The notes beneath the pieces were generated by a model. The model worked only from the letters and a program-made list of their open reading frames with translations. It was not told the DNA's origin and ran no database searches. The position numbers and the translations under genes were made by a program. DNA of 64,000 nt from Tetramitus jugosus (Eukaryota > Protista > Heterolobosea): NCBI GenBank assembly GCA_937625935.1, contig OW569356.1, positions 124,001 to 188,000 on the forward strand, given 5' to 3'. Numbering within the stretch: position 1 is the stretch's first letter; each line of letters opens with the position of its first letter. Below are positions 1 through 64,000 of the stretch, piece after piece.

Positions 1-1473
1 GCAACCACCTCTAGAGATTCTTTCAGCAACATCATCCAATTGACACAACTTTGACAAATTGAGCGAGGCACTCGTAATCTTCACAAAGTGAGAACTACGA
101 TCCGGATCATCGATACTACTTCCAAAGTAGATCCATAGACCGGTTGGAGTGCTATAGGCAGTACAAATGAGACCATAGTACGATGCAATCAACGACAAAT
201 GATACTCTAATCGATAGGAAGTCATTCCATAAATCGATAGAGCATAACCAAGATCAATAATGATCGATTTCACTTCATTAATCTCATTTCTGTTCACGTC
301 ATAGAGCTTCTCTGACGATACACTTGTTTTCAAGCTCAAATCACCCAACGAAGGTGACGATACCATTCCAGAGCTACCACCACCAGTATTCAGTGCACTT
401 GCACCACCATTGCTACCATCGTTTACACTCTTGTGAGTGTCCGTATTGGCCGGTGGATCCAAATTCCACCAACAAGCAAAACACAATCGTTTCATGAACC
501 GAGTCAACTTGTTCCTAGTTGAATCATCATCACCCTTTGCTTTATCATCACTTGCCCAACCACTTGACAAATTGTCCAGACTGAGAGAGCTACTGAGTCC
601 CTTGAGATTCTCCATACTGAGTGAACTCGTCAGTCCATCACGAGCTCTTCGTGCTCTGTCTTTCCACGCGGCCAATTTGGCCATTCGTTGCCTCTTCATT
701 TTTTGTATGGCAACGCTCTTGATGGCTTGATACTCACTGGGTAAAATCACATTTCGCTTATTGGCAATGGATGCGAATGAATGAGTCACTGAAGAGGATG
801 ACAATGACCTGTTTGTTCTTGTGGATGCATGCTTGCTGTTTCGTCCATTGACACTGAGGAACGATTCGGTTGGTAGCGTTTGTGGCGCGCCTGCATCCGT
901 AGATGTCGTTGAAGCGACATCGGAGAAATGACCTTCGCTGTGAATATCTCCGCCTAGAGTAATAATCTCCGAGTGGGAGTAATGATGATGGTGATCTTCA
1001 TGGTCATGAATACCACTGCCATCATCTTCATAGTCACTGTGATTATGATAATCATTGTCGTGATGATGAATCAACAAACGAACATTTTCCTTCTTTTTTT
1101 TCCTCTTTTTGTAAAGTCCACCATGATTGTCATCTTCTTCATCTTGATGAACAAGAACAGAAGATGTAGATGATGATAATTTTTCGACAGATGGTTGTTG
1201 AACAACATCGATATCAATCGTTATACTGTCATCTGAATCATTCGTCACATTCAAATTGTGTGTTTCGCCGCTTTGAAAAATGGCATCTGTTACCATTGGT
1301 TGATTACTATTGCTATTCGTACGGTTCATTGTTGTTGCATCTGTGTTGAATGAAGTAGAGGGAGAGAGAACAGAGGCACCATTGAGAAAAATCGAAGGTG
1401 ACGTGACGAGTGCAGCCGACGACAATGTTGTTGTTGTTGTTGAAGGTGGAGGTGGAGGCGGTGGTTCTGTCAT
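1..1473 (-). CDS. ThrE/DUF1212 (fungal Prm10-like) threonine/serine exporter family protein; 3' end runs off the window
   Basis: Not in the ORF track because there is no stop in the window. ATG at 1473 (MTEPPPPPP) is in frame with position 1. After a long S/D/T-rich disordered N-terminus it reads IIDLGYALSIYGMTSYRLEYHLSLIASYYGL...STPTGLWIYFG...LNLSKLCQLDDVAERIS, resembling the ThrE/Prm10 N-terminal motif LxxYGxxxxRLE...LxKL. Confidence 0.75.
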   Translation of the reverse strand, partial: MTEPPPPPPPSTTTTTLSSAALVTSPSIFLNGASVLSPSTSFNTDATTMNRTNSNSNQPMVTDAIFQSGETHNLNVTNDSDDSITIDIDVVQQPSVEKLSSSTSSVLVHQDEEDDNHGGLYKKRKKKKENVRLLIHHHDNDYHNHSDYEDDGSGIHDHEDHHHHYSHSEIITLGGDIHSEGHFSDVASTTSTDAGAPQTLPTESFLSVNGRNSKHASTRTNRSLSSSSVTHSFASIANKRNVILPSEYQAIKSVAIQKMKRQRMAKLAAWKDRARRARDGLTSSLSMENLKGLSSSLSLDNLSSGWASDDKAKGDDDSTRNKLTRFMKRLCFACWWNLDPPANTDTHKSVNDGSNGGASALNTGGGSSGMVSSPSLGDLSLKTSVSSEKLYDVNRNEINEVKSIIIDLGYALSIYGMTSYRLEYHLSLIASYYGLICTAYSTPTGLWIYFGSSIDDPDRSSHFVKITSASLNLSKLCQLDDVAERISRGGC

Positions 1474-1989
1474 TGATTGTTGTTGATATATAGCTATATT
1501 GTTGTTGTTGAAGGAAGAAAAAAGGAGAGAAATCTCGGGAGTTAGTTGTTGAAAGTTTGTTGCTTATTCTTTGTTTATGCTTGGATTGTTCATTTAGCTC
1601 TTGTTTGTTGATGGTTGTGATTCACAATGTGTGTGTTGTTTTTGTGTGTTGTTGGTGTTTTGGTTGGGCTTTCTGGAATCCTTGGGCTGAAATTCATCAC
1701 TGGCGTCATGCGCAAAGGAAGACCAAGCACTGGAAATTTGGTCGATCCGGTTCTTGAACTTTGAAATTCCATGGGTGCATCATCCTTCCGCGGGATTCAA
1801 GCATCTCGCGTCATCGTTATTTTTGTTGCATGATTTCGCGCCAATTCTTGACATGCTAGGTTCAATGAACCCAGTGAAAAAAGCATTTTATCGGATAATA
1901 AGAGAGCTTTATCCGAAGAGACGCGCACTGACACACAGACTGTGAGAGAGCAAACAACAGACAACAAGACACGCAAACAAAAGAAAAAG

Positions 1990-2547
1990 ATGGCACTTTT
2001 CAATGAAGGCATTCACAGCAACTACTATGTCTACAAACTACTCGTCAAATACTTTATCATCTACTCGATACACAAACAACTCTACTATCACTACTTTACA
2101 TACAAGTATTTGGGTGTCAAGGTGGATCCAAGAGCACGAGAAGCCTTCAGACAACAATATCCCGTTCATTCTGGTCTCATTGATCACTTGAGTCGTGTCA
2201 GAGATTTGACTTGGAATTATGTGGCACCAACTGTAGTTTCTGCGTCTCTTTGCTTCAATTGGGCGCGCTACACAAAGGAGAGAACAAAACTTCCGATTCG
2301 TCTGCTCAAGACGGTTCATTACAGCGCATTAACAAGTTCTCTCGTTTGTTTGGCGCCATTTTATTACACGTATGTTTTTCATTCCAATCGTAAAGTTTGC
2401 TTTGATACTGCGCAGAATTATCAAAAGTTTATGATGGCACGAGTGGACAAGAATTGGGAGACTTATGTCGATCAAACTCACTACTTTAAGTTGAGACCAA
2501 AGCCAGGATGGAGAGAACAGGAGGAGCGACAGTATCACAGCAGATAA
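1990..2547 (+). CDS. Hypothetical protein (~185 aa) with two moderately hydrophobic segments
   Basis: ATG at 1990 in an A-rich context, single exon, TAA at 2545-2547. No family recognised. Confidence 0.7.
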   Translation: MALFNEGIHSNYYVYKLLVKYFIIYSIHKQLYYHYFTYKYLGVKVDPRAREAFRQQYPVHSGLIDHLSRVRDLTWNYVAPTVVSASLCFNWARYTKERTKLPIRLLKTVHYSALTSSLVCLAPFYYTYVFHSNRKVCFDTAQNYQKFMMARVDKNWETYVDQTHYFKLRPKPGWREQEERQYHSR

Positions 2548-2807
2548 ATACAATGTGATGATGCTTGAGCATCAGCATTGTTGCTGTTGTGGAAAGCTTT
2601 TTGTGCGAGCTCGAAATGAACAGATATCACCAATCTGATGAGCGCACGTAGGGTCTTTGAATGTTCTTATTCAAAGTTTAGCAGATTGGGCTATGGGTCA
2701 TGATAACCAAAAGTGCGAAAATGGGAAGGGATAACACGCGCGATCATTGTGAATACAATGGTGATCTCATCAGAATAAAATGTCTTTTTGTGATATGAAT
2801 CATTGCT

Positions 2808-3738
2808 TTATTCTTGTTGCTGTTGTTGTTGTTGTTGATCCAATGACTCGTTCAATGGAATCTCACCAGAAGCTTCAATACGGACAGCGACAGCAGGTCT
2901 GTCCTTGCCATCAGTCTTCACGCCCTCCAACCTCTTGAGCAGCTCAAATCCTCTGACAACATAACCAAAGACAACATGCTTTCCGTCCAACCATGGAGTA
3001 TTGGCAGTTGTAATAAAGAATTGAGATCCGTTGCTGTTTGGACCAGAGTTGGCCATGCTCAAACAACCAATAAAGTGCTTCAAGTCAAAATTCTCATCTT
3101 CAAATTTGGCGCCATAAATGGATTGTCCGCCAGTTCCGTCAGCCTTTGTAAAGTCACCACCTTGGATCATAAAGTTCTTGATCAAACGATGGAAGTAGCT
3201 GCCTTGATATCCAAAGCCCTTCTCACCAGTAGCAAGAGCTCTAAAGTTTTCAACAGTCTTTGGTGCCTTGTTACCAAACAAACCAAGAACAACTCTACCA
3301 GCCTATGATGTATGATTCGCACATCAATTCATGTTCATTTCAATCATGATTGAAAGAATTTCCCACCACCAAATGAAAAAAGAGAGAGTGAGATCATTTG
3401 TTCTCCAGCTGGAGCGACAATACAAAAAAAATTATTTTCAATCAATCCCTGTCAAACAAAAGATCACATACGTTTTGTCCATTGACAGAGATATCAAAGA
3501 AGACACGGTGAGTCACTTCTTCTATTGGTACGGTGAGACCTTCCTTGGTCTTCTTGGTGGTTCTTGGTGATTGGAATACATAGACTAAGCTCAACAGACC
3601 AATCACAGCTCCAACTGCAATGATCAATAGAATACCAAACTTGTTGGCAGCAGTCTTTGGGTCATCTACCTTGCTTTTTAACTTTTTCAGTTGTCTGGTC
3701 GCTTTGTCTTCCTTTGGTTTTTGAACGAGCTTTGCCAT
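2808..3738 (-). CDS. Cyclophilin-type peptidyl-prolyl isomerase with an N-terminal signal anchor (2 exons: 3738-3472, 3302-2808)
   Basis: Motifs [13 protein letters not shown]|[53 protein letters not shown]. Phase-0 GTATG...TAG intron at 3471-3303. TM segment [22 protein letters not shown] follows a basic N-terminus. Confidence 0.93.
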
Positions 3739-3985
3739 TGTGTTGTTTGTTGTACAGTAAAAAGAGAGATCAATGGATTTGTTTTTTCTTTTCTTGTTTC
3801 GATTGGAGATGGCACTGCAATTGCCCGACGAAATTTTGGCTTACGTGGCCTCCATCTCTTTTTTTGTAAACCGACCCTCCATGATCTACAGTTGATTTGA
3901 TGAAGAGCAAGACTTGAATAACAATAAGTATTGGATGGAGCTTAATAGTTTATTTACTGTTGTTGTGTCGTGGGGTTTCTACTGT

Positions 3986-6900
3986 CTAATAGAATTGTTG
4001 TTGTCCAAAGTTTTGCTGGTCATATCCGTATCCATAGTTGTATTGAGCATACTGTTGTTGAGCATATGGATCAACATATTGTTGTTGTTGTTGTGGATAG
4101 GTTTGCTCAGGAGTCATAGATTGTTGAGTAACATCAGATTGCTCAACCTTCTTGGTTTGAGATTCCTTGTGTGCCTTGTACAATTCGTTCACCTTTGTGG
4201 TGTATTCACGAACGACTTGGATCATGTATGGCATAGCCATATCTTGGATTCTGTATCTCCAGCCCAATTCAAGAGCAACATCAGGTCTGATCAATTCGTA
4301 GCAAGTGTACAGACAAGCGGTGAAGCAATCCTTCAAGTCATTTTCGACAAAGAAGTTCAACAATTCCTCAGCAACATCTTGCTTACCAGAAGCAGCAGCA
4401 GCATCCATTGCGTCCTTATACAGGCTATCCTTCTTGCTCAAGGCAATTGAGGATTCCCATTGACGGTTCAATCTGTACAAGTAGGCAGCAATTCTTCTGA
4501 ATTCCAATAATTCATGGGATTCAATTTGCTTGGCCAATGCAACTTGATCGAAGTTTTGATAGTTGTCGATGGAATCTCTCAAGCTCTCGTAATCTTCTTC
4601 TTCAATATACAAGCTGTTCAAAGCATCGTTGACTTGAGCCAAGTTGTTGTTTTGTACATTTTGCAAATACTTCTTCATCAATGGAAGAGCATTGGTACCC
4701 TTTGCATCACGAGCAACTCTTTCGTGATCAATCTTTGGAGTCAAGACAACCAACAATCCATCAACGAGGCTTGGTTGTTCATCCAAGTAGAATTGGATGG
4801 CTCTGTAGTACAATTCCATATTTACAACCTTAACAATGGATTCAGTAAACACAGAGTGATCAAAGGCATCAGCAGATTGTTCCATCATAAGCTTGACAGC
4901 ATTGTCGAATTCATCATTGTGAGTGTACAAGAATCTCATCTCAGCCCACAAGTGATAAGTGTCACAGACATTCAACAACTTTGGAATGTTGGAACGAGCA
5001 TAGAACTTGCTAATGTGATCCATGAGCCTCTCTGGCTTGTACTTAGCGTACAAGACACCCAATTCGGTGAAGATACCCTTGTGGGCTCTTTCCAAACCAG
5101 TACCCTTGTCCAACAAGTCGATCAATTGCTCATAGTGACCTCTGACTTCATAGTAGTGAACCAAATCTTCCAATTCATCAGCATGAACAATAATGTTCAA
5201 ACCACAGGCCTGAGCATATCTGAATTCTCCAGCATCAACACAGGCAGCCATGACTTCCTTCCATGTTCTGATACTGTTAGCCTTGCTTGCAGCAGCAACA
5301 GCTTCCTTGTTCTTGCCAAGCTTGACCAAAGCAGAAGCAAGTCTAGCATAGTTGGAGATGCAAGAGAAGAGAATTCTGGCAGCTTCGTACAGACCTTCTT
5401 CGAAACATCTGTCACCAACAGTTTGGATTTGAGCAGTGTTAGGGCCAGAGATGAAGTCTTCCAAATCAGCAAGAGCATTGGAGGAAGGCTTCTGATCAGC
5501 ATACTTTGCCAAAGAGTAGACCAACTCGGTATCAATGTGAGAGTCGTGAATCTTTCCTCTGGCCATTCTCAAGAACTTGATCAAGGCTTGGTAGTTTTCG
5601 CTTCTCTCAGCAACAACAATGACCTCTTGGTAAGCATTTGCATCGTCAGCCTTCAAGAAGGATTCAATTGATTCGGAAATCAAATCTTGAGCTAGCTGAG
5701 CACGAGCAAGGATACTCCAAACATCAGCTTCATTGACAGTTGAAGCGAACTCGGAAGCTCTGCTAATGTTTTGAATGTTCTCGATCAAAACCATAACGGC
5801 GTTGGTGTTCAACTTGAACTTGCTGTAGATAACAAAGGCTTCTTCGTACAACTCTTGGTCGACAGCAATCTTTGCGATATCTGGAGCATCGTAGTTGTCC
5901 AACTTGTTGATATAGTCCATAACTCTGGTCTTGTCGGCCTTGATAGCAGTCAAAATCAACAAGTTTTGCAAGTTCTTGTTGTTTCTGAACTCCTTCTTTC
6001 CGTGAAGAACAATCTTCTCCAACAATTCAATCAATTCGTTTGGCAAGTTGGCAGTCATGAAAGCTTGAACAGTCACTGAGACTTCTTCAGACTTGTCTGA
6101 CTCTGGGAGAGCAGTTTGGACAACTTGATCAATCAATTGTCTTCTGTATTGATTCTCATCATTCAAGACATGAGCCCACAAGTCAGTGGATTGTCTTTCA
6201 ACGAGATATCTTGCTTGCAACTTGAACATTGCGTTCTTGTTGGTAACATCAACAAGTTCGACATCACATTGACCTCTCTTGTAAGCAATGAAAGCAAGAT
6301 GTGGATCTCTCTTCTCACAATACTTACCAACAACTCTGCTATCGTAGTATGGGTTGTTGGTCAAGAATTGCTCAGCGTCCTTGTTGGTATCAATGTAAGT
6401 CTTGGCAAGAGCGTTGTACAATGCAGGCTCCTGGATACCTTCTCCAGCTCTGGCTTCCAACCATTGAACAATGAGCTTCAGTCTGTTTCTCTTTTCGACT
6501 TCTTCAACAAGAGCATCGATTGGGCACATGGCACCAACAGCTTGAAGAATGTTTCTGATAAAGTTCTCATCAGCATCAACATCCAACAAAGCACCAACAA
6601 CTTGAGGAGTTCTCAATGGATTCTTTTGTCTGCACAAGGCATCAACAAACTTCAATTGACTGTTTCCGTACAAGAAATGAACCAACTCATCAATGAAATC
6701 GAATCTATCGCAAACGTTGACCAATGGTGTTTGGTCGGTAAGTCTAGATTCCTTCAAGAAGTTCTTGGTCTTCTCTGGATCATAGTAGTTGGACTCTCTG
6801 GTCACTCTTTCAACTTCGGCGAATTGACCAATACGGGTAGCAGCTTCAATATACTTGAAGTGAACCTCTGGGTTCTCGCTGTAGTCCACAATGGCACCCA

Positions 6901-9243
6901 AATAGTAGAAGAGACCTTCGTAGCTTCTCACTTCTTCGAAAATTGGGATCAAGTTCTCAGGAGTGAATTCTTCAGAGTACTTGGTGGCAATTTGAACAAC
7001 AGTGTTCAAATTTTGTCTTTGGTTGTTCTTCAACATTTCTCTCAACAATGCCAAGGAATCTTCCAACAACAAGTTCTCGAACCACTCAACCAACCAGTTA
7101 GCATCCAAGTATTGAGTCTGAACAATAACTCTCTTTCTGTCCTTAATGTCCTCAAAGTTTTCCAAAGCTCTTTGGTACAATTGAACCTTCTCACACATTT
7201 GAGCAATTTCTTGCTTGTTGTAGTGGGAGAACAACTTTTGTCCAAGAATGGAATCAGCGACTTGGATTGGTGAGTACATCAAATTAGTCTTCAACAATCT
7301 AGTTTGCAACTCAGCGTGCTCAGGCTTGTCTTCCTTCAAGTATTCCAACAAGAAAGCAGTGGCTTGCTTAATCATACTGTTTTGAACAAAGATGTCAACA
7401 ACAACATTTGGATCCAAAGCAGTCTCTGGCTTTTCGTTCAGTGTGACAGCGAACTTATCAGCAGCATTTGGGTTCAATTGAACAATTCTCTTGAACAAGT
7501 CCAAATAGTTTGGTTGGTAACCAACCTTTTGGCAGTATTGCAACACTCTGACATAATCACCAACACCCAACAAGTTGTTAATAATCTTCTCGTGTGCCTT
7601 GGCGCCCAAGTAAATCTTCATGGCAACTTCGTTGCTTTGTGGAGCAATCAAATCACCAAGCTCTTCGGTTGGCTCCAGTTTGTTCTCAGTCAACAACTTC
7701 TTGATGTATTCAACACCACCAGGCTTTTGAAGAACAATCTTTGAAAGTTCAACAGATTCATAATTGTTCAATCTGTCCTTCTCAATGATATATTGGAAGT
7801 ATTGGGAGAGAGCAGGCTTCTGGTTTGGAAGAAGTGGGATTCTTTGCAACCTTTGGACAGTTTGCTGTGTTCTCAAAATACCTTGTGGTGAATCAACAGC
7901 GACCTTGACAGCCTCTTCAACATTCATCTGGTTCAACAGATTGTTGAATTGTTGCACATACAAGTCATCAGCACCAGACAAGTTGGCTCTAGCAGCGAGC
8001 TTGATGGCCAATTCGGTGTTACCACTCTTGGTCAAGAATGGAATGATGGTTTGTTCATTGACAGAAACGGACAAAACTTGTCCAACCTTATTTACACCAA
8101 GGATACCATTGGTTGCTTCGTGTGGAGCAGTCACAAAAATGGTTTCAGCACTGATTCTATTCTTATATATCAGTGTAGCAGTGTCAATATCATACAAGTA
8201 CAAGAATCCTCCCTTGGTAATCATGTAGATGATACCGTGCTTTTCACTCGCTTGCATGGCCACTGGGAAATCTTGTGGTGTTGGGAACTGAATTGGTACA
8301 GCCTTTCTTTGGAAGGTTGGAGCATCAGCAGGCTTGTTTCCTGGAACCTCCATCACAAACAACTTACCTCCAGAGGCAATGGTGTTTGCGGCGATACAGA
8401 TAATAGTGGCAGTGTATGTTGGAGAGAGTTTAAAGTCACAAAAGGCAGCAGCATGACCTTCGATGGCCTGAGTCACCTTCTTTTCAACAGAAAACAATTG
8501 CATCACACCCTTTGTGGCACCAGTATCAGTCTTTGCCAAACCAATCAAGAGCAACCATTGTGCAGAGTTGTCCACTCTATAATTAATGATAGTTGCACCC
8601 TTGAGATTCTCATGTCTGTCAAACATCTTCTTTGGTGTAGAAGTTCCATCGATGGACCAATGATGAACAGAATTTTCAGTCACGATAGCAATAGTGTTTG
8701 GTGATATCCACTTCCAAAACAAAATTTCTTCCTTCATATTGTGTTCTCTCACTTTAGATCTCATGTCCAAATTGAAAATTTGAAGTTGGGTGGATGTTCT
8801 GAGTGCCAACACCTTGGAGGTAGGGTTCATGATGGCGGACTCAGCATTCACCTTGTTTGTGGTCAAAGTCTTTGCTTGCACATCAACAATATTGATGAGT
8901 TGTTGTTGTGTGTCACGGATGCAAATGAACTTGTCAGATTCCATTGTCACCGTACTGAAGGCGATAGCTTGACTATTGACACCCAATTGAGTGAGCTAGA
9001 GAAAGTGAATGTCATTGATATACAGAAAAGTGATTCATAGAACGAAGAGACACGTGTGAGTAATTGAATGATTGTCTCGAGATGTTTGTTGGTGCATGTG
9101 GGTAGTTGACATCTTCAACCAACAACAAAAAATGTTGCGATGATCATCCGGCAACAACAAAAGAGATTCGTATTTTTGAGATCGTAATAACAACATACCT
9201 GTAGCACCTCATTGTATTGAATAGGAACTTCTTGTTGTTGCAT
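3986..9243 (-). CDS. CHC1: Clathrin heavy chain (2 exons: 9243-9199, 8995-3986)
   Basis: Exon 1 MQQQEVPIQYNEVLQ splices via GTATG...TAG to LTQLGV...VTMESDKFICIR. Conserved propeller and CHCR motifs: ESAIMNP, DFPVAMQ, VEKRNRLKL, NLQNLLILTAIKAD, HELLEFRRIAAYLY. Confidence 0.98.
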
Positions 9244-9796
9244 ATTGTGTTTTGATTTCTGATGTTTTGGTGTTTAATAAAAAAAAATCTCACACAAGAC
9301 TTGTTAAGAGAAGACACGACACAACAGTTTTTTTTGACGTTCTTTTTGGTTTGGGGAAAATTAGTGTGGCCGCCCTCTTTTTTTGTTGTGGCGATCATGG
9401 CCGATTTTCCCTCATTACAAAAGATTACAACATGTAATTTTTTATGAAAGTTCAAATTATGTGCACCCGACAGATTTTTTGTATGCTCCGCGGCAGATAT
9501 CTGTCGCTCATTTCTCTGTATTTGTCTGTGGGAGTGCATGGCCTGAGCTAATGCAACCCAGACTGTGCAAAAGAACTTTAAGCAATCTGTACAAATTGAG
9601 ATTTTATATTATTCACATATATCAGATCACAATCGGAACGCCGAATAATAATAAGTGAGAGATATCAGAGGTGGAGGTGAGGAACCAGAAGTGGGATCGA
9701 GACACATGAGATTGGATGATGCGATCGTTTCTTTGAGATACAGTGTCGTCATATTTCAATTCGAATGAAAGAGAACTTGCTTTCTCTCTCTCATCT

Positions 9797-10464
9797 TTAG
9801 ATCATGTCTTGAGATTGTTGCACAATTCTTCTCACCTTCTTCTTGTATCCAGCCTTATCTTCTCTCCACTGCTTAGCAGCATCAAGATTGGCAGGTGATT
9901 CATCATTAGGTGCAGACAACATTGAAATAACAGACACTAGAATGGATTCTACGGTATGAATTGGCAACCAACGCTCAGAACTCTTCTCGTATCCATACTC
10001 GTCATCACCTGGTGGATGCAAAATAGAAATGCAAACCTTACCATCGGAATATACATTAGGGTGCCACATTGGTGTGATAAATTTCATCTCTGGTGGCTTA
10101 TTAGGGTAGTCCTCAGGGAAGATTAGTCTCGCTTTGAAGAAACCTCCTTCGAACAGAGTGTCACTTGGGCCCACAATGAAAACTTCCCATTCATACAGGT
10201 TGGAGTCATCAACCAAACCTGCTGAAAATCCTTCCACAGGATTCTTTTGTAATTCTGTTGATATTGAACAATAATGATTATTGATTAGCGTGATGAACTG
10301 CTTATAAACAACAAAAAAAGCTATAGATGATCACACAGTGGTGCGATCTCCACTGATTTCTCCCATGGGAAAGTACTAGTTGATGCACAGTGTTGGCAAA
10401 GAAATCGTGTGTCACGTGACATACCTTGAAGTTCCTTCGCTAGACGCAATGCTGCTTGATTCAT
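9797..10464 (-). CDS. UBC7: Ubiquitin-conjugating enzyme E2, UBE2G1/Ubc7 class (2 exons: 10464-10425, 10254-9797)
   Basis: HPNVYSDGKVCISILHPPGDDEYGYE...ERWLP contains the acidic loop insertion of the UBE2G/Cdc34 class. Exon 1 MNQAALRLAKELQ joined by a phase-1 GTATG...CAG intron. Confidence 0.93.
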
Positions 10465-10663
10465 ATTCTAACTTGATCGTCGTTTGTTTTTGTGGAGCGC
10501 TCATTGTCTTTTTGTAAAGACTCTTTCGGAACGAATGGGGAATTTTCATTGTTCAAGTTTGCAGACGAACTGTCCTGATTTGACAATATTTCCCCGATTT
10601 ACAGTTTTTCTGGTCGTAGAATTTGACTGACAATAGACAACACACAAGTTGGGAGAACTTTCA

Positions 10664-11902
10664 ATGAGTCAATCAAGCCAGAGGACACCATTGAAGGCGG
10701 ATAGTACAGGGGAAGTGCATCGAATAGTTGCTGGAGAGGAGGGATTGAACGGCTCTGCTGAACATGATGACAACAGTGATGATTCTCTGTACGAGGAATA
10801 TGATGATGGCGAGGATGAAGATGAAGATGTGAAGCACGAAGAATATGACGATGATGAAGAAGAAAAAGTGACAACTTTTACTGCAGCGACTAGACTATTG
10901 GAGAAGCGTAAAGAGATGATGGACGTGCATGGTACATTGAAATCGAAAAAGGAGGAGTATCAAGATCGACTGAAAATCATTAAAGAGAAGGAGAGATTGT
11001 TAGCAAAGAAACGAAATGAATTGACAGATAATATTATCGAGCTGGATAAGTTTATAGGTGTATGTTATCGTACTGTGATAATTATGTTTGAGAGGGTTTA
11101 CGATCGATGTCGAGCTTACATTATGACACATGCAATAGGATAATGAAATTAAAAGGACAAGAGCAGATCAAAAGCAAAAGAAGGAGGAAGAAGAAAAGTT
11201 GAGGAGTGAAGATGTTATTGCCCAGATGAAAAAAGAACTAGAGTTGCTGAAACGCGAGAGGGATGAGAAGGCAGAGTTACTACAGCGAGATAGCAAATAT
11301 CACAATTACTTAAAATCAGTGGTATCTCTAAAAGGAGACGGGGATCCAGAGAACATCGAAGTGTTAATGAAGAGGTACGAAAACTTGAAAAAGCATCGGA
11401 ATCACCTTGCAGAACAAATCGAAAAGAAGAAATTAGAGTTGAATGAGAAGAGGAAGAAACAGAAAGAGGATAACGAGGTATGAAAACCAATCAACTTGAT
11501 TTATCATTTGATGATGTTGACTAAATGAACTAATTGGATGAGCAGAACTGGAAGAAGACCACCATTGAATTGAATCATATTATTTCGACATACACCAAGA
11601 ATCTGGAACGGATTCAAAAGGAGAATAGCGTTAGTCGGCGGAGAGCTGAATCATCTCAGACGAATGTGAATGAACTACAAGTAACCTTGGGCAAAATCGA
11701 AATGGCCTGTAACAATTTGTACAATAGAATTTTGGATCCACAACATGGTTCTCGGATTAATCGAACTCAACATGCACCGGACGAGTACAAGATGCTTAAA
11801 GTGGTCGGTGATTGTATCTCGGACTTTAGCTATGTTATCAACCAGTTCAAACAACTGCCAGACATAGAGAAACAAAAATCATCAAAGAGCACAACGACTT
11901 AA
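10664..11902 (+). CDS. CCDC42/CFAP73-like (DUF4200) coiled-coil flagellar/centrosomal protein (3 exons: 10664-11059, 11139-11477, 11546-11902)
   Basis: TRLLEKRKEM...ELDKFIG|DNEIKRTRA and LGKIEMACNNLY resemble CCDC42/CFAP73. Two GTATG...AG introns join three ORF-track fragments in frame. Confidence 0.75.
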
Positions 11903-11916
11903 TTCGAGAGCTTTTA

Positions 11917-13647
11917 TTATTGATTTGGATTGGATACAACAGGTACTACCGACTCGATATTTGGATAAAATTGTCGAATGGCTTGATTAAAGTCTGGATG
12001 CTTGGTGATTGCTTCGTCTAGCATCACTCTAGCTTCCTCCTTCTTGTTCTGCCTGGCCATATAGCGAGCAAGGGAAATGTAAAATTCTTCATGTGGCAAA
12101 CGATCCAATAAATCTCTCAATAAGGCCTCTGATTTTTGAGGTTGATCCACATGATCATACATTCTAGCAAGCATGAATTGAATCAAATGATGAGAAGTTA
12201 CTTTCTCTTCTTTAGCTTGTAAATCACGTGTACCCTTGATCTTATTATAAATTGTTGCTAGATCCTTAATGGCCTCGCCATACTTTTTCAACCTTTCTCT
12301 TGCTGCTGCTAGATCAATATGGATAGAGAGGTCGTCTGGCATGAAGTTTTGTATCAGATCTTGACAAAGTTGCTCGATTTTTTGCACATCACCCACCATT
12401 TTCAAATAACTCAACTTTAGTTGATAATGGTTCAACGGAGAAACATACTCTTCATCCATTGTGTCAGGATTCTTCTCTTGAGATTGATAGGCAATTGCTT
12501 GATCAATAAGAGCTAATCCCTCCTCACGCATATTATTCTCAACCTTGTATTGTGCCAACACTGAGAAACTGGGCACATAGTGGTGTTCGATACACTGTCG
12601 GAGCAACGATTCAGCTTCAGGTTCATCGATTCCCTCACCATACTCCAACAACACTTTGGCCAACTTGTGTTTCATTTCACTCATGTCAGGTTCAATTTCT
12701 ATACATTTTCTCAACAGAGAGACACACCTATCATACATCTTGTTCCATTTGGCACGTTTCATCAGCAATTCCTCTTCCATTTCTTTGATGGCCACTTTCA
12801 TTTGCTCACTGTCACTCTTTGACGATGAACGCTGATCCAGCATGAGCAATTCATCCAATTGTGCATTTGCAGCATACAATTCATTATCAAACGCATTCAA
12901 CTTTTTGTACAGTAAATTGGCCAAACTGAACAAGATGAGTGAATTTTGCTGTTTTTGCATGCGTTCACTCTTTGATGAAGAAGGCTCAGTAGCACCAGGT
13001 GTCGCAACAGATTCCTCCCCCACGACATTCTTAGCCGCATCAGGATGGAGATATGAAATAAAGGATGGATCTGAGGAACCAGAGCTCAGAACCAGAGCTT
13101 TCATATAGGCTTCTTCAGCCAAATCCAAATCCATTGTAAAGCTCTCATGAAACTTTCCCAAATGAATCAACAAGTAAGAAATGACCAATGCATGAAATTC
13201 ATTGCCTTCTACATCCATGGCAGAGACACCAACACCACCATCACTACCACGAGCACTCTTCTTCAACAGTACATTGGCTCTCTTGTCAATCTCCGATTTG
13301 AGAAACAACAGTGCTTCCTCATATTTTTGATCACCTATTAATAGATCCATGTGTTTTTCGATGCTTTCCATGTCGCGAATCGTGTGTCGCACACGAATGG
13401 CATCTCTCTCTTGATCTGTCATTGAGTTCTTGGAAGTCTTATTTCTCTTTAATAGATGAGTGTGTTGCGTATGATAGGATTGGTTAATGTGGGTGCGATG
13501 TGCATGATTACATGAAAGTGATGATGATCGAATGAATGGAGCAATGGTTGGTTGATGGGTACAGATGTTTGTGGTAGTAATCGTAGCTGAACGAAGAAGT
13601 CGCAAGAGTGTGGATTCTTTGTTGTTTCGAAAAAGTGAGCGTTGCAT
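11917..13647 (-). CDS. TPR-like helical repeat protein with a probable mitochondrial targeting peptide
   Basis: 576-aa ORF. R/S/T-rich, acid-poor N-terminus and repeated TPR-like helices (AEEAYMKAL, LLRKCIEIEP, EARVMLDEAITKHP). Confidence 0.75.
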   Translation of the reverse strand: MQRSLFRNNKESTLLRLLRSATITTTNICTHQPTIAPFIRSSSLSCNHAHRTHINQSYHTQHTHLLKRNKTSKNSMTDQERDAIRVRHTIRDMESIEKHMDLLIGDQKYEEALLFLKSEIDKRANVLLKKSARGSDGGVGVSAMDVEGNEFHALVISYLLIHLGKFHESFTMDLDLAEEAYMKALVLSSGSSDPSFISYLHPDAAKNVVGEESVATPGATEPSSSKSERMQKQQNSLILFSLANLLYKKLNAFDNELYAANAQLDELLMLDQRSSSKSDSEQMKVAIKEMEEELLMKRAKWNKMYDRCVSLLRKCIEIEPDMSEMKHKLAKVLLEYGEGIDEPEAESLLRQCIEHHYVPSFSVLAQYKVENNMREEGLALIDQAIAYQSQEKNPDTMDEEYVSPLNHYQLKLSYLKMVGDVQKIEQLCQDLIQNFMPDDLSIHIDLAAARERLKKYGEAIKDLATIYNKIKGTRDLQAKEEKVTSHHLIQFMLARMYDHVDQPQKSEALLRDLLDRLPHEEFYISLARYMARQNKKEEARVMLDEAITKHPDFNQAIRQFYPNIESVVPVVSNPNQ

Positions 13648-13710
13648 TTTGTTGACTTTGCTTTTGATGTTTGTGTTTTTGTGGACAGGGACATTGAGAC
13701 CGTCAGTTTC

Positions 13711-14577
13711 TCAATTTGGCCGATTTTCTGCTTGGTTTTGGACACACGACTTCAGCAAAAAGGCTACCAGTTCCTCTGCAAAGCTTTCTCTTGTGTATTG
13801 GGTTTTCTTGAGATTATTGAATCCAACTCCAACAAGAATGCATCTGGCTTCACCATCAACGTCTGCGGGAGTGGAAATTCGCTGTTGGATAAGTGCTTCC
13901 AAGCGACCTTGCAGACGATCTAAGAATCGGCTTAGAGATCGAGAATTCAACACTATGGAGTCAATTTGAGACTCAGATATTACGTTCATCACCACTTCTA
14001 ACACCATTAGTTCTTTTTCTGATTCCGTAACTCTTTTTTGGGCCAGGAAATACTTGCCATGAATGGCGACCAAATCTTCCAGGAACAGGATTTTGTCTGT
14101 GGAATGTTTATCCTTATCTTGTAACTTCTCTGCTTGCTTTTGGAGCTCTCTCACTTGTCTATTGACTTCTTGATTGACTAGTTGTTGCTCTTGAAGTTTT
14201 TGTCTGTGTGCTTCAAGTTTCTTTTGGATTTCCTGCGTCTGCTCTTTGTTCTTTTGAGAAATTTGAGACATTGCTTCTTTGACACTCTGTTCCTTGTAAA
14301 ATTTGGCTCTCTTCAACAATGGCATTTTGAAATCAGTTACTTTCAGTGGAAAGGATGAAAAGTCCTCGAACGTTCTCTTTTGTGCTATTGAAATAGGAGG
14401 ATCAAGCGGTTGAGAATTACTCATTTTGATGAAGTCAAAAAATTCTACTTCTGACGTGATGTGAAAGCCATCGATGGGTTCACCGAGAGGATCCGATTCA
14501 AGTGGAAGCATGGGGCCAGCTTCGTGGTCATTGAAAGCTTCGGTTGCTTCGCTACTGGAGGTATCTGATTCACTCAT
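13711..14577 (-). CDS. Hypothetical coiled-coil protein (~288 aa)
   Basis: First ATG in the ORF at 14577 (MSESDT). Central Q/E/K heptad region. No family recognised. Confidence 0.7.
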   Translation of the reverse strand: MSESDTSSSEATEAFNDHEAGPMLPLESDPLGEPIDGFHITSEVEFFDFIKMSNSQPLDPPISIAQKRTFEDFSSFPLKVTDFKMPLLKRAKFYKEQSVKEAMSQISQKNKEQTQEIQKKLEAHRQKLQEQQLVNQEVNRQVRELQKQAEKLQDKDKHSTDKILFLEDLVAIHGKYFLAQKRVTESEKELMVLEVVMNVISESQIDSIVLNSRSLSRFLDRLQGRLEALIQQRISTPADVDGEARCILVGVGFNNLKKTQYTRESFAEELVAFLLKSCVQNQAENRPN

Positions 14578-14692
14578 GTTGATATTGTTTGAAGAACAAA
14601 GAAGAAAAACCAGAAGTTCTGTAAAGCAAACAGTTGGAATTTTCTTCACTTTTTGGCGCCAAGACAGCTAAGAATAACCCTTCCAAAAAAGA

Positions 14693-15250
14693 ATGAGAAG
14701 ATTAATATCGAAGAAAAAGAAGAGTACCACATCGACCAATGCGCCAATCAGTCCAACTTGGCAGAGTTATCTGGATAAGAACCTGATGGCGTCAGGTTAT
14801 ATCCACAAGGCAACCATAGTTGGAATCACAGGTGGTTATACATGCTGGGCCACTAGTCACGATGGCTTCACACCAATCAATCTTCAAAGTCTTTGTGATG
14901 TGATGGATCAGGCTCCACCTTCTACGCCTACGACACCATCCGTTTATCCATCACAAGATGTGTTTGCGGGTGCACAACCACCGAGGGACGCATCTCAAGA
15001 TTCAGACAGTTTTATGAATATCAGGATCGAATTGGATGGGCAGACATTTGTACCATTGTATGTGTCGAGGAGTTCACTATATGCCAAGTCTGTTCCCTCA
15101 CTGACAACTCTCGATGCAAGTTATGGATGTGTAGTTGTGAAATGTTCGACTTGCGTCATCATCGCGACATATCATAGCACAACCAATCCAGGCAGTGCCA
15201 ACATGGTAGTAGAACGCTTGGGTTCATTTTTGAAAGATAAAGGGTACTGA
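14693..15250 (+). CDS. Divergent profilin-family protein
   Basis: TWQSYLDKNLMASGYIHKATIVG..WATS at the N-terminus and GCVVVKCSTCVIIATY....PGSANMVVERLGSFLKDKGY at the C-terminus match the profilin consensus. Confidence 0.85.
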   Translation: MRRLISKKKKSTTSTNAPISPTWQSYLDKNLMASGYIHKATIVGITGGYTCWATSHDGFTPINLQSLCDVMDQAPPSTPTTPSVYPSQDVFAGAQPPRDASQDSDSFMNIRIELDGQTFVPLYVSRSSLYAKSVPSLTTLDASYGCVVVKCSTCVIIATYHSTTNPGSANMVVERLGSFLKDKGY

Positions 15251-15287
15251 TGAAACATTGACCCTTTCTTCTCGCACGTTCTTCTAG

Positions 15288-15506
15288 TTATGAATTAAGT
15301 TCAACTTGATTGTTGTCCATCTTCTCACATTTGTTATCGATGAGAGGTACACTTACTGACCGCATCAATAAATCAACATCTGTTTCATTGCTTCTGTTGT
15401 GTAATGAACTGTGAATTCTTCTAGGTGGGTCATCTTCACCTGGAAATTTGAAAATTGAGGGCAGTTTAGTTTTTCGTCCTCTTTCAATCGGAAACTCCTG
15501 TTCCAT
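15288..15506 (-). CDS. Detached C-terminal 72 codons of the 20050-15857 gene, separated from it by the MITE
   Basis: The ATG lies within the 11-bp target duplication in the same register as EQ-M-E of the large ORF. Removing the insertion fuses the two ORFs in frame. The stop is 37 bp from the convergent profilin stop, which is typical spacing here. Confidence 0.7.
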   Translation of the reverse strand: MEQEFPIERGRKTKLPSIFKFPGEDDPPRRIHSSLHNRSNETDVDLLMRSVSVPLIDNKCEKMDNNQVELNS

Positions 15507-15510
15507 TTGC

Positions 15511-15927
15511 GGAAATCTTAAAAGCAGGAAGGGAAACCTTATGCGCAGTAAACCTGAGAAACAGTAACTTTACTGCCAGGAAAGCAGTAAAATAGTTAAC
15601 GTATCTGCAATCAACAGATACGAAAGCTAAAAACAATATCAAGATCGTTTCTAATTTAATGAATAAACAACAGCTTCGCTCCTACATATCCAACAATTTC
15701 AACCGTATACGCTTCATTACTCTTCAGTATGATGATGACGAATTAGAAAGAATTAGAGTACGACATTCCCCAACACAGCTCTCTGATATGCGTAGTAGAA
15801 GCAAGTAGTAGTTTTGCTTTATAAAATTTCTGCTTTTCATCTTTTATGACTGCCTTTCAGTCAGTAAAGTTACTGCTTTTCAAAATTCCTGTTTTTCCGT
15901 TTCCGTTACTGCCTTTCATCTCCCTGC
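15511..15927. mobile_element. Non-autonomous Mutator(MULE)-like MITE, 417 bp, degenerate ~80-bp TIRs, 11-bp TSD
   Basis: Exact direct repeat GTTCCATTTGC at 15500-15510 and 15928-15938. Collinear inverted blocks: 15520-15537 vs 15899-15916 (15/18 identical) and 15562-15575 vs 15862-15875 (CAGTAACTTTACTG, 14/14). The interior is non-coding. Confidence 0.8.
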
Positions 15928-18900
15928 GTTCCATTTGCTCGAGCAAAGTGGAGGAATCTTGGGTTCCATTAATCGATATCGTAATACTGTTATTCGATTC
16001 AATTGGGGGATAGACGGTGGACTTCTGAAAGAATCCTTTGGGGATGCTAAAATTTTCAAGCTTCCTGTGAATTAGAACGGGAGGATGATTCTTCAGAATA
16101 CGAGAATAGTCAGGACTATCATCGTCTAGATCCCAATCTGACTGTGTTCCTACTCTCTTTCTTAACCACTCTCTTTTTGTTGGACGCTTAGCAAGCGAGT
16201 GATCACTAGTCTGGCGCGACTCAGATCGATTCTGGACTTCGAAGCTATCCAATACCAAGTCTTGATGATCTCTGTTACGTTCCGGGCTTCTCCTAGTGGC
16301 ATGCAATTTCCTTTGACCTATTCTATTTAAATTAATGATAAATTGATCATCAGGTTCTAAATACTGATCAAGCATCTTCAACAGTTTCTCTTCCTGTTCG
16401 TGCATATAAATCTCTCTCTTCTTATTCCACTTCGCTTGCGATGACGAGTCTGTTAATCGACGAATTACATCTAGAATTGAAGAGCTGCTCTCTATTTCAT
16501 CATTACTTCCTTGGGAAGTTTGCTTATGGTTATCGTTATCTTGGTTTCCAGAGGATGAGCGCTCCCTTTTGTTCGCTTTGAACGGTAGGAGATTGCGTTG
16601 TTTGCGAAGATTGGATCGATGAGATGCGCCAGGTTGAATGTTGAAGTCTCCTTCGAGCGAAGCACTTTCACTAATTTCTATCAAGCGTTCTTTGCTAGAC
16701 CTATGTTGAGAATCTATTAGCTCGGATTCATTCTCGCTAGTTCCTTCAAGGTCTGAATACACTTGATTCTTCAGAAAAGGTTTTCTAAATTCTTGTTGAT
16801 TGCTTGACTGCAGATAACTGGAATGAGACTCTTTGTTGAGTACGTGTACCTGGGAGGTTGAAGGGATAGTTTTCTCTTGGCTAGAGGTCGGAGTCCTAGA
16901 ACGGTCGAGGCGGACATTACCTCTTTCAATACTTCCCACACTCAATATCACATGAGAAGGAGAATCCTTATGTTCTTCTCGTTTGGGCATTGATCTTGGT
17001 ACATCATTTTGAATCTTGCCGGAAGTGAGATTTCCCTTTAATCTTTGTTTCTTGAAGGAATCCTTTTGCTGAGGATAAATTGTTGAAGGATATGGGGTTG
17101 AAGGTTTGTTGTGTCTGGGATTACTCTTGTTTGTATTGCCAGTGTTAAGAATCTGGAAATTTTGTTTTCCATGCGATCTGAAATTATCTAGGTCCTTTCT
17201 AAGAGCATGTGGCCTATTGGGATTATCAGAATCCACGAGATCATGTTCACTATTTTGATCCTTTCCTTCAGATGAAGCGAAAAAAGATGATAACAACGCC
17301 AATTGATCTGTGAGATATCTGTTTCTTGCAATTAGGTTTGCTACTTTGTTTTCTCGATCTCCATCATCGCTCGATAATATAGATTGTGCCAGTTCTTGGT
17401 CACGAGCAGTCGTGTTCAGCGTTTGTGGAGCCGAAATTGAGTTCGATACTTGCGATACCGGATGTAAGTTCGATTGCACTATTGGCTCCATCAACAAACT
17501 AGTACTGAGTGAATCCATTTTATCAGGAGAACTCAGTTCTTCTCTGACATGGTTTGGTGGAATGCTTTCGTCGACAGGTTCTTGTTTAACAGGTTTCTTG
17601 TCAGGAACTCCGAGGTTAAAGATCGCGCGATTGGAGGACTTTATCACATTGTGCATTTGTGATACGATTGGGAGTAACCCAGGAAATTGTTCTTTCATAT
17701 CAGACTCTACGATCGAGGAAAGTTGCCTCCGGAGAGCAACAAGGTATGAATGTAACATCCGCATAAACCCCACAACATCAGCTGATATCTCACACTGTGA
17801 TGCTCCTTGAATGAATGTCCGCAATACGGATATCAATGATTTAGCAACATTGAGATTATTCGTAGCTTCCTTCGTAGACGGATCGAGAGGTCTTCGTACA
17901 AATCTTTCTCTCATACTCCTGACAGGCGTTGATGTTTTGTTTTCCAAATTCTCCTTCTCTTTAGTATCGTTAAACTTACCTTGTTTGATACTATGCTGTT
18001 CTGCTTCCTCCTCCTCATTATCTGTATCGGATGATTCATCCTCGGATGTGATTAGTGTAGCATCTATCATGCCAACCTCTGGATCCCTCTCTCCTGTTTC
18101 ACTTGAAGTTAGAATAACAGATTGGGGATTTGTATCTTCTTTGTTCGATTTTCTTCGGGTACTTTTCCTTCGTTTCTTGTTTTGACCATTTAAGTCATCT
18201 TCGGTAATCTGATCTCTGACCTTCTTCGCAGCCATAAATCGTTCTCTTCGCATTTCTTCCAAAGAATCAAGGGAATTATCGGTTTGATGCTTTCTAGGAG
18301 ATGTTTGAGTCCAAACATGCTTTGTCGACCTAATAATTGACCTTCGTCTAACAGATAATTTCACTGTTTCATTGTTCGCACTCTGTTCTTTGGTTTGTAC
18401 TTGTTCCATGTAGCTAATGAAGTGTTGTTGAAGATCTATGATCTTATTTCGCAGTTGAGAATTTTCGGTTTTCAATCGGTCGATCTTATGAAAGAGGGTT
18501 GAAACACTGTACACTTGGTCATCTTGAGATGAATTCTTCTCCATAAGAAAATTGTCCACGGCATCCTGATGACTAATCCCAGACTCAACATTTATAATTG
18601 ATTTATCATCGGCAATGTAGGTCACAGTTTGCATTGAATTCCTTCTTGCCTCATTCATAAAATGCGCTTTCTTATGTTTGACAAGGGTTGTGTTTGGATT
18701 AATGTGGTACGAACTTTTCTTCAACCTTTTGTTAAGCTCGATAATCTTATCCTCCTTCTCCTGAATTACAAAAAGTAAAAACTGGCGTTCTCTTTCATGG
18801 TTCTCATGAATGGATGTAGTTGGAGTCTGAGTCTGAGTTCTAGGTTCTACACGAACAACGGGTGCACTTGAACTCATATTATTTATGTCATATCTTGTCC

Positions 18901-20050
18901 TTAACTCTATTTCTCTTCTCTTCTCTTCACGTTTTATGTCTGCCACATATTGTTGATATTGTTGTTGCACAATCATTACCTCCTGTTGAATTTTGTGGGA
19001 GATTACTTCTTCCCGTTTAATAACTTTCAAGAGGATCCTGTTCTTCGAAGTAATGGCCTTTTCCCTGTTATTCATCTTTTCTTTTAGTTTCATATTCATA
19101 TCGGTCATTTTATCTAAGTTCTGGAGTAATGTTTGATATGATAGCCTGAAAGCAGCATTCATTTGGAATTCTGATGCAGCATTTACAGACAGCCCCTCCA
19201 CAAATTGTTTTACATGCTCTTTTGCATCTTGGAGACACGAAGCTGAAGTATCAAGATATTCAGTACCGCTGTGCATCAAATCTTCTTCTTCCTTTTGTAT
19301 TACGGAAAGCTTTTTGGAAACATCTTTCAATGCCAAGTCTTGTCTGTATCTCAAGAATTCGTTGAGAGCAGAGTCGCTTTGATCAAGAGATTCTAATCGA
19401 TCCAGGCGAGAATATGTCTGGGACATACTCGGGAGTTCATCCTCTTCTGAGTGAGTTGAACCCGATATCTCTTCCAATTCCTGATCAACTCTTTCCTCCA
19501 ATGACGACTTTCGACCTTCGACCCACATAAGTAATTCAGACTCTAGCGCCATTCTCTCCAATATCTTCTTGCTCTGATTCTTCATTAAGTTGTTCACAGA
19601 TTGTTTACTCTTCTCAATAAAGTGATTCCGTCCATCAATTGAGAACAAATGTCGATTGAAAACACCATTCACTAGTTCTGAAAATTGTAATTCATCAGAA
19701 ACTTCCTCTTTCTTTTTCTCATTACTTGAAATGAGTTTACTGGATAGTGATTTTGTTAACAATTGCATCTTCTTCTCCATTTGGTTGACTAAATCATTCT
19801 GTGCTTCGCTCACTGTGTTCTTCAATTTTGCTTCTTCCTCTTTCTTCTTCTTCTCCATGAGCATCAACAGCATCATCATAATCTCTGGAATAATTCGTAG
19901 GTGATTATTGTTATTGAGCATCCGCTGCATCTTGGCTGCCTTTCTTTCTGATTCTGAGACAATCGTTGTGTCATCATCTCGATTCAAAGAACTCGACACA
20001 ACTGGATCAGACACTGACTTTGAAGAGTGATGATTGATGGCTCCATTCAT
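15857..20050 (-). CDS. Large (1397-aa) coiled-coil/low-complexity hypothetical protein; its last ~23 codons and stop come from the MITE
   Basis: Uninterrupted 4.2-kb ORF with an N-terminal coiled coil and an S-rich disordered C-terminal half. No family recognised. Confidence 0.8.
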   Translation of the reverse strand: MNGAINHHSSKSVSDPVVSSSLNRDDDTTIVSESERKAAKMQRMLNNNNHLRIIPEIMMMLLMLMEKKKKEEEAKLKNTVSEAQNDLVNQMEKKMQLLTKSLSSKLISSNEKKKEEVSDELQFSELVNGVFNRHLFSIDGRNHFIEKSKQSVNNLMKNQSKKILERMALESELLMWVEGRKSSLEERVDQELEEISGSTHSEEDELPSMSQTYSRLDRLESLDQSDSALNEFLRYRQDLALKDVSKKLSVIQKEEEDLMHSGTEYLDTSASCLQDAKEHVKQFVEGLSVNAASEFQMNAAFRLSYQTLLQNLDKMTDMNMKLKEKMNNREKAITSKNRILLKVIKREEVISHKIQQEVMIVQQQYQQYVADIKREEKRREIELRTRYDINNMSSSAPVVRVEPRTQTQTPTTSIHENHERERQFLLFVIQEKEDKIIELNKRLKKSSYHINPNTTLVKHKKAHFMNEARRNSMQTVTYIADDKSIINVESGISHQDAVDNFLMEKNSSQDDQVYSVSTLFHKIDRLKTENSQLRNKIIDLQQHFISYMEQVQTKEQSANNETVKLSVRRRSIIRSTKHVWTQTSPRKHQTDNSLDSLEEMRRERFMAAKKVRDQITEDDLNGQNKKRRKSTRRKSNKEDTNPQSVILTSSETGERDPEVGMIDATLITSEDESSDTDNEEEEAEQHSIKQGKFNDTKEKENLENKTSTPVRSMRERFVRRPLDPSTKEATNNLNVAKSLISVLRTFIQGASQCEISADVVGFMRMLHSYLVALRRQLSSIVESDMKEQFPGLLPIVSQMHNVIKSSNRAIFNLGVPDKKPVKQEPVDESIPPNHVREELSSPDKMDSLSTSLLMEPIVQSNLHPVSQVSNSISAPQTLNTTARDQELAQSILSSDDGDRENKVANLIARNRYLTDQLALLSSFFASSEGKDQNSEHDLVDSDNPNRPHALRKDLDNFRSHGKQNFQILNTGNTNKSNPRHNKPSTPYPSTIYPQQKDSFKKQRLKGNLTSGKIQNDVPRSMPKREEHKDSPSHVILSVGSIERGNVRLDRSRTPTSSQEKTIPSTSQVHVLNKESHSSYLQSSNQQEFRKPFLKNQVYSDLEGTSENESELIDSQHRSSKERLIEISESASLEGDFNIQPGASHRSNLRKQRNLLPFKANKRERSSSGNQDNDNHKQTSQGSNDEIESSSSILDVIRRLTDSSSQAKWNKKREIYMHEQEEKLLKMLDQYLEPDDQFIINLNRIGQRKLHATRRSPERNRDHQDLVLDSFEVQNRSESRQTSDHSLAKRPTKREWLRKRVGTQSDWDLDDDSPDYSRILKNHPPVLIHRKLENFSIPKGFFQKSTVYPPIESNNSITISINGTQDSSTLLEQMERREMKGSNGNGKTGILKSSNFTD

Positions 20051-20159
20051 CGTCTGTGGTCACTTTTTGTGCGTTCATTATCAATTTGGGCAAACTGTCG
20101 TAAAGGCGCAAAAATTATTTTATTTCGTTTCTGCCTCGTGAATGTACCACTGGATAATA

Positions 20160-22175
20160 TTACAAGCTGTTCTGTTTCTTTTGCTCTTCGTTCATGGTCT
20201 TCAACAAATATCCATCAATCAGTCCACTGCCCAAATGCTTGAGTCCTGCTTTTTGCTCAAACTCAACAGAAGATGCATTGTCTGAGTGATCTTCGTCCTC
20301 TGTTGCCTTGAATAACTTGTCAACTGCCTTTGTCTTAATTCCTTTGTCCTCTCTCACGACACTGTTCAGTTTGAATGCAGGATGGTACTGTTCTGCAGCA
20401 CGGAACGAGCTCAATGGGACATCCTCATCTCCGACATTCTCATCTGAATCATCACCAGATGACTCTTCCTCCGCTGAATCGTTGCTGTAGGACTGATATT
20501 TCTTTTGAACAGAAGCTTTACCGACCCAGCTCAATGGAGATTCCTGTTGTGTCTTTGGAGGTGATGCAGGATACGATTTCTTTGCGTTCCAAGGAGCACC
20601 TCCTCCACTCTTGCCATAAAATCCATGACTGTCATCGGATCTCGTCGTAGACACATCATCCTCTGCATCTGATCCCTCATAATTCTCATCACTCTCGACA
20701 TCACGATCCGATGATTGTTGACGTCGGTCCATCCATGACTCAGTCTGCTTATCATCAATCATGTGTACCACTTGATCATCCACCATAATCTGCTCATCAA
20801 TCGCCCGATTCGTCATAATCATCTGCAACGGCGTATATCCAATATATTTATCATTCTCCTCATCTGAATAATCGGAATCATAAGTGTACACATCTCTATA
20901 ATCCTTTTCATTGACACTTGGTCGCTCTTGAATCGGCACCACCGTGTGGAAGAATCGAATACTGTGCGGTCGGCTCATATTCTGTGCCGTGAGGATATCA
21001 GGCCACAATGACTCATAATACTGTTGCTCCACCAATCGCCTATACATGATGTTACACATGGACGTCAACAAATCCTCACAATTCTTTCCATTGGCCGCAC
21101 TCACTTCCACATAGTGAAGATTTCTGGAGCGAGAAACAATGGCAGCCTCCTCTGTCGTCACCATTCGTCTCTTTGGATTCACATCGCACTTGTTGGCCAC
21201 GAGGAAAACGTTGCAAGGCAATCTTCGCTTCTGAATCATTGTGAGCCACTTGTTGATTGCATTGAAGAATGTTCGTTTCTTGTCCACGCTGTACACAATA
21301 ATCACAGCATGACACAATGTCATAAAATTACGACAGGCCTTAATATACGTTGACATGTCCACAATGTTCGAGTCATACTATTATTATTATTATTATTGTG
21401 ATAGTGATAGTGACGATGATATGATAAGTATTTGATCAATAATCATGTGTGAGTTCACACCAGCAAAGAAACAACAACCAACGAAAGAGAGAGCTAAGCC
21501 ACTCTCCACCGGAAAAAAAACAAACAAACATACAATTTGTAATTGAGCAGACTGATTCGACACAATGTTCATCATTGTCGTACAAACGTTTGACATTTCA
21601 AACTTTGACACATATTTCTTAATATTCTTTCTCTTGATGTCTCTTCTGGCCAAACGGAGCAACACACTGCTCTTTCCCGTTTTCTTATCACCCACAATAA
21701 TCGTCTTAAAGTGTTCATCGTACGAGTCTTGTCTACTCGTAGCTCTTCTCCATCTCCATCGACTGCCAATCAATCCAAAATATACTTTTCTCCAATCCAT
21801 GCCCAAAACCTCCAATATATCAACTGTGGTGGTGTGTTTTTTTCCATATTGTTTTTTTGTTTGAGGGTGTTGGTGTTATTATTCAATCATTGATGATGGT
21901 TTTGAATGGGGGCAACAGAAAAAAAAATGTGTTTTGTTTTGCGTAGTGAGAAATGTAAACACACACATACATTTGATCTTCAAATCAATCTCTGTCAAAT
22001 ATTTCCATAACCGATTCGATACGCTGTACTTGTTCCATTCATTGCTCACGAGAGAGATGGTGTCTCTGAGAAAAGGTCTGGGCAGGTATTGAAAGATGTG
22101 AAACAGTGTTTGATCTTCATAGTCGTAGGGAAGTGGTAGGGGTGTAGTTGGCAAGGGAGGTAAGAATGACACCAT
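20160..22175 (-). CDS. F-box + Rab/Ras-like small GTPase domain + acidic disordered tail (3 exons: 22175-21971, 21823-21534, 21377-20160)
   Basis: F-box-like DQTLFHIFQYLP...ISLVSNEWNKYSVSNRLWK...WRKVY. G1 GDKKTGKSS, G4 NKCD, G5 EVSAANG. Two GTATG...AG introns keep the frame. Confidence 0.8.
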
Positions 22176-22366
22176 TGTTTGCAGCTGTTTGTTGTTGTTT
22201 GGCTCACAGCTGTGAAATTTAAAGGGCGATATCGTTTTTTTGACAGATGGTTGACGCGTCGGGGAGACAACGTCATTTGCGTTCCCGAATTTCTTGAACC
22301 ACATTGAATTCTGATCTAGATACAAAAAAGAGTTGATAAAGAAAAAATTGAGCGATGAAAAATTAC

Positions 22367-22472
22367 GGCCCTCGAGGCCACTATAACAAATTGGAACGAT
22401 ACAGAGAAGATTAGCATGGTCCCTGTGTAAGGATGACTCTCATGTTCGAGAAAGGTATCTCCTAAACTTTTT
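22367..22472 (+). ncRNA. U6: U6 spliceosomal snRNA
   Basis: 5' hairpin GGCC-CTCGA-GGCC, then AAATTGGAACGATACAGAGAAGATTAGCATGG (ACAGAGA box, AGC triad). ISL TCCCT-GTGTA-AGGATGAC. CGAGAAAGGTAT is complementary to a U2 5' end of the ATACCTTTCTCG type. TTTTT Pol III terminator. Length 106 nt. Confidence 0.97.
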
Positions 22473-22548
22473 GATGTGATTTTTTGGTCTCCGTTTCTAT
22501 GGCCCACCAACCCGCTTCTACGAAACGCTCGAACACAAGATCAAACTC

Positions 22549-23880
22549 ATGACAGATAAAAATCCACTCTCCTTTGGAAATGACAACAAGAGCTCGACCA
22601 AAGATTGGTCACCCATGAGTGATGTTGAGAAAGAGAGAAGAAACTGGCTCATCCACACTCTGTTCACTCGTCAAGATTTTGAGGAGTGTCTAAAAGTTAT
22701 TGAACACCAGCTTTCCATGTGCCAAGGCCTATGTGAATACGCAATCTATGTCAAAGCTCTAATCAAGAGACACCACGGTGAGATCAATGAGAGCTTACAG
22801 TTGTTCCAAGCAGCAACAATGCTCAATCCCAACAACGTTCAAAATTTGAAGCAAGTAGGAAGAAGCTTGTTTCTGCTAGGAAAGCACACTGATGCTCTAG
22901 AGTTGTACGGTGAAGCCCAAAAACTCTCCTCCGAAGACTGGGATATTTGGTACAATAAGGGACTGTGTTTTCTCGGGATGAAACAGTTTGATGATGCAGA
23001 AGAGTGCTTTACGAGGTCAAACTCCATACAGAGACATGAATCAACATATATCCAGCTCGGAAAAGTATACACGAGCCAAGAAAAGTATCAAGAGGCTATT
23101 GATATTCACCTGGAAGCATTAGAGTAAGTAACTCGTTCTGACTTTCTGGTTCAATGTATGTACTAACTCATACCCCTTCGAAGATATTCACCAGATAACC
23201 CAGAACTATTGACCACCATTGGTCTATTGTACCTGAGAGTAGGAGATAACATGAGAGCATTTGATTATCTAGGGAACTCGTTGACTCACGATCCAAAGAA
23301 TCCAAAAACAATTCTAGCAACTGGAAGTATTATACAAGATCATAACGAAATGGATGTTGCCCTGAGTAAATATCGAATTGCAGCTGTACATACACCAAAC
23401 AGTGCTCAATTGTGGAATAATATTGGCATGTGTTTCTTTGGGAAGCAGAACCATGTCGCAGCCATTGCTTGTTTAAAACGAGCACTCTATCTCGCTCCAT
23501 TCGAATGGATTATCGCATACAACTTGGGCCTCGTGCACTTGAACACTGGCCAATATGCATCTGCTTTTCATTACTTCTCTGCCTCGATCAACCTCAAGCA
23601 CGACTTTGCCAGTTCATACATGTATCTGGCAATTACTCTGAGCAGACTGGACGATTTTGAGAATGCTTGTACTGCATACGAAAAAGCAATTGAAATGGAC
23701 AATGATCATCTCTTCGAGCTCAACTACGCTGTTACCTTGTACAATCATGATGAAATCGAAGCTGCGAGACACCATTACTCTCAATTCGAAGAAATGTTCA
23801 AACAATTGGACGAAGAGGAACAAAACAGTGATCCAACTATCCTCGAGATTAGACAACGACTTTCTGTTGCGTTAGCTTAA
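22549..23880 (+). CDS. BBS4: BBSome TPR subunit BBS4 (2 exons: 22549-23123, 23184-23880)
   Basis: RRNWLIH, CEYAIYVKALIKR, LKQVGRSLFLLGKH, LWNNIGMCFFGK, IAYNLGLVHL.TGQYASAFHY. GTAAG...TACTAAC...AAG intron. Confidence 0.95.
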
Positions 23881-23960
23881 CCGAAATGACGAACACCACC
23901 AACAGAAACAAGCATACTAAGCTTCAAATATTAGAAAAATAGAAAAAATAGGCATTTGTT

Positions 23961-24449
23961 TTACTTTGTGCTAAACTTCCACAGCAATGGCGACCATTGT
24001 CCCTGCACTGAAGGTGTATTCGTTAATTTTCCGGAACCAATCTTCTTGGCCTTGTTACCCCACATGTCCTTCATATGACTCAACTTTGTCAAAATTTCCT
24101 CCTCCGTCTTATTCTTGCAATCATGCACAAAAACTCTTCCGTTTTCTTTGGTGCGCACAGAAAAAAAAAATGTGAGCTTACACAACATGCATCAAACAAC
24201 AAAATGACAGTTGGGACAACAGTTCTGCAATTTGCATGTCCTTTGCGCAAACAACATACCATAGCGTGCTTTAATGTGTGGATGTCTTCCTCTGACCAAT
24301 TGAACATAGAATTGAGTGTCTGGTTGAGTCTCTGCGAATTTGGCAATTTCACCAGTGTTCACCAACTGTCTCATGGATCGGCTGCTTCCACCAATATCAC
24401 AAAAGTATATGGCAACGTTCTTTAATTGTCTTACTCCGTTCTTTGACAT
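23961..24449 (-). CDS. MRPL43: Mitochondrial ribosomal protein mL43 (2 exons: 24449-24260, 24145-23961)
   Basis: NGVRQLKNVAIYFCDIGGSSRSMR...RGRHPHIKARY|ENG...TPSVQGQW. Phase-1 GTATG...AAG intron. Confidence 0.88.
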
Positions 24450-24843
24450 TTTGTGTTCAATGTAGATGATGTGAATTTGTCTCGAGCAAAAAAAAAATGC
24501 GTGGGGAAAAAGAATCGGCGAAACTGGATAATTCTGCGAAAGAAAAAAAGCGGAGGGAGGAAATTTACGGGTCTGAACTTCAGCAAAAAGATTCAATTGA
24601 TTCGTTGCACCATGCTTCACACAGAACCATACGGAGAATATGGCAGCCTTCTTGAAGATTCGCCCACAGAATAGCAGGCTTGTGCTCCAGGGGAAGCTTC
24701 GGCAACTTTCACACAATACGAGTTGTTCCTCGAAGTAAAACGAGTAATCACACAAACGCATTCCCCAATTTTGTACTCGAGAGATTTGTCCAAACATCCA
24801 CCTTTCTTAGAGATTCCAATAACTACACACACACACAAAAACA

Positions 24844-26493
24844 ATGTCCACACAAGCTCTAACGATCGAAAACGTCAAGCAACACAACTCTAGCACTGAC
24901 TGCTATGTCATTGCACACAAGAAGGTCTACGACGCCACTGAATGCATCGCTAAGAAGATCAAGGGATTCGAAGCTATTGAATCAGCTGCTGGAACTGATG
25001 TCTCTGCTCTCTATGATCAATGGAATAAGAAGTTGAAGAAGGCTTTGGTTCTTTTGGGTGATTTGGTAGTGGAGGAAGAGTCTACTGAACAAAGCACCAC
25101 TGAAGTTGTTGTTCAAGAAGAAGAACAAGCTACAACTGTCACTGAAGAGGCACCAGTCGAAGAAGAAACCAAGCAAGAACAAGTATGTATTTTTTGTAAC
25201 CGTAAAATTGGCGCTATTTTTTTTTCGTTCGTTACTGTGTGAGAGCTGAAGCTAACGTCTGAATGTTCTCTCATAAAGGTCACACAAGAGTCTGTTGAAC
25301 AAACTACTCCTGCTGTTGAAGAAGAGGTTGCACCTCTAGCTGAAGAAGTCAAGGAAGAAGCTAAGCAAGAAGAAGAGCCAGAGAAGGCTGCTGAGGAGAC
25401 ACCTATCGAAGAAGAAAAGAAGACTGAAGAAGTTGTTGTTGTTGCTTCTGAAGAAGTCAAGTCTGAAGAGCAAGTCACACCTGCTCCTACTGAAGAGACT
25501 GTTGCTGAAGAAGAGACAAAGGAATCTACTCCTGCTGCTGAAGAAGAAGAGACCAAGCAAGAAGAGCAAGTAGCTGCTGTTCAAGTTGTTGAAGAAGCTG
25601 TTGAAGTTCAAGTTGTCGAAGAAGCTGTTGAAGAAACAAAGCAAGAAGAAGCTACACCTGCTGTTGAAGAAGCTGCACCTGCAACTGAAGAAGTAAAGGA
25701 AGAAGTTGTTGTTGAAGAGAAGAAGCAAGAAGAAGAACAACAACAAGAAGTTGTTGTTGTTGTTGAGGAGAAGAAGCAAGAGGAAGCACCTGTTGAGGAA
25801 GAGAAGAAGACTGAAGAAGTTGAACCAGTCGTCGATGAAAAGATTGAAGTTGTTGCTGCTCCAGTTGAAGTTGTTGTTCCAGTTGTTGTTGAAGAAGTCG
25901 TTGCTCAAACTGAAGAGAAGACCGAAGAAGTTGTCACTCAAACTGAGGAGCAAGCTCCAGTTGTTGAAGAGAAGTCAGCAACAGAAGAAGTTGCACCAGT
26001 TCAACAAGAGCAAACAGCCACCGAAACTGAACAAAAGACTGAAGCTGCACCTGTCGAAGAACAAAAGGTTGAAGAACAAGCCGCTCCAGTTGAAGAACAA
26101 AAGACTGAAGAAGTTGTTACACCTGCTGTTGAGGCAACACCTGCTGTTGAAGCTACAAAGGAAGTCGTCGAAGTTGAAACAAAGGTTGAGGAAACCACCG
26201 CCAGCCAACCAGCTGAGGAGACCAAGACCGAGGAAGCAGCTCCAGTTCAACAAGAAGCAACTCCAGTTGTTGAAGAACAAAAGCCATCAGAAGAAGTTAA
26301 GACCGAAGAAACCGCAACGACTCAACCTGCTGAAGAAACCAAACCAGTTGAAACCGCAGAAGTTAAGACTGAAGAAGCAACACCAGCAGCTCAACCAGCA
26401 GAGGAAGTCAAGACGGAAGCTGCACCAGCCCAACAAGCAGAACCAGAAACTCCAAAGACCCCTGCAAAGAAAAAGACTTGCATCGTTATGTAA
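24844..26493 (+). CDS. Cytochrome-b5-like domain + ~430-aa Glu/Val/Thr/Pro-rich low-complexity region + polybasic CaaX tail (2 exons: 24844-25182, 25279-26493; 517 aa)
   Basis: LTIENVKQHNSSTDCYVIAHKKVYDAT...AGTDVS...LLGDL is b5-like. Intron 25183-25278 is GTATG...CTAAC...AAG. Exon 2 is an open GAA/GTT-rich frame absent from the ORF track, ending PAKKKTCIVM-TAA. Confidence 0.85.
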
Positions 26494-26523
26494 AAAGCAT
26501 AAAGTTAATTATTTTATAAACAT

Positions 26524-28026
26524 TTAGTTGATAACACGTCTCTTGGACATTTGACTGACAGATGCTTTCAAATCTCTCACTTGAACCTCATCTCTTCTGT
26601 GAATGAGTCTGTATGGTCGTTCATTCTCTCCCAAGTAAACTTGTCTAGGTCTGTAGATCTTGGTATCTGGGTCATCGAGAGATTCAACCCAGTGAGCCAA
26701 CCATCCAGCTGCTCTAGGGATACAGAACAAGACAGGGAACATGTCCGTTGGGAATCCCATGGCCTTATAGATCAATCCAGTGTAGAAATCAATATTGGGA
26801 TACAGTTCTCTCTCCTTAAAGTATGGATCACTCAATGCAATTTTCTCGAGTTCAATAGCAACCTCGATCAAAGGTTCCTTCTCCAAAACAGCAAACACCT
26901 CATCGGCGAGCTTTCGGGCAATCTTGGCTCTTGGATCATAACTCTTGTAGATTCTGTGTCCAAAGCCCATGAGCTTCTTCTCACGTTTCTTCACTTGCTC
27001 CACAAACTTTGGCACATTCTCAATGGATCCAATCTCCTCCAACATGTCCAAAACAGCTTCACAAGCACCACCGTGCAATGGACCATACAGTGCACCAGCA
27101 GCACCAGCCATGGCAGTGTATGGATCAACCTTGGATGATGACAAGTGTCTCATGGCAGCAGTGCTGCAATTCAACTCGTGATCCGCATGTAGAATAAACA
27201 ACTTGTCCAGTGCTCTGCTCAGAACAGGATGAGGACGATATTGATATTCACTCAACTTGTCCAACATGTACAAAAAGTTTTCAGTGTACTTGAGTTCACT
27301 CTGTGGTTGATTGTATGGCTTTCCGATGCGATGACGATAAGCACAGGCAGCAATCGTTGGCAACTTGCCCAAAATACGATAAATTTGCTTGTTTCTCAGA
27401 GCTTCACCACCTCCCTTCTTGATATCAAACAAATCAGCACCGTTCAGAGCAGGATTACTCTGTGGATAGAATGTGGACAGTGCAGAAAGAGTGCTAATGA
27501 CCATACCCATAGGGTGAGCATCATAACGGAATTGCTTCAATAGCTCATTCAAGTTCTCATGCAAGTAAGAGTGCTTCATGATGCGATCTTCCCACCCATC
27601 CAACTGTCTCTGAGATGGCAATTCACCATTGATGAGCAAGAAGCTCACTTCCATAAAGTTGCTCTTTTCTGCTAGCTCTTCAATGTTGTAGCCACGGTAT
27701 CGTAAAATACCCTTGGCCCCATCAATGTAGCAAATCTTGCTCTTTGCTACAGCAGTGTTCATGAAACCTGGGTCATAGATGCGAACTGGTCTCTGTAGCT
27801 GTAGGAGAGAAGTGGCGGGAATGGTGCCATTCTCAATAGGGATCTCAATCGTTTGTCCCGTGCGGGAATCTTTTACAATCAATTTTGGCGCCTGATTATT
27901 GGCGGGAGTTGTCTGAGCGGAGGTTTCATTTGCGGACAATTGTGAAACGACATCAGAAGGGGAGGCAGCAGTGGTGGGGTTGAGGTGATTGTATAGTACA
28001 GAGAGACGTTGTTGCTCTTTATTCAT
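26524..28026 (-). CDS. Citrate synthase, peroxisomal/glyoxysomal type (PTS2)
   Basis: ILHADHELNCST, LYGPLHGGA, LMGFGHRIYKSYDPRA, YPNIDFY. N-terminal RLSVLYNHL fits PTS2 R-L-x5-H-L. Confidence 0.95.
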   Translation of the reverse strand: MNKEQQRLSVLYNHLNPTTAASPSDVVSQLSANETSAQTTPANNQAPKLIVKDSRTGQTIEIPIENGTIPATSLLQLQRPVRIYDPGFMNTAVAKSKICYIDGAKGILRYRGYNIEELAEKSNFMEVSFLLINGELPSQRQLDGWEDRIMKHSYLHENLNELLKQFRYDAHPMGMVISTLSALSTFYPQSNPALNGADLFDIKKGGGEALRNKQIYRILGKLPTIAACAYRHRIGKPYNQPQSELKYTENFLYMLDKLSEYQYRPHPVLSRALDKLFILHADHELNCSTAAMRHLSSSKVDPYTAMAGAAGALYGPLHGGACEAVLDMLEEIGSIENVPKFVEQVKKREKKLMGFGHRIYKSYDPRAKIARKLADEVFAVLEKEPLIEVAIELEKIALSDPYFKERELYPNIDFYTGLIYKAMGFPTDMFPVLFCIPRAAGWLAHWVESLDDPDTKIYRPRQVYLGENERPYRLIHRRDEVQVRDLKASVSQMSKRRVIN

Positions 28027-28284
28027 TATGATTGTGTATGATGAATAGATAAATTTACAGAGAGAGTGTTGATGATTTGTTTGTTGTGGGTGAATATGAG
28101 GTCGTGTTTTTTCCTGGGTGGTCTGAATGGAAGGAGTGTTGATTGGGGAGGTTATTTTTGATTTATCTTGCAGAATTGTTCCGTGAAATTTTCCTTTGTT
28201 CCTCTGAAGTTGATAGACAAGGACATTTTGTTGGTCAACTGGATCATTGTGAAATGTCCTCGCTGTGAGATGCCGAATAATTTC

Positions 28285-29805
28285 TTAGTTGGTGGTCACG
28301 AGCACTAGATCAGAGAACCGATCTGAATCAACCATCGATCTCAAATTTAACTGAACGGCCAGAGTGGTGGGATTCTGGGGGATACTATCACACAAATCCA
28401 CTGTCGCAGCAATTGTTGATGCATGCCCTGAACTCACGAGCGCACATCTACCGTCAAGCGACACATTGGTTATTCCTTTGGCATTGTAGAGCACCACTCT
28501 ACCATCGACCGTCAGGACAGCAGAGTGATAGTATCCGCAAGAAAGATATGCAATTTGTCTCTCGTTCACAAATGATCTAACAACAGAATATGGGGACTGT
28601 GAGTTTTTAGCTGCCTCCACACCAACAATTAAAAGTCTACTTTGATCTTTTTCTGCATTTGAAAGATTTGATATCGAGTATGATGTACCATTTTCCAACA
28701 GTAGGAGAGTATTGTACACACCGGCGCTGATCTGATAGATGGGTTGAGTGAATGGCAGAGAAATCTCGAACGGTATCTCGTGCTTGATTCTGGAACGCGT
28801 AAGTTCTCCAAAAGCAAATAGGCGTTGTAATTTGCGGCCCCTTGGTTTCACCCAACAAATCGTGTGATAGTAACCAGATTCTATATCATCAATATCAATG
28901 TCTGATCCTAAATGATCAAAAGATACTTTTCCTGGTGCGGTCAGAGTTTGTTGAGACGGCATTCGACCACACTGATGGTACACATTTTTTCCACACGTCC
29001 AAACCTCACCAGTGTTCGTGAGGACAATAGTCTGATGACCACCAGCTTGAATTTTCTTCACTCGCCCTACAATGGTTGCATGCTCTGGTTGATCCCACTT
29101 GCACGGTTCTTCCAAATGTGCATAAGAGCTCGAAGCATTTTGAGAAAGAAAACCACATTCACCACTCTCTGTATTACCACACGTATACACACATCCTTCA
29201 TCGTCCAAAAACACGGAGTGATATCCACCACAGTTCACTTGCACAATTCGTACAACGTACTTTGCCGGCGATACAGTTTTCGGAGTCACTTCAACAACAA
29301 TTACAGCATCATTCCCATTTTCATTGGTTGTTTCCATCATCTCAGCCGTGCTTGTGCTCACTGCTGTCGTTGTTGTTGCCGTGCTCGTCTTGGTTGTCGT
29401 AGTTGACAAGGGAGAAAAAGCATTGACGAGTCTCGGCTGACTCACACTCACTTCATCTTGATGTATTTCTTCTCCTCCACCACTACTACTCTGAATTCCC
29501 TTGATACCCAATCGACCATGCTTATGAGATCCGATGGCATAAACTGAGCCATCACGCATCAGAATCATCGAATGAAACTCTCCAGACGAGATGGCACGAA
29601 TATAGTTTGTTCTCTTGTTTGGAAACAATTGTTGTTGACGCAACACTTCATCACTGTCATCTTGACGAGTCACAGTTGGATCGTAGTGCAATGGAGGAGG
29701 AACAGGGAGCCATGAAGCAAAGTTATCCTCAACAGAAGGGCTGCTGCTCTCAGAAGTGGACTGAAGTCTTTTCCTATTGGAGGCATCGATCGCATACAGA
29801 GGCAT
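28285..29805 (-). CDS. RCC1/BLIP-II repeat protein
   Basis: Repeats ISSGEFHSMIL..DGSVYAIG, VNCGGYHSVFL...GCVYTCG, IQAGGHQTIVLT..GEVWTCG, LSCGYYHSAVLT. Confidence 0.9.
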   Translation of the reverse strand: MPLYAIDASNRKRLQSTSESSSPSVEDNFASWLPVPPPLHYDPTVTRQDDSDEVLRQQQLFPNKRTNYIRAISSGEFHSMILMRDGSVYAIGSHKHGRLGIKGIQSSSGGGEEIHQDEVSVSQPRLVNAFSPLSTTTTKTSTATTTTAVSTSTAEMMETTNENGNDAVIVVEVTPKTVSPAKYVVRIVQVNCGGYHSVFLDDEGCVYTCGNTESGECGFLSQNASSSYAHLEEPCKWDQPEHATIVGRVKKIQAGGHQTIVLTNTGEVWTCGKNVYHQCGRMPSQQTLTAPGKVSFDHLGSDIDIDDIESGYYHTICWVKPRGRKLQRLFAFGELTRSRIKHEIPFEISLPFTQPIYQISAGVYNTLLLLENGTSYSISNLSNAEKDQSRLLIVGVEAAKNSQSPYSVVRSFVNERQIAYLSCGYYHSAVLTVDGRVVLYNAKGITNVSLDGRCALVSSGHASTIAATVDLCDSIPQNPTTLAVQLNLRSMVDSDRFSDLVLVTTN

Positions 29806-29996
29806 TTTACTTTTTTCTTTTTCTTCTCAACAAAAACCCAACAAAAAGCTTTTTCTCACCCAACGACGAATCCAGAGATCTGAGTTTCTTTTTTGTTGTT
29901 CCCGAAAAAACTTTTTCGTAAGAGAGGAACATTTTCGGAGAACTTGTGTCATAGCTTTAGTAAGAAAAAACAACCTTCCTGTTGTCACCGAGAAAC

Positions 29997-31388
29997 ATGC
30001 CAAGAGAATTTCATTTTGGACAGGAGGAAAGCTGTCATGATGATAATAAAACAGTGTATCACTTGAATGTGAGAGTCATGAAGGCCAACAAGCTCAGAAA
30101 TGCAGATTCTGGTTTGTTGGGCGACGTGAGTGATCCTTTTTGTGAATGTTGGTATGTCATAGTAGCACGATGATTCTATATTCAGGTTCTTGTTGTTTCG
30201 TATTGTTGTTTGTTGTTTGTTGTTGACCCTATAGTGGATCCTAGGATTGGTGGACTGGGATTACAAAAGAAGAGAACAAGAGTCGTTTCCAATAGCTTGA
30301 ATCCCGTGTGGAACGAGAGTTGGGATATAGAGTTGACAGAGCCAAGCGAGCGATTGATTGTGTTTCGTGTGCTAGACAAGGACACCACAACAAAGAATGA
30401 CTTGTTGGGTATTAGTGGACTAAGTTTGGCCTTGTTAAGTTTGCCTAAACAAACGCCAGTGTCCCATGAGCTGCCTCTGTTCTATAAAGGAAAGACGCAT
30501 GGTTCCATCTCGATTGAGTTGACTGCTCTGGATTTTGAGATGAATGGATCATTGGGTGACGATGATGATCATAAGAAGGAGGAAACAGATGTTGTTGATG
30601 ATAGTGCATTGAATAGTCCTGCAATTGACTTGTCCTCGTGGAGCAAGCTGTCTTCCAGTCGTTCCTTGAAGAGTATCTTGAGTCGAAAGATTACGGAGAA
30701 GGATGATGCCAAATTGAATTCTTTGTTCGAAGTGGAGTTGGTTGATGATGTGTATGACTCATTGGGAACAGGTGATATTCTTTTGCACTCTGGTAACGGA
30801 TCATTTAGTGCTGTGATTCAATTGGTATCGGGTTGCATGTGGAGTCACGTGAGTTTGCTCATTAGAGATCCCTCTGATGATATCAAGAGAGCATACAACG
30901 TACCAGAGGACACAGATGGTAACTTATTTGTGTTTGAGGCTGAAGCCAAAACATGGGACAACAAACAGGGTGGTGGGTTGCAGCTGGTCGAATTTCGAAA
31001 ATGGATGAGAGAGTATTACGAGAGAGATCCTAGGGACTTCATGGCTCTGAGAAGACTCGTTGTAGAGGGTGAGAACAGAACAGAAAGGATTCGACAATTG
31101 TCAGACGAACTAAAACAGTTTATTTTGCAGAGCACTACGACAAGGTACGAACAAAAACAGATCGATTTGATGAGATGTATCGTAAAGAGGAACAAGAAGT
31201 CTGATACATCCAGTTTCTTCTGTTCCGAAGTTGTGGCAGAGTGCTTCGTTCGAATGGGAATACTTCCAAAGAACACCATCTCCAGCAACTATTCACCCAA
31301 GGATTTTAGCTCAGGTGCAACAAGCTTAGCTACAGTTCTTCTTCAGGGCGCAAAATTCTCCACTGAAAAGAGAGTGAGGTTCAAGTGA
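29997..31388 (+). CDS. C2 domain + permuted papain-like NlpC/P60 (YiiX/YebB-like) domain protein (2 exons: 29997-30151, 30245-31388)
   Basis: C2 motifs LNVRVMKANKLRNAD...SDPFC...SLNPVWNE...VLDKD...NDLLG. Then GDILL...WSHVSL...FFCSEVVAECF...SPKDF, with His before Cys as in the permuted order. Phase-2 GTATG...TAG intron. Confidence 0.82.
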
Positions 31389-31609
31389 ATAGCTTTTTAT
31401 TGAATGGATCAAAATAAATCGCGATTTCTGTTTTTATTAACCCACACGTCTGAAAGCGATTGACCTGTCTTGATTGTCCTACAATCCGTGGATCAGATGT
31501 ATCTTTTGTCTTCAAATGAGCCTACGAACGTCAATGCCAAGCGTCACTCAAAGTCAACCGAAGAAACATATCACAACAAAAAACAAATTACTATTGACTC
31601 ACTTCTAAG

Positions 31610-32527
31610 ATGAACCATCGTCAGGACGATCCATCCTGGTATCATAGCAGTAATAGACAGATACCAGGAAATATTTCTCCTCTCTCTCATGTTCCTCCTG
31701 CCTTCCGCCGACAATTCCCAGCGGCTTCAAACAAGAAGAGCAGTCAACCCATTGAAATTTCAACCATTAACAAGACAAGTTCCAACTTCCTTGCTGGTGC
31801 CTTCAACCAAGAAGAGTTCTCTGACTTTCAAATCAAGTTCTCATCCAGTGGCAACACCCTATTCGTCCATCGAGTCATTCTCGCCAAGGGGAGTGAGTTT
31901 TTCGATGTATGTCTCCATTCTCAAATGAAGGAGTCTCTCGTTCAGACCATGGACATTGATGACACTTTAGAAGATGAAAAGTTGTTCACAGAGATGATTA
32001 AATCTTTGTACACTGGTAAGGTTGAGCTCAGTGAAACCTCTTCTCTTGTTCCCTTGTTAAAGATGGCTGGCAAGTATGGTATTGCATGCTTGGAGAAGGA
32101 GTTGGCCAATTATTTGCAGGATCATTTAACTGATGAAAATTTATTGTCGTGCTATACGTTAGACTCCTCTTCACTGAAGCTTCAAGAGTTGTTTCAGCGC
32201 GTGAGAAGTCGATTGAACTTTAAGGCTCAAGAATTGTTGTCATCCAACAAGATTGTGGAGCTCGATTACTTTGTCATTCATCAAATCTTGAGTGATATGT
32301 CTTCTCCAAGCTTGTTGAGTCTCTCATTGGATACTGTTGTACGTTGGATTGAGCATGATGAACACAATAGAGCTCAGTACACTTTCCCATTGACCAAGTT
32401 GATCAATGGGTTAACAAGAAGAAGCAGAAGAGATAGTTTTGGAGGTCAATCTGCCATTGATTTTTTGTCTTCAAAGGAGAAGAATGCAAGATCTTCTTCA
32501 AGAAGCAGAGGTAACTCCCACTGTTGA
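31610..32527 (+). CDS. BTB/POZ (+BACK-like) domain protein
   Basis: FNQEEFSDFQI...FVHRVILAKGSEFF...MKES...IKSLYTG, plus BACK-like VVRWIEHD...R. Confidence 0.9.
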   Translation: MNHRQDDPSWYHSSNRQIPGNISPLSHVPPAFRRQFPAASNKKSSQPIEISTINKTSSNFLAGAFNQEEFSDFQIKFSSSGNTLFVHRVILAKGSEFFDVCLHSQMKESLVQTMDIDDTLEDEKLFTEMIKSLYTGKVELSETSSLVPLLKMAGKYGIACLEKELANYLQDHLTDENLLSCYTLDSSSLKLQELFQRVRSRLNFKAQELLSSNKIVELDYFVIHQILSDMSSPSLLSLSLDTVVRWIEHDEHNRAQYTFPLTKLINGLTRRSRRDSFGGQSAIDFLSSKEKNARSSSRSRGNSHC

Positions 32528-32747
32528 GTGCGGGACTGTTCTGGACGTCCGTAAATCTAGTACTAGTTTTTCCTAAAATAAACGTCTCATTTTTCATTGT
32601 TCTTGATGTTGTCGAAAATAGATTATGGTATCCTCTCTCAGAACAAGGAGGTTGTGGTGGTTGACAAGTAGCTTTGGGTGTGCCCAAGAAAAGAAAGAAG
32701 ATATTTGTATTGTTTGTCACATTAACTACTTCAGTACTCGAGATAAT

Positions 32748-34019
32748 ATGCGGCGTTTGTTTTTACTATTGCTGGTCACCTTGGTGTTGAGTATCAACAA
32801 CAGTCTTTGCCTCAACAATGGACTGGCGTTGAGACCACCCATGGGTTACAATCCCTGGAATAATTTCGGATGTGTCATCAATGAGACAATTGTGATGTCA
32901 ACCGTAGATAACATGGTAAAATTGGGACTCAAAGAACTCGGCTACAACTATTTTGTGATTGATGATTGCTGGCAATCGAAGCAGAGAGATCCAGTCACAA
33001 AGAGACTTGTTGCTGATCCACAACGATTCCCTAAGGGCATGCTTGCATTGTCCAGATATGTTCAGAGTCGAGGAATGCACTTGGGCATTTACAGTGATGC
33101 TGGAACAATGACCTGCGCTAAATACCCTGGCTCAAGTGGCCATTTTGAATTGGATGCTATCACCTTTGCAGAATGGGAGATTGATTTTGTAAAGTTCGAT
33201 TATTGTTATACGACAGAATATGAGGAGATGAATCCGTGGCTCTATTACGGTGACATGTCACGAGCTTTGAATGCTACAGGCAGACCAATGATTTTCTCGC
33301 TCTGTAATTGGGGTCACCAGTTCCCTTGGGTATGGGGCAAGGAGTTTGGCAACATGTGGAGAACCACAAGTGACATCCAGGGCGTATATGCTCGTGTGAT
33401 GGAGAACCTGGATAGAAACAAGATTTTGGCCAAGTACTCTGGACCTGATGGTTGGAACGACCCTGATATTTTGACTGTGGGAGCCACTAGAAAGGGAGCC
33501 TTGACACGCGAGGAATCCAAATCACACTATGCTCTGTGGGCCATCATGGCTGCGCCACTCTTTCTCAGCAATGATTTAACCAAGAAGCCAGAGCAGTGGA
33601 TTATGGACATTATTGCCAATGATGAAGTGATTGCAATCGATCAGGACAAACTGGGGATTCAAGGCATCATGATACAAGAAAACGTAATCAATGTGAATGT
33701 TTCAGATGGTGAATGTATTATACCTGTAGCTCACTCCTGCATCAGAACAGAGGTCTATGTGAAACCACTAGAAGACAAGGGATATGCCGTCGTTTTGTTC
33801 AACAGAGGCGGAATGCACCAGACTGATAATCACTTTAGCAACGAGATAATGTCCATCGATTGGGAGACTCATTTGAAAGTGTCTCGCGACCAAAAGTTCA
33901 AGGTGAGAGATGTCTGGGCCAAGAAAGATGTTGGTGTAATGAACTCAAAATTTGTTCGAACCCAGCCCATTCAGCCTCACGACAGTGCCATGTACAGACT
34001 GTATCCAATTAATAATTGA
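32748..34019 (+). CDS. Secreted/lysosomal alpha-galactosidase, glycoside hydrolase family 27
   Basis: Signal peptide MRRLFLLLLV..., then LNNGLALRPPMGYNPWN, IDDCW, LGIYSDAG..TC, DFVKFDYC, WRTTSDI, WNDPDIL. Confidence 0.95.
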   Translation: MRRLFLLLLVTLVLSINNSLCLNNGLALRPPMGYNPWNNFGCVINETIVMSTVDNMVKLGLKELGYNYFVIDDCWQSKQRDPVTKRLVADPQRFPKGMLALSRYVQSRGMHLGIYSDAGTMTCAKYPGSSGHFELDAITFAEWEIDFVKFDYCYTTEYEEMNPWLYYGDMSRALNATGRPMIFSLCNWGHQFPWVWGKEFGNMWRTTSDIQGVYARVMENLDRNKILAKYSGPDGWNDPDILTVGATRKGALTREESKSHYALWAIMAAPLFLSNDLTKKPEQWIMDIIANDEVIAIDQDKLGIQGIMIQENVINVNVSDGECIIPVAHSCIRTEVYVKPLEDKGYAVVLFNRGGMHQTDNHFSNEIMSIDWETHLKVSRDQKFKVRDVWAKKDVGVMNSKFVRTQPIQPHDSAMYRLYPINN

Positions 34020-34120
34020 TTGCAATACACAACAAGAACACAATCTTGTGAAATTCACAAAAACCAACCACACATTATGTGTTAGTTTCAATCCAAGTCA
34101 TCATAATCAACCACACACTA

Positions 34121-35314
34121 TTATTTCCACATTTTTCTGATAAACATCAATCCGCTAAAGACATGACCAACATATTGATAAATGGTTGCCGACGCATGGA
34201 ACTCATTCTTAATTGCCCAACGTCTCGCCGTATAAACCATAATGATCAGCGTCATCATCTTACAGAACATGCGAATCAGTTTGACTCGCAACGAATTCTG
34301 TCCTGCACCCATCGATTTCAACAACACGACACTCGAAAGAAAGTGCAACGGCATTGATATCACCCGACTATTCACTGCAAACAGCGACAGGATGAACAGC
34401 AGCGTATCCATTGCAAAATCCTCTCGAACGCGTATCCTCTCCCAATGCTCCATCATTTTTTGATGATTGGTCAGAGCAGAACCCAACTCTGTCAAGCTCT
34501 TGTAATACTTGTCATTGGTTTGCTTCAGTTCGACCTTGTGATCATCCAAATCAACCTTCAAGTTTGATAATTGATTGGTTTGATCTTGTACTGTGCCTTG
34601 TAGGTGAGAAACAGCTTGTTTCTCCAATTCTAGCTCTGATTCGATGGCAGTGCACTTGTTGCGCAGTTTTTGCACATTCATGTAATTGCCAAAGTTCGCA
34701 AACAAGTTCATGCAATTGAGTTGCATGTTGACATTGTTCACCTTTTGTTGTTCGACGTACACTGTGTTCATCACTTGAACAACATCATCCAAATTCCGTA
34801 CATTGACTGAATTCATTGGGTTTCGGACTATCGGACTATTATTTTTGGCGCCAATCAACGGAGAAATAGAATGCGTTTTGTATTGTCGAAAATAGCCATT
34901 GGGCAATGAACTCTTGGCGGGAGGAGGAGTGGAGACACTTGGATACACAATTGGTGATGATGACTGTTGTGGTGACTGTGGTGATGGAGAATGAAGAATT
35001 TTATCAACTTGATCATCATTTTCATTGGAGAGCAATGGTGTTGTTGTTGTTGTTGTTATTGACGGTGATGACGACGAGTGATGATTGATTGATGGTGGTG
35101 TCCATGCAATCATATCATCATCTTCATTCGTTGAATAATCTAATGATGATGATGATGGTGATAGTGATGACATGAGTGTTGTTGTTGATGGTGATGATGA
35201 CTGTTGTTGATGAAAGGACAAGAGCTTTCGGATGGGAGTGAAAACGACATTCGGTGGTGATTGACCGTTGTTGTTGTTGTTGTTGTTTTGTGATTCGTCA
35301 ACATCAATCTTCAT
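34121..35314 (-). CDS. Hypothetical protein: S/P-rich N-terminus, coiled coil, C-terminal hydrophobic helices
   Basis: 397-aa ORF with a heptad region (KCTAIESELELEK...) followed by 2-3 hydrophobic segments. Confidence 0.75.
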   Translation of the reverse strand: MKIDVDESQNNNNNNNGQSPPNVVFTPIRKLLSFHQQQSSSPSTTTLMSSLSPSSSSLDYSTNEDDDMIAWTPPSINHHSSSSPSITTTTTTPLLSNENDDQVDKILHSPSPQSPQQSSSPIVYPSVSTPPPAKSSLPNGYFRQYKTHSISPLIGAKNNSPIVRNPMNSVNVRNLDDVVQVMNTVYVEQQKVNNVNMQLNCMNLFANFGNYMNVQKLRNKCTAIESELELEKQAVSHLQGTVQDQTNQLSNLKVDLDDHKVELKQTNDKYYKSLTELGSALTNHQKMMEHWERIRVREDFAMDTLLFILSLFAVNSRVISMPLHFLSSVVLLKSMGAGQNSLRVKLIRMFCKMMTLIIMVYTARRWAIKNEFHASATIYQYVGHVFSGLMFIRKMWK

Positions 35315-35417
35315 CTAAAATGATACTATCGATATTTGTTTTGTTTTGTTTGTTGTGGTTGTTTTTGGGCGGCAAAAATTAGAAACCACAAAGAAATAAA
35401 GTCTGGAGTGGAGAGCT

Positions 35418-36137
35418 ATGATGACAATGATGAGGAGACAGGTTGTGGTTGTGACGTCAAGAAGTCAATGCATGTTTTCCAAGTTGGCACATGATGGAAC
35501 TTTGCGGAGTAAAGGATCATTACCGTCATGGTGCCGATATGAGCTTCCCAGATTGATGTTTGATCATCAAGTGCAGAAGCAGTGGTTCTCAAGCAGTGCT
35601 CTATCGAGGGGACAGATAGATGATGAATATTTGGACAAAGGATCCACTAGTGAAAAGGATAAAGTTGTGGATGAGATACAGTATGACTTTTCTGCTGATC
35701 GTGCGCAGTTGACTCAGATTAAGTTGTTGCAAGACAAGAAAACACTTCAATTGCAATTCAAGGTTCCCAATCGTGCAACAGAGCAGTTTTGCTGTACGTT
35801 ACCTGCAGAACTCTTGAGAGTAGAGAGTCCCAGTGCCGAAGTCACAGGTCACGGTAGCACTACAAAGCGATTAATATCAGGGAAGAAGTTTGTGACAATC
35901 ACTGGGATTGAACGAGTGGGTAATTATGCAGTACGTATAACCTTTAGTGACGAACACAGTACGGGCATTTATACATGGAATTACTTGTACGGTATGTGCA
36001 GACAAAAGTACTCACTTATGAAGCTGTACATTCATCGGCTAAAGGCAGGGAACAAGAGCAGGTATCCAATGAGTTATCTGAGGAAGATGAAAGAAGAAGC
36101 TGCAAAAGACAATGATCAACAAAAGATAAAACAGTAA
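35418..36137 (+). CDS. DUF971/GBBH-N-like domain protein, probably mitochondrial
   Basis: LPAELLRVESPSAEVTGHG...IERVGNYAVRITFSDEHSTGIYTWNYL is the DUF971 signature. R-rich presequence. Confidence 0.9.
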   Translation: MMTMMRRQVVVVTSRSQCMFSKLAHDGTLRSKGSLPSWCRYELPRLMFDHQVQKQWFSSSALSRGQIDDEYLDKGSTSEKDKVVDEIQYDFSADRAQLTQIKLLQDKKTLQLQFKVPNRATEQFCCTLPAELLRVESPSAEVTGHGSTTKRLISGKKFVTITGIERVGNYAVRITFSDEHSTGIYTWNYLYGMCRQKYSLMKLYIHRLKAGNKSRYPMSYLRKMKEEAAKDNDQQKIKQ

Positions 36138-36393
36138 CCACCCCTTGCGGGAATTTTTTCTTAAAAGTTTGTAAAATCGCTGTAGTGGTTACTTACTCCT
36201 GGTATGGCCCATATCCATTGAAATAGGTCACCTTCGTGAGTCTCTCCTTTTTATTATGGTTTTCTTGAACAACACTGTTTAACCCACTCAAATCAAGCTG
36301 CCAGTGGAAGAAAATTAGCTTGTTTGAATGATTGAAACTTCATCAATCCAAAAAAAAGAAAGCGCCCAAAGAACAAAAAGCCGCCAAAAAAAA

Positions 36394-37379
36394 ATGGTAT
36401 GTCCACCAACACTCGAAACAATGTTCATCATCAACTCCTAGAGGAAGAAGATCTAACACACTTGTACATTTTTCACACAGTTACCACTGACTCTCATTAG
36501 AGGTGCACAAGGCAACCAAATGGTATTGTTGTTTGATCTCCTTTTTTTTTGGTCGCTTTTTTGTCAAATTTTTTTTTCTCATCATTAAACTTCTTTTTTC
36601 CATTTTCAATTCAACCAACCAGTTGGTAGAGCTAAAAAATGGAGAAACATTTAATGGAACATTGGTGAATTGCGATAGTTGGATGAACATGAACTTGAAG
36701 GATGTCATTTGTACTTCACCTGTAACGTATCATCACATGTATTTAGACCTTTCATTCTCCCTATTTTATGCATTATTAAGTGTCGTCGTACTAACCCATA
36801 AAAAAAAACAACAATCAACAACTGTGTGCGTATCCATCAATGTGAACCGGAATGAAAATGCGCAACGCATATGGTGATAAAATATCGACATGAAAAAACG
36901 AATCTATCTATATATGTGTATATATGTGGAAATTGAATGCATTCAATCGATTGGGAATTGTGTGAACTATATATAAAAACGAAATGTAGGATGGAACACA
37001 ATTTTGGAAAATGGATGAGTGTTATGTGAGAGGATACACTGTAAAATATTTGCGTATTCCAGAGGAGGTGATTGATACGATATCGGAAGAAACGAAGAGT
37101 ATGTTTGTTGTTGTTGTTGTTGTTGTTGTCGCTGGTAGAGTGGTGGTGGTGATGTTGAAATGGGAAAAAGTTTGCTCTAACAAAAACTCAAAATATATTT
37201 TTGAAATGTTTTTCACCATAGAGACGAGAGGAACTGCAACGAGAGGACGTGGTCGAGGCACATCATCCTTCTCAGGTGGCAGAGGCGGTGGACAACAGAG
37301 AGAAGGTGGAAGCAGAGGAGGTGGCCGAGGTGGTGCCAAATCAGGTGGCCGAGGCAGAGGCACAGCTAGGCAGCAGTGA
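36394..37379 (+). CDS. LSM4: Sm-like protein LSm4 (5 exons: 36394-36396, 36481-36522, 36623-36721, 36990-37098, 37222-37379)
   Basis: Spliced product M|[14 protein letters not shown]|[33 protein letters not shown]|[24 protein letters not shown] with an RG/RGG-rich tail. All four introns are GT-AG. Confidence 0.93.
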
Positions 37380-37469
37380 ACTTAAGAACCAAAATCGATT
37401 AAAAAACCAAACAAATTGCAATTTTCTCCTTTACATTTTCTTAAGGGTGGCAACCAATAATATTGGGTC

Positions 37470-39848
37470 TTACCACCAATGCTCGGGTCTATCAGGGAGT
37501 TGATACTGACAGTTCTTGAATCGTATTATCCCCATGACACGAATCCATTCTCTGTCCCACAACTGTTGTGATATGAGGAATTGATATTGATCGTGTTCTT
37601 GGCTAGTGACAGTCACAATAACATTCTCTCCTTCTGTAATTAGGCTGACGGAATGAGAGTTGTTTGACTGTGGCGAACAGTAATCGAGTACGACGCTTGT
37701 ACCTCGATAAGGAATATCTTTCTTGATTTGGAGGGAAGTGTGTGCGTCCTCAAGAACAGCAAGCACTCCATATCGGTGAGAATAGAGAGCTGTTGACAAA
37801 TTCATGTGATGAGCAACTCTCAGCAAGGGTATCACTCGAAGATCGTCGACTCGGAACATGAGCTTGATAATAGGATGAGTCGACATCAAATGTTTCCATG
37901 AGTGCCCGGAGGGAATCTCATTGTATTTGGATTTCGATATGGTGGACAAAATAGACCCTCTGGTAACAGTTAGAGCTTGCTTCATCTTATTTCTGAATGT
38001 TTGTTCAGTATTATCGCTCGTACGATCACATGAAGATAGGTTAGGGTAGTAGCTGAGTTGTGTCTTCCAAATAAAATCAGATCTTCTCAGTATGCAATAA
38101 AAGCCTTGATTGACAAACTCCATTGTTAAAATATCTCGAATAGATAAGAAGGAACATATCTCAAACAGTAAATCAAGAGGCAATAAATCTAGATCTCCAA
38201 TTGATGATTGGCTATCCCCTCGAGGACTCATAATTGGTAATGTGGAGTGTCCAGCAACGGGATTCATCACAACCTCTTTAGACAACTTTGACTTCTGTGT
38301 TAACTTCATCTGCTTGGACTTTTGTACGGGGTGACTCTCATTGTTGACCACGAATTCATTACCACCCCTCCTATTCAACTCTGTATTGATCATATTGACT
38401 GTCTGTTGGACAGTATCTTGCAAATGCGAAAGATTTACATTCTGAAGAGTTGTGTTGTGTCTACACAGAATAGAGTACAATTGCTTCATTGACTGATCTG
38501 TTAATCTCTCATTTCCTCGAAGATCCAAGTGAGTGAGTGTTCGGTTGGACTTTAAACTCTCAAACAGAAAATAGAAACCCCAGTTATTGCTATCATAGAT
38601 AAATTGTTCGAACTGAGTAATATCGAGTTCTGTCAGAGCTTGTTGTGAGATTGAAAGAGATTTCAGACTCTGATTTTTGGAGAGCATCTCACTCAGTGCA
38701 ATCAAGCCTTCGTCATGTTTACTCCAAATTGATTCTTCTTTTGGTGCATTCCCCACAACATAATTGTTTGATGATAAATCAATCGATTCCAAAGTGTCAT
38801 TCTTCAACAATGCGCTACAAAGATTTCTAATACCAGCTAAACTAATTCCATTCTCTCTCAAGTTCAATATCTTTAGACTCTTGTTTGTTCGAAGTGCGGA
38901 TGTAATTCTATAGGCACCTATATCCCCAATTGCGTTCTCTGCCAAATTAAGCTCGGTCAACGTACATCTCTGATCTTCCAGCATGATCGGAAGAGCAACC
39001 AGGCCATCACTAAGTTCATATGTGAATGTAGAACGTGTGGCTTTGAGGTCATTCTGATACAACAGAAGAGTCGAAATGCATCCAAAGGATTCACTTGCAT
39101 TGCAAAATGTTGCTAGAGCTGTTGAATCAAGACCAGTTTTCGCCAAATTGAGCAACTGTATGCAATTCTCTTCTATCTTTCTGGGTGTATGCTTGGAACT
39201 CTCTTTGGGTTGTAGTGAATTGCGATAGTTCTGTTTTTGACGCCTCTTCTCGGCTTTATCTTCATAATTGTGAGAGTTCATTTCGACAATGAATCGTCCC
39301 AGCTGTTTCAAAGCTGTTTCATTGGCAATATGATTCCAGCCCAAATTGAGAGTCTTAATGTTGACAAGTGATACTTGAGCAACAGAAAGAATAACCTCCA
39401 ACAATTCCTGAATGTTTCCACCACCCAGCTCATTGCCAGAGAAGTTGAATTCAAATTGAGTCATCCTCTGCTTGGTTGATCTCGTATGCTGCAGCACCAA
39501 TGATACCAGGTCAACATATGCCTGAATTGTCTTGGCCAGAACAGGGAACACATCATCAGTCAAGTGATTGTTCTGTGCTTGAATCAGAATTTGGGTATTT
39601 CGATGGCTATTGCTTTCTGGCGAGCTGTTGTGTCTCAACAATTGTTTAATTGAGTGTCTATGGTGAGCGAGTTTGCTTGCTAGAGTGTCTGAGAATTCCC
39701 TGGAGGTGATCCCTCTGTGGTTGGCACGTACCATCAAGGCGCTTGCAGTGTTGGCGACATTCTTGTGATACTTGCCATCTTGATCGCTGCCTCTTTGATT
39801 GCTTTTGCACGGATGCGTCCTCACAGAAGAGCGTTTCGCCTTTGTCAT
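37470..39848 (-). CDS. RNI-like leucine-rich-repeat protein with an internal F-box-like motif (paralogue A)
   Basis: LRRs LTELNLAENAIGDIGA, LKILNLRENGI, LTHLDLRGN. F-box-like LDLLPLDLLFEICSFLSIRDILTMEFVNQGFY...DFIWK lies after the LRRs. Confidence 0.85.
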   Translation of the reverse strand: MTKAKRSSVRTHPCKSNQRGSDQDGKYHKNVANTASALMVRANHRGITSREFSDTLASKLAHHRHSIKQLLRHNSSPESNSHRNTQILIQAQNNHLTDDVFPVLAKTIQAYVDLVSLVLQHTRSTKQRMTQFEFNFSGNELGGGNIQELLEVILSVAQVSLVNIKTLNLGWNHIANETALKQLGRFIVEMNSHNYEDKAEKRRQKQNYRNSLQPKESSKHTPRKIEENCIQLLNLAKTGLDSTALATFCNASESFGCISTLLLYQNDLKATRSTFTYELSDGLVALPIMLEDQRCTLTELNLAENAIGDIGAYRITSALRTNKSLKILNLRENGISLAGIRNLCSALLKNDTLESIDLSSNNYVVGNAPKEESIWSKHDEGLIALSEMLSKNQSLKSLSISQQALTELDITQFEQFIYDSNNWGFYFLFESLKSNRTLTHLDLRGNERLTDQSMKQLYSILCRHNTTLQNVNLSHLQDTVQQTVNMINTELNRRGGNEFVVNNESHPVQKSKQMKLTQKSKLSKEVVMNPVAGHSTLPIMSPRGDSQSSIGDLDLLPLDLLFEICSFLSIRDILTMEFVNQGFYCILRRSDFIWKTQLSYYPNLSSCDRTSDNTEQTFRNKMKQALTVTRGSILSTISKSKYNEIPSGHSWKHLMSTHPIIKLMFRVDDLRVIPLLRVAHHMNLSTALYSHRYGVLAVLEDAHTSLQIKKDIPYRGTSVVLDYCSPQSNNSHSVSLITEGENVIVTVTSQEHDQYQFLISQQLWDREWIRVMGIIRFKNCQYQLPDRPEHWW

Positions 39849-41739
39849 TACAGGTGCTTTTGTTGTGTATACAACCCTGATTTTGTGGTGCGGAACTCAA
39901 GAGTCGAACAACATTTGGGCATCGCTAAAGGCAAGTTCAGCCACATAATGTTCTTGAGGTTCTCTATTCCACATGTTTTGTTCAATTTTGAAACTCTTCA
40001 GGTTCGTTCGAGCAGTATCACTCGCCGAACACCCTGTATCGGATACAGTTTTAACACAATAAAGATGGATACTATCAGAAAAACTTTATGTGTTTCGTAT
40101 TGGAGACATCCAAGATCCCACCTCAGACAAAATGAAGGAATCATACCTGCCTAGGATACTCTCAATTGAGGAGTCCTAGACCAAGCTAATATAAGGCGCT
40201 CGACAGTGTTCCTCACAACACCATTACGGAGACCTACATGTTCTTTGGATTCCGAGACATATCGTCAATCTCATTTCAGACATGCCCTCGGACAGTCGCA
40301 TCTGTTCTAGTTGGTAACGGATCGAATAATCACAAATGATAGGAGCACTTGACAAGGAGATGCTCTCTGATCCACCAATTGGTTTTATTGTTCGCTCAGA
40401 AGGGCAGTAGGCTACAGTGAAATGTCATAGAAGATATGAAATGTTGTTTATGTAGCCTAATATTTAGACATGTTCTGTGAAATCTCGCACACCAAAATTT
40501 TCTATATAATATAATATATATAGTTGATGAAGTGTTCAGAAAATACATCTCTCCACCAAGGTAACATAGACCTTCATGATCAGCTAATTAACTGATGAGT
40601 GATTTGGTACTTGGGCAATGGATAATGAGCCAACTGTCGATGATAAGTCTCTGAAGAACCATCCACCATTGTTTGTGTGATTTAATCTCACTTGATGTGC
40701 GGATTTGTTCATTAAATTCACATGTAGAGAGGGCGTGAAACAAGAAAAACACAATCTTCATAACGAAATTCTCTTTAGAGTTAATCGCTATTTCTTTGGA
40801 AGCATGTTATCGTGATATCTAACACCTTCATTTGCTTGACTCCAAACCTGATCTGTAAGTTTTGCTTTTCCTCCATGTCAACCAAGAGCCAAATCCTTGC
40901 GATATGTCTGAATTATTCTTCGCTTTAAATAGAACAGAACTGTTTTGAACGTCTACCAATTGAACAGAGTGTTTGGAAATCATTTTTGTACGTAACGGTC
41001 ACTGAAACGGAATCTGTCATGACAACTTTGATCATGGACAGTCTAACCCCTTATCCATAGGAACAATTACAGATTGAACTCTTATTGCTTGTTTCTCATC
41101 ATGTCAAAAAGGCCTTTGAAAGGATTGTCATTATACTTCGCACCATCAACTATACAAAAAGCTTGTGCCAACTCCATTACTTTCAAAATATATTCAGGTG
41201 TAATGGAAGGTTTTCTGAGCCTAGCACTTCCAGATGTTCTGTCCTCTGTATTGAGTACCGAATTGTGATCGCCGCCAAAAATTAGTTTTCCTCGACTGTC
41301 AGTATTTCATAGTGTTCCTCGTCTCTTATATTAGGACCAAAATGAATGATGAATGTTTACTTGCTCGTCCTTAATCTTTCACAAAGAGTACGATTGGTAT
41401 ATGAGTTTGATTGAATTAATGAGATGTCTTTCCGGTGCGAGATGCAGAGTGTGGGGTGAGAGAAAGCTCACGTATCATGTAGTTTGATCAAAAAAATGAG
41501 TTGTTTTGTTTTTTACTTTTTTTCGTTTGAATTCTCTCACCATGTCTTGGGAACTTCATCTTTATCCTCCCATGTTGCTTCAGTATCGTCATAACCAGAC
41601 CAAGAAATTTGACCCGGATTACGCGGACAATGTATCTCCACCTACATCTACACATCCTGGTACAAAGAATCAAGTACCGAAAAATACAATAACGGTCGAA
41701 ACACAAAACCTTCATTTATTGATCTTAACAAGGAATTTC

Positions 41740-42655
41740 TCGTGCAAAGGTAGATTCTCTATTGAATTTTCTTCAAGACTTTCTACCTTCTGGGAACAAA
41801 CTAGCCACGTAAAAACATCAATTGTTCAAAGTTTTCTCAAGCCATCTACCAATGAAGAAAGTTTTCTTCTGCAGAGAACATCGTTTGGTAAGTGGAACAT
41901 GTGAATCAAAAAACTGTAAAATGGAATCGTTTCTTGGTGCGATCCCATACAACAGTTTATCAACCGACTAAAAACTGATGAGGAGTTCTACAAACTGGCA
42001 CAACTAGTGAAGAGATCGAATCGTCATTCAAGAACTTCCGACTATGTTTACGATGTAAGAGTGTATCAATCGATCGCAGCGTTAATCACAAATGTTCATT
42101 GGGGATGTTCATTCCTTCTCAATTACGATGGTGCTCCGAAATGGGAGAGTAGTCAAAAATCAGCTATTCCAATCTATATTGCAATGAATTGACCTTTCGA
42201 GAACGATTCAAAGTTGAGAACAAGCTTACAAAGAACTAACCTTTATTTCTTATGGGAATAATCTCGATGAAACTGTGGATGAAGTCTGATTACAATAATG
42301 GTAGAGCTAGGGTTAATGTTGAGAACTGGTCGAAGTTCGACCAATTCTTGTGTTCCCAAAAGGTGTTTAAAGTTTTTCATAGGAATTTGCGTTCAATTGT
42401 CGATCATCACAAGTATTGGAAAGTCTCAGAGGGATGGTATTTTTGTTGTATAGGTTTCAACCGAACACCATATGGTACTTGTTGAGAGTCTGTACCAGCT
42501 ATTGAAAAGAGATCAAACTAGAGAAGAATTAGATTCTATTGAAAGACAATGGGTAATTTCCTTGAAGAAGTTTCAAGAGGTCTATGACGAAAAGTATGCA
42601 ACTTTAAACTTTCATTTGCTGAGTCATGTGGTTCAATGTGTTCGTATACACTGGT
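41740..42655 (+). pseudogene. Degenerate CMC-superfamily (EnSpm/CACTA/Mirage-like) transposase remnant
   Basis: Frameshifted fragments DPIQQFINRL, SFLLNYDGAPKWESSQKSAIPIYIAMN..ERFKVEN (DG catalytic block of Transposase_21-like proteins) and FQEVYDEKYATLNFHLLSHVVQCVRIH (NxHxLxH block). Contains stops and an internal deletion. Confidence 0.75.
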
Positions 42656-42813
42656 CTAGGACTAACTTCGAACGAGTTCGAAATTCGAATCGAATTTTAC
42701 TTCTCGAAATCGACTTTTGACTGACGAAATCCGATCCAAACAAATCGAAATTTTGATTGTTGTTTGACAAAATTCGAACCATATATCGAAAAGCATGAAG
42801 TTTGTTACATGAT

Positions 42814-43200
42814 TTATCGAATGAAATGACAGGGAGCATACTTACTGTGATGCTCTTCTCGAACTGCTACAATTGGCATCTCCCTTGTCTGGAGAGTCAT
42901 CGGTTGTTGAACGTGGCTCTGATCATCATCAGATAATGTCGTCGAGTGTTCAAGGAGGACGAGACCACCATCATTGACAATGACTGATGAATGACCATGT
43001 GCGTTGCAAGATCTCGGCAACAAATCATGTGTGGTACTCATAACTTCTTCGTGTTGTAGTTTAGTGTCCGGACATGATGTTGGAATGTCTTTCTGATTAC
43101 GAATTTCTTGACAAAAGCGTTGAAACCAGGGACTCTTGACTATACTGAATGGTTCGACCAGAGCTTGAGAAACCGAGATAGCAAAAGAGGGATCAACCCA
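42814..43200 (-). pseudogene. Possible hAT-like transposase remnant
   Basis: The frame upstream of ORF 42814-43041 reads ALVEPFSIVKSPWFQRFCQEI, resembling the hAT PFSxVExxxF motif. Single-motif evidence only. Confidence 0.4.
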
Positions 43201-43756
43201 TTTGTTCTTTTAGCAACAGTTTCCATTTGTGCTCCAACTCCTAAAGCAATTGGACAACGTTCAACGGGAGCTTATGCATTATGTGACTCATTTCCAGGAA
43301 GTATATGATGATCGGCTCTTGCTCACTCACAAATGTGTTGTAATGCGTGAGTGGCAATGATAATGAGTACTGGTCTTGGAGAATATTTGTAAGTAACGGA
43401 TAATACAACATAAAATACCTTGGATTCTGTCCAAAGTTTCATCAAAAAGATGGAAACTCCTTCACGAATGTTCGAAAGGTTGGATGCTCCTTTCATTTGA
43501 CTCCAATCTATCAATTCTGTTGCAATCTACCGACCAAAGCTGGTTTGCTCGTACCTTTTAGACCCAACCCACTTTGAAAATTGACACCGTACTGTTTCCG
43601 AAAGTAATTCAACTCTTCGTTGGCGCAAATGATGCTATTATCATGAAACTTTTGTGTTCAACATCTGCAACCGAATCAAGATGGAGAAATTGCATCGGCA
43701 AAATAAAGCATGGAGTTCATGGAGCAACAAGTAATCAATGTTCGTCTTGAAAGTCC

Positions 43757-44908
43757 TCAGCCAATTCCCTCTGCACACATGAAGGTGAGTGTCGTCACAC
43801 TAGATGCTTTTAATACAACTATGGCCTTTCGCTGTGCTACTTCTTGTTTCATCTCATTTTTCATCAGTGAATCCATCACCTGGTCGACAGCGTCGTTCTC
43901 TAAACCCATCATTCCCATGAGGTACTCTCTGCTCAACTTCCTCGGCATTGGCCACATGAATCCGTTTCTGAACAGAGCTTTATCAAACCATAGGGAGATG
44001 GCGGACTCTCGATGTAATGGAAGTTTGAGCAACTTGTTGTAGACTTCCATGACAAGCCTTCTTCGGGCGTCAATTGCTGACATCTGACAAGACAGTGGAG
44101 GATTGTATCAGGTTCAGTGCCGCATCTCGGGCATAGATTGGGGCCGTCATCATTGTACAAATAGCTACATACCACTTTGGTATGTAACGTACCACTAGGT
44201 ACTTGGGCGTGGAACCACTCCAGCTGACGATCAACAACAAATGGGTTCTTGAGAAAGTCGAACTGATTCTTATGTTCCATTGCAGCGACCTGCAACCACC
44301 ATTGCGAATTTGGACATATGAACGCCCTACGCTCCTGAAGGAACAACTCCTTCAGATCTTCTTTTCCTCTCGCGTACTTACCATTGAATCTGATGGTATG
44401 TATGAATCCCTTTGTTTGATGCAGCCCTATATTCATGCACTTGGGCATTGCCATCATCGCGAGGGATACTTCTTGGTAGGTTTGGGAGCGTCCAGATATT
44501 ATACTCACCTCTGACCCCCTCCCTGCCTGTTTTGAATAAATTTGAATAACACATTTTCCTGTAAATTCGAACGTTACATTAATTCTCCTACTAGGATTGG
44601 GATCAAGAGGCCCCCTTTGAATAATATATTGTATAAATTTCTCAGACCCCCTCCCTAGGCGGTGCGTAAGAAATAATATCTGGACGCTCCCTTTTAGGTC
44701 CAAAACCCTTGCCAACCTCGGTCTTTAGTGACTCGTAGCTCCTGGTTCTACCCTTCAGTAGTTGTCTTTGGTACAAGCCAGCCCTGCTGAGCAGTCTGAG
44801 AGACCTAGCTGACAAATAATTAGATAACTTGCACCCTTCACAGCGGCTATGGGAGTCATCAGTGATGATGATTCCCTTCTCGTGCAGCCGCATTGCGCAC
44901 CATTTCAT
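43757..44908 (-). mobile_element. Non-LTR retrotransposon (L1/Tx1-like) ORF2 3' remnant, frameshifted
   Basis: WFHAQVPSGTLHT...LCPRCGTEPDTILHCLVRC is a zf-RVT-type CCHC knuckle. Three overlapping ORFs are linked by frameshifts. No RT core seen. Confidence 0.7.
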
Positions 44909-45434
44909 GAAAGAGTTTTGACTTCCGTAACTCTGTGGTCCGACTGGAAGACGTTCTCCTACCGGAACGTGTAGTGTTTCTTGATATACTCAAGTGGTCT
45001 GTGATACCTACGAGGAACCATCAAAGGACATGTAACGGGTTAAATTTCGAACACCGATTTTGAAACCGGAGATTTTTTCGGAGTTCGGAACAAACGACCT
45101 AATCTTGGCCCGATTTTGAAATTCGATATAGAAATTGGAGATTTTGATATGAATCTCCAATGAAACAATCTCTGGAAGAAGAGAACAGAATATTATTTGA
45201 TACTACTGAAGAATTTATCAATGACAAGTAGCAGTTCCGTTTCAATATAATAACAAAAATAAATTGTTCTTTAATCCCAAGATTTGTTTCGTAGTCCAAT
45301 TCTAGTGGTGAGCTTGTTGGGGACTCAATACCCTGGTGTGAAGACTTGTCACCCTTGTGACAACTTTCAAAATCGATGGAGGCAGTCACAAGCTTGGCGA
45401 AGTTGATCATCAATTTCATCTCCCCTACACCACT

Positions 45435-47840
45435 TCACTTAGTGTTCCAATACCCGCTCCTACTTGAATGGAATCGAGATACTCCAATAGTACGAATCCA
45501 TTCTTTGTCCCACAACTGTTGTGATATGAGGAATTGATATTGATCGTGTTCTTGGCTAGTGACAGTCACAATAACATTCTCTCCTTCTGTGATTAGGTTG
45601 ACAGAATGAGATTTGTTTGATTGGGGTGAGCAGTAATCAAATAAAATGTTTGTACCTCGATAAGGAATATCGCTGTTCATTCGGAGGGAGGCTATGGTGT
45701 GCGTCTGCTCGAGAACAGCAAGGACTCCATATTGGTGAGAATAGAGAGCTGTCGATAATTTCGTGTGCTGGGAAGCTCTAGCCAATGATAACACTCGAAG
45801 ATCGTTGATTCTGAACCTGGGCTTGTGGATAACAGGATGTGCCAACATCAAATATTTAAAGGAATGTTCGGCGGGGATTGTATTGCTTTTTGATTTCGAG
45901 ATTGTAGACAAAACAGACCCTCTGGCGACTATTAGGGCATGTTGCATTGTCTTTCGGAATGATTGTTCTACATGTCCAATAGATTGGCAAAAAGACACTA
46001 AGTTCGGGTAGTAGCTGAGTTGTGTCTTCCAAATAAAATCAGATCTTCTCAGTATGCAATAAAAGCCTTGATTGACAAACTCCATTGTTAAAATATCTCG
46101 AATAGATAAGAAGGAACATATCTCAAGCAGTAAATCAATAGGCAATAATCCTAGATCTCCAATTGATGATTGGATATCCCCTCGAGGACTCATAATTGGT
46201 AATGTGGAGTGTCCAGCAACGGGATTCATCACAACCTCGTCAGGCAACTTTGATTTCTTTGTGAACTTCAGCTGTTTGGACTTTTGTACGGGGTGACTCT
46301 CATTGTTGACCACGAGTTCATTGCCACCCCTCCTATTCAACTCTGTATTGATCATATTGACTATCTGTTGAACAGTATCTTGCAAATGCGAAAGATTTAC
46401 ACTCTGAAGAGTTGTGTTGTGTCTACACAGAATAGAGTACAACTGTTTCATTGATTGATGTGTCAACCTCTCATTTCCTCGAAGATCCAAGTGAGTGAGT
46501 GTTCGGTTGGACTTTAAACTCTCAAACAGAAAATAGAAACCCCAGTTGTTGCTATCATAGATAAATTGTTCGAACTGAGTAATATCGAGTTCTGTCAGAG
46601 CTTGTTGTGAGATTGAAAGAGATTTCAGACTCTGATTTTTGGAGAGCATCTCACTCAGTGCAATCAAGCCTTCGTCATGTTTGCTCCATATTGATTCGTG
46701 GTGTGGTGCATTCCCCACAACATAATTGTTTGATGATAAATCAATCGACTCCAAAGTGTCATTCTCCAACAATGCGTGACAGATATGTCTAAAACCAAGT
46801 AATTCAATTCCATTCCCTCTCAAGTTCAATATCTTTAGACTCTTGTTCTTTCGCAGTGCAGATGCAATGCAATATGCGCCCATATCTCCTATTGTGTTCT
46901 CTGCCAAATTAAGCTCGGTCAACGTACATCTTCGATTCGAAAGCTTGTTTTGAAGAGCAATCAAGCCATCACTAGGTTCAGAGGTAATTGTCATGACTCG
47001 TGGACGTGTGAGTCTATTCTGATACAACAGAAGACTCGAAATGCATCCAAAGGATTGACTTGAATTGCAAAACGCTGCTAGAGCTGTCGAATCAAGACCA
47101 GTTTTCGCCAAATTGAGCAACTGTATGCAATTCTCTTCTATCTTTCTGGGTGAATGCTTACTATCCTGTCCTGAAGAGTTGCGATCGTTCTGTTTCTGAC
47201 GCCTCTTCTCGTCTTTATCTTCATAATTGTGAAAGTTCATTTCAGCAACAAATCGTCCCAGCTTTTTCATGGCAGTTTCATTGGCAATATGATTCCAGCC
47301 CAAATTGAGAGTCTTAATGTTGACAAGTGATACTTGAGCAACAGAAAGAATAACCTCCAACAATTCCTGAATGTTCCCACCACCCAGCTCATTGCCAGAG
47401 AAGTTGAATTCAAATTGAGTCATCCTCTGCTTGGTCGATCTCGTATGCTGCAGCACCGATGACACCAAGTCAACATATGCCTGAATTGTCTTGGCCAGAA
47501 CAGGGAACACATCATCAGTCAAGTGATTGTTCTGTGCTTGAATCAGAATTTGGGTATTTCGATAACTACGTCCATCTGCTGCTGGTGCAGAACTGTTGTG
47601 TCTCAACAATTGTTTAATTGAGTGTCTATGGTGAGTGAGTTTGGTTTCCAGAGTATCCGAGAATTCTCTGGAGGTGATCCCTCTGTGGTTGACACGAACC
47701 ATCAAATCGCTTGAGCCGTTCGCGGTGTTAGCTTCATTCTTCTTCTTGTGCTTGCCATCGTGTTCTTGATCTGCAGATCCCCTTTGCTTCTTCTTTGATT
47801 GGCCGCCATGTTTCGCGACAGAAGAACTCTTCTTTGCCAT
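45435..47840 (-). CDS. RNI-like leucine-rich-repeat protein with an internal F-box-like motif (paralogue B)
   Basis: Tandem duplicate of 37470-39848 with long identical stretches. First ATG at 47840; the frame is open to 47870 and beyond. Confidence 0.85.
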   Translation of the reverse strand: MAKKSSSVAKHGGQSKKKQRGSADQEHDGKHKKKNEANTANGSSDLMVRVNHRGITSREFSDTLETKLTHHRHSIKQLLRHNSSAPAADGRSYRNTQILIQAQNNHLTDDVFPVLAKTIQAYVDLVSSVLQHTRSTKQRMTQFEFNFSGNELGGGNIQELLEVILSVAQVSLVNIKTLNLGWNHIANETAMKKLGRFVAEMNFHNYEDKDEKRRQKQNDRNSSGQDSKHSPRKIEENCIQLLNLAKTGLDSTALAAFCNSSQSFGCISSLLLYQNRLTRPRVMTITSEPSDGLIALQNKLSNRRCTLTELNLAENTIGDMGAYCIASALRKNKSLKILNLRGNGIELLGFRHICHALLENDTLESIDLSSNNYVVGNAPHHESIWSKHDEGLIALSEMLSKNQSLKSLSISQQALTELDITQFEQFIYDSNNWGFYFLFESLKSNRTLTHLDLRGNERLTHQSMKQLYSILCRHNTTLQSVNLSHLQDTVQQIVNMINTELNRRGGNELVVNNESHPVQKSKQLKFTKKSKLPDEVVMNPVAGHSTLPIMSPRGDIQSSIGDLGLLPIDLLLEICSFLSIRDILTMEFVNQGFYCILRRSDFIWKTQLSYYPNLVSFCQSIGHVEQSFRKTMQHALIVARGSVLSTISKSKSNTIPAEHSFKYLMLAHPVIHKPRFRINDLRVLSLARASQHTKLSTALYSHQYGVLAVLEQTHTIASLRMNSDIPYRGTNILFDYCSPQSNKSHSVNLITEGENVIVTVTSQEHDQYQFLISQQLWDKEWIRTIGVSRFHSSRSGYWNTK

Positions 47841-48023
47841 CTTCTTTGTCTCTTTTTTTCTTCCATCCACCTGGTAATCTTGTTGTTTGTTCCTGGTTCA
47901 ATTTCAGACTGTAACATCGAATAAAAGAAAAGGGGACTGCCACACTGCGTCCTCGCAAAGATGGACATAAATCCGTAACCTGATACCTGATGCTTATGCT
48001 TAAATAAAAAATTTGATCTTTAC

Positions 48024-50151
48024 TTAGTCGTTCTTCTTATCCTTGAACTTTTCAATGCTGTTGGCAATAGCATCCAAAAATTTAAATTTCTTCTCTGGAT
48101 CAAACAGACTGCTGTCTGCTTGCACTCTATCCAAGTCTCTCTTGAGCTCAGCAATCTTATTTTGAATACGTTGCTCCATCTTTGGAATGGCCTCAAGTTT
48201 TGAGGCAAGACCAGGTGAACTGGCAATTTTCTTCATTTGTGGATGAGAGGCAATAGCAGACTTGAATCTATGCAATTCACTGCTAATACCACCATGTTCT
48301 CTCAATGCATCCTTACCATAAATCTTGTTCATGTGAGGCTTCTCAACAAGGGTGACGAATAACCAGTTGACTGCTTGAGTGAACACTGCCAAGCCAAATA
48401 CGAGCCATGAGTGAGAAATGAGAGCTAAACCAAAGTATGCAGCAAATCCCAAGACAATCTCTGGATTGTTCAAATAACGATAGATTCCAGTGTAGAGCAA
48501 TCTTGTAGTAATTTGTTCACTTGGGTCAACGAAAAAGTCGCCATAGAACCATCCGAAATCACCGAGCACTTCATAAGCACTGAACGATTGCCAAATGTTC
48601 AACAAGATCAAGACAACACCTGCTACAACTTGGAGAACACTTCTCCATTGGAATGAATAATCGTAACCGTTGACCAACATTCTCATTGCAAATGTTACAA
48701 ACACTGCATGATTAATAGTCAAACTAAAGTTGTACAGTCTCTTCCAGCTCTTGAATGCATTTTGCTTTGTTTCTCCTCTCTTCTCAAACAATTTTGTATA
48801 GAATTGAGAGAGGGACTGTGCGTTCAACACCAATCCCAAGAATCCATTGTGGAACAGACGCCAGAACACAACATGACAAAAGTGGAACAATGTTGACTCG
48901 ATAGAGAAGCTCAACACAATCACATAAATTGTGGCAACAAACAAAACAAAGTCAGAGGCACGCAAAAAGTCAATGTTGAACAACAAGACATTTTCCTTTC
49001 TCTGAGCATTGGAGTAACCTGTGAAATCACAAACAGGAAAACAAAATTATGTGTCAATCTCTATCGTGAACGAGTGACTTTCACACAACAACAACAACAA
49101 CGACCAAAAGACAATAAAACGTACCCTTCTCAACCATTTGTGAATTGACAGCTTGCTTGTGATCATCACTAAAAGTCGATCCATAAATCTTTTCAATGTG
49201 TGGATTCTCAACAAACACGAGGAACAACAATTGCAACATGTGCGCACAGAAGCTGACAACAATGACTTGCTTGCTTCTCGTAATCAATCCCAATCCATAA
49301 TAAAAGGCATAACCAACAGTGTACATTGGATGAGGGAACATTTGGAAAATACCATCAAAAATCAAATCCTTCTTGAACAAAAAGAAGAAATCTCCCCAAT
49401 ACCAAGCATAATCACCCAAGACTCTGTGTGCATCGGATTTGGCCCACACATTGAACACGCACAAACCAATACCAACAATGTAAAGTACAAGATCAAAGAG
49501 ACCAAATGCCTCTGGAGCTTCAATGTGAGCAATACAAAAGGCCAAATAAGTGGTCAAATCCGTACCCAACACCAAATCTACAATCACTCGGTAAGCAATC
49601 CAAGAGTTGAACTCTGTTGGATAGTCCTTTAGCTTGTAAGCTTTTCCTTCCTTTGTGCTCACATTGTTCTCAAAGAGCTTGAGGCACTCTGGAGAAGAGT
49701 TGACCCACTTGGTGAAAGCTTTTGAGAATCGTTGACCATTGGATTGCACGTGTAAAATGTATCCAAGACCTACATTGTAAGCCAATCTCCAGAAAATGTA
49801 TGAAACCATGTAAAACTAAAAAAACAGAGTCAGTCCGTCTATCCAATCATCCAATCATAATAAAGAAAGAAAAAATGAATGAAAAAAAAAACGTACCCAT
49901 TTAGGAGTGTTGGTGGTCAAGAGGAAAATGTAGAAAATAATGAGACCCAATTGGATCATCACTGGTATTTCAGTCCACTTTTTTGGAGTGAGGAGCGTCT
50001 CGATACAATCATAGGTTTCTGGAACATTGAATTCAACACCGTCTGCAATACCAACGGCTGTGTTGGTGGTAGTGGTGGTGACAGAAGAAGAAGGATTGGA
50101 ATCACTTGGTGATGGTGGTTGAGCCACCTTGTCTGTTGGACCTGAAGACAT
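48024..50151 (-). CDS. CHO2: Phosphatidylethanolamine N-methyltransferase, Cho2/Pem1 type with duplicated PEMT domains (3 exons: 50151-49897, 49815-49125, 49018-48024)
   Basis: FWRLAYNVGLGYIL, DAHRVLGDYAWYWGDFF, FDGIFQMFPHPMYTVGY, VENPHIEKIY. Second repeat LGDFGWFYGDFF, YTGIYRYLNNPE, VEKPHMNKIYG. Two GTACG...AG introns. Confidence 0.92.
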
Positions 50152-50427
50152 GCTAATTAGTTTTCACACAAGTGTTTTTTCACGCGACTTTTTTATTTTC
50201 CTTGGCGCCAGCGCTTCAAGAAGACACTTGGCTGGACCCTTACAAAATGATAGTCCGATGCCAGCTCATCCAATCTTTAGCGGGGATCTTTTCAAAATTT
50301 CGCGATTGAATGATCAATCGGAGGATCTTCCCACTGGAACATTGCTCGCGAGTTCATTGCGTTATTGTTAGTTTTCTCCTCCTTTCCAGGTAAAAACCAA
50401 AATTCACCACCCAACAATACCAGGTCA

Positions 50428-51432
50428 ATGTCAAGCATGAGTGCGCAAGAGTACGACCCAACACTTGAACTGAATGAACTTTTGTTTGGTCACGAAGATA
50501 TTTTGGTTCACTCCATTCTCACTTGTCTCTCGCCTCTGGAATTGTTGGATGTTGCTTCGACGTGCCACTACATGAACAATCTCATTTTCAAGGATGAGTT
50601 TGGTGAGAACAGTATGTGGATCTTTAAAAAGTTGTGTGAACGCGATGTGATTCAAGAGTTGAAGCTTCAACAAGAGAGGAGCAATGCCATTTCAATGTAT
50701 GAGGAACCTGAGCTTAACAATGAGAATGAGGAAAAAGCAGTTGGAGCTGTAGGTTCGTCCTTGTCGTTGGAAAAGTTGGCACTTGTAGAGCAACAGCTGA
50801 ACGAGCAGTTGAGAGAATATGGAACTTATAGGCGATTGTTCATGAACTTGTTTTGTACTTATTGCTTCGATGTGAGTCGTCAGAAAATTCCATCTCCTGA
50901 TATTTACAATCGCAACTACTTTGAGCGGAACAATACAATATTTTCTTGTTATCAAACGTGGCACACTGCTGTTGCAAAGAAGAAGCTCTTGCCAGGATCT
51001 GTAGAAAAATGGAAATTTATTGTTGAGAAATACGAGAAGGGAACAAATTCGTTCGAGATGATTATTGGAGCGATTGTTCCCATCGATAAAGTAGAGTATA
51101 GGCCTGATGAAGGCTCTTCTCACTTCTCCCCAACAACCTTTGGTGTTGGTATGAGTGTAGCCGATTGGGCAGAGAGAGTTGGATCAAACAGTGTAAGATT
51201 ACCAGAGCGCATCACTACAGAGACCGAGAGAGGACATGAATTCGGTTTCATTTTCGACTACAGAGAGAAGGTACCATCAATGGATATTTATTTCAATGGT
51301 AAACTCATAATTCAAGGTCTGAAACCACCAATGAGCACGAATGATCGAGATCTAGTGTTTCATCCAGCAGTTTCCCTCTGTACCAAGAAATCTGTCAGAA
51401 TCGCTCCTTGGTTGACAACCAAAGGCAAATAG
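50428..51432 (+). CDS. F-box + SPRY-like domain protein
   Basis: EDILVHSILTCLSPLELLDVASTCHYMN is F-box-like. The beta-rich C-terminus EMIIGA...FGFIFDY...IYFNGK...FHPAVSL is SPRY-like. Confidence 0.75.
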   Translation: MSSMSAQEYDPTLELNELLFGHEDILVHSILTCLSPLELLDVASTCHYMNNLIFKDEFGENSMWIFKKLCERDVIQELKLQQERSNAISMYEEPELNNENEEKAVGAVGSSLSLEKLALVEQQLNEQLREYGTYRRLFMNLFCTYCFDVSRQKIPSPDIYNRNYFERNNTIFSCYQTWHTAVAKKKLLPGSVEKWKFIVEKYEKGTNSFEMIIGAIVPIDKVEYRPDEGSSHFSPTTFGVGMSVADWAERVGSNSVRLPERITTETERGHEFGFIFDYREKVPSMDIYFNGKLIIQGLKPPMSTNDRDLVFHPAVSLCTKKSVRIAPWLTTKGK

Positions 51433-51469
51433 AATACACTCCATTGTTTTATGTACATTCTTTCATGAT

Positions 51470-53209
51470 TTATTGAACTTGCAAGACTCCTGCTGCAATC
51501 AACTTGTTCACCTTTTCGGCAATGTATGGGTTGGATAAGTGATGTTTTGCGGCTGCTGGATCGGTACCCAAATCGTTCAAAACTTGTCTCATTGAAGGAT
51601 CCTGCAAGATGGCTTGAATCTCAGGATCTTCTTGAGCTCTTCGCAATCTTTCTTCATCTCTCTGTCCACCAGAGCTGGAGATGGCTAAGACAACCTTTGC
51701 TTTTCCTTGTTTAAGTTCTTCATTGTTAGGATCGAGTTTCAATCCATTGTCATATGCTTCAATGGCCTTGTGATACTCTTTCATAGCGAAATGGCATTGA
51801 CCCTTTCTAGCATATGCTCTAACGTATGTTGGATCAAGCTCCAAGCAACGATCAGCATCCTTCAATGCATGAGGGAAAGTTGCCAACTTGATGTATGTAG
51901 TAGCACGATTCAGGTATAATTTGGCATCATTTGGGTTTCTCTTGATACCTTCATTGTACTCCTTGATCGCTTCAGGGAAGTTTTTCTCTTGGAAGAATGC
52001 ATTTCCCTTTTGTCTATGTTGTTCGGCAATCTCTGGGTTAATGTAAGCCAGTTCTTCATGCTTTCTCAACAATTGTTCGGCTTGCATCTTTCTTTGGACA
52101 ACTTCTCTGTTTCTGTGCTCAGTCAATGATTCTTCATAGTATTCGATAGCCTTCTTATAATTCTCCATTCTAAAGTAAGCGTTACCGATACGGGCCAAAG
52201 CTTTGGCAATCATTTGGAATTCAGCGTGTTGCTTTCTTCCTACTTCCAAAGCTTCTTCAGCATACTTGATACCCTCTTCTAGTTTACCCATCTCCATGAG
52301 GCAAGCAGCAGCGTTCAAGCGGTATACCATCTCATTTGGATTCAACTCGATAGCCTTCAGGTAGTGAGGCAATGCTTGTTCGTATTGTTTTTTCGTAAAG
52401 AATTCATTACCCTTGTTCTTCTCTTGCAGAGCAGGATCAGTTTGCAATTTGGTCTTTGCTTCCTCTTCCTTTCTCTTCTTTTCCTCTTCTTCTTGCTTTT
52501 GCTTTCTCAATCTCTCTTCTTGTTCACGATTTCTTCTCTCAATCTCCTCTCTTCTCCTCAGCTCTTCACTGTTGTCTTCCTCTTCATTTTCATCACCTGC
52601 CATCTTGGCATTGAAACCCTTGGCTTGCAACAATGCCAAAACAACTTGCATAAATCTTTGATCGGTTTGCATGAGTGAATTGAGCATGGATGTATCCTTT
52701 TGTGCCATTTTCAACTTTGCGACAAAATCTTGATCTTTCAACAGAGGAGACAACTCTGGATTCGTAGCCAAAACAGTCCACATATTCTCATCAAACAAGT
52801 TTGCAAAAGGATTTCCCTTTGTTTGTTGTTGTTCTTGTTGTTTTTGAAGAGCAGCTTGAACATCATTCAATGTCTTATTGAGTTGTGCCTGGGTTGCTGC
52901 GTCTGGATTGTTCAAAAGTCCCTTGTTCAATGTGTCGATCGCTTCTTCCAACTTTCCTAATCCGTACAGTGCTTGGCCACATCTCAGATAACCCTTGGCC
53001 CATCCACTGTTGAGACTGATTGTCTTTTGAGCATCTTCGTATGCAGCTTGATAATTCTTTTGTTGCAGGTAAGCAGTACATCTGTTTGAATACAATACAT
53101 AGTTGGATGAGTCGAGCTTGATGCCTTCAGAGTACATGTTGATGGCAGTGGTCATGTCACCCTTCTTCAATGCATCATTTCCTTTTTCTTTATATTCGTC
53201 TGCAGACAT
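51470..53209 (-). CDS. STI1: Hsp70-Hsp90 organising protein STI1/HOP
   Basis: TPR1-DP1-TPR2A-TPR2B-DP2 order: KEKGN...LYSNR...WAKGY, IAKALARIGNAY, YINPEIAEQHRQKGN, DPEIQAILQDP...KLIAAGV. Confidence 0.96.
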   Translation of the reverse strand: MSADEYKEKGNDALKKGDMTTAINMYSEGIKLDSSNYVLYSNRCTAYLQQKNYQAAYEDAQKTISLNSGWAKGYLRCGQALYGLGKLEEAIDTLNKGLLNNPDAATQAQLNKTLNDVQAALQKQQEQQQTKGNPFANLFDENMWTVLATNPELSPLLKDQDFVAKLKMAQKDTSMLNSLMQTDQRFMQVVLALLQAKGFNAKMAGDENEEEDNSEELRRREEIERRNREQEERLRKQKQEEEEKKRKEEEAKTKLQTDPALQEKNKGNEFFTKKQYEQALPHYLKAIELNPNEMVYRLNAAACLMEMGKLEEGIKYAEEALEVGRKQHAEFQMIAKALARIGNAYFRMENYKKAIEYYEESLTEHRNREVVQRKMQAEQLLRKHEELAYINPEIAEQHRQKGNAFFQEKNFPEAIKEYNEGIKRNPNDAKLYLNRATTYIKLATFPHALKDADRCLELDPTYVRAYARKGQCHFAMKEYHKAIEAYDNGLKLDPNNEELKQGKAKVVLAISSSGGQRDEERLRRAQEDPEIQAILQDPSMRQVLNDLGTDPAAAKHHLSNPYIAEKVNKLIAAGVLQVQ

Positions 53210-53934
53210 TTTGTTGTTTGTTTGTTGGTGTTTGTTGTTGTTGCTGATTTTGCTTGTTGTTTCTTTGATCAAAGTTTTGAGGTACAACCTGTTGGCTGGG
53301 GGTTTTGATCAAGGAAAGAAGTCACATTCCGGCCGGAAATTCTTTTTCAACCAATTCGATGAACTCGCGATCTTGCTGTTTCTCCGTTCAGAAGTTCAAT
53401 TTCTCTTTCTGACTGGCCTCAAATGTCTAGGCCATGAACCTGTGATACCAAGGACGTCCTTGGTTAACGACCGAGACACAATTCTCCACGTTTTGTATCG
53501 AAATCCCTCTTCCACTCGACTCTGAAACCAACTTGAGATATACTGGAAGGAATCTGACATCGGAGTTTTCACTTCCCATTAGATGAAATTGTGTCCCGAC
53601 CACAACAAAAACAAAAGCAAACGAGCAGAGACCTCTTCACTCTATAAACAACAACACATTCAGGTTCAATTTTCAGTCGCCAACCCTGACACCACCAGCG
53701 AACAATAAGAACATCAATAGATAAATTGCATGTTTTGTGAAGAGTTTACTTCCATTTACGAACAATCACACTATTATTATTATTGAGATATCGTCCAACA
53801 TACCACTTTATAATTGTTGGAGAGAATCAGCTTATCATTGACTACAAAACAACAACAACAATTGATATATTCCCAAGTTATTGGATATACAATACTACGC
53901 AAACAAAAAGTTGACATTTGAAAAAAACAAAACG

Positions 53935-56900
53935 ATGAATACAGAAGACAGCAAAATTTTATTGAATTATTCAGCAAGTGCCGTCTCTGTTGATTGCAAG
54001 GGCAAATATGCTGTTCTAGGAGCGTATGTATCTCATCACAACACTCGACAGTCATCTCAAAAATTTTCAATGCTTCTTATTTGAATGTTTGTTGTTGTTG
54101 TTTTGATCATTTTCTCACATATTGGTTGTTTTGTGCGTTTGTGTATTTGTGTATATGTGTGAATGATAAATCAAATGATGATGATGATAGTCGGAGAGGC
54201 CTGTGTGTAGTGACATTGGATCGACCCAAAGAACGAAAATTTTTGTATCACAATCGAAAATGTGAAGTAGGCAGTGTGCAATTCAATCCTCACATGTCCA
54301 AGAGCTCATACATTGCCAACACTGTGAGTGATACAGTGCAAGTGTGGGATATTGTGAGTCAATCTTCACTTGTGACCAGTTTCAAGGGTCACAATAGTGC
54401 AATCACGGGACTTGTTTGGAGTCCTGCAGATGATTTTATGCTGGGAACATGCAGCACTGATTCTTATTTGAAGTTGTGGGATACAAGGTAAGGGACAATG
54501 AAATGATTATCATGTTTTTTGTTTGATTGTGATGAGTTTTGATTGAGTACGAACAATGATTGTGTGTTTGTTTGTTGTTGTTTGTGTTGATGATGATGAT
54601 TATGATAGAGATCCTGCGAAGCCAGTTCGATCGTTTTGTGCCTTTACGAGCATACCTTCACAGTTGCGATGGAATCCCCTGTCATCTCACATATTGGCCA
54701 GTGCTCATGACGGTGAAGTCAGAATTTGGGACACGAGAAAAACAGACACCTATGTTTCGTTTATTACAGCGCATTTCTCCAGTATTAGCAGTCTAGATTG
54801 GAGTCCAAAGAGAAGTGAGCAATTGGTCACGTGTGCTCAAGACAGACAAATCAAGGTCTGGGATGTAAATATGCCATTGGAGTTCAAGATTAAGAGCTTG
54901 ACTGCAAAACCAGTCTCAAAAATTCGATATACGGTATGTATTGTGTAATTGATGAATTGATATTAGTTTGTTCGTTTTGAATTGTTTTTTAACCATTGTT
55001 GTTTTGTGATTAATGTTTAATATAGCCATTTGGAGAGGGATTGGTCAGTGTGAGTGCAAAGGATGACTTACAAATTCGCTTGTGGAGTTTAACGAACGAC
55101 GAACTGATTAATATTAATGTATTTTCTGGTCATACCGATGTCATTAAATCATTTGATTTTAGGAATCGCTCAATGAGGAGGCGATCACCTTCTGTGGTGA
55201 ACAATAGCACTCTGTCTTCGAGTTCATCGATGGATTTTAGCGACTATCAACTAATTTCGTGGTCCAAAGATCAGACATTGCGAACTTGGACTCTTAATCA
55301 ACAGATGCAAGAGGATTGTGGCTTTTTTGCGACTGAAGGAGCCGCTGATCCATTAGCTAGAAACACTCCAGAATCAGATGGAAGGGGTCTAATGAATCAG
55401 TCGTCAGTTGGATCAAATGGAAGTTCTATAACATCAACATTGAGTAGTTCAATTCGAGGTTGGATCAGGCGAAACAAAAATGCACTTAACAATGATGTTG
55501 ATGAAAATATGACGTACTCACAAGAGTGTACCAAAGTTGCAAATGATATGGAGGAGTTAACATTGGAGGAAAATAATGCTGTGACACGCTCTTGCACATT
55601 CCGTGTTGACTTTTCTAATTGTCATATCCGACTGAAGGCTCTATTTCCATCGCTTTATCCTCGTGGTGCTGTTCCAATGTTCGAATTTCTGCCTTCCAAA
55701 TTTCTCACGATTCCAAATATGAAGAAACTAAAGGAAAAATTGAATCATACAGCAGAGGAGTTTTGTCTCAACCAGAACAGATTGTGTATGGGTGCTTGTA
55801 TGAGTGATTTGTTAGGATTATTGCATAAAATGGACTTCAGCGAGGAGAAACTCCAGAGCGAAAACGAGGAGTCTATTGCCACTCCTGAAACGCGCCCGCT
55901 ATCTTCAAGAGGTATGCGGCATCAGATATTAGAGGAAGAAGACCATGGTGATGAGGAAATTGCTGCTCTGATTAAACAAACGAAAACTCCAACCTCTGAT
56001 TCTAATCCTACTCCTACGAGACGGAGGTCCAAGTTTATCACGGATGACAAGCGAGTACCTGCTCCTGCCACAGCTGTTGGAGTTTTTTCTCCAACGGGCC
56101 ACTTTGTATATTTTAACTCGTTCAGTATGAGGGATTTCACAACGCAGCAAGTTGTATCACCAGATTCAGATGCATCAAGCAATAATGAAACGAAGCCAAA
56201 AGGACTCAATATGAGGACTTACGAAGATTGGAAAAGAAGAATGTTCAAGTCACGACGGCGGAAGTTTGATGAGAGTGATGTCTCATCAGACAAATCTGTC
56301 AGTAAGCCGAATGGAAATCTGCAGGACTATTTCCAGAATTTCTTCTCTGGGTATTCGAGCAAGGATCTTCGGGTCTCTTCTTCAGAGCCAGGATCAATGG
56401 ATGAGAAAATAACCCTGTCTCAGAAGAATGAGGTGATAGAGGAGGTGGACGAAGTTGATGAGTCGAGTGTGTTAGATAGTAGTATGGAGATATCCACAGA
56501 TAACTTGGCTCAACAAACAATGTCACCAAATCCAAACCTGATACAACAGCAGCAGATCAAGCAAAGAAAGCAACAACTTCAAGAAGTGAAGTCATCAAGT
56601 TCACAAGGCTCACGAAGACAAAATCGCTCCAAAAAGTTGGATTTGCGAGTTCATATCTATGATCTTCGAGAGGTGACTCAAGCTCCAATTTCTATCCCGC
56701 TCGCCCAGGACTATTCACTCTTTGGTACCGGTATTCAAGATATATGTTTGAGAGCCCAACACACTTGTATCAAGCACAACAATATGGATGTAGCTAAAGT
56801 GTGGGGCATAATATCACAAATTTGTGACGATTCGCTTCACGAACAAACTGTCGAGTCAGCCTGGATCTCACATCCATTGAAGACAACATTTATTCCAAAA

Positions 56901-57782
56901 CTGTTCGAACACTTCCTAAAGTTGAGGGATATTCAAACTTTAGCTGTGCTATCATGTGTACTGTCCCAGGTTCCAAACCAAGCAGGAGAGTATAACTTTT
57001 TATTGGATCCAAAGCAGGAGCCTTGGTTCAACCACTACCGTTTATTTTATGCTGACTTGTTGCATCGATGGGGCATGAACTGTCAGCGTAATGAAATCAT
57101 GAAGTTTGTCTCGAATCAGGTCTTGTCAGCAAATGAGACAGTGTCTCATATTTGCTCTATTGAGCTCGCTGGCGAACCAAAGGCAATGTTGTTTAAGACG
57201 GAGGAATTTGTCGAGGATTACTGTGACAGAGATGAAAATACCGAGCAAGATGAAGAGACAAGCAGAAGAGGCTCTGTACATAATAGAAACAATTCGAAAC
57301 GACGCCCTCTACAACCGCCATTCAAGTGTGCCATATGTCGCTTGCCTTCTAGAGGACTTTCCACTATATGTCCAAAGTGTGGCCACGGTGGACATATAGA
57401 GCACATGAATTCGTGGTTTGCTCGGAATGAGTGCTGTCCAACAGGCTGTGGTTGTGATTGCGTACATCACATGGATTCATACCCTTGCGATAGAGAAGTA
57501 GAGGATGCATCGCTATCGGACAATGAATCAGACATTTCAGCAGAGAATCGTCCTAGTTCAGAGCAAACACTAGAGAACCGGACACGACCCATTTCAAGAT
57601 CTACCACCTCCTATTCTGATATCTCATTGATGCTGGACGACAACGAGAAGATTGGCCTGCGTCGATCAATCTCCACCATTCTGCCCACCAAGTCTGCAAC
57701 TCCTGTCAGCGCACGAGCTCCCAAGAGTGCCACTGCTGGCTTCAAGTTCCAGACATATGACTATAACCTCAGTTATTTTTAA
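53935..57782 (+). CDS. WDR59: GATOR2/SEACAT subunit WDR59 (Sea3/Mtc5) (4 exons: 53935-54023, 54191-54487, 54609-54933, 55026-57782)
   Basis: WD40 repeats (LASAHDGEVRIWD, RYT|PFGEG, YQLISWSKDQTLRTW), RWD (FPSLYPRGAVPMF), DIQTLAVLSCVL, YADLLHRW, and C-terminal CAIC...CPKCGHGGH..HM..WF....CPTGCGC. Confidence 0.92.
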
Positions 57783-57929
57783 TCAAAATACACCAATGTT
57801 CTTCCTCCAGACACCACCTTCTTCTCCTTCATAACCTCCACCAATTCGAACCCGTTTGCGGACAATTTTTGATCAAGGTTCAATCAAAAAACCAACTTCA
57901 AACAAAGCAAAAAAAAATCAAATAGCAAC

Positions 57930-59311
57930 ATGTTCGGAGACAACGATATTGATGACGAGAGTCTGCTATTCGGCAACCCAAACGCACTGTCACTTGACAT
58001 TCTAAGTATGTACAACCGCAACACTTGTCTCACTGTAACTGATGATCAACATTGTATTCACACTTCACACCATGTGAAGATGGGGAAGGATTCGATTTCA
58101 TTTCACATGACATCACTCCACCACATGAATCACAACAACAACAAAAGATAAAGGCCAAATCCTCATCAAAGAAAAAGAAACGGAAATCATCGGAGAAAAT
58201 TTCTATTTTTGATGTGGATGATGAAAATGAAGACGAAGAGAAGGCTGTCATTGATAAAAAATCAACAAAATTGAAAAAGCATGACCATGACGCTTCTGAA
58301 GCTGATACTGCAAAGTTTAGTGACTTTGAAGATGAATTAGACTGGGAATTAGAAAAGCATAAAAAAGGCGCCAAAAGACGACACTCCGCCTCCGACAAAA
58401 CATCTACGGTGAAAAAGAAGAAAAAGACGACTCAAAAAAAGAAGAAGAAGAAGCAGAAGAAGGCTACTAGTGATAATGATGATTCCGACAACAATAATGA
58501 TGACGATGAGTTTGAGTTTGATGATGAAGAAGAGCGAATAGAAGAACGAAAGAAACGAAAACAACAATTAGAGAAGGAAAAGTGGTTACAAAAGAGAAGA
58601 GAGGAAAAATTGAGTGAAACAAGAAAAAAGAGGCGAAACCATGACGGTGGTGGTGAAGATGATGATGATGAATCAGGCAATGTTGATTCACAGAGGAAGA
58701 AACGACAGAGATTAGAAATTGAAAATGATGTAGAGTTGGTGCGATTGGACGATGATTTGAGTCAGATTAGAGTGGAAGCATCTGATTTGATGCACGTGCC
58801 AAACTTTTCAGAGTGCATGGAAGTGATACGGAAGACGCAAAGTTCAGTGATGCAATCACGAATGAAGGACAGTGAATATCAAAAGAAGATTGAAGAGATT
58901 CAAAAGGAACAAATTGTGTTGTCTGAGAGTGAGAATGAGGAGGAGCACGATAATAGAGGTGTATCTAACGACTCACTTTCCTCTTCCTATGCTTCGTCTT
59001 CTTCTAGTGTTCCGACGTCTTCGCAGTCTGCCTCTCAAGCATCGACGACAGAAAACTCGAGTTCAACAAATGATGGTATTGAGCGGATCACACTGAAACT
59101 CAGATGCGGACCAGATGATGAAGGTATCAAGATGAAGGTGCCCAAAACGATTGAGTTTCACAAAATGTATGCCCACATTGCAAAAGTTAAAAATGTGCCC
59201 GTTACCAAAGTGTCACTCTTGTTTGACAATATGGTACTTGGCCACAATGAAACACCGGAGGACCAAGATATGGAAGATGGAGATCTCATTGATTATAAGA
59301 TTAAAAAGTAA
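57930..59311 (+). CDS. Rad60/Esc2/NIP45-like protein with a C-terminal SUMO-like domain (2 exons: 57930-58005, 58080-59311)
   Basis: K/D/E-rich disordered body with NLS-like runs. C-terminal ITLKLRC...LLFDNMVLGHNETPEDQDMEDGDLID lacks a di-glycine. Phase-1 GTATG...AAG intron. Confidence 0.78.
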
Positions 59312-59413
59312 GTTGTTGATTGTAAATAAACATAGTCTTCGCTACCCCAACTATGAAGCAATCTGTGATACACAATAAGAACCCAAGTCAGAATTGATAA
59401 CGCATTTATTTAT

Positions 59414-61303
59414 CTAGCTTCTCGTTTCTTCCAATCGTTTCTGCATGCTTGACTGCCACTGGGCAAACTCTTCGAGACTAGTGTTCACGAACGCTGAATC
59501 CTCCAGTTGCAACTCCTGATCGTCCTCTTCATCACCAAACACCGAATGCTGTATCACACTGGAATCATCATTGACATACACACAATCGTACAGGATAAAT
59601 GGATGACTCATGACTTGATCAGGATACTGTTGCTTATAAAGGAATGACTTGTCTCTGTATGCGTGATACAGATCCATCACTGGAACATTCAATCGATTCA
59701 TGTCTCCACTGCCATTGTTGTTACCAGCACCACTATTCAATCCTAAAGAAGAAGATGCACTGGAATCGAGACTACCCCACGCATGCTCTCTCCTCAACTC
59801 TTCTTCAATCTGTTTTGGAACAGAGTCAAAATTGCTGTACAGGAACTGTTCTCCATCATATTCCATCATGTGATACTCTACATTGTACTCTTCATCAAAC
59901 ATGTAATCTGCTGATGATGATGATTGATCATAGTAAACACCACCAATACCTCCAATACCACCAGTACCATCATATCCATCATACTCACCACCAACACCAC
60001 CACTACCATCATATTCACCACCACCATCATGATCATCATCACCACTTCGACTACTGCCTCGACTACTACCACCATGGTGATCCATCATCATGCTATCATC
60101 ATCCATTCCATCATCAATCATATCATTGATACCACCTTCCATATTTGGTGTTGCTGTTGTTGAGGTATGAGTAGGTGTCGTCGTATTTCCACCCAACAAC
60201 GTATTCAACAGCACTGGTGGAGGTGATTGTAAAATGTGTTCGTACCAACTCTGATTCATGTAACTGTCAGAGAACTTTCGAGTGTGATGAGAGGAGGTTG
60301 AACTTTGAGACATGGAACGATTGATTCGTTGTTGTTGTTGTTCTTCTTCTTGAGTTGGTTGACTATTGTTGTTGTCATGTGGACTGGAGCTCACAATGGT
60401 GTTATCATCATTATTATCGTGATGGTGATGATGATTGTTTGGTGCGACTGATGTTGTTGTTGTTGTTGATGGTGGTTGTGTGTCTTTGGGAGATTGTACA
60501 TGATCAGTGCCTTCTTTGCTTTCATTGTTGTTGTTGTTGCTTGTTTCTGTTGTTGTTGTTGTCGATGGTTGTGGTTTGATATTGGTTGTTGTTGTTGTGG
60601 TTGATGTAGCATCGCTATGGTGGTTGTTGTGAGTGGCGGTAGGATTGTTCAAGTGTCTTCTACTGGAGAGAGGTCGAGCAGTGAGAGATGAATCAGTCGT
60701 TGTAGACAATGACTGTTGCTCCTGTTTTTGCCAGTATTGGAATTTGGTGCGAATGTTGGTCGTGGAGGTGAGTTGAGAAATTTCTTCGCGAGCTCTGGCA
60801 GAGAGACACACGGCAGTTGCGGGTGCCGCATTGCCGCTGCCACTTTTGTGACTGTTTAGCTCTGTAAATCGAATAATAACTGGAATTCGTGGTGCTGTGT
60901 TGTTGGCCGCCGACGTCGTAGTTGTCGTTCTTGGCGACGAGGAAGCGGGAGTTGTCGTACTTTCCGCTCTCGGAGAATTATTTGGAAGAGAATTTCCGTT
61001 AACGTGTTCATGGAGTTGTTTGAAGAAGACTTGGGTGTCATTGTTGGTGTTTGAGGAGGCTTCTCTATCCAATTGTTCATATCGACTCAATAGTTGAGAG
61101 ACTTTTGATGAGGTGCCGCCGTTAATAATTTTTCTTCGCACAGCGATAATTCTCTTTTGTGGTTGTTGTGGTTGGGTATTGCTATTGTTGTTGTTGTTGT
61201 TGGAGTTGCTATTGCTGTCCTCCGTTGTTGTCGTCATCTTGGATGATAAATGTTTGTTGTTGTCGTTATGAAATGATGCTTTGTTTTTGAGTTTGTTGGA
61301 CAT
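59414..61303 (-). CDS. Low-complexity (N/T/S/Q/G/D-rich) hypothetical protein
   Basis: 629-aa ORF built largely from trinucleotide-repeat-encoded runs, with a more complex C-terminal ~150 aa. The start may be 61237. Confidence 0.75.
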   Translation of the reverse strand: MSNKLKNKASFHNDNNKHLSSKMTTTTEDSNSNSNNNNNNSNTQPQQPQKRIIAVRRKIINGGTSSKVSQLLSRYEQLDREASSNTNNDTQVFFKQLHEHVNGNSLPNNSPRAESTTTPASSSPRTTTTTSAANNTAPRIPVIIRFTELNSHKSGSGNAAPATAVCLSARAREEISQLTSTTNIRTKFQYWQKQEQQSLSTTTDSSLTARPLSSRRHLNNPTATHNNHHSDATSTTTTTTNIKPQPSTTTTTETSNNNNNESKEGTDHVQSPKDTQPPSTTTTTSVAPNNHHHHHDNNDDNTIVSSSPHDNNNSQPTQEEEQQQQRINRSMSQSSTSSHHTRKFSDSYMNQSWYEHILQSPPPVLLNTLLGGNTTTPTHTSTTATPNMEGGINDMIDDGMDDDSMMMDHHGGSSRGSSRSGDDDHDGGGEYDGSGGVGGEYDGYDGTGGIGGIGGVYYDQSSSSADYMFDEEYNVEYHMMEYDGEQFLYSNFDSVPKQIEEELRREHAWGSLDSSASSSLGLNSGAGNNNGSGDMNRLNVPVMDLYHAYRDKSFLYKQQYPDQVMSHPFILYDCVYVNDDSSVIQHSVFGDEEDDQELQLEDSAFVNTSLEEFAQWQSSMQKRLEETRS

Positions 61304-61442
61304 AGGGTTTTGATATACTGGACGTCAAGGATGAAACGGGCAACTGCAAGTCGTTTTGGGCCCGGGGACCTAAAAAAAATTGTTGCGAGCAGATGTCAAC
61401 TGTCCTCACAGAACATGCGAAAATGAGAAGAGCGGAGTTTTA

Positions 61443-62587
61443 TTATACAATAAGATTTTGCATTTTGCTTTGGACCAGTGAGCTGTAGTCCACTCGTTGG
61501 TTGTTGTCATCTTGATTCTTCTCTCTGTCTTCAATGACCATCCTCATGACTAATTGTACCCACTTCTCATACCCAAACTCCTTTCCTTGATACTTTCGAA
61601 TGAAAGGATGGTTGAGAAGGTCTGCCGAGGTAGCTCGCTGCCTTGGCTCCTTTAACAAGCATGCAGAAATAAAATCACACAACTCTGGAGAATAACCATC
61701 TTCTGGAGACAATTTGGGAGGATCCTTATTCTTGATAATACTCATCACTTCCCAGAAACCTTGCGCTGGAACACCATTGTCTTTCATGAAAGGGAAGTTT
61801 GCTGTTGCACATTCGAGAACACAAATTCCCAATCCCCATATATCTGATGCGAATGAATACCTCTCACCTCCTAATCTCTCGGGTGACATGTAAGTCACGG
61901 TACCAACAAAAGTGGCACACTCTTCCATAGTATTATCCAACTCTGCACTCACACCAAAATCAGTAATCTTAAATTCACCATTTCTATTCATTAATATGTT
62001 GGATGGTTTTAAATCCCTATGAACCAAATGTCTATCTTTGTGTAAATATTTCAAACCTAATAGAACTTGATAGGTAATGAAACTCAAGACAGCCTCAGGA
62101 ATTTTTCCAAACACCTTTGTGATATCAGCCATACTTCCTCCTTCCATGTATTCCAATGCAATAGAGATACTACCTTCATTGTAGAATGCTCCATAAAATC
62201 CAACAAGTTGAGAGCAATTAGAAGAGTATAGAGCTTCCAATTCTTTTATAATTTGCTTTCTCTTCTCTGCATCGAACACACTTATATCCTTCATGGCAAC
62301 AATCTTTTGGGTTGGCTTGTGAAGAGTCTTGTAGACAATACCGGAGCTCCCTTGTCCCAATGGTTCCATTTTCTCCAATTCTGATTGTTTCAAGCCTCTC
62401 CACTCATCACCGATACTGAATTGGCCCTTTTTAAATGTTCCGCTCTGCGTTCTACACCAAGAAGAATCAATAGAACAATATTCTTTGAGACCAAGTATTC
62501 TAACATACAGCTCGAAAAGTATTGAGTTACATACACTTGATAGTCTTCACTCTCTCCAGTTACATCGATCCTCAATGGTTTCTTCAT
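61443..62587 (-). CDS. MAP kinase kinase (STE7/MEK family) (2 exons: 62587-62535, 62451-61443)
   Basis: GQGSSG, ISIALEYMEGGS, HRDLKPSNIL, DFGVS, TFVGTVTYMSPER. N-terminal docking motif KKPLRI and TQSGTF. Phase-2 GTATG...TAG intron. Confidence 0.93.
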
Positions 62588-62775
62588 TGTTGTGAATGTG
62601 CGATTCGTTCTGTTGGTTGGAATGTGTTCTCGAGAAGACTTCCCGTAGTCAGCAAGAGAACACATCCATAGCAACAGTCTATAGTCGGGGAAAGGAAAGT
62701 ACTACTACGGATCATCGGAAAACTGCATGTGAAAAAGAAGCTTCCAAACCTTTTCTCCTGTCTGAGCTCAATTCT

Positions 62776-63984
62776 TTATTCTTCATCTTCATCTCCATCA
62801 TCATAGTCGACAGCTCTTGGAGGTATGAGATGGCAGATACATTTCTCGGACTCTTTTCCACATCCATAACAGAAATGAGCACCACAGAGACAGGACATAC
62901 TAGAACATCCCGCGCTTCTCTCTACAAATCTAGCACAAGATGGACATCGTTGGATGTGCTTGCTATCAACATATTGAAAAAAAAGAGCATCATTCGGATC
63001 CATGCCTCCTCCTTCCAACTTTTTCCACTTTTGGTAGCCGACACAAGTCTTTCCATAGTGGTAAGGAACTCTACAACTGAGACAATAGTGTTCTCTGCAC
63101 AGCTCGCACCTAAAATGACAATTATCCTCATTCAGATCATCATAGCTCACAATATACTTACAATCAGGAGTTGGACACTGAAGGAACTTGACTTTTTGGT
63201 TGGCAGTCTGACCAGAAACAGCGTATTCAAACGAATTTCTATAGAAGAGAGCCATTTGTGGCATGGAGAGCAAATGTTGCAAATCATCTGCCATAATCTC
63301 CTTGGCACACTTTGTGTTTGGGCACACGATTGGAAATGAGCGACTCTTGATCTTTTCCATGACATATTCTCTGAGACACTCGGTACAGACATGAACATTC
63401 TCACAAGCTTCATTGGCTTGACAGTTGATGGGCTTAAATGTCTCATCCTTGTCCTTCTCTTCAAAACAAATCATACATGTAACCATTACAATCTTTTCCT
63501 TTTGCTTGTTTTTGTTCTTGAGGCTGGCACTAGCCTCTGATGACTCCTTTTGTTCTTCAGCATCTCCCTTTGGTTCAGCAGACTCTTCAAATCTTGGTCT
63601 CTTTGGTTCTTCACTTGTTGTTGCTGTTTCTTGTTCCAGTTTTCGTTTCGTTTGTGTGTTTGTTGTGGTTGGCGTGGATTGACTCAATTGACTCTGTTGT
63701 GAATGATTTCTCATGAAATGAGCATTCTGTCTTCTGATCAATGACTGAATCTCCAACAGAATTTTCTTTCTGTGACCCACCTTGTCAACACTCATGTCCT
63801 TGAGATCGTCATTTGTCAATTGCAACAATTCTCGTCCAGAGATGTCATTGCTGGAGAATGTGCTCTGATACTCTGGTAGTTGCACGATATTGGACAACCA
63901 GTCAGTCACATCAGTCAGTGACCATGTTATGGGTTGGTTGGAATTCATCAAGGATGGTTCTTCAAAGGATTGAGTGATGCTCAT
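62776..63984 (-). CDS. SAM domain + RBR (RING1-IBR-RING2) E3 ubiquitin ligase
   Basis: SAM: WSLTDVTDWL...FSSNDISGRELLQLT.DDLKDM...VGHRKKIL. RING1: CMIC...H.C.EC...CP..C. IBR: CPTPDC...C..C...C..C...H...C. RING2: CPSC..VERSAGC..M.C.CG..FCY.C. Confidence 0.92.
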   Translation of the reverse strand: MSITQSFEEPSLMNSNQPITWSLTDVTDWLSNIVQLPEYQSTFSSNDISGRELLQLTNDDLKDMSVDKVGHRKKILLEIQSLIRRQNAHFMRNHSQQSQLSQSTPTTTNTQTKRKLEQETATTSEEPKRPRFEESAEPKGDAEEQKESSEASASLKNKNKQKEKIVMVTCMICFEEKDKDETFKPINCQANEACENVHVCTECLREYVMEKIKSRSFPIVCPNTKCAKEIMADDLQHLLSMPQMALFYRNSFEYAVSGQTANQKVKFLQCPTPDCKYIVSYDDLNEDNCHFRCELCREHYCLSCRVPYHYGKTCVGYQKWKKLEGGGMDPNDALFFQYVDSKHIQRCPSCARFVERSAGCSSMSCLCGAHFCYGCGKESEKCICHLIPPRAVDYDDGDEDEE

Positions 63985-64000
63985 TGCAGTTGTAGTGTTG

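Follow-up and report, generated by a model that had tools for sequence, protein, structure and literature searches.

A non-autonomous MULE of 419 bp, probably mobilised in trans, inserted very recently at codon 1375 in a gene of 1444 codons of the soil amoeba Tetramitus jugosus, and most probably the encoded protein is simply truncated. The insertion was found in a window of 64 kb, the whole stretch of DNA that was analysed. In the proposed mechanism, the transposase encoded by ORF2 of a 4.6-kb autonomous partner would have moved the short element in trans, cutting and pasting it into codon 1375, and repair of the staggered cut would have left a 9-bp duplication of the target site. The gene product is predicted to lose a conserved tail of 70 residues, to gain 23 element-encoded residues and to stop at a TGA in the inverted repeat. 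Such an allele may be tolerated since the change is confined to the last 5% of the protein, and/or since an empty site is still present on the other haplotype. The insertion points to a Mutator-type family active now or very recently, with an autonomous copy that is intact and deletion derivatives of which three are 100% identical; the heterolobosean host genome has been reported to be nearly transposon-free (very transposon-poor, 0.14%; bioRxiv 10.64898/2026.06.24.734286).

The element and the gene that it interrupts

The features of the locus, by position in the window, are as follows.

15288 to 15506, minus strand: C-terminal tail of the host gene, now orphaned, 72 codons, the first two (ME) from the duplicated target site
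15500 to 15508, plus strand: left copy of the target-site duplication (TSD), 9 bp, GTTCCATTT; the 11-bp repeat also takes in the element's GC at 15509-15510
15509 to 15927, plus strand: non-autonomous MULE, 419 bp, GCGGAAAT...CCCTGC
15509 to 15590, plus strand: 5' terminal inverted repeat (TIR), containing AAAG(G)CAGTAAC-type subterminal repeats
15659 to 15808, plus strand: remnant of ORF1, in which ~48 codons from the start of ORF1 (290 aa in the autonomous copy) are followed by a stop
15846 to 15927, plus strand: 3' TIR, whose minus-strand AAAG(G)CAGTAAC repeats give both GTAAC "donors"
15857 to 15928, minus strand: RREMKGSNGNGKTGILKSSNFTD, 23 codons contributed by the element, closed by the premature TGA (15859-15857)
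15928 to 15936, plus strand: right copy of the TSD, GTTCCATTT
15929 to 20050, minus strand: host-derived codons 1-1374 of the gene split by the element, the protein being coiled-coil, Ser/Asn-rich and uncharacterised

The exact 11-bp direct repeat GTTCCATTTGC on which the first-pass annotation had based its transposon call was found at 15500-15510 and 15928-15938. Comparison with four other insertions of the same family showed GC to be the first two bases of the element and gave it a length of 419 bp instead of the 417 bp first proposed, so that the exact 11-bp repeat stands, while the real duplication is the 9-bp GTTCCATTT followed by a coincident GC; across the family the TSD is 9-10 bp. The ends of the element form collinear, imperfect inverted repeats, as had been described; these span ~80 bp with 70 matches, and their alignment score of 67.5 compares with 30.5 +/- 5.7 in shuffles (z ~6.5). 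The transposase-sense strand is the plus strand, and the element therefore lies antisense to the host gene.

When left unspliced, the minus-strand ORF has 1397 codons, ends with RREMKG...NFTD and is closed by the TGA that the annotation had located in the TIR (15859-15857). Virtual excision of the element together with one copy of the repeat fused this ORF to the downstream 72-aa ORF, as claimed, giving a single open frame of 1374 + 72 codons. The insertion lies inside a coding exon, as proposed. An orthologue, P0001 (1444 aa, 48% identical), runs uninterrupted across the junction and represents the empty site at the protein level, with the tail retained. The upstream piece aligns to P0001 up to residue 1379 and the 72-codon tail to residues 1379-1439, the latter with 33% identity and an E value of 4e-4; the upstream ORF and the tail were searched separately, and joined models were evaluated for frame and stops only. 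These alignments identify the 72-codon ORF as the true tail of the host gene. Since the tail is conserved in the orthologue, its loss is probably not neutral. Searches of the host protein against Pfam and the ESM Atlas returned no family and no name.

The deposited assembly represents one haplotype of T. jugosus, and the alternate-haplotype assembly is separate (PMC11106597). The flanks of the insertion are single copy and the primary assembly contains only the inserted allele; an empty-site haplotig inside the assembly was considered and rejected on this ground. A word search of the protein collection with the last 200 codons (177 host and 23 element-derived) found no same-species fragment with an empty or spliced junction. 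An assembly artefact, in which a long-read mis-join placed the element in a locus that is truly uninterrupted, is extremely improbable. Manual curation of the primary assembly, with removal of haplotypic duplications (PMC11106597), can be cited in its favour, but the flanks are single copy, and the precise 9-bp host duplication and the termini identical to those of four other insertions are the signature of transposition and not of a mis-join.

Other copies and the age of the insertion

A genome search for further copies with TSDs of 9-11 bp, as the first-pass annotation had suggested, recovered three more short copies and one autonomous copy, with two of the five insertions in exons. The full 419-bp sequence is also present at C50:32812-33230 (100%), C23:27870-28288 (100%) and C23:492390-492808 (98%). 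These three copies occupy unrelated sites, each with its own duplication of 9-10 bp, and homology stops at the element termini. Over the five independent insertions the TSD lengths are 9, 9, 10, 9(10) and 10 bp. In all, the 26.35 Mb hold four short copies and two or three diverged fragments. The autonomous partner has a length of 4626 bp (G000:C50:120527-125152), is flanked by a 10-bp duplication and has intact ORFs. Positions 1-295 of the 419-bp element correspond to 1-296 of the autonomous copy and positions 299-419 to 4506-4626, with 97% identity, and by this alignment the short element is an internal-deletion derivative of the autonomous one. From the longer element it has kept 295 bp at the 5' end and 121 bp at the 3' end, and none of its ORFs is intact. 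The claim of a non-autonomous Mutator-superfamily element is thus borne out by the copies, their TSDs and the autonomous partner. As for the term MITE, the element is short and non-coding, has TIRs and a TSD and has an autonomous source, but classical MITEs are high-copy elements and only four short copies are present here. Because of this low copy number, "non-autonomous MULE" is the safer name.

Of the five insertions, two lie at the 3' ends of exons, oriented oppositely to each other, one in a 5' region, one at an intergenic site and one, the autonomous copy, in the middle of an ORF of 418 codons that it splits. The exonic copy at C23:27870-28288 interrupts a Kelch/F-box gene, where a TAG arises at the junction. 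Stop-to-stop ORFs make up ~70-85% of the 64-kb window, and hence three of five insertions within ORFs is the expectation for unselected recent insertion; the family has entered coding sequence about as often as by chance.

Along its full length the copy in the window matches two other copies at 100% identity, and the insertion is therefore very young. The TIRs are identical in all copies, the autonomous one included. It had been argued that the TIRs decayed while the downstream 72 codons stayed open, a sign of intronisation. This argument fails, as the TIR mismatches are shared by the identical copies and by the autonomous element, so that imperfect TIRs are the native state of the family, and in so young an insertion the open downstream codons carry no information.

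Splicing of the element

The annotation had further proposed that the element may be spliced out as a new intron. The sequence motifs that it named are present. Two phase-1 donors of the form A/GTAAC (the slash marks the exon boundary) occur on the minus strand, with GT starting at 15909 and at 15873, and the AG at 15555-15554 does restore the frame; among 25 AGs, no other does so without a stop. The features concerned are these.

15554 to 15909, minus strand: hypothetical intron, 356 nt (320 nt from the second donor, 15873), which would add SLLRIRFPFLLLRFPQ; its acceptor is the only frame-restoring one for a GT..AG intron
15557 to 15605, minus strand: hairpin predicted in the RNA between TTAAC and the CTCAG acceptor (-16.9 kcal/mol, z -3.6)

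In a nascent intron, A/GTAACG (15909) or A/GTAACT (15873) would act as the donor and TTTCTCAG (15555-15554) as the acceptor, and the protein would keep its tail and receive an insert of 24 or 36 residues. We consider this very unlikely. The same low standing is given to a fuller version, an intron at birth, in which the transposase-binding repeats AAAG(G)CAGTAAC and their complement happen to encode donor and acceptor, and a hairpin of inverted repeat copies hides competing AGs. Several observations agree with such splicing. The sole acceptor that gives a stop-free frame works, and it is preceded by a pyrimidine run. The use of GTAACG as a donor in the LSm4 gene (36722), as claimed, is genuine, the exon ending at 36721 matching Pfam LSM at 6.5e-10. 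Among shuffled elements, just 6% contain both a donor-like 5-mer ahead of the first stop and an AG that restores the frame, or 38% if any GT is counted as a donor. The predicted hairpin would mask the two AGs (15574 and 15569) that lie between TTAAC and the acceptor, but it would bury TTAAC too.

The local splicing pattern speaks against this intron. GTAACG is a minority donor, found in one of the 12 intron candidates in the window, and the other 11 use GTATGT, GTAAGT/GTAAGG or GTACGT. For acceptor statistics, which refer to the 64-kb window only, nine introns were chosen regardless of AG content, seven by a strict GTATGT/GTAAGT/GTACGT donor and ORF continuity, and the two LSm4 introns by domain and ORF continuity. 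In these nine, the acceptor follows 31-209 AG-free nt, a length reached by only 14.6% of the AG gaps in the window, whereas the hypothetical intron has 14 AG-free nt before its acceptor. Window introns with a CTAAC/CTCAC-like motif take the first AG after that motif. The hypothetical intron has 20-23 internal AGs and neither CTAAC nor CTCAC, and the first AG (15574) after its only TTAAC would shift the frame. It thus shares a donor type with local introns, but has neither their branch motif nor their AG-free tract to the acceptor. The copy in the Kelch/F-box exon has no frame-restoring GT-AG pair at all. An unconstrained screen of the window for introns by hexamer enrichment gave noise only. 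With 100% identity between this insertion and other copies, selection has had no time to shape it. The GTAAC and pyrimidine-AG motifs are probably by-products of subterminal repeats that putatively bind the transposase, and not evolved splice sites.

Another reading, also unlikely, is cryptic splicing that does not restore the frame. Here the GTAACG donor would be joined, past a branch-like TACTGAC (15866-15860), to the AG at 15855 or 15851, removing a mini-intron of 56-60 nt together with the TGA; a different element-encoded stop would follow and the protein would still be truncated. This arrangement fits the local order of donor, branch-like motif and first AG, and its size is like that of the 60-nt intron at 23124-23183, which has CTGAC too. 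The distance from branch to AG, however, is 8-12 nt, against ~15 nt or more in local introns with a branch-like motif, and the protein outcome is the same as in the truncation that we favour.

In maize, cDNA has shown that Ds and Mu insertions in exons are spliced out by way of cryptic sites at the ends of the element. The terminal repeats here also offer donor-like and acceptor-like motifs, by which part of the element could be lost from the transcript; splicing here, however, is a possibility read from sequence, at odds with the local first-AG pattern. Transposon-derived introns (introners) have been documented in other eukaryotes (PMC9860276, PMC12130899), and the locus resembles them in having a non-autonomous element with TIRs and a TSD in a coding exon, with, on the sense strand of the host gene, a GT close to one end and a pyrimidine-AG close to the opposite end. 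Introners, however, are known from many annotated and spliced copies in unrelated genes, whereas the present family has four short copies and one autonomous copy, of which two lie in exon 3' ends in opposite orientations and the rest elsewhere, and one of the two exonic copies offers no frame-restoring pair. The suggestion of an introner-like family is therefore not upheld.

The locus is a natural test of how the host's unusual spliceosome, with a branch near the intron start and the first AG taken, treats a foreign insert of 419 bp. If frame-restoring splicing were true, the amoeba's protein would have its full length and an insert of 24 residues, and the locus would be a rare dated, sequence-identical case of a MULE seeding an intron in an intron-poor lineage. 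If the element is not spliced, it is an ordinary gene-truncating insertion and a useful marker of strain or haplotype polymorphism.

The transposase and related elements

ORF2 of the autonomous element encodes a fusion protein of 1153 aa, in which SAP and a Ulp1/SENP protease are combined with a DDE domain of the MULE type and a SWIM-like finger. The protease was recognised by Pfam (C48/Ulp1, 7.7e-16) and in PDB (SENP1, 1.5e-19). The same PDB sequence search returned a chromodomain match at E 0.73, which was not relied on. When ORF2 alone was compared with Pfam, the DDE domain remained below the cut-off and the transposase was not called; paralogues of ORF2 matched Pfam MULE across the whole domain at E 0.0076-0.038. 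A profile of the DDE region reached 477 proteins at E <= 0.001, and among ten sampled matches Pfam MULE (PF10551) was found at the homologous position in six (best 2.3e-17, 63.7 bits), SWIM in four and Transposase_mut in one. The ORF2-family profile failed to retrieve the other, canonical Pfam-MULE loci of the genome, so this transposase belongs to a divergent clade. ORF2 carries the invariant D..D..CRFH..E and CxCx(n)CxH motifs, and in MULE transposases, likewise, D..D..C(2)H..E precedes a SWIM-type CxCx(n)CxH finger, with homologues bearing Pfam MULE, SWIM and Transposase_mut. With TSDs of ~9-11 bp, long TIRs and a MURA-type DDE partner all found, the sequence evidence places the family in the Mutator/MULE superfamily.

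The closest parallel is with maize Mu1 and MuDR-type MULEs, which share the 9-10 bp TSDs and the imperfect TIRs of ~80 bp with subterminal repeats. Mu1 relates to MuDR as the short element does to its partner, by internal deletion of an autonomous element and mobilisation in trans. The present case differs from MULEs in its host, a heterolobosean amoeba, and in a DDE domain below the Pfam cut-off. Plant KI-MULEs are MULEs that carry a Ulp1 protease. Like them and Ginger1 (PMC2836005), the autonomous element has a C48/Ulp1 SUMO-protease domain inside a DNA transposon. In Ginger1 the transposase is of the integrase type and the duplications measure 4 bp (PMC2836005), which does not fit the element here. 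Unlike in KI-MULEs and Ginger1, the protease is fused into the single 1153-aa ORF, with SAP upstream and the MULE DDE/SWIM region downstream.

Structure, copies and age of the element

A real, very young, non-autonomous Mutator-like element (15509-15927) interrupts a coding exon at its 3' end, and most likely truncates the host protein. An identical 11-mer, GTTCCATTTGC, occurs at both 15500-15510 and 15928-15938, and the 417 bp between the two end in collinear, imperfect inverted repeats (TIRs) of ~80 bp, the alignment of which has 70 matches and a score of 67.5 versus 30.5 +/- 5.7 for shuffles. Several copies of an AAAG(G)CAGTAAC-type motif are found at each element end, in opposite orientation between the ends, and folding of the whole element via the TIRs is modest (z -2.3). 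The degenerate TIRs of the first-pass annotation were thus recovered, as was its exact 11-bp repeat, but not the length of the target-site duplication read from it. Judged by the flanks of other insertions, the element starts with GC (GCGGAAAT...CCCTGC, 419 bp), and the repeat is therefore a 9-bp duplication, GTTCCATTT, plus a coincident GC.

In a search across all 56 contigs of the assembly (26.35 Mb; the window is C13:124001-188000), the copies listed below and two diverged fragments were matched.

Copies of the element outside the window
C50:32812-33230 (search match 32814-33230): 100% identical, intergenic
C23:27870-28288 (search match 27872-28288; L011:3971-4389): 100% identical, 3' end of a Kelch-repeat/F-box-like gene
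C23:492390-492808 (search match 492392-492808): 98% identical, 19 codons upstream of a methyltransferase ORF
C50: two halves of the element 4.2 kb apart, the ends of the autonomous copy

With 200 bp of flank added, homology in every copy is lost no more than a few bases from where the element ends, and the direct repeat, 9-10 bp long, is specific to each insertion (GTTATTTTT, ATATGAAGTA, AAATTAAAA, CTTGGTGCAG; GTTCCATTT in the window), so the further copies with separate duplications that a MITE call would anticipate were found. The window copy equals two others over all 419 bp, and its TIR mismatches are common to the 98% copy and the autonomous copy (97% identity). Since these mismatches are family-wide, imperfect TIRs are the normal state of the family and not decay after insertion, and the earlier argument from decayed TIRs beside an open tail falls away. 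The element is mobile and its insertion in the window very young, too recent for the open 72 codons downstream to carry any meaning.

The C23:27870-28288 copy lies 39 codons before the stop of the Kelch/F-box-like gene, on the same strand as the gene, and its junction makes a TAG from the last two duplicated-target bases and the element's first G. A 418-codon minus-strand ORF with function unassigned is split by the autonomous copy. Three of the five insertions are in ORFs, which is the expectation for unselected insertion because stop-to-stop ORFs (minimum length 100-200 codons) make up 70-86% of the window.

Autonomous partner and Mutator affiliation

The autonomous copy (C50:120527-125152; L009:2028-6653) is 4626 bp long, with a 10-bp duplication, CTTGGTGCAG. 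Positions 1-295 of the short element match its positions 1-296, and 299-419 match 4506-4626; by this two-block match, the short element is an internal-deletion derivative. Two intact ORFs are present, of 290 aa (ORF1, to which no family could be assigned) and 1153 aa (ORF2). A sequence at C52:303227-303457 (L013:4228-4458), 76% identical to the element's 5' end including the ORF1 start, loses similarity completely beyond ~250 bp and represents either a truncated copy or a related subfamily of greater age.

ORF2 joins SAP, Ulp1/SENP protease, MULE DDE domain and SWIM-like finger in one fusion. The SAP motif is weak, the Ulp1/C48 protease domain is clear (Pfam 7.7e-16; SENP1 in PDB 1.5e-19), and a region downstream of the protease has a CxCx(n)CxH finger as well as the invariant motifs GxDxxxK, D, CRFH and NNxxE; the C-terminal stretch matches a chromodomain at E 0.73 only. 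The DDE region was not called by Pfam in ORF2 (SWIM E 0.15, Transposase_mut E 0.67), full-domain Pfam MULE matches in two ORF2 paralogues stayed below threshold (E 0.0076 and 0.038), and word search identified only three close relatives. A DDE-region profile search of a large protein collection matched 477 proteins at the cut-off of E <= 0.001. Among ten full-length matches sampled for Pfam, PF10551 (MULE) coincides with the aligned stretch in six (best 2.3e-17), SWIM is present in four, and one has Transposase_mut and the ZSWIM1-3 RNaseH-like domain besides. Because the profile matches carry MULE/SWIM and the duplications are 9-10 bp, the family is a divergent clade of the Mutator superfamily; together with the ~80 bp TIRs, this agrees with the Mutator-like assignment first made.

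None of the genome's other canonical MULE loci was reached by the profile of this family. Four loci above the Pfam MULE cut-off are outside it (C15:389591-389884, C47:206474-206764, C12:132354-132641 and C20:135373-135621), which gives the genome at least two distinct Mutator clades. For Tetramitus jugosus, transposable elements have been reported at only 0.14%, and MULEs go unmentioned (bioRxiv 10.64898/2026.06.24.734286). Many diverged or broken Ulp1-MULE transposase relatives lie within a few kb of contig starts, which suggests that old copies accumulate subtelomerically.

Ulp1-MULE relatives near contig starts
C4:2107-3705
C21:871-1536
C9:6021-6539
C52:1550-1981
C19:4649-5086
C27:2690-3193
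C28:15316-17077
C50:15948-19086

Host gene and empty site

Features of the host locus
20050-15857, minus: 1397-codon ORF running into the element
15859-15857, minus: TGA, reached after 23 element-derived codons
15506-15288, minus: 72-codon ORF, next downstream

Scripted removal of the element and one duplication copy gives a single open frame, 1374 codons upstream and 72 downstream, so the ancestral gene had ~1444 codons. Both the fusion of the 1397-aa ORF with the orphan 72-aa ORF and the premature TGA in the unspliced reading were therefore reproduced. Separate searches of the large protein collection with the two pieces gave a single homologue, the orthologue P0001 (Logan assembly, 1444 aa, 48% identity). 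The upstream piece aligns with it up to ...LLDQTE, residue 1379, and the alignment of the 72-codon ORF starts at that same residue (E 4e-4), with EHDLPIEK...TKLPPIF...DVLFRSASAPL in P0001 versus EQEFPIER...TKLPSIF...DLLMRSVSVPL in the host tail. At the protein level P0001 thus represents an empty site, and the match shows that the tail is conserved, the QEFPIER stretch singled out in the first-pass annotation having a counterpart.

No Pfam family was found for the host protein, nor an informative match in the ESM Atlas. The locus occurs only once in the assembly, and a word search of the protein collection with the codons before the premature stop found no same-species fragments. The deposited CCAP 1588/3C assembly (26.3 Mb, 57 contigs) represents one haplotype, with a separate alternate-haplotype assembly (PMC11106597); the insertion may be heterozygous. 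The host gene's original stop at 15288 (minus) is 38 bp from that of a convergent profilin-like ORF (14693-15250, plus), so both genes must share or overlap 3' ends.

Local introns and splicing of the element

Eleven of 12 intron candidates in the window have a GTATGT, GTAAGT/GTAAGG or GTACGT donor; where a CTAAC/CTCAC-like motif is present, the acceptor is the first AG past it, a rule for which this collection is biased by its AG-free filter. A second screen, using strict GTATGT/GTAAGT/GTACGT donors and ORF continuity with the AG criterion dropped, gave seven clear cases with 31-154 AG-free nt before the most upstream feasible acceptor. Only 14.6% of the window's AG-to-AG gaps are >= 31 nt. 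Acceptors in the window are preceded by 31-209 AG-free nt.

Introns of LSm4, located from domain and ORF continuity
36722-36989: intron 1, GTAACG donor, TACTAAC ~70 nt in and 197 nt with no AG up to the acceptor; AG-free count 209 nt
37099-37221: intron 2, 51 AG-free nt before the acceptor

GTAACG is a genuine donor in LSm4, as first proposed: the exon 36623-36721 corresponds to positions 13-42 of Pfam LSM, and the reading frame picks up again past the TAG at 36987-36989.

The same donor is part of the proposal that the element is removed as a nascent intron, with the host frame restored. The arithmetic of this proposal is sound: both A|GTAAC sites are phase 1, and AG 15555-15554, alone among 25 downstream AGs, restores the frame stop-free, adding SLLRIRFPFLLLRFPQ. 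However, the GTAAC donors are nothing more than a stretch of the subterminal repeat, and 6% of shuffled elements have a donor-like 5-mer and a restoring AG (38% if any GT counts). The proposed intron of 320-356 nt contains 20-23 internal AGs, with 14 AG-free nt ahead of the acceptor, and has neither CTAAC nor CTCAC. Between its sole TTAAC and the acceptor are AGs 15574 and 15569, the first of which would cause a frameshift; a hairpin predicted to be stable (-16.9 kcal/mol, z -3.6) speaks for the intron in that it would bury both, but it pairs TTAAC as well. In the exon-borne C23:27870-28288 copy, zero GT-AG pairs restore the frame. Intron birth would conflict with the local splicing pattern and is considered highly improbable, truncation being the preferred reading. 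With four short copies, the element family does not bear out the suggestion of an introner-like family as introners are described in PMC9860276 and PMC12130899.
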